Source: a virus (lineage: Duplodnaviria > Heunggongvirae > Uroviricota > Caudoviricetes). Taken from it: a DNA stretch of 9,910 nucleotides. Of the stretch, positions 1 to 9,910 are shown piece by piece. The notes below the pieces were generated by a model. That model had not been told where the DNA came from and ran no database searches. It saw nothing but the letters and a program-made list of their open reading frames with translations. The stretch is from positions 1 to 9,910 of the IMG/VR virus record IMGVR_UViG_2529293139_000004; one strand, 5' to 3'. How positions within the stretch are numbered: the stretch's first letter is position 1; the number at the start of each line of letters is the position of its first letter. Position numbers and translations under genes: made by a program.

Positions 1-124
1 GCTTTTGCCGTTACGCACCACCCCGTCAGTAGCTGAACAGGAGGGACAGCTGATAGAAACAGAAGCCACTGGAGCACCTCAAAAACACCATCATACACTA
101 AATCAGTAAGTTGGCAGCATCACC
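1..124 (-). mobile_element. IS1 insertion sequence, partial (IRL-proximal 124 bp; rest of element lies beyond window start)
   Basis: Reverse complement of 1-124 reads GGTGATGCTGCCAACTTACTGATTTAGTGTATGATGG..., which is the IS1 left terminal inverted repeat plus the insA upstream region as I recall it. Outer end of IRL is at 124. Confidence 0.9.
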
Positions 125-302
125 CTCTGCACGTTGTTGAATACTTGTCATTTTCATCCACTTATTTCAGGCTTATGTAATTGGCGGTGATTCTACAGCA
201 ACTTGGATGCTTTAGCAGTTCGGACATTAGGCTACGAATGACCTGCCTAGAGGTTTGTTAAGACGCAAAGTGCTGGTGCTTTATGCCTGTGAAGTTTATA
301 GT

Positions 303-327
303 TGTGTACACATAACGAGTACACGAG
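303..327. promoter_or_regulatory. phd-doc promoter operator region (palindromic Phd/Doc binding sites)
   Basis: Perfect 10-bp palindrome TGTGTACACA at 303-312 and a related GAGTACAC half-site at 317-324, immediately upstream of the phd SD. Consistent with known autoregulation of the P1 addiction operon. Exact site boundaries not verified. Confidence 0.5.
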
Positions 328-333
328 GTGTTT

Positions 334-555
334 ATGCAATCCATTAACTTCCGTACCGCGCGCGGCAACCTTTCTGAAGTGCTCAACAATGTTGAGGCCG
401 GGGAAGAGGTTGAAATCACCCGCAGAGGCCGTGAGCCAGCAGTAATTGTCAGCAAGGCTACTTTCGAAGCCTACAAAAAAGCGGCGCTGGATGCTGAATT
501 TGCATCTCTGTTTGACACCCTGGACTCCACCAACAAGGAACTGGTTGACCGATAA
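334..555 (+). CDS. phd: Phd antitoxin (prevent-host-death), 73 aa
   Basis: Translation [44 protein letters not shown]... matches P1 Phd from memory. ATG at 334 is preceded by GAGGTG (325-330); the ORF-track start at 328 is an in-frame GTG just upstream. Stop overlaps the doc start (TAATG). Confidence 0.93.
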
Positions 556-935
556 TGAGGCATATATCACCGGAAGAACTGATAGCGCTTCATGATGCGA
601 ATATAAGCCGCTACGGCGGCCTGCCTGGCATGTCAGATCCGGGCAGGGCAGAGGCCATTATCGGGAGAGTTCAGGCCAGAGTTGCCTACGAAGAGATCAC
701 CGACCTTTTCGAAGTCTCCGCCACCTACCTGGTGGCTACAGCGAGAGGGCATATATTCAATGATGCCAATAAGCGTGCCGCGCTAAACAGTGCGCTGTTA
801 TTTCTACGCCGTAACGGGGTGCAGGTATTTGATTCACCTGAACTGGCAGACCTTACCGTAGGGGCTGCGACCGGAGAGATATCTGTATCTTCTGTCGCCG
901 ACACGTTACGTAGATTGTATGGTTCCGCGGAGTAG
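555..935 (+). CDS. doc: Doc toxin (death on curing), Fic-fold kinase, 126 aa
   Basis: 126-aa product with the Fic-type motif HIFNDANKR; sequence matches P1 Doc from memory. Translationally coupled to phd by a 1-nt overlap. Confidence 0.95.
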
Positions 936-939
936 ATTA

Positions 940-1119
940 ATGGCACGTAAATACAACAAATTGTCCCGTGAAGCGTTAAAGATGCTTCTTGATGGCGTGA
1001 GTCGCCGCGAGGTAAAGCAATACCTGGTTGGTAAGCAAATTGGTGCTAGGACCGCTATTGCTGTGTTATGCCGTCAGGAAATGGTTGTGCTTAAACAGAG
1101 AATGCCGGGCAGCAGATAA
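940..1119 (+). CDS. small hypothetical protein (59 aa from ATG 940), immediately downstream of doc; position corresponds to pdcA of P1
   Basis: ORF-track entry 919..1119; the internal ATG at 940 has GGAG about 12 nt upstream. Basic, possibly helix-rich product. No recognisable domain from sequence alone. Confidence 0.4.
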   Translation: MARKYNKLSREALKMLLDGVSRREVKQYLVGKQIGARTAIAVLCRQEMVVLKQRMPGSR

Positions 1120-1146
1120 AGCCCAATCAGTGATGAAAGGTGTGAT

Positions 1147-2190
1147 GTGAAAGCCGTAATTACTCCCTTTGTACAAAAAGAGCTTGGCGTCGCCACATTC
1201 AAAGTGGATCAGGAAGTCAGAAAGCTGGTGGAGGCTGGCCGTAAATTTATTATGGAGCCGGTGCCGCGTGAGTTAATCGAGCACATGGACGACGGCCTCG
1301 TTGTTTCCGAGCAAACTATGGCAACAAATGAGGCGTTGCAGCCGTTTTTTAACAGCGATGAACTGTTTCGCCGTATTGGTGGAATTGACACGCTGGTGGC
1401 GTGGTTGCGCAGGAAAGAGGGGCAATGCCAGGCCGCAGATCGTAGCTGGTGTGACAACCATATTGTCCACGCAGAACGAGACAATAGCGCGGTGTTGTTG
1501 TGCTGGCATCACGATAACCATTACCGGATGCGTGGTTTTAATGAGCTGAAAGAAACGCTGCATAATAATCGCGTTAACTGGATACTGGATGTCGCCCGTC
1601 AGGAAATGGGGCTTTCAGATGGCCATGATCTAAGTATTCAGGAACTGTGCTGGTGGGCTTTCATGCGCAACATGATGCACCGAATGCCGGAAGAAGTTTG
1701 CCGTATATCAATAAATAAGATGAAAGCCGCAACGCAGGATAGCGGACCTCTGAAAGAGGCGGATATTCGCCCGTATAACGATCGCGCTACAGCATATGTT
1801 CAGATGATGGAAGAACGCGCCGCGCCGATGCGTGCAAAAGTATGCCCTGTGGATGTTGACTCCGACCCTGGCATGGCGCATTTCAAAATACCAAAACTGC
1901 AATCGCTAAAATTACCTGAGTACATGGACTTTGTTGCTTCCCGTCCATGCTGTGGGTGTGGAGCGGCGGGAGCTGGCGCTCACATTACGCCTTATATCGT
2001 TCGTCATAGTCGATTATGCGCGCATGACATTTACGCAATTCCTCTGTGCCAGTCATGCCTGCGTGATATTGAGCGTGACCGCGATAATTGGGAGAAGACG
2101 CACGGTAGGCTGGCGATGCATCAACGATTGTTCTTTGATTACGCGCTTGGAGTCGGCGCTATCACAAGTTACTCGTCGAGCGTTATATAA
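1147..2190 (+). CDS. 347-aa Cys/His-rich protein with HNH-like zinc-binding motifs (position and size suggest the P1 pdcB / DUF968-type protein)
   Basis: GTG start at 1147 preceded by AAAGGTG. Long ORF with motifs CWHHDNH and PCCGCG...H...C...PLCQSC typical of HNH/zinc-hook-like nucleases. Assignment to the pdcB/DUF968 family is from memory and not verified. Confidence 0.7.
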
Positions 2191-2191
2191 A

Positions 2192-2233
2192 ATTGCTCTA
2201 ATGTATTGCTATTTCTTTAATCGATGGTATTAT
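2192..2233 (+). promoter_or_regulatory. C1-type operator(s) overlapping a sigma70-like promoter
   Basis: ATTGCTCTAATGTATTG (2192-2208) matches the P1 C1 operator consensus ATTGCTCTAATAAATTT; a second partial match ATTGCTATTTC starts at 2205. -35 TTGCTA (2206-2211) and -10 TATTAT (2228-2233) with 16-nt spacing. Confidence 0.6.
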
Positions 2234-2278
2234 ATTTCACGTTGATTAGTTGACATGGGCTAATCAGTAGGTGACAGG

Positions 2279-2488
2279 ATGTTACTTAACTGGCAGGGAC
2301 GCCACTTCATGGAAATAAATCACTCACGAATAACATCGTACGAGATTGCGGATTACATGATCCGCACTAAATCTCTTCTATCAGCGAAAGAACTCGCAGC
2401 AATTCTTGAAAAGGAATACCCGCATCTGGATGTCGATAACGCCAGCATTTATCAAAATGAAGCTGGCGGAGTACGGCGGGCGCGATAA
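2279..2488 (+). CDS. hypothetical 69-aa ORF with good RBS downstream of the C1-operated promoter; possibly the N-terminal part of a frameshifted lpa-like gene
   Basis: ATG 2279 preceded by AGGTGA. Plausible protein-like translation. Overlaps the 5' end of the KilA-C ORF in another frame. Confidence 0.35.
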   Translation: MLLNWQGRHFMEINHSRITSYEIADYMIRTKSLLSAKELAAILEKEYPHLDVDNASIYQNEAGGVRRAR

Positions 2489-2804
2489 CCCTATGTACAT
2501 GATTAAGGTATCAGTAGCTAAAGGGATCCTGATTGGGAATTTTGCAAAGGTTGTTGGACTTAAGCAAAACGCGCTGTTTGTCTGGTTACGGGAGAACGGC
2601 ATCCTGATAGCGTCCGGTGGACGTAAAAATGTGCCGTTCCAGCAGTACATCAACGCGGGGTATTTCACGGTGAAAGAAGTGGTGCTGGATGATGAAGATG
2701 GCTACCAGATACGGTTGACGCCTCAATTAACGGGTAAAGGCCAGCAGTGGTTGACGCGTAAACTGCTCGATGCTGGCTTGTTAAAACCGGTGGCGGCTGA
2801 ATAA
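2406..2804 (+). CDS. KilA-C (ANT)-domain DNA-binding protein; occupies the position of the late promoter activator (lpa) region of P1
   Basis: Translation contains GNFAKVVGLKQNALFVWLRENGIL...NVPFQQYINAGYFTVKE, which fits the KilA-C/ANT domain pattern. ORF-track start 2406 is TTG; in-frame ATGs at 2430, 2457 and 2493 all lack a convincing SD, so the true start is unresolved. Confidence 0.55.
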   Translation: MKRNTRIWMSITPAFIKMKLAEYGGRDNPMYMIKVSVAKGILIGNFAKVVGLKQNALFVWLRENGILIASGGRKNVPFQQYINAGYFTVKEVVLDDEDGYQIRLTPQLTGKGQQWLTRKLLDAGLLKPVAAE

Positions 2805-2811
2805 TGGAAGA

Positions 2812-2833
2812 ATGCCCGGTTGATGCCGGGCAT
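2812..2833. terminator. hairpin between convergent genes (KilA-C gene and c1), probable bidirectional terminator
   Basis: 8-bp perfect stem ATGCCCGG/CCGGGCAT with 6-nt loop, followed on the plus strand by AATTTATT. Lies 8 nt after the KilA-C ORF stop and directly 3' of the c1 stop. Confidence 0.55.
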
Positions 2834-2836
2834 AAT

Positions 2837-3688
2837 TTATTGCGCGCTTTCGGGGTTGTCGTTTACTGGCTGCCCCTTCTTAGTTTTACGGCTGCGCGTA
2901 ACTGATGCGGCTGATTTGACCTTTTTCTCTTCGCGAGTGATGGCAATTTGTTTTTTTACATTTTCAATATCTGCCAGGCGATATATTTTTGCCTGGGGCC
3001 AGCGGTCGCAGATGATCGGTTCTATGGAGTCATATAGGCTAAATTTTGCTTTTTCGAATTCACCGTTGATGATAATTCCATCACGGAGAGTTTCATCGCA
3101 GATAAACACGCCACATAGTGGCACATGGTAACTCACTGATTTACCATCATTGTAGTTAGGGCTACTGGAAATGTAGTGGACGCGCAGCATTGTTTCGCTA
3201 AAGCCGTGTACGCGCATACGGAATTTTTCATCCTCCGGGTACTGCCTCATTAGCTCTTTTGTTGCTTCCAGGTTCTCTATGTATTTCGCACTGTGCTCAT
3301 TGATCCCCGCGCTTTTTTGGATGCGAATGTCCTTATCAATCAGATGAATAATGCGGCCAGCGGTCATGTTGACGCTGTTTACAGCTTCTGTCTGATAAGT
3401 TGTAACCTTACGTACACCGCGAAGGATGTTAGGCACTGGATATAAAATAGTCTTTGGGATATTGAGGTCTGGGTACTGTTCCAGTTCCCGCGCCATTAAA
3501 GTCCATTTATCAATTTCAGCCTGAATGCTGTCCGTTTCTTTGAACGGCAGAACGACAACCGGGCGAACAGGACGACCGTCGCTGGCGGCATCAACGTGTT
3601 GGGCGCGTGCAACAGCTTTTTTTAGAAAGAGATCCCTGAAGCTGACGAACTCCTGGTACAGTTGTTCGCCGTAGACATAATTTATCAT
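2837..3688 (-). CDS. c1: C1 repressor of lysis/lysogeny, 283 aa
   Basis: 283-aa product starting MINYVYGEQLYQEFVSFRDLF..., matching P1 C1 from memory. Strong SD (GGAGGAGG) upstream on the minus strand. Confidence 0.95.
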   Translation of the reverse strand: MINYVYGEQLYQEFVSFRDLFLKKAVARAQHVDAASDGRPVRPVVVLPFKETDSIQAEIDKWTLMARELEQYPDLNIPKTILYPVPNILRGVRKVTTYQTEAVNSVNMTAGRIIHLIDKDIRIQKSAGINEHSAKYIENLEATKELMRQYPEDEKFRMRVHGFSETMLRVHYISSSPNYNDGKSVSYHVPLCGVFICDETLRDGIIINGEFEKAKFSLYDSIEPIICDRWPQAKIYRLADIENVKKQIAITREEKKVKSAASVTRSRKTKKGQPVNDNPESAQ

Positions 3689-3781
3689 TGATCCTCCTCC
3701 AGAATTGACATGGTCAATAACGCCCGGCTGAGAAAACCGGTCATTACTGACCTATATTATAAAGTGATCAAACAAAAATAA

Positions 3782-3799
3782 TAGATTTATTAGTGCATT
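3782..3799 (-). promoter_or_regulatory. weak C1 operator-like site at the coi/c1 junction
   Basis: Reverse complement TGCACTAATAAATCT matches 13 of 15 positions of the operator core TGCTCTAATAAATTT. Confidence 0.3.
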
Positions 3800-4008
3800 T
3801 ATTGTGAGTCTAACTGGTTAGTTGCCATGAGATATTCGATTGTGTCAGTGAGGTCATCCAGGTCGTCTTGGGTGATGCGGTACTCCTGATTGGATATCTT
3901 TGAGTAGTGTTCAGCAATGGCGCGGGCAGCGTCGGTTTCGGCAGGGTCTACAGATAAAGCGTTAGAGCAATGTCTAACGTCGTCGATGGTTGGTTGAATG
4001 AAAGCCAT
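3799..4008 (-). CDS. coi: Coi (C1 inactivator), 69 aa
   Basis: 69-aa acidic product immediately upstream of c1 on the same strand, with SD TGAGG. Size and position match P1 coi. Confidence 0.88.
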   Translation of the reverse strand: MAFIQPTIDDVRHCSNALSVDPAETDAARAIAEHYSKISNQEYRITQDDLDDLTDTIEYLMATNQLDSQ

Positions 4009-4247
4009 AATTATGCCTCACTGTATTGACAACACAGAGCCTGAAGCTCTGACCTACTGTTTCACCCATGATCCATGCTGGGGTAATCTAACAACATTGC
4101 GCTGTGTGTAAGATGAGCAATGCATAGCTGTAATGCCGTTGTATAAGGTTTCCCTGTTTGCTCATTTCCTTCTGAGCCGCTCTACAACGCTGAAGACACA
4201 TTAAATAGTGAATCCAAAGTCGTATTACGTAACGGCGGCAAAACTAT

Positions 4248-4264
4248 AATTTATTAGAGCAATT
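4248..4264 (-). promoter_or_regulatory. C1 operator (Op99-type), minus orientation
   Basis: Reverse complement AATTGCTCTAATAAATT is a near-perfect match to consensus ATTGCTCTAATAAATTT. Upstream of coi-c1. Confidence 0.65.
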
Positions 4265-4329
4265 GCCAGACAACTATGAAAAACAATCCAGTTTTTAGCT
4301 GGTGGAGTGGGATTTTTCTCTCAAAATTT

Positions 4330-4346
4330 ATTGCTCTAATAATTCT
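4330..4346 (+). promoter_or_regulatory. C1 operator, plus orientation
   Basis: ATTGCTCTAATAATTCT between coi and loxP. Confidence 0.65.
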
Positions 4347-4389
4347 TGATTTTTGTGCATGGCTGGACGTAAACTCCTCTTCGGACCTG

Positions 4390-4423
4390 ATAACTTCGTA
4401 TAGCATACATTATACGAAGTTAT
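4390..4423. other. loxP site-specific recombination site (34 bp)
   Basis: Exact ATAACTTCGTATA-GCATACAT-TATACGAAGTTAT, i.e. canonical loxP written in reverse-complement orientation of the spacer. Confidence 0.97.
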
Positions 4424-4494
4424 CTTAAGGGTTATTGAACATGATCAATTTACCTGTAAATCCATACAGTTCAATACCTTATCAGGTCAAATAG

Positions 4495-4516
4495 TGATCA
4501 CTTGATCATTTGATCA
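4495..4516. promoter_or_regulatory. cluster of three TGATCA (Dam GATC) hexamers at 8-bp spacing in the cre upstream region; likely methylation-sensitive promoter element
   Basis: TGATCA at 4495-4500, 4503-4508 and 4511-4516; a further GATC at 4443. P1 cre promoters are reported to be Dam-regulated (established knowledge, recalled). Confidence 0.5.
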
Positions 4517-4612
4517 AGGTTGCGCTACGTAAAATCTGCGAAATGTTGGCGGTGTTAGTCCTACAGATTTCGCGTAGCGCACTTAGCACCACCAATCAAT
4601 CAGAGGTGAAAA

Positions 4613-4834
4613 ATGGGATATTCAGCTGCTAAAGTGTCCACTCATCTTGAGCTTGAGAAAAACCGTGGTTACTGGCGGGCAAAAGGGTTTGAGCGTGATA
4701 GTTACCAACTGTCATTATCTCGCGGTGAAGAGAAAATAGAACGCACGCGCGGTCGCTGGCGTTTCTATGACGAGAACCATAAACAGGTAAAGGCAGAGCC
4801 GATCCTGTACACTTTACTTAAAACCATTATCTGA
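4613..4834 (+). CDS. hypothetical 73-aa protein encoded between loxP and cre
   Basis: ATG 4613 preceded by strong SD GAGGTG with 4-nt spacer. Charged, protein-like product. Stop at 4832-4834 lies 7 nt before the cre ATG, suggesting translational coupling. Not a gene I know to be annotated in P1. Confidence 0.4.
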   Translation: MGYSAAKVSTHLELEKNRGYWRAKGFERDSYQLSLSRGEEKIERTRGRWRFYDENHKQVKAEPILYTLLKTII

Positions 4835-4841
4835 GTGTTAA

Positions 4842-5873
4842 ATGTCCAATTTACTGACCGTACACCAAAATTTGCCTGCATTACCGGTCGATGCAACGAG
4901 TGATGAGGTTCGCAAGAACCTGATGGACATGTTCAGGGATCGCCAGGCGTTTTCTGAGCATACATGGAAAATGCTTCTGTCCGTTTGCCGGTCGTGGGCG
5001 GCGTGGTGCAAGTTGAATAACCGGAAGTGGTTTCCCGCAGAACCTGAAGATGTTCGCGATTATCTTCTATATCTTCAGGCGCGCGGTCTGGCAGTGAAAA
5101 CTATCCAGCAACATTTGGGCCAGCTAAATATGCTTCATCGTCGGTCCGGCCTGCCACGTCCAAGTGACAGCAATGCTGTTTCACTGGTCATGCGACGGAT
5201 CCGAAAAGAAAACGTTGATGCCGGTGAGCGTGCAAAACAGGCGCTGGCGTTCGAACGCACTGATTTCGACCAGGTTCGTTCACTCATGGAAAATAGCGAT
5301 CGCTGCCAGGATATACGTAATCTGGCATTTCTGGGGATTGCTTATAACACCCTGTTACGTATAGCCGAAATTTCCAGGATCAGGGTTAAAGATATCTCAC
5401 GTACTGACGGTGGGAGAATGTTAATCCATATTGGCAGAACGAAAACGCTGGTTAGCACCGCTGGTGTAGAGAAGGCACTTAGCCTGGGGGTAACTAAACT
5501 GGTTGAGCGATGGATTTCTGTCTCTGGTGTAGCTGATGATCCGAATAACTACCTGTTTTGCCGCGTCAGAAAAAATGGTGTTGCCGCGCCAACATCCACC
5601 AGCCAGCTATCAACTCGCGCCCTGGAAGGGATTTTTGAAGCAACTCACCGATTGATTTACGGGGCAAAAGATGACTCTGGTCAGCGATACCTGGCCTGGT
5701 CTGGACATAGTGCCCGTGTCGGTGCCGCGCGAGATATGGCCCGCGCCGGAGTTTCAATACCGGAGATCATGCAAGCTGGTGGCTGGACCAACGTAAATAT
5801 TGTCATGAACTACATTCGTAACCTGGATAGTGAAACGGGGGCTATGGTGCGCCTGCTGGAAGATGGCAATTAG
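4842..5873 (+). CDS. cre: Cre tyrosine recombinase, 343 aa
   Basis: Translation MSNLLTVHQNLPALPVDATSDEVRKNLMDMFRDRQAFSEHTWKMLLSVCRSWAAWCKLNNRKWFPAEPEDVRDYLLYLQARGLAVKTIQQHLGQLNMLHRRSGLPRPSDSNAVSLVMRRIRKENVDAGERAKQALAFERTDFDQVRSLMENSDRCQDIRNLAFLGIAYNTLLRIAEISRIRVKDISRTDGGRMLIHIGRTKTLVSTAGVEKALSLGVTKLVERWISVSGVADDPNNYLFCRVRKNGVAAPTSTSQLSTRALEGIFEATHRLIYGAKDDSGQRYLAWSGHSARVGAARDMARAGVSIPEIMQAGGWTNVNIVMNYIRNLDSETGAMVRLLEDGN is near-identical to canonical P1 Cre. Confidence 0.97.
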   Translation: MSNLLTVHQNLPALPVDATSDEVRKNLMDMFRDRQAFSEHTWKMLLSVCRSWAAWCKLNNRKWFPAEPEDVRDYLLYLQARGLAVKTIQQHLGQLNMLHRRSGLPRPSDSNAVSLVMRRIRKENVDAGERAKQALAFERTDFDQVRSLMENSDRCQDIRNLAFLGIAYNTLLRIAEISRIRVKDISRTDGGRMLIHIGRTKTLVSTAGVEKALSLGVTKLVERWISVSGVADDPNNYLFCRVRKNGVAAPTSTSQLSTRALEGIFEATHRLIYGAKDDSGQRYLAWSGHSARVGAARDMARAGVSIPEIMQAGGWTNVNIVMNYIRNLDSETGAMVRLLEDGN

Positions 5874-5890
5874 CCGTTCATTTGCGCTTT

Positions 5891-5907
5891 ATTGCTCTAA
5901 TTATTTG
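5891..5907 (+). promoter_or_regulatory. C1 operator between cre and the cra-like ORF
   Basis: ATTGCTCTAATTATTTG matches the C1 operator consensus. Confidence 0.6.
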
Positions 5908-5923
5908 ATATTTATGGTGACGC

Positions 5924-6235
5924 ATGCGGAAGGATTTCAAAATAGACGGAAAATATGTGGTGCTGTCTGTAAGCTCTCAAATTCAGTCACCATCTGTCAT
6001 TGTCACCGTAAAGTTTAGCGATAGGATGCCTGATATCGACTCGATATCTGTTGCGTTCCCCGTTAAAAACATGCGGAGTGCTGAACATTTTGTGATGAAT
6101 GCAACGGAGGAGGAAGCGCGGCGCGGGCTTACTAGAGTGATGGTGGAATTTGGCGAACTCCTGGGTAAGGTAAACAATGCCCTTTCAATCAGTTCAGCAA
6201 GATCCAAAGCGTTAACAGCTTCCATGATGAAATAA
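5924..6235 (+). CDS. hypothetical 103-aa protein in the position of cra (cre-associated) of P1
   Basis: ATG 5924 with GGTGA upstream; sits between cre and ref as cra does in P1. Identity to Cra is inferred from synteny only. Confidence 0.55.
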   Translation: MRKDFKIDGKYVVLSVSSQIQSPSVIVTVKFSDRMPDIDSISVAFPVKNMRSAEHFVMNATEEEARRGLTRVMVEFGELLGKVNNALSISSARSKALTASMMK

Positions 6236-6238
6236 AAA

Positions 6239-6259
6239 AGCCTGGCAAGGAGCCAGGCT
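6239..6259. terminator. GC-rich hairpin after the cra-like ORF; U-tract is on the minus-strand side
   Basis: Stem GCCTGGC/GCCAGGC with 5-nt loop, flanked by A6 on the plus-strand 5' side (T-run if read on the minus strand). Orientation of function ambiguous. Confidence 0.4.
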
Positions 6260-6364
6260 GCACAAAAGAGCGGGTTTGTATTCCGCACCAATCAATCAAG
6301 AAGGAGTATAGCACACAGGTACTGAAGTGAAAAAATGTGATTCGCGAGAAACAAAATATCTACT

Positions 6365-6388
6365 ATTGCTCTAATTGATTGCTATAAT
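6365..6388 (+). promoter_or_regulatory. C1 operator overlapping an extended -10 promoter upstream of ref (Op2-like)
   Basis: ATTGCTCTAATTGATTG (6365-6381) followed by TGcTATAAT (6380-6388). P1 ref is known to be C1-controlled. Confidence 0.6.
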
Positions 6389-6447
6389 TTAGCCGCAGTT
6401 TTTGTCAACTACGAAGACGTTGCCATTACTTCACTCCTTGACATCAT

Positions 6448-6473
6448 AGGCGGCCATTAGGCCGCCTTTTTTT
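6448..6473 (+). terminator. rho-independent terminator-like hairpin immediately upstream of the ref start codon
   Basis: Stem AGGCGGCC/GGCCGCCT, 4-nt loop ATTA, followed by T7 (6467-6473). The ref ATG is at 6480. Confidence 0.55.
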
Positions 6474-6479
6474 GACCAT

Positions 6480-7040
6480 ATGAAAACAATCGAACAAAAA
6501 CTTGAACAGCGCCGCGAGTGGCAGAAGGCAGCCAGAGAACGAGCGATCGCTCGGCAACGGGAAAAGTTGGCTGACCCCGCCTGGCGAGAATCGCAATATC
6601 AGAAAATGCGGGATTCTATCGACCGCCGTATCGCTAAACAGAAAGAGTGCCCACCAGCCAGCAAAACGCGGAAAAGTGCGGTAAAAATAAAATCTCGTGG
6701 CTTGAAGGGACGAACACCGACGGCAGAGGAACGGCACATAGCCAATGCTCTTGGCGCTCTCCCCTGCATTGCGTGCTATATGCATGGAGTAATATCTGAA
6801 GAGGTGTCTCTGCACCATATTTCCGGTCGTACCGCGCCTGGTTGTCACAAAAAGCAATTGCCACTTTGTAGATGGCACCACCAGCATGCAGCACCGGCTG
6901 AAGTAAGAGCAAAATACCCCTGGCTGGTCCCTGTTCATGCCGATGGAGTGGTTGGAGGCAAGAAAGAATTCACCCTGCTGAACAAGTCAGAGATGGAGTT
7001 ACTGGCTGACGCCTATGAGATGGAAACTTTATTAGTCTAA
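6480..7040 (+). CDS. ref: Ref, RecA-dependent HNH endonuclease (recombination enhancement function), 186 aa
   Basis: 186-aa product with basic N-terminus and the HNH core (...CRWHHQH...); matches size and sequence character of P1 Ref. Confidence 0.92.
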   Translation: MKTIEQKLEQRREWQKAARERAIARQREKLADPAWRESQYQKMRDSIDRRIAKQKECPPASKTRKSAVKIKSRGLKGRTPTAEERHIANALGALPCIACYMHGVISEEVSLHHISGRTAPGCHKKQLPLCRWHHQHAAPAEVRAKYPWLVPVHADGVVGGKKEFTLLNKSEMELLADAYEMETLLV

Positions 7041-7108
7041 TATATTTATTATTTCTGTTTTTATTAAAACTGAGTTTCTCTGTTATTATCGAGAGTAGTT
7101 CTTCGTAT

Positions 7109-7876
7109 ATGGAGCATAAGCCAAATATGACAACGCACAAAATCCCAAAAAAATTTTGGGACAAAAAGATGGTTGAATGGCCATGTCCTAATTGCGGGCA
7201 AAAAACCCTGAGAATTTTAGACGAATCTTTCATCTGTAAGGACACTGCTGAAACTATCAAAATGCAGGCTGAGGAATGGTTTGACTTAGAGTATACAAGC
7301 TCGGTATTCAGTTGCATGTCACAGTGCGTAAGACCTCAATGTAAGGAGGTAGTGGCATGCACAGGCAGAAGTGGTCTAGAAGAAGATTGGGCCGAGCATA
7401 CAGGACTTTATTACTATCGCTGGTATGAACCATTAAGTTTTACTCCTGGGTTAAAGCTCTTTCTTATCCCGAACATGTGCCCTGAAGACATAGCCTTGCC
7501 TATAAACACCTCGTTTGCACTAAGCACAATCCATCCAGGTGCCGCTGCAAATCTAATAAGAACATCTGTAGAACGATTACTTACAGCTATCGGGGTAACG
7601 GAAACAAACGAAAAAGGGAATAGAATTAACCTCCATAATAGGATTGAGATGATCCCTAGTGAACATTCTGGCTTTAAAAGCCTGTTATTTGCGATTAAGT
7701 TTCTTGGAAATGCGGGTAGCCACCGCTATGAAAACGTTACCGCTGATGACTTGGATAACTCATACGAGATCATGAATTTTATTCTAAGAGATTTATATTC
7801 GGATAATCGCAAAAAGGTTAGTGAGTTAGCTAATAATCTAGACAAAAAATTTAATCCTCAAAAACAAAAAGGTTGA
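7109..7876 (+). CDS. 255-aa protein: N-terminal Cys-rich zinc-ribbon-like region plus C-terminal DUF4145-like helical domain; candidate accessory/defense gene
   Basis: CPNCGQ...C...CMSQCVRPQCKEVVAC in the N-terminal half. C-terminal AAANLIRTSVERLL...FAIKFLGNAGSH...YEIMNFILRDLY fits the DUF4145 pattern as I recall it. Gene is visibly AT-rich compared with flanking P1 core genes. Confidence 0.75.
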   Translation: MEHKPNMTTHKIPKKFWDKKMVEWPCPNCGQKTLRILDESFICKDTAETIKMQAEEWFDLEYTSSVFSCMSQCVRPQCKEVVACTGRSGLEEDWAEHTGLYYYRWYEPLSFTPGLKLFLIPNMCPEDIALPINTSFALSTIHPGAAANLIRTSVERLLTAIGVTETNEKGNRINLHNRIEMIPSEHSGFKSLLFAIKFLGNAGSHRYENVTADDLDNSYEIMNFILRDLYSDNRKKVSELANNLDKKFNPQKQKG

Positions 7877-7995
7877 CATCTGACAAGTGACTTCAGTCAG
7901 AATCATCACACGCCCGGTACGGATGGATCCCTTTTCAAATATTCCATGGACGGCACAGTCTGAGTACCGGGCGCTACCTTCCGTTGTATTGCTAA

Positions 7996-8020
7996 GCCGC
8001 CGCTGGTGGCTTTCTTTTTT
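7996..8020 (+). terminator. rho-independent terminator-like hairpin 12 nt upstream of the next start codon
   Basis: GCCGCC-GCT-GGTGGC (one G-U pair) followed by TTTCTTTTTT (8011-8020). Confidence 0.5.
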
Positions 8021-8031
8021 GTAGGGGCGCT

Positions 8032-8673
8032 ATGGATAAGAAAATATGCGTTGTTTCAATGAGCGTCGGCAAACCGGCGTCAATGACTGCTGCATGGATC
8101 AATAATGAGCTGATAATGGCTGAGCGGACCAGCTACCCTGAACGCCGCCGCGATATGGAACTCCAGCTGCTGCGCGAATTGCGAGAAAAAGAGGAAAAGA
8201 GTTTTATCGTGCTGGTGGAAGAGGAAAACAGCTTTATTACGGGTCGAGTTGGCCAGCGTGTAAGGTTGCGCGATCCCTTCATGAACGGCAGGCCGGTACT
8301 AATTGAAGCAATGCAGATTTACAAGGAGCTGGAACGCCAGAAAGCAATCAAGTTACCGCGCAAGGAATCCGGCAAATACATCCTCCACCAAAGCATCTTC
8401 GATTCCGAACACGATAAAAAAGGCGATGAATTTTTCAACATCAACTGGAGCGAAATAACGACAGAGCATGTTCTGACGTTACTATGTTGCTTTGTGACGG
8501 AATACAACAACGTTGCCAGCGCCGACTACATCAGGGCAATGGCTGGAGAAGTTGAGGCCCGCCAAGAACCATCGTTACTAAGTCCACTGATTAACATAAT
8601 TCTGGGCACCCAGATACTGGAACAAAAAAAAGTGCCGAAAGGGGTATTAACAGGCAAGCATAATTATTTTTAA
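8032..8673 (+). CDS. hypothetical 213-aa protein with no domain I can recognise
   Basis: ATG 8032 preceded by AGGGG. Long ORF with GC content typical of the P1 backbone, flanked by AT-rich genes. May be a core phage gene (mat-like position) or a partner of neighbouring genes. Confidence 0.7.
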   Translation: MDKKICVVSMSVGKPASMTAAWINNELIMAERTSYPERRRDMELQLLRELREKEEKSFIVLVEEENSFITGRVGQRVRLRDPFMNGRPVLIEAMQIYKELERQKAIKLPRKESGKYILHQSIFDSEHDKKGDEFFNINWSEITTEHVLTLLCCFVTEYNNVASADYIRAMAGEVEARQEPSLLSPLINIILGTQILEQKKVPKGVLTGKHNYF

Positions 8674-8766
8674 CAATTATATACAGTAATTTTGTGGTTA
8701 CATTCTCCATTGATTTTCTAACCGCTTTATCATTAGATGTAACAGCATGTAAATCATTTAAAATGG

Positions 8767-9657
8767 ATGAAAGCAATGGGGAATGAAGTTTATCAAAGTC
8801 AAAAATGCAAGTTGAAATATTCAAAATCTCAAATTGATAGGGCTGCTCAATTGATAAGGCACGGGTGTAGTGACGAAGAAAGGCAGCAATCTATTGAAAT
8901 GATACAAAATTTCCGTGAGCTGCATCTTTATCCATTAATGCTCATGAAAAATCATTTAGCAAGAGCAGCTGCTAAGGTTGACAAAGACAAAAAGATTCTC
9001 GTTGCAAGAAGACTTAAGCGACTTTCTACCATAATAGATAAACTAGAGCGTCCTAGTCTTGATGGAGGCAGAACTAGCAATGCAATTAAATTAACACGGA
9101 TGCAGGACGTTGGCGGATGTAGGGCCATTGTCAGAAACTTAGACCAGTTGATACAGCTAAAGGAACGTCTTTTAAAAAGCAAATCTGTTCATAGGATTGT
9201 TAAAGAGTATGATTATCTTACTCCCAAAGACAGCGGCTATAGTGGAATCCACCTTGCATACAGTTGCTTCGATCAGAAAGAGGATCAATATCCGTGGCGA
9301 AAAACAAAGATTGAGATACAGTTAAGAACTCAATTGCAGCATGCTTGGGCTACTAGCCTTGAAATAATTGATACCCTTGAAGGTATCAAGCTGAAAACTT
9401 CAAGTGAAGGGCATCCAGAATGGAGACGATTTTTCTATCTAGCCGGATGTCTTGTAGCGCACGACGAAAAAGCCTGCACTCTTGATGAGCTAGTTGTATC
9501 TCAGTATGAAGGCGAGCTTAAAGAGCTGGAACGGACTTTATCTGTACGGAGGAAACTAAGCACATACACCATCGCCGGTAGTGACTCCAACTTACTGATA
9601 GTGTTTTATGTTCAGATAATGCCCGATGACCTTGTCATGCAGCTCCACCGATTTTGA
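8767..9657 (+). CDS. RelA/SpoT-family nucleotidyltransferase (toxSAS/CapRel-like), 3' end interrupted by IS1: native codons 1-270 (8767-9576), then 26 IS1-derived codons
   Basis: Synthetase-domain motifs [33 protein letters not shown] and [13 protein letters not shown]. The IS1 IRR begins at 9577 inside the reading frame, so the last 26 aa and the stop are IS1 sequence. Confidence 0.8.
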
Positions 9658-9910
9658 GAACGACAGTGACTTCCGTCCCAGCCTTGCCAGATGTTGTCTC
9701 AGATTCAGATTATGTCGCTCAATGCGCTGAGTGTAACGCTTGCTGATAACGTGCAGCTTTCCCTTCAGGCGTGATTCATACAGCGGCCAGCCATCCGTCA
9801 TCCATACCACGACCTCAAAGGCCGACAGCAGGCTCAGAAGACGCGCCAGTGTGGCCAGAGTGCGTTCACCGAAAACGTGCGCCACAACTAGTCCTCCGTA
9901 TCCTGTCATA
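9577..9910 (-). mobile_element. IS1 insertion sequence, partial (IRR and 3' part of insB; continues beyond window end)
   Basis: GGTAGTGACTCCAACTTACTGAT at 9577-9599 is an IS1 right inverted repeat variant; the downstream sequence encodes the InsB C-terminus on the minus strand. Confidence 0.9.
9592..9910 (-). CDS. insB: IS1 transposase InsB, C-terminal portion (N-terminus beyond window)
   Basis: Minus-strand translation ...[98 protein letters not shown] matches IS1 InsB; stop codon lies within the IRR. Confidence 0.88.

Follow-up and report, generated by a model that had tools for sequence, protein, structure and literature searches.

The window analysed here (the whole stretch of 9,910 nucleotides) presents a block of P1-like immunity and recombination genes with an IS1 end on either side. 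This arrangement raises the question of whether the locus belongs to a working phage-plasmid, to an IS1-borne mobile unit, or to an element that has ceased to be a phage. The E1520 contig is very probably part of a P1-like phage-plasmid descendant that has decayed into a plasmid and is no longer a phage.

Origin of the window

The window coincided from end to end with one contig of E. coli E1520 (GCA_000190815.1, scaffold GL871779.1), corresponding to positions 1226-11135 of the scaffold stretch read, and N-gaps adjoined it on both sides. Because the window is a single contig between N-gaps, the IS1 "bracket" is for the most part the result of the assembler stopping in repeats at both ends. 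Positions 1-9576 were 99.94% identical to plasmid pEC974-2 (NZ_CP021842.1) and to about ten other plasmids. Matches of the window to known elements reached 96-100% DNA identity, so chance was of no concern.

P1-like phage-plasmids give rise to plasmids via gene loss, and NZ_CP021842, CP021846, CP033379, CP050045 and CP029244 are P1g1-related plasmids in Dataset S7 of the same study (Pfeifer & Rocha 2024, Nat Commun, PMC10879196). Earlier work has described both the decay process and the P1-derived plasmid lineage, which makes the finding genuine but unremarkable.

Gene content of the enclosed segment

The segment between the IS1 ends measured 9,452 bp (~9.45 kb). Outside the lpa-pac region and the window ends, which are listed separately below, it contained:

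334-555, plus strand: phd antitoxin (Pfam PhdYeFM; 72/73 residues as in P1 Phd, 98.6%)
555-935, plus strand: doc toxin (Pfam Fic/DOC; 125/126 residues as in P1 Doc, 99.2%)
919-1119, plus strand: pdcA (97% identity to P1 PdcA)
1147-2190, plus strand: pdcB, DUF968 / HNH endonuclease family (95.4% identity to P1 PdcB)
2837-3688, minus strand: c1 primary repressor, intact (281/283 residues as in P1 C1, 99.3%)
3799-4008, minus strand: coi, C1 inactivator (97.1% identity to P1 Coi)
4390-4423, plus strand: loxP, canonical 34 bp (exact match to ATAACTTCGTATAGCATACATTATACGAAGTTAT)
4613-4834, plus strand: cra (95.9% identity to P1 Cra)
4842-5873, plus strand: cre recombinase, intact (Pfam Phage_integrase; 339/343 residues as in P1 Cre, 98.8%)
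5924-6235, plus strand: c8 (89.3% identity to P1 C8)
6480-7040, plus strand: ref, RecA-dependent nuclease (Pfam RecA_dep_nuc; 91.9% identity to P1 Ref)
7127-7876, plus strand: DUF4145 / phrog_1305 gene (Pfam and PHROG matches)
8032-8673, plus strand: mat, maturation control (93.9% identity to P1 Mat)

The phd-doc, c1/coi, loxP-cre and ref genes named in the original prediction were all present, with 91.9-99.3% protein identity to P1 and a canonical loxP. Phd (73 aa) and Doc (126 aa) were both intact and adjacent behind Pphd, with a stop/start overlap at 555. The immC core of a P1-like phage-plasmid (c1, coi and C1 operators) was complete, as was Cre/loxP, and seven C1-operator-like sites were found in the window by operator-pattern match (0.06 expected by chance). 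The order phd-doc-pdcA-pdcB ... c1-coi-loxP-cra-cre-c8-ref-mat was that of P1 (NC_005856.1), vB_EcoM-673R5 (673R5) and pGZM7b, and the window proteins were 89-99% identical to those of P1.

Unlike P1, the window carried the DUF4145 gene between ref and mat, and a CapRel gene where P1 has res-mod. The DUF4145 gene was brought by an 812-bp insertion (7055-7866) that was absent at the same site in P1 and 673R5. Accessory genes fill the variable slot held by res-mod in P1. The P1 functions retained may be those useful to a plasmid: post-segregational killing by phd-doc and multimer resolution by Cre/loxP are both predicted from the sequence. Also retained, and presumably functional, were Ref, Mat and the C1/Coi immunity core together with its operators.

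Loss of the lpa-pac region

In the P1 reference, lpa-pacA-pacB are placed between pdcB and c1, as the original prediction had stated. In the window, 646 bp separated the pdcB stop (2190) from the c1 stop (2837), and these contained no terminase ORF. The following features were recognised there:

2192-2208, plus strand: C1 operator Olpa, ahead of the shortened lpa (operator-pattern match; position as P1 Olpa)
2279-2488, plus strand: lpa' fusion ORF (~54 lpa codons, then out-of-context sequence)
2437-2510, plus strand: pacB internal fragment of ~70 bp, between both deletions (98.6% to the 673R5 pacB interior, 84% to P1 pacB)
2507-2836, plus strand: 3' end of a KilAC-type antirepressor gene (ant) and the ant-c1 spacer (collinear with pGZM7b ant-c1)

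About 54 of the 150 Lpa codons were left, and the Pfam BPP1_LPA match was confined to profile positions 1-45 of 131. An ORF at 2406-2804 matched positions 20-106 of 108 of the Pfam ANT profile. Apart from two gaps, the window was collinear with phage 673R5 and plasmid pGZM7b. Compared with these and with P1, lpa was shortened, and of pacA, the pac site and pacB only the ~70-bp internal pacB piece was left within the window. The segment no longer has the late-gene activator Lpa, PacA (whose gene contains the pac site), PacB or the icd-ant module. With Lpa, PacA and its pac site, and PacB lost, late transcription and packaging are therefore impossible. All functional P1-like phage-plasmids have pacA among their conserved genes (PMC9603915).

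The first deletion junction (~2440) carried a TAA microhomology and the second, between the pacB fragment and ant, a GGTA microhomology. Because the fragments join at these motifs, the pac region was lost through two IS-independent, illegitimate deletions at 3-4 bp microhomologies, which together removed lpa-pacAB-icd-ant. Both are over 2 kb away from the nearest IS1, and the identical deletion allele was found in another element that has no IS1 and whose left flank is hot-humD. The part that the original prediction had implied for IS1 in the pac loss therefore finds no support. In the sibling pTB202, pdcB'-lpa-pacAB had been lost independently, through an IS1B.

It is barely conceivable that E1520 harbours a still-functional P1-like phage-plasmid with lpa and pacAB relocated elsewhere on the replicon. 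The inspected portion of the E1520 scaffold was a minor one (~24 of 88 kb), which favours this idea, but the lpa and pacB remnants remain in place and thus point to deletion, not relocation. Moreover, the E1520 flanks read were collinear with blocks of the near-identical pEC974-2 (bcsC, group II intron, IS elements), and a search of that complete plasmid found no lpa or pacAB anywhere. The full replicon of this relative had 28.2 kb of 95.3 kb in common with 673R5 (~30% of the P1-like genome).

Descent from a phage-plasmid and decay into a plasmid agree with the remaining content of these elements. Many P1g1 homologues were found and essential phage functions were gone; P1-type repA-parAB were observed in pEC974-2. 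The head, tail and lysis set was incomplete in this complete relative (28 of 95 kb), the E1520 scaffold being covered for ~24 kb. Judging from the near-identical complete relatives, the E1520 plasmid probably has no pacAB or morphogenesis genes elsewhere.

pEC974-2 shared with the window the left IS1 scar and the double deletion of lpa-pacAB-icd-ant, and carried resistance genes and many IS elements. E1520 differed from it by the additional IS1, of a different isoform, within capRel, by the IS1 junction at the scaffold start (P1-like position 18314 in E1520, 17933 in pEC974-2) and by the bcsC block, which was on the opposite side and in inverted orientation.

The left IS1

The window opened with the following features:

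1-124, minus strand: left IS1, IRL end with the first 23 insA codons (contig breaks inside the repeat; N-gap left of position 1)
125-151, minus strand: hsdM' remnant, the first nine codons (MTSIQQRAE) of the gene for a type I R-M methylase, which the left IS1 truncates

The IRL terminus ...GGCAGCATCACC was located at 124, and the minus strand of 1-69 translated into the InsA N-terminus VASVSISCPSCSATDGVVRNGKS. The outer IRR end was also intact in the scaffold (165-364 of the scaffold stretch). Where this IS1 sits, pGZM7b and 673R5, which are intact relatives, have hsdRSM; the window thus had IS1 on its left side instead of the hsdRSM or humD-hot of P1-like phage-plasmids. The copy stood in place of the 6.5-kb hsdRSM operon, with P1-like DNA on either side: its flanks, CTATGCGTC on the outer side and CTCTGCACG on the inner side, corresponded to 673R5 positions 21139 and 27598. 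No target-site duplication was found at these flanks when they were compared with 673R5, a deletion-type signature next to the 6.5-kb loss. Since the duplication is missing, the left IS1 was probably left by an IS1-mediated adjacent deletion or by inter-IS1 recombination.

The left junction was present at 100% identity in at least 19 plasmids, and 46 plasmids covered at least 80% of the 200-bp left-junction query. The left IS1 is an old, lineage-wide scar that replaced the hsdRSM operon. The original prediction of an IS1-remodelled, packaging-defective P1 derivative stands as regards P1-like descent, the loss of lpa and pacAB, and a left IS1 abutting a 6.5-kb loss; it finds no support as regards a connection between IS1 and the pac loss.

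The right IS1 and comparison of the two copies

At the other end of the window, two features were found:

8776-9657, plus strand: capRel'::IS1 fusion ORF (capRel codons 1-267, to 9576, then 26 codons from the IS1 IRR)
9577-9910, minus strand: right IS1, IRR end with the 3' part of insB (contig breaks inside the repeat; N-gap right of 9910)

The right copy opened with the IRR terminus GGTAGTGACTCCAACTTACTGATAG at 9577, and its minus strand encoded the C-terminal part of InsB (Pfam DDE_Tnp_IS1, E 3e-52). Both inner termini, at 124 and at 9577, were intact. With IRL at 124 and IRR at 9577, the two copies read from IRR on the left to IRL on the right and have insAB on the minus strand; the same-orientation IS1 ends that had been predicted were borne out by the termini and by the InsA and InsB translations. 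The right copy was of the pCoo-type isoform, with an additional A at 9890 and an apparent insB frameshift, and the two copies were different isoforms (184/200 positions identical, 92%).

Direct IS1 pairs are able to transpose, as in Tn9. A Tn9-like IS1 composite transposon, in which the P1 genes for addiction, immunity and Cre-lox would move together, is nevertheless a highly improbable reading of the segment. Its arrangement resembles the Tn9 type, in that direct-repeat IS1 copies enclose 9,452 bp and that both visible inner ends are intact, as is the left copy's outer IRR. Unlike a Tn9-type element, however, the copies are 8% divergent, and one of them is an ancestral deletion scar that lies within P1-like DNA and lacks a target duplication. 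No sign of a target duplication around the whole unit was seen, its left outer flank being CTATGCGTC and its right one falling in the assembly gap. The right copy has an apparent insB frameshift and, with its junction, occurs in one assembly only; in all relatives that were read the segment stood in a P1-derived setting, and the window ends are contig breaks. The suggestion of an IS1-mobilisable module thus found no support.

No copy of the right junction turned up in 5,426 complete E. coli genomes or 72,556 plasmids, nor among the GTDB representatives or JGI metagenomes, and the capRel-IS1 fusion protein was found in one contig only (gene index). This uniqueness, the fact that the contig stops within a repeat bordering a gap, and a 1-bp indel 20 nt from the contig end would all suit an assembly chimera, which is a very improbable origin for the junction all the same: the join coincides to the base with the IRR terminus of IS1, as for a real insertion, and is followed by 334 bp of contiguous IS1. 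Other mobile elements independently disrupt capRel in relatives, so such events are common. The right IS1 is very probably a separate event restricted to E1520, in which the element entered a CapRel-type defence gene behind codon 267. Its far side falls in the assembly gap, and simple insertion, deletion and inversion are all compatible with it.

The interrupted CapRel gene

An intact relative of this capRel aligned with PDB 7ZTB from end to end (E 8.6e-186) and also matched PADLOC PDC-S33. It was 74% identical over its full length to CapRelSJ46, a defence protein of the fused toxSAS toxin-antitoxin type (PMC9712102; PDB 7ZTB), and shared with it R79, R116, Y155 and the YXXY motif (YPNY); like the protein of phage SJ46, it is encoded by a P1-like element. 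Residues 1-267 of the window CapRel showed no changes relative to intact relatives, the promoter was wild-type, and the toxSYNTH domain (Pfam RelA_SpoT) had R79, R116 and Y155 conserved. In contrast to CapRelSJ46, the window polypeptide ends after codon 267, where the ORF enters IS1, and gains 26 IS1-derived residues. The C-terminal pseudo-ZFD antitoxin/sensor domain is missing from it, and with this autoinhibitory part the YPNY motif, which was present only in intact relatives.

The window fragment (1-267) nearly coincides with CapRelSJ46(1-272), which was toxic alone in experiments (Zhang et al. 2022, Nature, PMC9712102). It is an improbable proposition that the E1520 IS1 splits CapRel at its domain border and that the toxin is tolerated through an antitoxin in trans, a suppressor or native expression. 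If it held, an antitoxin fragment elsewhere on the plasmid could neutralise the toxin in trans, making this a naturally split, bicistronic-like CapRel. Alternatively, a suppressor in the E1520 host could explain carriage of the toxin, or the toxin could be tolerable at native expression levels.

Among the relatives, at least four other independent capRel disruptions were found, all at codons 190-255 and always with the 3' part next door. As a separate observation, the toxin domain of the window CapRel is retained although the autoinhibitory domain is gone.

Gene content and limits of the window

The IS1 ends at 124 and 9577 were confirmed, in like orientation, by their terminus sequences and by the reading of InsA and InsB on the minus strand.

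IS1 ends and recombination site in the window
1-124, minus strand: left IS1, IRL end; ends GGCAGCATCACC at 124, with the InsA N-terminus read from the minus strand at 1-69
4390-4423: canonical loxP site
9577-9910, minus strand: right IS1, IRR end; starts at the IRR terminus, with the InsB C-terminal part on the minus strand

Between the two copies lie phd, doc, pdcA, pdcB, c1, coi, loxP, cra, cre, c8, ref and mat. The P1-type proteins were 89-99% identical to those of phage P1, which bore out the original prediction of phd-doc, c1/coi, loxP-cre and ref in this segment, and seven C1-operator-like sites were observed (0.06 expected). Comparison of the whole window with Rfam gave no match at gathering thresholds.

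The window coincides exactly with one contig of the Escherichia coli E1520 scaffold GL871779.1 (88,213 bp, GCA_000190815.1), with N runs directly on either side, and a metagenome contig covering the same region begins inside the left IS1 and stops just before an IS3. IS1 is found at both window ends in large part because the assembler broke in repeats; in genome scans, IS copies at window ends may merely mark contig breaks.

Two differences were recorded inside the segment. At 6466/6467, 13 nt before the start codon of ref, the window lacks one base that every close relative has; this falls in the ribosome-binding or promoter region of ref. An 812-bp insertion (7055-7866), not present at this site in P1 or in the P1-like phage vB_EcoM-673R5 (673R5), separates ref/Omat from mat, and the gene at 7127-7876 encodes a 249-aa DUF4145 protein (phrog_1305, 'DNA binding protein'). 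PADLOC gave no convincing match for PdcB, Ref, the DUF4145 protein or Mat.

Loss of the packaging genes

In the P1 reference, lpa-pacA-pacB is located between pdcB and c1, and the pac site resides within pacA. The corresponding interval of the window is 646 bp long and contains no terminase ORF, as had been described (about 650 bp). The window was aligned with two intact comparators, 673R5 and plasmid pGZM7b, which both have the order hsdRSM-phd-doc-pdcA-pdcB-lpa-pacA-pacB-(ash)-icd-ant-c1.

Collinearity of the window with 673R5 and pGZM7b
125-2442: left collinear block, up to about lpa codon 54
2437-2510: mid-gene piece of pacB, roughly 70 bp
from 2507: alignment resumes within the KilAC antirepressor gene, in its 3' end

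Both stubs were recognised by Pfam, lpa over profile positions 1-45 of 131 and ANT over 20-106 of 108. Relative to the comparators, about 2.25 kb and 2.1 kb are deleted: icd and the whole of pacA are gone, as are most of lpa, most of ant and the two ends of pacB. Microhomology is present at each junction (TAA at the first, GGTA at the second), and we therefore attribute the loss to two illegitimate, IS-independent deletions. The same lpa'-pacB'-'ant double deletion was found in contig JAIBMJ010000091.1 (GCA_019459715.1), where the left flank is hot-humD-phd rather than IS1-hsdM' and homology with the window has its boundary near position 258. The allele is therefore independent of the IS1 copies, and its presence on a second flank suggests that recombination among P1-like elements spreads it. 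In the sibling plasmid pTB202 (NZ_CP029244.1, 5000-5767 of the extracted stretch), the pdcB 3' end, lpa, pacA and pacB were lost separately, through an IS1B; loss of the pac block is therefore recurrent. An implied link between IS1 and the missing pac genes did not hold for the window: when a gene block is missing beside IS elements, these are not necessarily the cause.

The left IS1 copy

In the E1520 scaffold, as in pEC974-2 (NZ_CP021842.1), the closest complete relative, P1-like DNA is present on either side of the left IS1. The outer side adjoins the region downstream of pmgS (673R5 position 21139) and the inner side the ninth codon of hsdM (673R5 position 27598), so that the 6,458-bp hsdRSM operon is missing. 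The flanks, CTATGCGTC and CTCTGCACG, show no target duplication. Such an arrangement is what an IS1-mediated adjacent deletion, or recombination between two IS1 copies, leaves behind in a sequence. At least 19 plasmids carry the junction with 100% identity, and a 200-bp query across it was covered over at least 80% of its length in 46 plasmids in total, with sources ranging from humans, poultry, pigs and wild birds to flies, cheese and river water. The left IS1 is an old, lineage-defining scar.

The right IS1 copy

The right IS1 is 99.7% identical to the IS1 of plasmid pCoo, and is of a different isoform from the left copy (184/200 identical over the comparable sequence). Relative to the pCoo copy, the closest IS1, an extra A at 9890 would frameshift insB; given its place 20 nt before the contig ends, a sequencing or assembly error may explain it. 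The capRel|IS1 junction gave no match in an exact scan of GTDB representative genomes and JGI metagenomes, and BLAST with a 240-bp junction probe returned no spanning record from 5,426 complete E. coli genomes or 72,556 plasmids (PLSDB). The CapRel-IS1 fusion protein (8776-9657; EGB30546.1) was found on a single contig in an index of 153 billion genes.

Across the gap to the right of the window, what comes next in the scaffold is not the capRel 3' end but an IS3-family remnant and bcsC, their order inverted against that in pEC974-2. Judged from these sequences, the right IS1 may be a simple insertion or the product of a rearrangement, the decisive stretch lying inside the assembly gap. After a simple insertion, a 9-bp repeat of ACCATCGCC would follow, and then capRel from codon 268 onward. 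No target duplication flanks the left copy, where hsdRSM is lost; the outer flank of the right copy falls in the gap. An inversion through IS1, between capRel and the AraC-adjacent IS1 of relatives, fits the scaffold order; this model was not adopted because the isoforms give no support to a simple duplication (the right IS1 and the third IS1, which opens the scaffold, match at only 90%) and because the gap hides the decisive sequence.

The two copies and the enclosed segment could be taken for an IS1 composite transposon, and an 'IS1-mobilisable module' had been suggested. We regard this as highly improbable, though mechanistically conceivable: no observation supports it, the right junction occurs in one assembly only among the records searched, and the isoforms differ.

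Three different IS1 isoforms lie within 14 kb of the E1520 scaffold (in two readable stretches, at L040 1-385 and L016 165-364, and at window 9577-9910), and the bcsC block is on the opposite side and inverted relative to pEC974-2. This suggests that the scaffold gaps conceal more IS-mediated rearrangement.

Truncation of capRel

The gene cut by the right IS1 occupies the slot of P1 res-mod and is a close homologue of that for the fused toxSAS toxin-antitoxin protein CapRelSJ46; its intact relative matches PDB 7ZTB (E 8.6e-186, 74% identical), with R79, R116, Y155 and the YPNY motif conserved. Codons 1-267, with the toxin domain, remain, followed by a 26-residue IS1-derived tail; the autoinhibitory pseudo-ZFD/YXXY part is removed. 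The promoter region and codons 1-267 show zero differences from intact relatives. The equivalent fragment, CapRelSJ46(1-272), is toxic alone and is neutralised in trans by residues 273-373 (Zhang et al., 2022; PMC9712102). The truncated toxin is the only feature of the window that could prompt a new experiment.

At least four other independent disruptions were found in relatives from other E. coli elements, with the 3' part (an 84-aa C-terminal ORF) always still adjacent.

Disruptions of capRel in relatives (a small sample, biased by retrieval, in which clustering carries no conclusion)
1: stop near codon 190
2: IS3-family insertion at codon 234
3: 42-bp deletion at codons 241-255
4: Tn3-family insertion at codon 248

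C-terminal-only capRel ORFs were found in other genomes by exact look-up; in one contig look-up, E1520 was not among the matches listed (10 of 13 contigs).

Replicon, lineage and proposed order of erosion

The 92-kb plasmid pEC974-2 is 99.94% identical to window 1-9576, and the readable E1520 flanks are collinear with its blocks. Sequence in common with the 95.3-kb phage 673R5 amounts to only 28.2 kb, namely repA-parAB, genes 22/23, pmgS, a helicase gene and the window region; the rest of the plasmid is made up of IS1, IS26, IS3 and Tn3-family elements, tet(A), a class 1 integron, bcs genes and an autotransporter gene. Neither lpa nor pacAB was found anywhere in this complete plasmid, which answers for pacA/pacB elsewhere on the replicon in a near-identical relative, E1520 itself being readable only in part. 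pacA is conserved in all functional P1-like phage-plasmids (PMC9603915). The view of an IS1-remodelled, packaging-defective P1 derivative stands as to a packaging defect and IS remodelling, but not as to removal of the pac genes by IS1.

The label 'IncHI1B' (MOB-suite/PLSDB) was considered as a sign of a non-P1 backbone and rejected: the repA-parAB region of pEC974-2 and its relatives is P1-type, 97% identical to that of a P1-like phage, and the label is therefore misleading for this lineage.

The feature of the window is real and was correctly described as an observation. The process and the lineage are already known: P1-like phage-plasmids become plasmids through gene loss, and Dataset S7 of the same study includes pEC974-2 and four other relatives found here (Pfeifer and Rocha, 2024; PMC10879196). 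The window is a well-resolved example of such decay into an ordinary plasmid, with little significance beyond bookkeeping.

By its sequence, the segment retains intact genes for post-segregational killing (phd-doc), for resolving multimers (cre, loxP) and for repression (c1, coi, operators), and is without the activator or the machinery for late transcription and packaging. The retained functions may be kept because they would stabilise a low-copy plasmid and silence residual C1-controlled genes, the element probably being inherited solely as a plasmid. In such decay, packaging and late-gene control are lost first, here via small illegitimate deletions. What remains is addiction, multimer resolution and repression, and IS elements then erode the edges.

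The same deleted P1 remnant, with an intact capRel, was present in the 6.05-Mb record CP050212.1, beside a P1-type helicase gene, an RHS fragment and IS1 fragments; it represents either a chromosomal integration or a cointegrate. A 2,953-bp contig filed in GTDB under a 'Bacillota bacterium' MAG (JAEXLD010000103.1) was 99% identical to window 1313-4265 and is most likely E. coli plasmid DNA binned in error.

What the first reader, a model, noticed from the sequence alone, without database searches (positions are those of the whole stretch)
1147..2190. 347-aa Cys/His-rich HNH-like protein next to the addiction module
Two metal-binding-like clusters (CWHHDNH and PCCGCG...H...C...PLCQSC...) suggest an HNH/zinc-finger nuclease fold. 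The function of this protein class in P1-like elements is, to my knowledge, uncharacterised. Its position beside phd-doc and under a GTG start could indicate a role in maintenance or defense.
Basis: partly seen in the sequence, partly recalled or inferred. Interest (0 to 1): 0.45.

Follow-up and report, generated by a model that had tools for sequence, protein, structure and literature searches.

The report
P1 PdcB: degenerate HNH-fold zinc protein
This gene is pdcB of a P1-like phage-plasmid, a known but uncharacterised member of a phage family with the HNH nuclease fold; in the whole P1 lineage it keeps its zinc-binding cysteines but has lost the histidines that would cut DNA, so it is probably a DNA-binding relic, not an active nuclease.

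Summary
The ORF is real: 1147-2190, GTG start, 347 aa. It is pdcB of a P1-like plasmid-prophage (95.8% nt identity to P1 pdcB). It matches Pfam DUF968 (2e-49), already placed in the His-Me/HNH superfamily in 2017, and RefSeq already names it 'HNH endonuclease'.

Both Cys/His clusters behave as four-ligand zinc sites across the family.

The new point is active-site loss. Of 113 non-P1 relatives, 109-111 carry His at each of four active-site positions (PHH on strand 1, CxxxH..H on the helix). None of the 17 P1-clade proteins has His at three of these, and one has it at the fourth.

Every homolog examined next to the late activator gene lpa is degenerate, down to 39% identity. Every lambdoid-prophage homolog examined (RusA/KilA-N upstream; Q downstream where recognised) is intact. 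dN/dS of 0.10-0.16 shows the protein is still under selection.

Linkage to phd-doc occurs only in P1 proper. Published pdcB knockouts are viable.

Verdict: the fold is right, active nuclease function is doubtful, and a maintenance or defence role is unsupported.

The parts
1136..1142 (+). Shine-Dalgarno-like AAAGGTG, 4 nt before the GTG start of pdcB
   Evidence: read directly from the sequence
1147..2190 (+). pdcB coding sequence (347 aa, GTG start, stop included)
   Evidence: ORF list; 95.8-99% nt identity to pdcB of P1, P7, RCS47; Pfam DUF968 2e-49 and PHROG 96 6e-127; dN/dS 0.10-0.16
1147..1314 (+). aa 1-56: conserved N-terminal segment with a low-confidence structure (two short strands, one helix)
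   Evidence: M1, T6, P7, G14 and K19 are invariant in A1; pLDDT 47-68
1315..1626 (+). aa 57-160: N-terminal zinc module (helices, then hairpin 106-111/114-119, then helix 120-129). Inferred zinc ligands are C94, C102, C119 and H122. Contains CWHHDNH (nt 1501-1521).
1627..1896 (+). aa 161-250: middle region and start of the Pfam DUF968 match. Contains the ELCWW motif and the P1-clade-specific Cys185 and Cys233.
   Evidence: Pfam match covers aa 161-337; E166, L167 and W170 conserved; C185 and C233 are Cys only in the P1 clade; pLDDT 43-82
1897..2166 (+). aa 251-340: C-terminal Ref/YbcO-type His-Me finger with a degenerate active site. Zinc knuckles are C268/C271 (nt 1945-1962) and C301/C304 (nt 2041-2058). 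Strand 1 is TPYIV (nt 1987-2001) in place of DPHH[LI]. The AHD motif (nt 2020-2028) is retained. The helix has L305 and E309 in place of two His.
919..1119 (+). pdcA (66 aa), overlaps the end of doc by 17 nt; found only in P1 sensu stricto
   Evidence: ORF list; P1 annotation; PHROG 3345; no similarity to the 85-aa upstream ORFs of the 67% and 39% lineages
334..935 (+). phd-doc addiction operon immediately upstream; no terminator-like site in the doc-pdcA or pdcA-pdcB junctions (one weak match lies inside doc)
   Evidence: Pfam PhdYeFM and Fic/DOC; P1 annotation; promoter/terminator scan
2192..2233 (+). C1 operator Olpa and promoter Plpa, starting 2 nt after the pdcB stop
   Evidence: position transferred from the P1 annotation; promoter-like site at 2206-2233
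2279..2439 (+). 5' remnant (161 nt) of lpa, the conserved downstream neighbour of pdcB; truncated in this element by deletion
   Evidence: blastn against RCS47

Best explanation
pdcB encodes the P1-lineage member of the phage DUF968/YdfU family. The protein has two zinc-stabilised modules.

The C-terminal module is a His-Me (HNH) finger of the Ref/YbcO type. In lambdoid prophages the family keeps a complete active site. There it sits in the nin region, next to RusA and just upstream of the late antiterminator Q, so it is presumably a recombination or branch-processing nuclease (inferred).

In P1-like phage-plasmids the gene holds the equivalent position, directly upstream of the late activator gene lpa. 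The finger has lost the general-base His pair, a conserved loop Lys, and both helix His residues. It keeps the four zinc cysteines and the invariant His-Asp pair.

The most likely reading is a folded, selected, zinc-bound protein that still binds DNA but no longer cuts it by the HNH mechanism. The Smad MH1 domain is the precedent for such a dead His-Me finger. PdcB is accessory for lytic growth and lysogeny.

Shown here: gene identity, family, fold, ligand conservation, loss of active-site residues, purifying selection, and synteny. Inferred: zinc binding, DNA binding, lack of catalysis, and the ancestral nuclease role.
For: Identity and family:
- 95.8% nt identity to P1 pdcB.
- Pfam DUF968, 168 bits against a cut-off of 27.8.
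- PHROG 96.
- His-Me group 7 in PMC5714182.

Fold:
- AF2 gives two beta-beta-alpha units.
- The C module aligns to the Ref motif by hhalign, probability 83%, and to YbcO by profile.

Active-site loss:
- In 113 non-P1 representatives His occupies the equivalents of positions 283, 284, 305 and 309 in 110, 111, 110 and 109 sequences.
- In 17 P1-clade proteins position 284 is L, I or M, position 283 is Y or F (one His), position 305 is Q or L, and position 309 varies.
- Lys291, present in 62 of 65 others, is Cys in the P1 clade.
- The AF2 strand 281-284 ends at I284, where the general base should sit.

Still under selection:
- dN/dS is 0.16 against P1 and 0.10 against the Klebsiella homolog.
- The closest 90% cluster holds 4062 member sequences.

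Synteny:
- All lpa-linked homologs (P1 96-99%, Klebsiella 67%, Pantoea and a metagenome contig 39%) are degenerate.
- All lambdoid homologs, with RusA, KilA-N or Rha upstream and Q downstream where recognised, are intact.
- The Pantoea locus has a NinX gene upstream.
- 82 of 84 lpa-anchored loci have a full-length pdcB upstream; the other two are cut by contig ends.

Dispensability: CRISPRi knockdown and pdcB::kan.

Precedent for dead His-Me fingers that keep DNA binding.
Against: - No biochemistry exists for PdcB, YdfU or YbcO, so even the ancestral nuclease activity is inferred.
- His293-Asp294 are invariant in the P1 clade and Asp294 in the whole family, so part of a metal site survives. 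A non-canonical catalytic arrangement cannot be excluded. Candidates are Tyr283 acting as in PacI, or His293 as base.
- The P1 lineage comprises only about three independent depths (96-99%, 64-69%, 39%). The link between lpa and degeneracy may therefore be one inherited event, not a repeated association.
- DNA binding was not tested, and no model coordinates were available to check zinc geometry.
Confidence: 0.6

Rival explanations
1. PdcB is an active HNH endonuclease, as RefSeq names it and the first reader proposed. It would use a non-canonical catalytic set in the C-terminal finger, for example Tyr283 as nucleophile or base (PacI-like), or His293/Asp294.
For: - His-Me fold and family membership.
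- Zinc cysteines, H293 and D294 are invariant.
- Tyr is at position 283 in 15 of 17 P1-clade proteins and in the 39% lineages.
- PacI shows that Tyr can replace His (PMC5714182).
- Purifying selection.
Against: - Position 283 is Phe in P0007, a cluster of 146 sequences, and in P0057.
- The PacI Tyr sits in the omega loop, not on strand 1.
- Both helix His residues and the loop Lys are also gone, and the omega loop is 5 residues shorter.
- H293 is not invariant in the catalytically intact relatives (89 of 113).
Confidence: 0.22
2. The catalytic centre is the N-terminal module. CWHHDNH would be a second, divergent His-Me active site, and the C-terminal finger would only bind DNA.
For: - The hairpin-helix geometry at 106-129 is confidently predicted.
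- W120, D123, N124 and N141 are highly conserved.
Against: - hhalign against Ref and against the C module found nothing.
- No conserved His at the end of strand 1. That position is E/R in P1 and R/K/Y elsewhere.
- D123 and N124 vary in 20-30% of relatives, and H121 in 27%.
- C119 and H122 show the Cys/His interchange typical of structural zinc ligands.
Confidence: 0.08
3. PdcB is a maintenance or defence factor that works with the phd-doc addiction module.
For: - In P1 proper, pdcA overlaps doc.
- The scan found no terminator-like site in the doc-pdcA or pdcA-pdcB junctions and no promoter-like site on the + strand upstream of pdcB (one weak terminator-like match lies inside doc, at 779-794), so co-transcription is plausible.
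- In this window pdcB is intact although lpa and pacAB next to it are deleted.
Against: - phd, doc and pdcA are absent upstream of pdcB in the 67% (Klebsiella) and 39% (Pantoea, metagenome) lineages.
- No PADLOC hit.
- pdcB::kan P1 forms stable lysogens (PMC10999674).
- The conserved neighbour is lpa, not phd-doc.
Confidence: 0.07
4. pdcB is a decaying relic with no function.
For: Loss of catalytic residues; nonessential in the laboratory.
Against: - dN/dS is 0.10-0.16.
- Full-length ORFs persist across Escherichia, Salmonella, Klebsiella and Pantoea lineages down to 39% identity.
- The P1 clade has gained invariant cysteines.
- pdcB is listed among the most conserved genes of 77 P1-like phage-plasmids (PMC9603915).
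Confidence: 0.03

Closest known systems
YdfU-type DUF968 proteins of lambdoid prophages (E. coli Qin YdfU; Yersinia and Serratia homologs P0028-P0053)
   Same: Same length (about 330-350 aa) and same architecture over 98% of the protein. Same N-terminal zinc module, ELCWW middle motif and C-terminal zinc finger. Same position directly upstream of the late-gene regulator.
   Different: Only 24-31% identical. They keep DDPHH...TKAHD...CRxxHxxLH, whereas PdcB has I(T/S)P(Y/F)(I/L/M)V...LCAHD...CxxC(Q/L). They are followed by Q, where a Q homolog was recognised, and often coupled to RusA, whereas PdcB is followed by Lpa. Neither has been characterised experimentally.
YbcO (DLP12 prophage, DUF1364, PDB 3G27)
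   Different: YbcO is a single 96-aa domain. It keeps the general-base His (AH) and the CxxCH His. The sequence match to the PdcB family is marginal (E 0.39).
P1 Ref, RecA-dependent HNH nuclease (PDB 3PLW), encoded in this same window at 6480-7040
   Different: Different Pfam family: PF16786 does not hit PdcB. Ref keeps LHH and WHH and is a proven nuclease (PMC4330346). Ref has a disordered basic N-terminus instead of the PdcB zinc module.
Smad MH1 domain and Enpp nuclease-like domain (catalytically dead His-Me fingers)
   Same: His-Me fold retained, catalytic His lost, nucleic-acid or ligand binding kept (PMC5714182). This is a functional analogy for what PdcB may have become.
   Different: Unrelated eukaryotic lineages with no sequence relationship. 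Their DNA binding is demonstrated, PdcB's is not.
Lambda NinG/Rap and RusA (nin-region branch nucleases)
   Same: The same genomic niche as the canonical DUF968 proteins, and a proposed similar role (PMC5714182). RusA often overlaps the DUF968 gene.
   Different: Different families (PF05766, PF05866). No sequence match to PdcB was seen in Pfam.

Membership tests
Pfam DUF968 (PF06147) | Match to the family HMM above the gathering score | tested here: met
   168.3 bits against a cut-off of 27.8, aa 161-337 covering profile positions 1-171 of 171
YdfU-type two-module DUF968 proteins | Full-length collinear alignment including the N-terminal C..C/H..C..H/C module | tested here: met
   98% query coverage to P0021-P0054. 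C94, position 102, C119 and position 122 are conserved as Cys or His in 109-111 of 111 sequences.
His-Me finger (HNH) superfamily | Beta-beta-alpha fold | tested here: met
His-Me finger (HNH) superfamily | Structural zinc knuckles (CxxC before strand 1 and at the helix N-terminus) | tested here: met
   C268, C271, C301 and C304 are present in 17 of 17 P1-clade proteins. Metal binding itself was not measured.
His-Me finger (HNH) nucleases, catalytically competent | General-base His at the end of strand 1 | tested here: not met
   I284 in the window and L/I/M in 17 of 17 P1-clade proteins, against His in 111 of 113 relatives. This position aligns to the conserved His of YbcO and the second His of Ref LHH.
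His-Me finger (HNH) nucleases, catalytically competent | Metal-ligand His or Asn on the core helix | tested here: not met
   L305 in the window (Q in 16 of 17) and a variable position 309, against His in 110 and 109 of 113 relatives
His-Me finger (HNH) nucleases, catalytically competent | Metal-dependent DNA cleavage | not testable with these tools
   Needs purified protein
Ref family (PF16786, RecA-dependent nuclease) | Match to the family HMM | tested here: not met
   PF16786 hits the window's Ref (1.4e-49) but not PdcB at E<=0.1. Only a remote profile similarity was found.
Anti-phage defence systems (PADLOC-DB) | Match to any defence-protein model | tested here: not met
   0 families at E<=0.1 for PdcB and PdcA
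Component of the phd-doc addiction module | Conserved co-occurrence with phd-doc across homologs | tested here: not met
   Present only in the 96-99% clade. Absent in L002-L004, L027, L007 and L030.
Terminase-associated HNH proteins (HK97 gp74 type) | Gene adjacent to terminase or portal genes, and required for packaging | tested here: not met
   lpa lies between pdcB and pacA. The canonical relatives lie upstream of Q and the lysis genes. pdcB is nonessential whereas pacAB are essential.

The most novel reading that the evidence does not exclude
P1-like phage-plasmids turned an ancestral nin-region HNH nuclease into a non-catalytic, zinc-rich DNA-binding factor. This clade gained three invariant cysteines (C185, C233, C291) which, with C168, could form a third metal site. 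The gene has been co-inherited with lpa since before the Escherichia/Pantoea lineages split. It might therefore act on late transcription, on pac-site or branched-DNA handling before packaging, or as a decoy or antagonist of host or phage nucleases.
Probability: 0.15. Interest if true: 0.5.

Novelty: new variant of a known kind. Interest (0 to 1): 0.27.

Why it matters
PdcB is one of the most conserved genes of P1-like phage-plasmids, which are common carriers of resistance genes, yet it has no known function. Public annotation calls it an 'HNH endonuclease'. The comparison here suggests that label over-states what the P1 version can do.

The result also gives a clean natural pair for experiment: catalytically intact lambdoid YdfU-type proteins and degenerate P1 PdcB. 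This pair can test what the DUF968 family does and what a dead His-Me finger is kept for.

The practical impact is modest. It corrects an annotation and sharpens a hypothesis; it does not reveal a new system.

Tried and rejected
- PDB sequence search with PdcB alone found nothing.
- NCBIfam found nothing for PdcB.
- PADLOC found nothing for PdcB or PdcA.
- hhalign of the N module against Ref and against the C module gave no similarity, so an internal duplication is not supported.
- Foldseek of the N module against the PDB gave no hit at E<1.
- The afdb50 library was unavailable.
- Apparent fusions of the N module to tail-fibre, tip or portal domains in metagenome proteins look like chimeric assemblies and were ignored.
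- I looked for a conserved small upstream partner. PdcA and the two 85-aa ORFs upstream in the other lineages share no similarity.
- Widening the set of lpa-linked lineages largely failed. The species-representative genomes gave only 4 loci, and the viral collection gave 80 near-identical P1 copies.
- Rfam and the repeat scan found nothing relevant in the gene.
- The P1 genome paper and the first Ref paper are not held in the library.

Full report
**Observation.** The window is a segment of a P1-like plasmid-prophage. It carries phd (334-555), doc (555-935), pdcA (919-1119), the ORF in question (1147-2190), a broken lpa, c1 (2837-3688, minus strand), cre (4842-5873) and ref (6480-7040). It ends in cargo genes and an IS1. 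It has 12 Cys and 15 His. It is 95.8% identical in DNA to P1 pdcB and 99% to the RCS47 and vB_EcoM-673R5 alleles.

**Family and fold.**
- PdcB matches Pfam DUF968 over aa 161-337 (2e-49) and PHROG 96 'HNH endonuclease' over its whole length.
- NCBIfam, PADLOC and a direct PDB sequence search gave nothing.
- DUF968, together with DUF1364 (YbcO, PDB 3G27), is group 7 of the 2017 His-Me finger classification. That paper notes RusA, Q and antirepressor neighbours and proposes a recombination role (PMC5714182).
- RefSeq already labels P1 PdcB 'HNH endonuclease', while the original annotation says 'unknown function, 25% identical to YdfU'.
- An AlphaFold2 model from a 48-sequence alignment (mean pLDDT 73.8) has two beta-beta-alpha units: 106-111/114-119/120-129 and 281-284/297-300/302-310.
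- hhalign assigns the Ref similarity to the C-terminal unit (probability 83%, E 9e-6). It finds nothing between the N-terminal unit and either Ref or the C-terminal unit.
- So the C-terminal cluster is securely a His-Me finger. The N-terminal cluster is a zinc module of uncertain, at most remotely related, fold.

**The metal clusters.** I aligned about 200 family representatives to a family HMM. They came from a word-indexed search, a profile search of 1.84 billion representatives (775 hits at E<=0.001), and their alignments.
- In the N module, C94 and C119 are essentially invariant. Position 102 is His or Cys in 109 of 111 sequences, and position 122 is His or Cys in 111 of 111. This is the signature of a four-ligand structural zinc site. 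CWHHDNH therefore contributes two zinc ligands (C119, H122), not an HNH catalytic triad.
- D123, N124 and H121 are conserved but vary in 20-30% of relatives. No His is conserved on the first strand.
- In the C module, C268, C271, C301 and C304 form the usual two knuckles.

**The active site is degenerate.**
- Outside the P1 clade the C module reads CxxCG..ADDPHH[LI]IGHGQGGMxTKAHDxFxIPLCRxxHxxLH.
- Among 113 such proteins, His occupies the equivalents of PdcB positions 283, 284, 305 and 309 in 110, 111, 110 and 109 cases. The loop Lys (position 291) is present in 62 of 65.
- In 17 P1-clade proteins (64-99% identical to the window) position 284 is L, I or M. Position 283 is Y or F, with one His. 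Position 305 is Q, or L in this window. Position 309 varies. Position 291 is Cys, and the omega loop is five residues shorter.
- Position 284 is the last residue of the predicted first strand. It aligns with the only His that YbcO keeps there and with the second His of Ref LHH, so it is the general-base position.
- His293-Asp294 and the zinc cysteines are retained.
- By the criteria used for the superfamily, this is an active-site loss like that of Smad MH1 or the Enpp nuclease-like domain, which keep binding but not catalysis.
- A PacI-like tyrosine mechanism is unlikely, because a large Salmonella cluster has Phe at position 283.

**Not a pseudogene.**
- dN/dS is 0.16 against P1 and 0.10 against a 67%-identical Klebsiella homolog. 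By segment, the C-terminal part gives 0.24 against P1; against the Klebsiella homolog dS is saturated there.
- The nearest 90% cluster has 4062 member sequences.
- pdcB is listed among the most conserved genes of 77 P1-like phage-plasmids (PMC9603915).
- The P1 clade has also gained three invariant cysteines (C185, C233, C291) that relatives lack. I could not test whether they form a third metal site.

**Genomic context.**
- Lambdoid prophage homologs lie in the nin region. RusA, KilA-N or Rha genes lie upstream, often overlapping, and the Q antiterminator lies downstream wherever my Q references recognised it. All have intact motifs.
- Every homolog examined that is followed by lpa is degenerate. 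These are P1 proper, a Klebsiella-type lineage at 67%, and a Pantoea phage-plasmid and a metagenome contig at 39%. The Pantoea locus has a NinX gene upstream and ParM downstream.
- In 82 of 84 lpa-anchored loci a full-length pdcB sits immediately upstream. The other two are cut by contig ends.
- By contrast, phd-doc-pdcA are upstream only in the 96-99% clade. The other lineages have unrelated genes there.
- In P1 proper, pdcA overlaps doc, and the scan found no terminator-like site in the doc-pdcA or pdcA-pdcB junctions and no promoter-like site on the + strand upstream of pdcB (one weak terminator-like match lies inside doc). Co-transcription with phd-doc is therefore plausible but incidental.
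- The C1 operator Olpa and promoter Plpa begin 2 nt after the pdcB stop.

**Experimental record.** pdcB is scored nonessential by CRISPRi and by deletion (PMC10695390). It is listed as 'unknown' and used as a neutral insertion site (PMC10067587). pdcB::kan P1 infects and forms stable lysogens (PMC10999674). I found no biochemical study of PdcB, YdfU or YbcO.

**Interpretation.** PdcB is the P1-lineage ortholog of the lambdoid YdfU-type protein. It occupies the equivalent slot, the last early-region gene before the late regulator. It is a two-zinc-module protein whose His-Me finger has lost its catalytic histidines but is kept by selection. I consider a non-catalytic DNA-binding role the most likely (0.6). 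A non-canonical nuclease is the main rival (0.22). A catalytic N module (0.08), a maintenance or defence role with phd-doc (0.07) and a functionless relic (0.03) are less likely.

**Verdict.** The gene, family and fold are known. The lineage-wide active-site loss and its association with lpa appear not to have been described in the literature I could search. I rate it a new variant of a known kind, of modest interest.

Noticed in passing
window 2279-2836: Compared with phage RCS47, the element has two deletions. lpa is cut after 161 nt (window 2439). A 74-bp internal pacB fragment follows (2437-2510). Then comes the 3' end of ant (from 2507), then c1. The 3' part of lpa, pacA, most of pacB and the 5' part of ant are therefore missing, so this plasmid-prophage should be unable to activate late genes or package DNA. 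The ORF at 2406-2804 with a KilAC domain is a junction artefact. The same structure occurs at 99.7% identity in at least eight E. coli plasmids (pEC974-2 and others).
   Followed up: yes
window 8767-9910: A RelA/SpoT-domain gene (PADLOC candidate defence family PDC-S33, 3e-70) is interrupted by IS1 at nt 9576/9577. The intact gene is 375 aa in pEC974-2.
   Followed up: partly
window 7109-8673: Two cargo ORFs lie between ref and the RelA/SpoT gene: a DUF4145 protein (255 aa) and an unknown 213-aa protein. They have only faint PADLOC matches. This may be a defence-type islet downstream of cre-ref.
   Followed up: no
window 6480-7040: ref encodes the RecA-dependent HNH nuclease (1e-114 to PDB 3PLW) with an intact motif. 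The same element therefore carries a live Ref-type His-Me nuclease 4.3 kb from the degenerate finger of PdcB, its best structural match.
   Followed up: partly
window 1627-2028 (PdcB aa 168, 185, 233, 291): C185, C233 and C291 are invariant in the P1 clade but are A/I/L/V, L/V/K/A and Lys in the rest of the family. With C168 they could form an extra metal site. C233 lies in a stretch with pLDDT<50. This was not testable without model coordinates.
   Followed up: partly
window 1147-1314 (PdcB aa 1-56): The N-terminal 56 residues are strongly conserved across the whole family (MKAVITPF..ELG..K) but are modelled with low confidence. They may form a partner-binding segment.
   Followed up: no
window 919-1119: pdcA (66 aa, PHROG 3345) overlaps doc by 17 nt and is restricted to P1 sensu stricto. 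Its only other match is a sub-threshold one to a transposase N-terminal domain model (E 0.033).
   Followed up: partly
L030 / L095 (Candidatus Pantoea alvi contig PQJV01000018.1, 94.4 kb): A distant P1-like phage-plasmid has NinX, an 85-aa ORF, a PdcB-like gene (39% identity) and Lpa in a row, followed by a ParM-type partition gene on the other strand. Its PdcB keeps one of the four active-site histidines (H305), so it looks like an intermediate stage of the loss.
   Followed up: partly

Follow-up and report, generated by a model that had tools for sequence, protein, structure and literature searches.

The stretch of DNA analysed here (9,910 nt; hereafter the window) comes from a phage P1-like Escherichia coli plasmid. 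Positions 1900–2442 share 97–98% identity with the pdcB-lpa region of P1/P7, and positions 2507–3100 match the ant-c1 region of RCS47 at 98.8%. The P1 segment (125–9576) is flanked by two copies of IS1 in the same orientation (window positions 1–124 and 9577–9910), an arrangement that looks like a composite, translocatable unit. The right-hand IS1 is only 93% identical to the left-end copy, and truncates a gene for a RelA/SpoT-domain protein (ORF 8767–9657). This gene is the last of an accessory trio downstream of ref, the other two members of which encode a DUF4145 protein (7109–7876) and a hypothetical protein (8032–8673). The trio could represent a defence module of the toxic small-alarmone-synthetase type, here disrupted by IS1.

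Genes and signals between pdcB and c1

The region from pdcB to the convergent c1 repressor gene contains the following features, in window coordinates:

1147–2190, plus strand: pdcB (DUF968/HNH), intact and directly before lpa as in P1; collinear with P1 pdcB at 96–98% identity, and annotated by PGAP as a DUF968 protein in plasmids with identical sequence
2192–2208, plus strand: Olpa, a C1 operator (formerly Op94), ATTGCTCTAATGTATTG; 17 of 17 bases agree with the annotated P1 Olpa
2206–2233, plus strand: Plpa, a sigma-70 promoter with a −35 box TTGCTA (2206–2211) and a −10 box TATTAT (2228–2233); the same as in the P1 annotation, and also found by a consensus scan
2269–2274, plus strand: AGGTGA Shine-Dalgarno sequence before the lpa′ start codon (ATG 2279)
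2279–2439, plus strand: lpa′, the late promoter activator gene up to its nt 161 (53 codons); 98.5% identity to RCS47 and 96–98% to P1
2437–2439: junction J1, where lpa nt 159–161 are joined to pacB nt 689–691 with TAA microhomology, from a three-way alignment of the window, lpa and pacB
2437–2510, plus strand: ′pacB′, an internal 74-bp fragment of the pacase gene (nt 689–762, PacB aa 231–254); 98.6% identity to pacB of RCS47 and pGZM7b
2440–2488, plus strand: 16 out-of-frame codons and a TAA stop that close the 69-aa Lpa′ chimera, as translated
2507–2510: junction J2, where pacB nt 759–762 are joined to ant nt 816–819 with GGTA microhomology, from a three-way alignment; also present without J1 in three metagenome contigs (L029–L031)
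2507–2804, plus strand: ′ant, the 3′-end of the antirepressor gene (aa 274–370) with an N-terminally truncated KilAC domain; 98–99% identity to ant of RCS47 and pGZM7b, with 96 of 97 amino acids identical
2812–2833, plus strand: terminator-like hairpin between ant and the convergent c1
2837–3688, minus strand: c1, the intact repressor gene (283 aa), from the ORF list; annotated by PGAP as ‘phage repressor protein C1’ in plasmids with the same junction

A sigma-70-like match on the minus strand (2256–2229; ATGTCA, 16 nt, TATAAT; 10 of 12 positions) overlaps the Plpa leader and is directed back towards pdcB.

The initial annotation had described a C1 operator and promoter (2192–2233) and a ribosome binding site leading into a 69-aa ORF (2279–2488). 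All of these are present, and the Olpa and Plpa boxes are identical to those of P1. The first 53 aa of the ORF are those of P1 Lpa, and are followed by the 16 out-of-frame codons from the pacB fragment. The position of this ORF directly after pdcB and behind a C1-controlled operator and promoter is that of lpa, but its product falls short of a full-length Lpa (approximately 150 aa, with a 131-position domain), since the sequence departs from lpa after codon 53. The Pfam profile BPP1_LPA (PF25716) is matched over its positions 1–45 of 131 only. With the domain cut at this point, late-activator function should be lost.

The second ORF (2406–2804) lies in a different frame (2279 mod 3 = 2; 2406 mod 3 = 0). 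It matches Pfam ANT/KilAC (PF03374) with 87 bits (gathering cut-off 25.3; E = 1.4e-24), over positions 20–106 of 108 only. Within it, PacB residues 231–254 (TPAFIKMKLAEYGGRDNPMYMIKV) and Ant residues 274–370 are read in a single frame. The product lacks what a complete Ant of the RCS47 and pGZM7b type possesses, namely its own start, an ORF6N-containing N-terminal part and a length of 370–371 aa. A KilA-C-like domain without a convincing start had also been noted initially, and this description is borne out: no well-spaced Shine-Dalgarno sequence was found before the candidate starts in the KilAC frame (TTG 2406 and ATG 2430, 2457, 2493 and 2499). One of these, ATG 2493, begins only 4 nt past the lpa′ stop codon, and weak translational re-initiation into the KilAC remnant may therefore occur there. 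Both ORFs are most likely non-functional by-products, and both are probably silent.

Two deletions and their order

The region was aligned with RCS47, P1 and the close intact relative pGZM7b. Window positions 1890–2439, 2437–2510 and 2507–3800 correspond to three separated stretches in RCS47, and likewise in pGZM7b, at 97–99.6% identity and without internal gaps. These three collinear blocks account for the whole region with nothing remaining, and overlap only by the TAA at 2437–2439 and the GGTA at 2507–2510. Relative to pGZM7b, 2,259 bp are missing at J1 and 2,115 bp at J2. The deletions took out pacA with its pac site, icd and a small ash-like ORF completely, and removed two-thirds of lpa from its 3′ side, 95% of pacB and codons 1–273 of ant. 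In intact relatives, the antirepressor gene (370–371 aa) is a separate gene, located approximately 3.3 kb downstream of the end of lpa.

The order of the two events is indicated by proteins related to the second ORF. Its 90% identity cluster includes a 351-aa protein that is exactly PacB(1–254) fused to Ant(274–370). This fusion is encoded on the three metagenome contigs mentioned above, which carry an identical J2 but no J1, and have intact lpa (150 aa) and pacA (397 aa) genes. As these contigs carry J2 alone, J2 preceded J1. With J2 formed first and in frame, the common reading frame of the pacB fragment and the ant tail is also accounted for, without any appeal to selection.

The locus is also widespread. 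A 401-bp stretch covering both junctions is found with 100% identity in 22 complete PLSDB plasmids and in 22 complete E. coli plasmid records of RefSeq, where a 23rd record reaches 99.5%. The carrier plasmids range from 78 to 272 kb, and come from many hosts and countries, with sources including humans, poultry, pigs, flies, a frog, coriander and sewage. The exact 69-aa product is encoded on 806 contigs, and a 124-aa form of the second ORF on 759. PGAP annotates lpa′ as ‘Late promoter-activating protein, incomplete, missing C-terminus’ and ′ant as ‘phage antirepressor KilAC domain-containing protein, incomplete, missing N-terminus’; both pieces are pseudogenes in RefSeq.

The locus thus bears the marks of a deletion remnant: collinear flanks, missing internal segments, junctions with short microhomology, an observed intermediate and ‘incomplete; partial’ PGAP flags. 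We therefore read it as a two-step deletion scar in a P1-derived plasmid, with a probability of roughly 95%. The ancestor would have been of the RCS47/pGZM7b type, with the gene order pdcB, Olpa/Plpa-lpa, pacA (containing pac), pacB, ash-like ORF, icd and ant, followed by c1 on the opposite strand. A first deletion of 2,115 bp, from pacB nt 762 to ant nt 816 at GGTA, would have generated J2 and, by chance, the in-frame fusion PacB(1–254)::Ant(274–370). A second deletion of 2,259 bp, from lpa nt 161 to pacB nt 689 at TAA, would then have generated J1. In the resulting state, the intact, C1-repressed lpa promoter and its ribosome binding site would drive a 69-aa peptide consisting of Lpa(1–53) and a nonsense tail, and a start-less PacB(231–254)-Ant(274–370) remnant lies behind the lpa′ ORF in another frame. 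Transcription from Plpa would remain repressed by C1 and would extend to the hairpin terminator at 2812–2833, so that the KilAC remnant would be ‘C1-operated’ by accident only.

The initial annotation had offered other explanations for the two frames, the main one being that mutation or sequencing error had introduced a +1 frameshift into a single lpa-like gene whose C-terminal part is a KilAC domain. The two ORFs do overlap in adjacent frames, and a promoter, an operator and a ribosome binding site precede only the first. Alignment to lpa homologues upholds one part of this proposal, as the 5′ ORF is indeed lpa under its C1 operator, cut at codon 53 and flagged by PGAP as a pseudogene. The same alignment overturns the frameshift itself: there is no indel in 2406–2488, where the sequence instead leaves lpa at nt 161 (J1), continues as 74 bp of pacB and passes into ant at J2. 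Nor was a KilAC domain ever part of lpa, since intact Lpa proteins of P1, RCS47 and pGZM7b are 150 aa long and lack it, and the full-length Ant (371 aa) carries it together with ORF6N; the KilAC segment is the 3′-end of this separate gene. The change of frame reflects the accidental joining of three gene fragments. The two findings named initially as refuting a frameshift, homologues with the same two-ORF arrangement and conserved independent starts or a full-length match to a protein starting at 2457, were not obtained; it is the alignment to lpa homologues, proposed initially as the check, on which the frameshift fails. Sequencing error is excluded by the presence of the same sequence in 22–23 finished plasmids and approximately 800 contigs. 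A single frameshifted gene is accordingly extremely unlikely. Even less credit can be given to programmed ribosomal frameshifting that would carry translation out of the lpa frame and into that of KilAC, which we regard as vanishingly improbable. In its favour, the frames overlap over 2406–2488, but a search of the lpa frame for an X XXY YYZ slippery heptamer found none, and the overlap owes its existence to a deletion junction seen neither in intact relatives nor in the J2-only intermediate. Homologues keep the two frames in separate, distant genes, and in other deletion alleles lpa is joined to unrelated sequences in any frame.

More can be said for two functional overlapping genes, encoding a C1-controlled Lpa N-terminal peptide and a KilAC mini-protein. 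The former might, for example, act as a dominant-negative block on the late transcription of superinfecting P1, while the latter could be translated by termination-reinitiation at ATG 2493 or from ATG 2430. The operator, promoter and ribosome binding site are perfectly kept, ATG 2493 follows the lpa′ stop by 4 nt, the allele is very widespread, and the first 34–66 codons of lpa are retained in most of the independent deletion alleles described below. However, approximately 19 profile positions are missing from the beginning of the KilAC domain, Ant has lost its entire N-terminal part with ORF6N, and none of the starts in the KilAC frame has a usable Shine-Dalgarno sequence. The tails behind the Lpa fragment differ completely between alleles, and as all copies of the present allele are identical, they provide no signal of selection. 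A mutational hot spot at exact nucleotides, and not selection at the protein level, accounts for the retention of the 5′-end of lpa. We consider a pair of working genes very unlikely, and a function for either ORF is similarly improbable.

The two-step deletion scar is ordinary prophage decay at a locus already annotated as a pseudogene, for which the present analysis gives the junctions at single-base resolution and the order of the deletions. The locus is best labelled as lpa′, ′pacB′ and ′ant fragments; it is neither a recoding site nor a new KilAC gene under C1 control.

Recurrent lpa-pacAB loss and TA junctions

A search with a scar-spanning query brought up many further P1-like plasmids with pdcB/lpa within approximately 1–2.5 kb of c1, and more alleles were collected from truncated-Lpa proteins of the same cluster. 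Among approximately 730 complete E. coli genomes containing P1-like sequence, at least 60 show such a short distance between pdcB/lpa and c1. Loci with recurrent loss include pMRE162 (L004), from the aerosol laboratory strain MRE162, and L005, L008–L015, L018 and L019, and two IS-mediated alleles (IS1 and IS5) are also present. Seventeen IS-free junctions, representing 14 independent alleles, were mapped against pGZM7b (positions 2155–7061); besides the window, they come from L004, L005, L008–L013, L018, L019, L021, L023, L024 and L026. The lpa-pacAB region has therefore been deleted independently at least 14 times, that is, at least 13 times besides the allele in the window.

The dinucleotide TA is common to both parents at 14 of the 17 junctions, compared with 6.5% expected. 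The overlaps are TA (nine junctions), TAA (two), GGTA, GTAC and CGCTTAA (one each) and AC (one), and two junctions have none. Random junctions in the same interval have microhomology of at least 2 nt in 16% of cases, and TA in 6.5% of those. Individual sites are used repeatedly. The TA at lpa nt 182–183 has been fused to seven distinct downstream sites, in pacA (near nt 795 and at nt 1175), pacB (nt 662 and nt 1251), icd (nt 15) and ant (nt 400 and nt 1012), and lpa nt 140 and ant nt 80 have each been used twice. The TA of J1 (lpa nt 159–160) and the hot spot at nt 182–183 form the two outer ends of an imperfect palindrome, TAAGCGCGAT-GTTT-ATC(T)GCGCTTA (pGZM7b 2313–2337). For local hairpin stability, lpa nt 159–183 ranks in the top 2–5% of the 250 TA sites of the interval. 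This applies to the lpa nt 161/183 pair only, and over all 20 used TA sites hairpin enrichment is not significant (Mann-Whitney p = 0.19). When sites are oriented by the side that was lost, the deleted-side flanks are enriched for TA-CCCG; C, for example, is found at +3 in 12 of 20 sites, where the background is 0.28.

Many short-read contigs stop at or just past lpa nt 183. A 61-aa Lpa fragment (P0014) is listed in 93 index blocks, all with contigs of 10 kb or less; the gene reaches the contig end in the single contig that was read.

Several known activities were considered as the source of these junctions and rejected. Cre acting at pseudo-lox sites is not favoured, as arm matches at the used sites (3–8 of 26) are no better than those at 250 background TA sites (mean 6.8). 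No EcoP1I type III recognition sequence (AGACC/GGTCT) lies within 45 bp of the 12 sites examined. Pacase cutting at the annotated P1 pac is 2-nt staggered, but occurs at GT and GC and not at TA. The cix core recognised by Cin (AAACC-TT/AA-GGTTT) is unlike the used sites. The published motif of gyrase/Topo IV (−4G/−2A/−1T, 4-bp stagger, +5A/+6T/+8C) puts no TA at the join. The boundary between P1-type and RCS47-type elements, in which the ant module is absent or present, was also examined and is not a clean TA deletion. A literature search for TA-specific deletion junctions in E. coli plasmids returned nothing relevant.

Formally, the TA pattern resembles either cut-and-rejoin with a 2-bp stagger, or template switching at a structure-arrested fork, and it is recorded here as unexplained. 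That the 14 or more lpa-pacAB-ant deletions were made by a TA-specific break-and-rejoin or template-switch process, and not by generic microhomology, is a tentative proposal, and we would place the odds somewhat against it. If it is true, it would point to a previously unrecognised activity behind the conversion of P1 phage-plasmids into plain plasmids, for which the candidates would be a 2-bp-stagger recombinase or transposase-like enzyme, or hairpin-arrested replication. Should the TA and hot-spot pattern hold, it would provide a concrete, testable handle on how phage-plasmids become plasmids, and it is the only part of this analysis that may be of specialist interest.

Comparison with P1, RCS47-type elements and P1-derived plasmids

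The 5′ part of the locus corresponds to P1 lpa (gene 10) with Olpa/Plpa. The operator, −35 and −10 boxes, ribosome binding site and position after pdcB are the same, and the first 53 codons match completely or almost completely, whereas only 161 of the 453 nt of lpa are left in the window. Of the P1 packaging functions, the 74 bp of pacB survive, but pacA, pac and 95% of pacB do not. The 3′ part corresponds to the icd-ant (immI-like) module of RCS47, pTZ20_1P and pGZM7b-type elements. Identity to this module is 98–99% over the final 97 codons of ant and the ant-c1 terminator region, which keep their position and orientation relative to c1, whereas the module's ash-like ORF, icd, C1-operator-like sequence and ant codons 1–273 (ORF6N and the start of KilAC) have been deleted. 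In RCS47-type elements, the ant module is located between pacB and c1 (PMC6906374). In pGZM7b, a C1-operator-like sequence (ATTTGCTCTAATGAATT; 5372–5392), which is deleted in the window, precedes the ash/icd/ant module just after the pacB stop codon. The presence of this sequence is why the second antirepressor module beside c1 appears to be under C1 control in intact relatives.

The sister plasmid pEC1515-2 (92 kb), which has the same junction, was inspected in full. Its P1 parts consist only of repA-parAB and phd-doc-pdcAB-lpa′-′ant-c1-coi-cre-ref, and the remainder is made up of IS elements, a class 1 integron, tet(A), IncHI-type transfer remnants and other cargo. No P1 head, tail or lysis (morphogenesis) genes were found in the inspected sequence. 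Retention of P1 replication, partition and immunity genes with loss of phage genes is thus observed in pEC1515-2, and in the 9.9-kb window the loss of lpa, pacA and pacB is seen directly. A GIY-YIG nuclease gene (8247–9056) is located between parA and repA of the P1-type replicon in pEC1515-2.

In P1, Lpa is needed for the activity of late promoters, and PacAB together with pac is needed for packaging. From this biology, loss of lpa, pacA/pacB and pac alone should abolish phage production: without Lpa there would be no late promoter activity, and without PacA, PacB and pac no packaging, so that the element would be trapped in the plasmid state. The lineage of P1-derived resistance plasmids that carries the scar is very successful (approximately 800 contigs) and is expected to be incapable of late-gene activation and DNA packaging, which matters for the question of whether such ‘phage-plasmids’ can still spread resistance by lysogenisation.

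P1-like phage-plasmids are known to have turned into plasmids by gene loss (Pfeifer and Rocha, 2024; PMC10879196). That study works on gene repertoires, whereas the present analysis resolves base-level junctions, the order of events and a TA/hot-spot pattern, none of which was found in the literature searched. The sister plasmid pEC1515-2 shows the course described there, in that the P1 replicon and immunity region have been kept, phage functions lost and resistance genes gained.

Follow-up and report, generated by a model that had tools for sequence, protein, structure and literature searches.

The reading frame between loxP and cre in a P1-like element is cra, an annotated small protein gene under purifying selection with a conserved cre junction

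The 73-codon open reading frame that separates loxP from cre in the window (the whole stretch of 9,910 nucleotides analysed here) is cra ("cre-associated"), a long-annotated gene of phage P1 and not a new element. Codon-level comparison across lineages establishes that it is a real protein gene under purifying selection, and the distribution of its homologues shows that it predates its association with cre. Taken as a whole, the locus is probably best explained as a real, previously annotated small protein gene belonging to P1-type phage-plasmids, together with a proposed coupling of cre to its translation.

The sequence-only reading had regarded this frame as unannotated, which proved wrong. 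In the P1 reference (AF234172 / NC_005856) it is the CDS at 207..428, gene cra, product Cra, described as "putative cre associated function", with cre following at 436..1467; the 1986 cre sequence (X03453) already listed it, at 256..477, as "pot. ORF1 (aa 1-73)" and assigned it a putative ribosome-binding site, and the P7 record names its counterpart upf0.2. A map of the loxP region also names cra between loxP and cre (PMC2409434), and a genome-wide CRISPRi study of P1, in which the gene is P1_gp002, found it non-essential for plaques (EOP 0.66), plaque formation being unaffected by cra knock-down (PMC10695390). When positions 4380-4900 were compared with phage records by megablast, matches of 97-98% identity were obtained to P1, P7, SJ46, RCS47 and others, and most of the matched records name the feature there.

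The window is itself an E. coli P1-like plasmid sequence, 99.7% identical to pEC974-2, rather than P1. Its Cra is 95.9% identical to that of P1 (AAQ13977) over 73/73 residues and differs at three positions, with A5, E27 and Y31 where P1 has T, D and C; the length of 73 aa, the Shine–Dalgarno (SD) sequence, the 7-nt gap to cre and the placement 206 nt past the lox centre are the same. The CDS is labelled "hypothetical protein" in pEC974-2, and a number of NCBI and nr records call Cra homologues "creatininase" (P0002, P0007, P0008 and P0021-P0024; plasmids H64, H65 and H76). The latter label is almost certainly an annotation error that spread from the gene symbol cra; Cra cannot be a creatininase, because it has 73 aa and lacks a Pfam domain. 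The cre name in phage records H1, H3, H5-H7, H10 and H12 was seemingly copied from an engineered construct.

Table 1 Features of the cra locus in the window and arrangements of cra and cre in related elements.
Feature	Position in window	Strand	Description
loxP	4390..4423	.	13-bp inverted repeats and 8-bp spacer, read directly; arm, spacer, arm: ATAACTTCGTATA GCATACAT TATACGAAGTTAT
P3cre (pR1)	4510..4535	+	-35 TTGATC at 4510-4515, -10 TAAAAT at 4530-4535; upstream of cra
cra Shine–Dalgarno	4603..4608	+	GAGGTG, 4 nt before ATG
cra CDS	4613..4834	+	ATG start, 73 aa and TGA stop; translation MGYSAAKVSTHLELEKNRGYWRAKGFERDSYQLSLSRGEEKIERTRGRWRFYDENHKQVKAEPILYTLLKTII
P2cre (pR2)	4689..4718	+	Inside cra; -35 TTGAGC, 18-nt spacer, -10 CATTAT
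P1cre (pR3)	4806..4830	+	Within last cra codons; -35 TGTACA, -10 ATTAT
cra-cre spacer	4835..4841	+	GTGTTAA, 7 nt
cre	4842..5873	+	343-aa tyrosine recombinase; ATG at 4842
Divergent P1-type (Klebsiella, Salmonella, Cronobacter, others)			c1 <- coi <- ... 356-aa ORF -> ATGA overlap -> cra -> 7 nt -> cre
Metagenomic contig L242			Cra homologue of 79 aa with an 8-nt gap to cre; Cre 64% identical
L013, L078, L087 (P1-type)			131-aa ORF (phrog_20152) between cra and cre, with its own SD

The loxP site of the window corresponds to the lox annotation of AF234172 at an offset of 4406, and the order loxP, cra, cre, with cra on the cre strand, is the layout of that record. What the sequence-only reading had described here was accurate: a 73-aa ATG frame lies between loxP and cre at exactly 4613-4834, and its TGA (4832-4834) is separated from the cre ATG by the 7 nt GTGTTAA. 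It had also called the SD of cra strong and that of cre weak. We scored SD strength as the predicted duplex with the 3' end of 16S rRNA, using random 20-mers of the window as background (mean -2.46 kcal/mol; 4% reach -7.0), and obtained -7.1 kcal/mol for cra and -2.5 kcal/mol for cre, the latter being about the random mean. Two observations away from this locus may be recorded. A perfect 34-nt loxP match is found at 17548-17581 of Lactococcus phage Q33 (JX564242.1 / NC_049809.1), inside an annotated portal gene, and could reflect an engineered phage or an artefact. Downstream of ref, the window encodes a DUF4145 protein, a hypothetical protein and a RelA/SpoT-domain protein (7109-7876, 8032-8673 and 8767-9657); this region, in which P1 has its mat and res/mod genes, could be a variable defence-type island.

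A frame of this size is not in itself compelling. When the 419-nt interval between loxP and cre was dinucleotide-shuffled, an ATG ORF of 73 codons or more arose on the + strand in 3.3% of cases, so the length is only mildly unusual and the decisive evidence against chance is comparative. We therefore turn to loci gathered from IMG/VR (about 90 contigs) and from several assemblies of NCBI, Logan and JGI, among which there are 50 distinct nucleotide alleles of cra, all of those recovered by protein similarity being intact. Between lineages, Nei–Gojobori dN/dS in the cra frame was 0.03-0.31 where dS could be estimated (it was often saturated), against about 0.9 or more when these alignments were shifted to the +1 and +2 frames. 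Among the 39 P1-type alleles, 34 variants are synonymous (on 48 synonymous sites) and 24 are non-synonymous (on 171 non-synonymous sites), which gives a pN/pS of ~0.2; third codon positions hold 34 of these 58 variants. For cre, dN/dS was 0.03-0.11; dN of Cra is about twice that of Cre, yet Cra too is under purifying selection. A separate sample was picked by a 26-nt DNA pattern, a selection independent of the intactness of the ORF, and in this sample cra was intact in 76 of the 78 assessable copies (97%). The sequence-only reading had named frame disruptions, and substitutions without a bias towards synonymous positions, as what would speak against a gene; the data instead show a strong synonymous bias that is confined to the cra frame and disrupted alleles that exist but are rare (2/78), and hence neither speaks against cra. 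A chance, untranslated ORF lying across the cre regulatory region would be compatible with the shuffling result and with the overlap between cra and annotated promoters, but it is contradicted by the frame-specific bias and the proportion of intact copies, as well as by the conserved SD, the membership in a PHROG family and the existence of remote homologues, and we consider it extremely improbable.

The encoded protein belongs to a narrow family. Cra matches phrog_804 (E=4.4e-34, profile positions 1-72/72), whereas searches of Pfam, NCBIfam and PADLOC gave zero matches, as did a PDB profile search; there was no fold match, and no Xis or HTH-type DNA-binding fold or domain was recognisable. 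When 1.84 billion representative proteins were searched with a profile, only 16 Cra clusters were returned, which leaves no deeper family to draw on, and a genome scan with one genome per species found only 3 cra loci. The searchable literature yielded nothing on Cra function, nor a P1 transcriptome that mentions cra. Judged from its sequence, Cra is small and basic, with a net charge of about +5, and contains two short repeats, RGYWR and RGRWR; a low-confidence model places short beta-hairpins around this pair of RG-x-W-R repeats and, after them, a helix at the C terminus. The family core can be written as E-x-[EDQ]-K-x-x-G-[YF]-W-R-A-K-G-F ... R-x-D/E-x-x-I ... W ... L-x-x-L-L-K-x-I, of which GYWRAKG, W49 and LLK are kept in homologues down to 33-40% identity.

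The genomic context of these homologues indicates that Cra is not always encoded with a recombinase. Phage-plasmids of the SSU5 type (SSU5_068, and CYRAN_62 of Cyrano) encode a homologue that is about 40% identical and has 70 aa rather than 73; it retains GYWRAKGF, W49, Y52 and LLK and a strong SD, and it is the last gene of a small-gene operon that faces repA, with no adjacent tyrosine recombinase. Homologues of this type occur in many Klebsiella, Yersinia and Escherichia plasmids, including the 96-101 kb plasmids of Yersinia pestis. Four remoter members (L241, L244, L246 and L247) are likewise situated among small phage genes, without an adjacent recombinase. On this comparative evidence, the association with cre characterises the P1-type lineage, and Cra is not defined by cre. 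The recombinase-free homologues also argue that the peptide has a role of its own and is not just a leader for cre. The strong SD and the tight spacing to a cre with a weak SD would suit a leader ORF in which the act of translation matters and the peptide is irrelevant; such an ORF is, however, contradicted by dN/dS far below 1, by motifs that stay invariant among homologues of 33-40% identity, and by the homologues that occur away from any cre, making this a very unlikely account.

One may postulate instead that Cra serves Cre as an accessory or regulatory partner and modulates lox recombination or cre expression. The database label "Cre-associated regulatory protein" suggests such a role, the adjacency of cra and cre is kept down to 64% Cre identity, and a small, basic protein would fit. 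We nevertheless regard this as unlikely: no experimental source for "regulatory" in the database names was found in the searchable literature, no DNA-binding or Xis-like domain was found in Cra, and homologues of the SSU5 type and on other phage contigs have no recombinase beside them. Moreover, purified Cre alone is well known to recombine loxP, both in vitro and in eukaryotic cells.

Within P1-type elements, the junction between cra and cre is conserved in its geometry. The SD of cra is strong in every lineage examined (-6.4 to -12.1 kcal/mol), whereas that of cre ranges from +1.5 to -2.5 kcal/mol across lineages, the metagenomic contig L242 being the exception at -5.9 kcal/mol. The gap is 7 nt in the P1-type, Klebsiella, Salmonella and Cronobacter lineages and 8 nt in L242; among the unique junctions in which cra adjoins cre, the length of the spacer is constant and its sequence varies (GTATTAA, GTGTCAA, GTGTTAG, GCAGACA, CTAACTT). 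A gap of 7-8 nt, combined with an SD that is strong for cra and weak or absent for cre, recurs where Cre is only 64-80% identical. In the divergent P1-type elements, Cra has 71 aa and is 57-68% identical, and Cre is 78-82% identical. Between lox and cra, these elements carry a conserved ORF of 356 aa (phrog_7674; 1934-3004 in L232-L237 and 2937-4007 in L004), which shares an ATGA overlap with the start of cra and is absent from both P1 proper and the window. In the three P1-type loci with an insertion between cra and cre, the inserted 131-aa ORF (2742-3137 in L013) overlaps the cre start by ATGA, and the last cra codons beside it still encode TLLKTII, through six changes in the last nine codons of L013 that are all synonymous. 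Both neighbouring ORFs match only PHROGs of unknown function.

This arrangement resembles that of translationally coupled gene pairs in bacteria and phages, in which reinitiation follows termination over a short gap or an ATGA overlap. The distance from stop to start is 7-8 nt, the upstream SD is strong and the downstream start lacks one; the geometry of the cra-cre pair is conserved, and the inserted 131-aa ORF restores it as an ATGA overlap. It differs from such pairs in having promoters annotated inside the upstream gene. The predicted RNA fold of 4770-4900 has a minimum free energy of -20.9 kcal/mol, compared with a mean of -20.4 for shuffled sequences (z=-0.17), and thus no stable structure that would mask the cre start was found at the junction. 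Coupling, if present, would consequently be of the termination-reinitiation kind and not an unmasking of a structured start. From the arrangement of the junction, coupling of cre to cra translation on the pR1 transcript is plausible, with the balance roughly even or tipping slightly in its favour.

The promoters are central to this question. Their positions in the window were transferred from the GenBank feature tables of AF234172 and X03453 at the offset given above. Of the annotated promoters, P3cre alone would yield a transcript that spans both cra and cre. Its sequence is identical to the annotated one, and there are Dam sites (GATC) at 4504-4507 and, within its -35, at 4512-4515. P2cre and P1cre lie inside cra, so that some cre mRNA would lack the cra start, and the P1cre transcript would, by inference, begin about 5 nt before the cre ATG. 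A simple sigma-70 consensus scan called no promoter in 4250-5000, P3cre included, which points to P3cre being weak or non-canonical and means that the consensus alone is insufficient to confirm the cre promoters of the annotation. No terminator-like site was found between cra and cre. At position 4693, in cra codon 27, the window has G and P1 has T, such that the -35 of P2cre is TTGAGC in the window and TTGATC in P1; the E27 codon of the window thereby abolishes a GATC Dam site within this element.

Natural variants of cra bear on the same point. A recurrent frameshift, caused by a 1-nt deletion (C4694), cuts Cra to 41 aa and leaves cre intact; the allele occurs in 138 blocks of the collection in the protein index and in 1 of about 92 IMG/VR copies, and is represented among our loci by L238-L240 and L248. 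The same deletion alters the annotated P2cre -35 from TTGAGC to TTGAGG and shortens its spacer from 18 to 17 nt; as a matter of speculation, it might strengthen a cre promoter that is independent of cra. In-frame deletion alleles were found as well, and one natural allele of 45 aa looks like the product of a deletion between the RGYWR and RGRWR repeats. Separately, a 399-nt contig assigned to Acinetobacter idrijaensis (L008, JQCU01000025.1) encodes the first 45 Cra residues with 93% identity to Cra of the window, and looks like contamination of that assembly.

Obligatory coupling is opposed by the two annotated intragenic promoters, from which cre would be expressible without cra translation, and by the frameshift allele, which keeps cre. 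A more far-reaching alternative is that there is no functional coupling at all: cre would be translated alone, from the P2cre transcript or the nearly leaderless P1cre transcript, and the short gap would reflect compact packing. Beyond the promoters inside cra and the wide occurrence of the frameshift allele with an intact cre, this alternative is favoured by the lack of inhibitory RNA structure at the junction and by the fact that heterologous systems routinely express Cre without cra. It fits less well with several features of the comparison, however. The -10 of P2cre is not conserved in the divergent lineages, outside P1 proper; those lineages place cra in a longer operon behind the overlapping 356-aa ORF; cre is without an SD in all lineages but one; the spacer keeps its length despite its varying sequence; and the inserted 131-aa ORF re-creates a stop/start overlap with cre. 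We regard the absence of coupling as a real possibility, though one that falls short of even.

The 3' end of cra shows an additional pattern at the nucleotide level. Synonymous sites of codons 59, 65-67 and 70 (GTA, CTG TAC ACT, AAA) are invariant across six lineages. When the comparison was restricted to codons with an invariant amino acid, the mean pairwise codon difference was 0.28 in the last 15 codons (4787-4831) and 0.53 in codons up to 40; a Mann–Whitney test of the last 15 codons against codons up to 52 gave p=0.007, a value to be read as exploratory given the small sample. This suggests a second, nucleotide-level constraint on this part of the gene, arising from cre initiation signals or from pR3.

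If coupling holds, cra would be, in P1-type elements, the cistron directly before cre on the P3cre/pR1 transcript, and ribosomes that terminate at the cra stop would re-initiate 7 nt further on, at a cre ATG without a usable SD. The dose of Cre from the pR1 transcript would then follow cra translation, with transcripts from P2cre and P1cre supplying a low level of Cre that is independent of cra. A broader reading joins these elements with a function for the protein: Cra would be specific to phage-plasmids (of the P1 type, the SSU5 type and their relatives), a burst of Cre would be tied to cra translation from pR1 in the period directly following infection or replication, during which GATC sites lack methylation or are hemimethylated, and Cra would act alongside in the same process, whether this is cyclisation of the genome or the resolution of dimers and establishment of the plasmid. 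In this full form we consider the scenario quite unlikely.

Cre/loxP is among the most widely used of genetic tools, and nothing in these results has a consequence for how Cre is used. The small gene that directly precedes cre in its native setting is nevertheless real and under selection, and the geometry of its junction with cre is conserved. Because the gene is real, is older than its link to cre and retains this geometry, an experiment on the coupling of cre to cra translation would be worthwhile.

Follow-up and report, generated by a model that had tools for sequence, protein, structure and literature searches.

The mat gene on a defective P1-type backbone

The window, meaning the whole 9,910-nucleotide stretch of DNA analysed here, contains an open reading frame at 8032-8673 on the plus strand that starts with ATG and encodes 213 amino acids. 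Sequence comparison identifies this frame as mat, the gene for "particle maturation" or "maturation control" on the backbone of phage P1. The encoded protein shares 93.9% amino acid identity with P1 Mat over residues 1-213, and its DNA is 95% identical to P1 positions 2660-3413. The profile phrog_1837 matches the protein over its full length (residues 1-213, E = 5.6e-111), and megablast against phage records returned the mat genes of P1, P7, RCS47, SJ46 and others. Database homologues carry the name "maturation control protein". Within codons 1-160 the window gene differs from P1 mat by 18 synonymous and 2 nonsynonymous codons, which marks it as a real gene under clear purifying selection. The gene itself is already known; in P1 it is called mat, formerly gene 1 (P1_gp006, YP_006475.1, PHROG 1837). 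In the assembly collection, 892 indexed blocks contain an identical 213-residue protein, which occurs in hundreds of assemblies, and on large E. coli plasmids the typical order is ref-DUF4145-mat-CapRel(375 aa)-lxc. The genes of the window are arranged as follows.

1-124: IS1 end at the left end of the window
328-935: phd/doc
1147-2190: pdcB
Between pdcB and c1: truncated lpa
2837-3688, minus strand: c1, with coi alongside
4842-5873: cra and cre
6480-7040: c8 and ref
7055-7866, plus strand: AT-rich DUF4145 cassette that is not in P1 (coding sequence 7109-7876; cassette GC 39.2%)
8032-8673, plus strand: mat coding sequence ("maturation control protein", 213 aa), assigned by P1 Mat homology, phrog_1837 and an AlphaFold model
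8512-8670, plus strand: codons 161-213, the variable 3' part of mat, moving with the downstream cargo
8776-9576, plus strand: CapRel-type fused toxSAS gene, a neighbour and not a partner of mat, cut after codon 267
9577-9910, minus strand: IS1 copy that cuts the CapRel gene and runs off the window end

The order phd-doc, pdcB, c1, coi, cra, cre, c8, ref, mat is that of a P1-type backbone, and in sister contigs lxc comes after the cargo that follows mat. The sequence-only reading had described a 213-residue frame with backbone-like GC content between two AT-rich accessory genes. This description is correct: the GC content of mat is 46.7%, close to the 47.5% of the backbone from phd to ref, compared to 39.7% for the DUF4145 gene, 40.4% for the native part of the RelA/SpoT gene and 28.4% for the spacer between mat and the latter. 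The DUF4145 gene is recognized by the Pfam family of that name (E = 2.9e-11). P1 homology ends near 7054 and restarts at 7867, which places the cassette between the operator Omat and the -35 box of Pmat.

Several lesions indicate that this backbone is no longer intact. The lpa gene breaks off after approximately 55 codons and is joined there to the 3' portion of an ORF6N/ANT gene, the element has neither pacA nor pacB, and the P1 segment is bordered by an IS1 copy at either end of the window. Judged from this gene content, the source element is a defective, IS1-bounded P1-like plasmid remnant that can no longer function as a phage. With lpa truncated and pacA and pacB deleted, Mat probably has no job in this element, and mat would be carried along as a passenger. 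A search for a record that shares the IS1/CapRel junction of the window found none; in the best-matching plasmid, pCD74-2-1, IS1 sits elsewhere, namely between mat and CapRel.

The P1 reference annotates Mat as a protein of 250 residues that starts from an upstream ATG, whereas in the window the corresponding frame is closed and the product is 213 residues long.

7923-8024, plus strand: upstream ATG with a 33-codon frame, fused to mat in the P1 reference and in a different frame from mat here

Compared to P1, the window lacks a T and a G shortly before the inner ATG, and the frame from 7923 therefore closes at the TAG codon 8022-8024 before mat begins. An in-frame N-terminal extension is present in 35 of 80 P1-like IMG/VR loci and absent from the other 45, following the lengths of homopolymers. 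Distant homologues with 71%, 55% and 39% identity all start with MDKKIC, and the extensions that gene callers have added to them are unrelated to one another. The shared start, the unrelated extensions and the 45 loci without extension identify the conserved product, at the level of sequence, as the 213-residue protein starting with MDKKIC and the "extension" as leader. The 250-residue reference annotation is thus probably over-extended. A leader peptide starting from ATG 7923 was considered and rejected: its frame and stop vary by lineage, phage D6 lacks that ATG, and the Shine-Dalgarno sequence is poor.

Cargo slots around mat and the CapRel neighbour

A locus survey mapped the positions of ref, mat, CapRel, res and lxc across 80 P1-like IMG/VR loci; a scan of genome contigs for mat loci yielded 5 loci only. 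The mat-lxc interval in the 80 loci is occupied as follows.

CapRel of SJ46 type: 8 of 80 loci
CapRel of window type (74% identical to SJ46): 3 of 80 loci
EcoPI res/mod: 8 of 80 loci
Empty (30-40 bp): approximately 10 of 80 loci
Other cargo in several size classes: the remaining loci of the 80
Contig end before lxc: 5 of 80 loci

Representatives of the other cargo classes encode SIR2-like (ThsA/PDC-S25-like), DUF2971 (PDC-S31) and PIN (PDC-S34) proteins, ORF6N/ANT with JukA, GNAT, and YaaC with a nucleoside-deoxyribosyltransferase-like gene. Further contigs carry an autotransporter with a LuxR-type gene as cargo. On the other side of mat, the ref-mat slot is usually a gap of about 188 bp, filled by DUF4145 in 4 of the 80 loci and by other insertions in 12. 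The DUF4145 genes at this site occur as two alleles, 93% and 65% identical. In SJ46 the same slot holds approximately 9 kb with Tn1721, IS903D and CTX-M-27. Hence, mat belongs to the constant backbone, with a cargo slot on either side (ref-mat and mat-lxc). The suggestion from the sequence alone that this frame could be a conserved, mat-like P1 gene marking the boundary of an integration hotspot is borne out by its identity and by its position, and comparison of synteny across P1-like elements shows a constant mat followed by varied downstream cargo.

The variability of the downstream slot extends into the gene itself. Across 83 P1-like loci, Mat residues 1-160 show a mean identity of 99.5% with 10 variants, and residues 161-213 a mean identity of 78%, a minimum of 51% and 36 variants. 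Codons 161-213 of the window gene differ from P1 by 10 synonymous and 11 nonsynonymous codons. Every common C-terminal variant in the 83 loci pairs with one cargo type. For example, one variant accompanies the SJ46-type CapRel in 9 of 9 loci, another a DUF2971 gene in 8 of 8 loci, and yet another res/mod in all four loci that reach lxc; the variant in the window accompanies the window-type CapRel. Since the C-terminal variants track the cargo, the downstream recombination boundary lies within the 3' end of mat, and lxc forms the opposite arm. Together, mat and lxc represent the fixed arms of a hotspot for defence and other cargo (CapRel, EcoPI, SIR2-like, PIN, JukA and others), which makes this interval useful for mining defence systems in P1-like phage-plasmids.

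The cargo in the window is a broken one. Residues 1-267 of its CapRel are identical to those of an intact 375-residue gene in another locus of the survey (L004), after which IS1 sequence follows. The protein is 74-76% identical to CapRel-SJ46 and is recognized by Pfam as RelA_SpoT and by PADLOC as PDC-S33. The IS1 cut removes the pseudo-ZFD antitoxin/sensor domain; the published toxic fragment of CapRel comprises residues 1-272 (PMC9712102).

The sequence-only reading had also offered Mat as an antitoxin or regulator of the RelA/SpoT gene downstream. In favour of Mat as an antitoxin, regulator or co-factor of this CapRel/toxSAS gene, the two genes are adjacent on the same strand with a 102-nt spacer. 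The same adjacency occurs in other elements including phage SJ46, where CapRel-SJ46 directly follows mat, and a distinct variant of the Mat C-terminus accompanies each CapRel type. This last association holds for every cargo type, which argues for a recombination breakpoint and not for a functional pairing. CapRel follows mat in only 11 of the 80 loci; elsewhere the position is taken by res/mod, SIR2-like, PIN, DUF2971, JukA or GNAT genes, or is empty. CapRel is absent from more distant mat lineages, and mat is also found in lineages without any cargo slot, where it heads a tail operon. BLASTP of Mat against full-length CapRel including the antitoxin domain gave E values of at least 0.19, i.e., no similarity, and neither Pfam nor PADLOC matched a toxSAS antitoxin domain in Mat. 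CapRel-SJ46 is a fused, self-neutralizing toxin-antitoxin that works without mat: in a vector lacking a promoter, and with no more than 100-200 bp of the DNA upstream of it, the cloned gene was non-toxic and protective (PMC9712102). We conclude that mat is independent of the adjoining CapRel toxin and consider a partnership between the two extremely improbable. With its identity to a P1 maturation protein and its inconsistent association with toxSAS genes, the toxin-partner idea for mat can be dropped.

Promoters and leader RNA of mat

The control elements of mat are found on both sides of the DUF4145 cassette.

7031-7047, plus strand: C1-operator-like site with 14/17 consensus matches, homologous to P1 Omat; it overlaps the stop codon of ref
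7873-7903, plus strand: mat promoters Pmat/LPmat, aligned base for base with features 2666-2696 of NC_005856
7873-7878, plus strand: -35 box TTGACA of the sigma-70 promoter Pmat
7885-7893, plus strand: -22 element AAGTGACTT of the late promoter LPmat
7898-7903, plus strand: -10 box CAGAAT shared by both promoters
7907-7973, plus strand: conserved leader stem-loop with a 10-bp outer stem (7911-7920 with 7964-7973)
7994-8022, plus strand: terminator-like hairpin and T-run in the 5' leader of mat, not the end of an upstream gene

The window contains seven C1-operator-like sites where 0.06 are expected. The one at 7031-7047 maps to P1 Omat (2628-2645) and now lies 826 bp upstream of the mat promoter boxes through the DUF4145 insertion. 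Between these boxes and the start codon extends a leader of approximately 125 nt that comprises the stem-loop, the terminator-like hairpin and the Shine-Dalgarno sequence.

The hairpin at 7994-8012 has eight pairs, five of which are G-C, and a 3-nt loop, and is followed by the T-run TCTTTTTT up to 8020. By sequence it has the shape of an intrinsic terminator, a G+C-rich hairpin with a U-tract. The 11 nt that separate the T-run from the mat ATG (8032) hold an AGGGG Shine-Dalgarno sequence at 8023-8027. The predicted energy of the hairpin (-11.5 kcal/mol, z = -1.3 versus shuffles) is not exceptional, and a terminator scan of the region found 4 sites versus 1.7 expected. A hairpin with a T-run is also located 18-34 nt before the mat ATG in lineages with only 34-71% identical Mat proteins. 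The hairpins of Cronobacter phage JK004, of L026 and L027/L029 (Mat 39% identical) and of phage D6 (Mat 34% identical) have other loop and stem sequences. It is this conservation of place despite differing sequence that sets the hairpin apart from chance. The most distant relatives examined (L112, L114) lack the hairpin and T-run.

The stem-loop further upstream is conserved as well. Two small hairpins and a sequence that hardly varies lie within its outer stem. Among 13 distinct leaders, drawn from about five lineages, compensatory changes affect 4 of the stem's 10 pairs, 98.4% of its cells are paired compared to 36-45% when the partners are slid, and none of 500 shuffles reached the observed covariation score. 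Given the few independent lineages, we regard this covariation as supportive, not conclusive, of a conserved RNA structure. A covariance model of the leader gives a single strong match in each P1-like genome, invariably right before mat; in SJ46 it finds exactly one in 100 kb of the genome, upstream of mat. Strong matches also precede mat in JK004, in an S. diarizonae contig and in an Erwinia contig, and weak matches occur at the same position in D6-type phages. A search of 6900-8900 against Rfam returned nothing relevant and no family for the mat leader; as far as we found, this conserved leader appears to be undescribed. The 250-residue reference annotation, which runs across it, probably hides a conserved regulatory element.

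What might this leader do? A terminator hairpin just upstream of the gene had been noted from the sequence alone, and this observation is confirmed, with the T-run ending 11 nt before the ATG. The implied insulation of mat from upstream transcription is doubtful, because the hairpin lies downstream of the mat promoters. We suggest instead that the hairpin attenuates or conditionally gates transcription of mat, and does not insulate mat from ref. The dosage of Mat would then be set by the leader, acting in cis as a putative attenuator or as a short leader RNA. A simpler explanation would be that the hairpin is a plain terminator of the transcription unit of ref or the DUF4145 gene and that an unrecognised promoter beyond it drives mat. 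The canonical shape of the hairpin and T-run, about 120 nt after the DUF4145 gene, fits this explanation. Yet, the 11 nt that hold the Shine-Dalgarno sequence leave no room for a promoter between the T-run and the ATG, the conserved Pmat/LPmat boxes lie upstream of the hairpin, and the hairpin keeps its position even among lineages whose upstream genes differ strongly. For these reasons we consider a plain upstream terminator unlikely.

Predicted fold and possible role of Mat

Sequence searches tell little about the function of Mat. Family searches with Pfam (E ≤ 1), NCBIfam and PADLOC were empty, no Pfam nuclease or terminase family was detected in any of 70 members of the Mat family (E ≤ 0.01), a PDB sequence search gave no significant match, and PHROG 1837 is annotated as "unknown function". 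An exhaustive profile search collected 141 cluster representatives, mostly 185-240 residues long; locus scans with two distant relatives (P0074 and P0140) returned no loci. An AlphaFold model based on a 70-sequence alignment reached a pLDDT of 90.6 and a pTM of 0.78, and a model from 15 close sequences (pLDDT 55.8) was set aside. Foldseek comparisons of the better model with viral models (BFVD) and with the PDB agree on an RNase H-like fold closest to the nuclease domain of the large terminase TerL, with TM-scores of only about 0.45-0.53. RuvC, Cce1 and poxvirus resolvases are also among the matches and score below the terminase domains. The predicted fold of Mat is therefore an RNase H-like domain that most resembles the nuclease domain of phage large terminases. 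This assignment appears to be undescribed, as far as we found.

The active site predicted from this model is degenerate: the catalytic aspartate of strand 1 is lacking, and only two adjacent acidic residues, where strand 4 ends, are kept. Position 9, at the end of strand 1, is serine, threonine or cysteine in 62 of 70 sequences and never aspartate or glutamate among the listed residues. Positions 63 and 64, at the end of strand 4, are acidic in 96% and 100% of the sequences. Positions 124 and 138 are aspartate or glutamate in most family members; position 138 is aspartate in 59% of the family and asparagine in the whole P1 group. Residues 72-81 form an arginine-rich hairpin insert. The missing aspartate was assigned by mapping the predicted secondary structure on the canonical RNase H-like topology, not by residue-level superposition.

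Other evidence concerns the role of mat in the phage life cycle. P1 mat carries an annotated late promoter. The gene is listed as essential in PMC10695390, citing Lehnherr 2001 as reference 119. CRISPRi knock-down of mat resulted in an efficiency of plating of 0.28, a roughly 4-fold plating loss. The paper on the P1 virion and knock-outs (PMC9024508) makes no mention of mat, and this silence is no finding that Mat is absent from virions. In JK004, D6, L021, L026, L027 and L112/L114, mat is located directly 5' of homologues of the P1 genes 26-25-7-24-6-5 on the same strand. The gene 26 homologue is a gp25-like wedge, and the cluster constitutes a baseplate/tail operon. The lineages in which mat heads this operon lie outside the genus Punavirus and include Cronobacter phage JK004, phage D6 and a Salmonella lineage (L021-L025). 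In P1, the operon is approximately 75 kb away from mat. The late promoter, the operon context and the record of essentiality point to a morphogenetic role.

As the best explanation of the whole, we propose, with a probability of roughly 0.7, that mat is a backbone gene independent of CapRel, that it encodes a factor for DNA packaging or particle completion, and that its expression is gated by the leader. According to this proposal, Mat would be a non-virion morphogenesis factor, a terminase-nuclease-like module that binds DNA, terminase or portal, that is probably non-catalytic or atypically catalytic, and that is needed for DNA packaging or for completion of the particle. More speculative is the extension of this proposal to a pseudo-nuclease, a "maturation control" subunit derived from, or convergent with, the TerL nuclease domain, with its dosage set by the mat-specific leader acting as attenuator or small RNA. 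Such a protein might gate or finish headful packaging, or hand the filled head to tail joining. We hold this specific version tentatively.

Alternatively, Mat could be an active structure-specific nuclease, either a Holliday-junction or branch resolvase or an auxiliary headful/maturation nuclease, that processes replicated P1 DNA for packaging in the way of T4 endonuclease VII or RuvC-like phage resolvases. The TerL-nuclease-like fold with its additional matches to RuvC, Cce1 and poxvirus resolvases, the conserved acidic pair at strand 4, the mostly acidic positions 124 and 138 and the arginine-rich insert all speak for catalysis. However, the strand-1 aspartate that is standard in RNase H-like nucleases is replaced at position 9, position 138 is asparagine across the P1 group, and the family is devoid of Pfam nuclease and terminase matches, so that we find an active nuclease rather doubtful. 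A related idea, a split terminase in which Mat supplies a nuclease that PacB lacks, was considered and is unlikely. In PacB (494 aa), weak signals of an ATPase and of an RNase H-like domain are seen, its C-terminal part matches Sf6 gp2 at corresponding positions, and a profile comparison between Mat and PacB was not significant. Since PacB seems to have both parts, Mat would represent an additional domain instead of completing the terminase.

The gene order outside Punavirus raises yet another explanation, in which Mat is not a packaging factor but a chaperone or catalyst of baseplate and tail assembly. The baseplate/tail operon begins with mat in all non-Punavirus lineages that were examined. 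This synteny points towards tail or baseplate assembly over DNA packaging and counts against our packaging proposal, to which the mere 4-fold or so loss of plating under CRISPRi is also adverse. On the other hand, phage gene order is suggestive rather than decisive, mat is unlinked from this operon in P1 itself, and the fold resembles terminase nuclease domains and has no known precedent among baseplate chaperones. A role in baseplate assembly is conceivable, and we give it limited credence. For a gene that has been listed as essential since the era of amber mutants and for which no biochemical function was found, the predicted TerL-like fold with a degenerate site provides a concrete hypothesis.

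Comparison with known systems places Mat among several partial relatives. With toxSAS antitoxins and the pseudo-ZFD of CapRel (PMC9712102), mat shares only its adjacency to CapRel in some elements. CapRel needs no separate antitoxin, and it does not consistently co-occur with mat. With leader-terminator attenuators, mat shares the order of promoter, structured leader, terminator-like hairpin, Shine-Dalgarno sequence and ATG; for the mat leader, neither an antiterminator alternative nor a ligand, a leader peptide or a regulator was identified. The Holliday-junction resolvases RuvC, Cce1 and those of poxviruses have a set of catalytic carboxylates that is not conserved in Mat. The nuclease domains of the large terminases T4 gp17 (3cpe), G20c TerL (5m1f), Sf6 gp2 (4idh) and P22 gp2 (4dkw) are the nearest in predicted fold. 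In contrast to these proteins, which carry an N-terminal packaging ATPase domain, Mat is a stand-alone protein of 213 residues without ATPase domain, without detectable sequence similarity to large terminases and without an acidic residue at the end of strand 1; the large terminase of P1 is PacB and is thus already present beside Mat. The closest comparison is to P1 mat itself. The window gene differs in that the last 53 residues of its product are another variant than that of P1, linked to the CapRel cargo, in that its C1 operator is displaced from the mat promoter by the DUF4145 cassette, and in that the element which carries it is defective. What both share are the promoter boxes, the leader and the place after ref on the P1 backbone.

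Leader and start codon of mat

The region upstream of mat, the homologue of the P1 maturation control gene, contains three overlapping or adjacent features:
7055-7876, DUF4145 gene cassette with 39% GC
7907-8031, structured and conserved mat leader RNA
7923-8034, segment equivalent to the extension of the annotated P1 Mat (positions 2716-2829 of P1, NC_005856)

The leader RNA consists of a 10-bp outer stem around a nearly invariant inner sequence, followed by a terminator-like hairpin. Four of the 10 base pairs of the outer stem show compensatory changes. Within one P1-like genome this structure is found at the mat leader only, and Rfam contains no family for it. The 37 additional codons that distinguish the P1 reference protein run across these leader hairpins, and their reading frame is broken in the window as well as in 45 of 80 related loci. 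Judging from these sequences, the start of the 250-residue Mat in the P1 reference has probably been placed too far upstream.

The insertion point of the DUF4145 cassette lies precisely between Omat (the C1 operator) and the -35 box of the mat promoter Pmat. Other alleles of this gene (93% and 65% identical) occupy the same site in the P1-like contigs L034, L052, L086 and L087, some of which carry a CapRel gene downstream while others do not. The encoded protein matches PHROG 1305, annotated as "DNA binding protein"; a PADLOC search gave no convincing match for this gene.

A variable mat terminus beside a cargo hotspot

Two features mark the other end of mat:
8512-8670, variable 3' segment of mat coding for the last 53 residues
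8776-9910, CapRel-type fused toxSAS gene and IS1

Comparison of P1-like loci (L030-L109) showed that the last 53 residues of Mat are hypervariable, with a mean identity of 78% versus 99.5% for residues 1-160. Despite this divergence, the motif VP.G.LTG is retained at the C-terminus. Each common C-terminal variant is tied to a single downstream cargo. A promoter-like site within the variable segment (8591-8618) may be that of the cargo gene.

Between mat and lxc, P1-like elements have a hotspot for defence and cargo genes. In these loci the interval holds CapRel (two types), EcoPI res/mod, SIR2-like, DUF2971, PIN, ORF6N/ANT with JukA, GNAT, YaaC with an NDT-like gene, or an autotransporter with a LuxR-type gene; some intervals are empty.

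IS1 insertions and the state of the element

In the window, IS1 interrupts the CapRel gene after codon 267, which cuts off the pseudo-ZFD antitoxin/sensor domain. What remains has the same sequence as intact alleles and is almost coextensive with the experimentally toxic fragment 1-272. The E. coli plasmid pCD74-2-1 (NZ_CP050045.1, 4777-6443) contains the same ref-DUF4145-mat-CapRel block, with IS1 either between mat and CapRel or inside the 3' end of mat. IS1 insertion near mat and CapRel has happened more than once.

Further features describe the element as a whole:
1-124 and 9577-9910, IS1 ends flanking the P1-derived segment
2279-2804, truncated lpa (late promoter activator) followed directly by the 3' portion of an ORF6N/ANT gene

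The two flanking IS1 copies are different variants, and the segment between them has the look of a P1 remnant that is bounded by IS1 and carried on a larger plasmid. Since lpa is cut after about 55 codons, where the ORF6N/ANT part is fused on, and both pacA and pacB are absent, this element is unable to activate late genes or to package DNA.

mat in other phages

In phage vB_EcoM-673R5 (4824-6665), both mat (84 and 122 residues) and the CapRel gene (182 and 180 residues) are annotated as split ORFs, which suggests frameshifts or sequencing errors. Outside the genus Punavirus (loci L021, L026, L027, L112, L114, L116 from JK004 and L117 from D6), an operon homologous to the P1 baseplate and tail genes 26-25-7-24-6-5 begins with a mat homologue. 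In contrast to these lineages, P1 itself carries mat and this gene set about 75 kb apart.

Follow-up and report, generated by a model that had tools for sequence, protein, structure and literature searches.

A capRel defence gene truncated by IS1 in a P1-like element of Escherichia coli E1520

A reading frame that begins with the motifs of a RelA/SpoT nucleotidyltransferase and ends inside an insertion sequence raises the question of what the gene was before it was cut, and of how a cell can carry the part that is left. The window analysed here is the whole stretch of 9,910 nucleotides, which is one whole contig of scaffold GL871779.1 (GCA_000190815.1, the E. coli E1520 draft), lying between two runs of N and with IS1 at both ends. 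Translation of the window gave a chimeric ORF of 296 aa at 8767–9657 on the plus strand. By exact-protein look-up, this capRel-IS1 allele was found once, in that assembly. We regard the feature as very probably a 5′ remnant of capRel, a known defence gene that IS1 has turned into a pseudogene without defence function. The features around the junction and the two IS1 copies are:

8674–8775, plus strand: intergenic region upstream of capRel, with the presumed promoter and ribosome-binding site, unaltered relative to intact alleles
8767–9657, plus strand: longest chimeric ORF (296 aa), annotated by NCBI from 8776 (293 aa)
8776–9576, plus strand: 5′ part of capRel, residues 1–267 in SJ46 numbering, 100% nucleotide identity to the intact allele
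9568–9576, plus strand: ACCATCGCC, the 9 bp expected to be duplicated in a simple IS1 insertion
9577–9657, plus strand: codons derived from IS1 IRR, 26 codons and a stop, a foreign C-terminal tail with a hydrophobic core
9577–9910: right-hand IS1 variant, first 334 bp, IRR end first, the contig ending inside it
9592–9909, minus strand: 3′ part of insB, its ORF matched by Pfam DDE_Tnp_IS1
1–124: IRL end of the resident IS1 at the left contig end, in the same orientation as the right-hand IS1

As judged by BLAST and alignment, window positions 8467–9576 are 100% identical to the intact capRel of pL73-2 and its upstream sequence, and homology to intact capRel ends exactly at 9576, which is nt 810 and codon 270 of the gene. 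Two intact plasmid copies of capRel aligned with the window showed perfect identity up to 9576 and no relationship after it. From 9577 onward the sequence is that of IS1, matching thousands of annotated copies and starting at base 1 of the 768-bp element, and IS1 is read in frame from capRel because 8767 + 3 × 270 = 9577. IS1 was thereby shown to have landed between capRel codons 270 and 271. The original prediction, made from the letters alone, had the IS1 inverted repeat entering the ORF in frame at 9577 and had taken the 296-aa product for a chimera with a 26-aa IS1 tail; both points were borne out, with base 1 of the element at 9577 and native identity stopping at codon 270. A break on the exact terminal base of an IS is a signature of transposition, and neither of chance nor of a chimeric read. 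The 26-residue tail matched phrog_27209 (E 2e-15), the PHROG of IS1-end read-through peptides, and its 10-residue core is hydrophobic (GRAVY 2.5) where the native capRel sequence is polar. With known IS1 disruptions the window shares the precise IS1 terminus, insB on the opposite strand and the read-through tail from the inverted repeat; it differs in that the other IS1 end lies outside the window, since the contig stops 334 bp into the element.

The true start of capRel is probably the ATG at 8776 (M4), because CapRelSJ46, the NCBI product of the window gene (EGB30546.1 / WP_000526243.1, 293 aa) and the 375-aa intact RefSeq protein all start there; the last native residue would then be 267. 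The region upstream of the gene is identical to that of intact alleles from −299 (about 300 bp). A consensus promoter scan of 8674–8775 gave no convincing promoter, with hit counts at chance level, and the sole plus-strand match 5′ of capRel (8591–8618) lies inside the mat-like ORF, again with counts at chance level.

The gene was assigned to its family through both the window copy and the intact allele (WP_000526244.1), which has 1137 nt and encodes 375 aa from M4 or 378 aa from the upstream ATG. Pfam RelA_SpoT matched residues 82–196 of the chimera (E 2.2e-12; 47.7 bits, cut-off 27), and the catalytic and key residues R79, R116, Y155 and A77 are all kept, in columns that are invariant or nearly so in a 40-sequence alignment. 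The toxSYNTH domain of CapRel is therefore present in the window copy, in agreement with the full set of synthetase motifs that had been read from its translation. The PADLOC candidate-defence model PDC-S33 matched the chimera with E 3.4e-70 over profile positions 4–252 of 349 only, against positions 5–342 of 349 on the intact allele. When compared by phmmer, the intact allele matched the CapRelSJ46 structure 7ZTB over residues 4–374 with E 9e-186, as well as 9ERV, and matched structures of RelP/RelQ with E about 1e-8 only. Its identity to CapRelSJ46 is 73.6% over the whole protein, 77.5% over residues 1–267 and 63.9% over residues 268–375; with a C-terminal part this divergent, the intact allele may respond to different phage proteins.

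CapRelSJ46 (Salmonella phage SJ46, a Punavirus; Zhang et al. 2022, 2024) has the same architecture as the intact allele, and the two share R79, R116, Y155 and the YXXY motif, which is YPNY in the allele. The window copy differs from CapRelSJ46 in that residues 268–375, comprising the pseudo-zinc-finger domain (pseudo-ZFD), YXXY and the C-terminal helix, are replaced by the 26-aa IS1 tail. The fused antitoxin/sensor is thus absent, IS1 standing after residue 267, and the window copy is a truncated CapRel remnant and not a complete CapRel. The lack of a fused antitoxin is due to this truncation, not to membership of another family. Judged by sequence and by locus, the gene is a positional orthologue of CapRelSJ46, and the family that had been proposed as CapRel-like could so be named by the phmmer match, the whole-protein identity and the common slot after mat. 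Neither of the two outcomes that the original prediction had set against itself was found. The first, a best match to housekeeping synthetases, was contradicted by the YjbM/RelQ equivalog NF053588, which gave 36 bits against a cut-off of 320, and by the far weaker RelP/RelQ matches. The second was that intact homologues end near residue 270. Of the 120 best homologues, however, nearly all measure about 350–460 aa and most 364–400 aa; the few short ones (180–316 aa) are on short contigs or marked partial.

The locus is that of a P1-type (Punavirus) backbone; the genes of the window are, in this order, phd-doc, one for a DUF968/HNH protein, c1, cre, ref, one for a DUF4145 protein, mat and capRel. 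On its left the capRel slot is marked by:

8032–8673, plus strand: P1 mat-like gene, 213 aa, a maturation control protein in SJ46 and related plasmids

In phage SJ46 and related plasmids the order is mat-capRel-lxc-darB, so the slot of CapRelSJ46 is that of the window gene, after mat, with lxc next in SJ46 and in the relatives that have the intact allele; lxc and the other right-hand neighbours fall outside the window. The res-mod genes of EcoP1I of phage P1 presumably occupy the same variable defence slot after mat in P1-type genomes; they differ from capRel in defence mechanism, and the proteins are unrelated. According to a survey preprint, which takes in about 1,600 sequences of the P1/D6 group, P1-like elements carry type III RM, CapRel, dGTPase or PrrC, with CapRel or dGTPase commoner in those from E. 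coli.

Two other regions of the window were also examined. The DUF4145 protein (255 aa, 7109–7876), located between ref and mat, is present in plasmids of the pL73-2 type and absent from pE2-2, and no PADLOC or NCBIfam match was obtained for it; it is a variable accessory gene beside the defence slot. At 2279–2488 and 2820–3131, only the first 59 residues of the late-promoter activator Lpa are left (its profile has 148 positions), directly adjoining an antirepressor (KilAC) fragment without its N-terminus; the annotation of pL73-2 shows the same fusion. It may be that late genes can no longer be switched on in this P1-like element, in which case it would be a defective phage-plasmid.

The position of the cut in the protein was determined on an AlphaFold (AF2) model of the intact allele, built from the 40-sequence alignment (pLDDT 81), which contains:

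Residues 214–230, 238–255 and 257–272: linker helices
Residues 286–343: pseudo-zinc-finger strands
Residues 353–356: YPNY motif (YXXY), from alignment and model
Residues 357–371: terminal helix

According to this model the break after residue 267 (SJ46 numbering) lies within linker helix a9. The remnant keeps the whole toxSYNTH domain, linker helices a7 and a8 and most of a9, while the pseudo-ZFD strands and the YPNY motif are all 3′ of the break. In CapRelSJ46, residues 1–272 are toxic and residues 273–373 rescue in trans (Zhang et al. 2022, PMC9712102), and the break in the window is five residues upstream of this published boundary. The suggestion that an insertion at about residue 270 could part toxin from antitoxin therefore holds, as does the assignment of the C-terminal roughly 100 aa of CapRel-type proteins to the antitoxin/sensor, which corresponds to the published rescuing fragment. 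The YXXY motif of the C-terminal domain (Y352, Y355) obstructs the ATP site that R79 and R116 form, and single substitutions in the YXXY/interface region make CapRel constitutively toxic (PMC9712102). When the capsid trigger is provided to cells that express CapRel from its own promoter, the protein becomes highly toxic (PMC9712102). Pyrophosphorylation of the tRNA 3′-CCA and capsid-triggered protection are published only for the SJ46, Ebc and Kp homologues (PMC9712102).

The window carries two different IS1 copies. The one at 1–124 is identical to the pL73-2 copy and is found at that site in hundreds of plasmids. The right-hand copy is 98–99% identical to IS1 copies of E. coli chromosomes, some annotated as IS1X2 family, and 93% identical to the resident plasmid IS1, from which it differs at 22 positions over 334 bp. 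A copy of the plasmid's resident IS1 as the source of the capRel insertion was rejected on account of this 93% identity. The comparison suggests that the element was newly inserted and came from among the IS1 copies of the host itself.

Beyond a gap of 20 N the scaffold runs on into a truncated IS2 (3′ part) and then bcsC. This IS2′-bcsC block is plasmid-borne in relatives such as pEC1515-2, and a chromosomal cointegrate was rejected for that reason. In pEC1515-2 the block follows a further IS1, whose polarity matches, at a distance of about 20 kb from capRel and in inverted orientation to it. The scaffold order could reflect an inversion between IS1 copies, a population containing both isomers, or a scaffolding jump over a small repeat-bounded contig. 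The genes bcsC and bcsB and a fragment of bcsZ were also observed as cargo on P1-like plasmids (L003:11838-20882, L020:4682-8262), where this cellulose-synthase block is interspersed with IS2, IS200 and reverse-transcriptase genes of group II introns.

The other side of the insertion was sought in several collections. No match to the capRel-IS1 junction was found in complete E. coli genomes, PLSDB plasmids, phage records or a set of one genome per species. The reciprocal junction (the IS1 IRL end followed by ACCATCGCC and capRel from nt 811 onward) was found in none of the metagenome contigs, and complete E. coli genomes contained no capRel 3′ fragment starting near nt 802–811. The 3′ fragment of E1520 itself was sought by way of an 84-aa C-terminal ORF (P0001), and none of 12 of the 13 contigs carrying that ORF came from the E1520 assembly. 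Neither this fragment nor a second copy of ACCATCGCC is visible, because the draft assembly breaks inside IS1. If the event was a simple insertion that left the 3′ fragment in place, the sequence at the IRL end would read ...CAGCATCACC-ACCATCGCC-TTAAATTTAAC....

The sequence of events that we favour is that a chromosomal-type IS1 variant inserted into capRel of a P1-like phage-plasmid, where the gene normally stands between mat and lxc. The remnant encodes a complete and unmutated tRNA-pyrophosphokinase (toxSYNTH) domain with an IS1 tail of 26 residues. It lacks the pseudo-zinc-finger capsid sensor as well as the YXXY motif that plugs the ATP site. With no sensor left, phage-triggered defence is in all likelihood lost. 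The viability of E. coli E1520 means that in its native setting the remnant must be sub-lethal. Since activated full-length CapRel is highly toxic at native expression, the remnant must presumably be much less active or much less abundant than the activated protein, or else be neutralised. The reasoning of the original prediction, by which the toxin would be inactive, silenced or neutralised in trans, is to that extent sound.

Three accounts of this tolerance were weighed. With helix a9 clipped and a hydrophobic tail added, the fragment would be unstable or weakly active at single-copy native expression, and this is the most likely reason, to which we give about an even chance. The nearest tested construct, CapRelSJ46(1–272), is toxic, which counts against a harmless fragment of 267 residues. 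That toxin-only construct ends at the end of helix a9, is toxic from an inducible vector and inhibits translation. The window remnant is five residues shorter, has the foreign hydrophobic tail, retains the native upstream region and belongs to a P1-type prophage plasmid whose host is a viable isolate. A retained 3′ fragment that supplies the antitoxin in trans is a less likely reason, and the remaining weight falls on low-level toxicity borne as a cost or on a mixed population.

Since the contig shows neither the second end of IS1 nor the duplication nor the 3′ fragment, a simple insertion is indistinguishable from an IS1-mediated rearrangement. Such a rearrangement (adjacent deletion, inversion, or recombination between inverted IS1 copies), by which the 3′ part was deleted or carried to a place about 20 kb away, is possible though it would not be our first expectation. 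It would account for the scaffold order of IS1, 20-N gap, truncated IS2 and bcsC, and the position of IS2′-bcsC in relatives, behind an IS1 of the same polarity and inverted relative to capRel, is the product expected of an inversion between inverted IS1 copies. However, little trust can be placed in scaffold joins made across repeats, the stated gap length is nominal, the corresponding IS1 of pEC1515-2 shares only 93% identity with that of the window, and a population of both isomers or a skipped small contig would yield the same scaffold.

Evidence that bears both on the favoured origin and on the fate of the 3′ part came from other copies of the gene. Intact capRel (at least 80% covered) was present on 77 of 84 complete E. 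coli replicons carrying the allele, with 49 of 52 as the figures for PLSDB; roughly one in ten copies of the allele in complete genomes is broken. The disruptions catalogued are:

capRel nt 110: break, in a complete genome
up to capRel nt 277: 5′ deletion, in complete genomes
about codon 103: IS-derived N-terminal fusion, P0011
nt 709–712: IS3-family insertion, in four samples
nt 724: ISKpn26 at a CTAG site, in three chromosomes, the 3′ part alone kept
nt 751–757: Tn3-family insertion, in three samples
after codon 251: a second IS1, IRL end first, P0018
after codon 266: element, P0009
nt 970: IS3, plasmid p65COLEC-2 (L015:4010-4987)
near nt 1006 and nt 1110: breaks, P0005 and P0010
capRel promoter region: IS1, pCD74-2-1 (L004:3772-4469)
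within capRel: frameshifts, including that of phage vB_EcoM-673R5 (L018:2510-3609)

The visible toxin-coding parts of the broken copies are 99.1–100% identical to the intact allele, so several lineages carry toxin-bearing remnants without compensating changes in the toxin. As far as these sequences indicate, capRel remnants with the toxin half are tolerated.

Single cases differ in what is left. The IS3 of p65COLEC-2 leaves a 325-aa CapRel without the YXXY lock and the last sensor strand, and the host strain is viable. In the chromosome of E. coli 30EVA2 (L016:4986-5414), as in H162 and H164, only capRel nt 724–1137 is left behind ISKpn26; the annotated 142-aa ORF starts in the IS end and would encode the whole antitoxin/sensor alone. 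In pCD74-2-1, IS1 is located 10–17 bp 5′ of an otherwise intact capRel and parts the gene from its normal upstream region, and the neighbouring mat is frameshifted. In vB_EcoM-673R5, capRel is frameshifted into two ORFs, so that the defence gene has been lost in a sequenced phage too. As the truncated protein of p65COLEC-2 has no YXXY lock and a split antitoxin domain and is nevertheless encoded on an assembled plasmid, this case weighs for instability or weak activity of such fragments.

That the 5′ part serves as the toxin of a split pair, neutralised in trans by the 3′ fragment (residues 268–375) beyond IS1, is unlikely, and equally doubtful is that the 3′ fragment is expressed from an IS1-borne or hybrid promoter in the manner of bipartite toxSAS modules. 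The published rescue of residues 1–272 by residues 273–373 (PMC9712102) speaks for such a pair. Bipartite relatives do exist, namely PhRel/ATphRel of phage Phrann, FaRel2/ATfaRel2 and unfused CapRel, in which a toxSYNTH toxin is separate from a pZFD-type antitoxin, and an IS-split capRel would resemble them in having two separate polypeptides. They differ in being co-transcribed two-gene operons that form stable complexes, whereas the capRel halves considered here are parted by an IS. Other alleles split by mobile elements keep the full C-terminal coding part, 100% identical, beside the element, and all insertions at codons 237–270 are upstream of the start of the rescuing fragment. Against the pair stand the searches described above, in which the E1520 3′ fragment was not among 12 of the 13 contigs with the 84-aa C-terminal ORF and neither complete E. 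coli genomes nor the metagenome contigs scanned contained the reciprocal junction. Furthermore, there is no in-frame ATG from the break to M294, so translation of the antitoxin domain in full would have to begin at a codon other than ATG. The truncation in p65COLEC-2, which splits the antitoxin domain itself, is tolerated, and rescue is therefore not required for tolerance.

A wider form of this proposal is that mobile elements repeatedly split the fused capRel in the a8-a9 linker and that the splits survive as a toxin with a trans-acting antitoxin or as a free functional sensor, which we consider quite improbable. Six of the 12 catalogued in-gene breakpoints fall in nt 709–810, the a8-a9 linker, most of them from searches biased towards that region. 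They involve IS3-family, IS5-like, Tn3-family and IS1 elements and are independent (L007, L008, L010–L014, L026, P0009 and P0018). In the unbiased set of complete genomes, one of the four breakpoints lies in nt 709–810. A clustering of breakpoints in the linker is suggestive at most, and we claim no hot spot, as ascertainment favours the region. If the proposal were true, the E1520 allele would count among several cases in which a fused toxin-antitoxin has been split in nature.

It is highly improbable that the capRel-IS1 join is an assembly artefact, that is, a chimeric contig end with the real gene intact. An artefact would fit with a window that makes up an entire contig, flanked by N gaps and ending in IS1 on either side, and with an allele seen in one assembly only; however, the join falls on the exact terminal IS1 base and runs for 334 bp through a variant differing at 22 positions from the resident IS1, assemblers break at repeats and do not invent precise IS termini, and independent IS and transposon insertions in capRel are common in other samples. 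Finally, a natural short form or a housekeeping small alarmone synthetase that needs no C-terminal domain is hardly conceivable: the gene's sole NCBIfam match is a GTP diphosphokinase model and some relatives are named 'GTP pyrophosphokinase', but the score of 36 against 320 bits, the match to CapRelSJ46 over that to RelP/RelQ, the usual length of the homologues and the IS1 origin of the C-terminal tail all stand against it.

CapRel, the defence slot of P1-like elements and IS1 as a mutagen are all already known. WP_000526243.1 is currently listed as a plain RelA/SpoT domain protein, even though part of this chimera is IS1 sequence. CapRel serves as a model of how one bacterial immunity protein can sense phage proteins directly, and the E1520 allele is a natural near-copy of the laboratory toxin-only construct in a living isolate, which raises the question of its toxicity and stability. 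A genuinely active fragment would have to be neutralised by something in the cell; if it is inactive, the last turns of helix a9 or the tail would decide stability. With about one in ten copies broken, P1-like plasmids readily lose this defence gene to the insertion sequences of their hosts.
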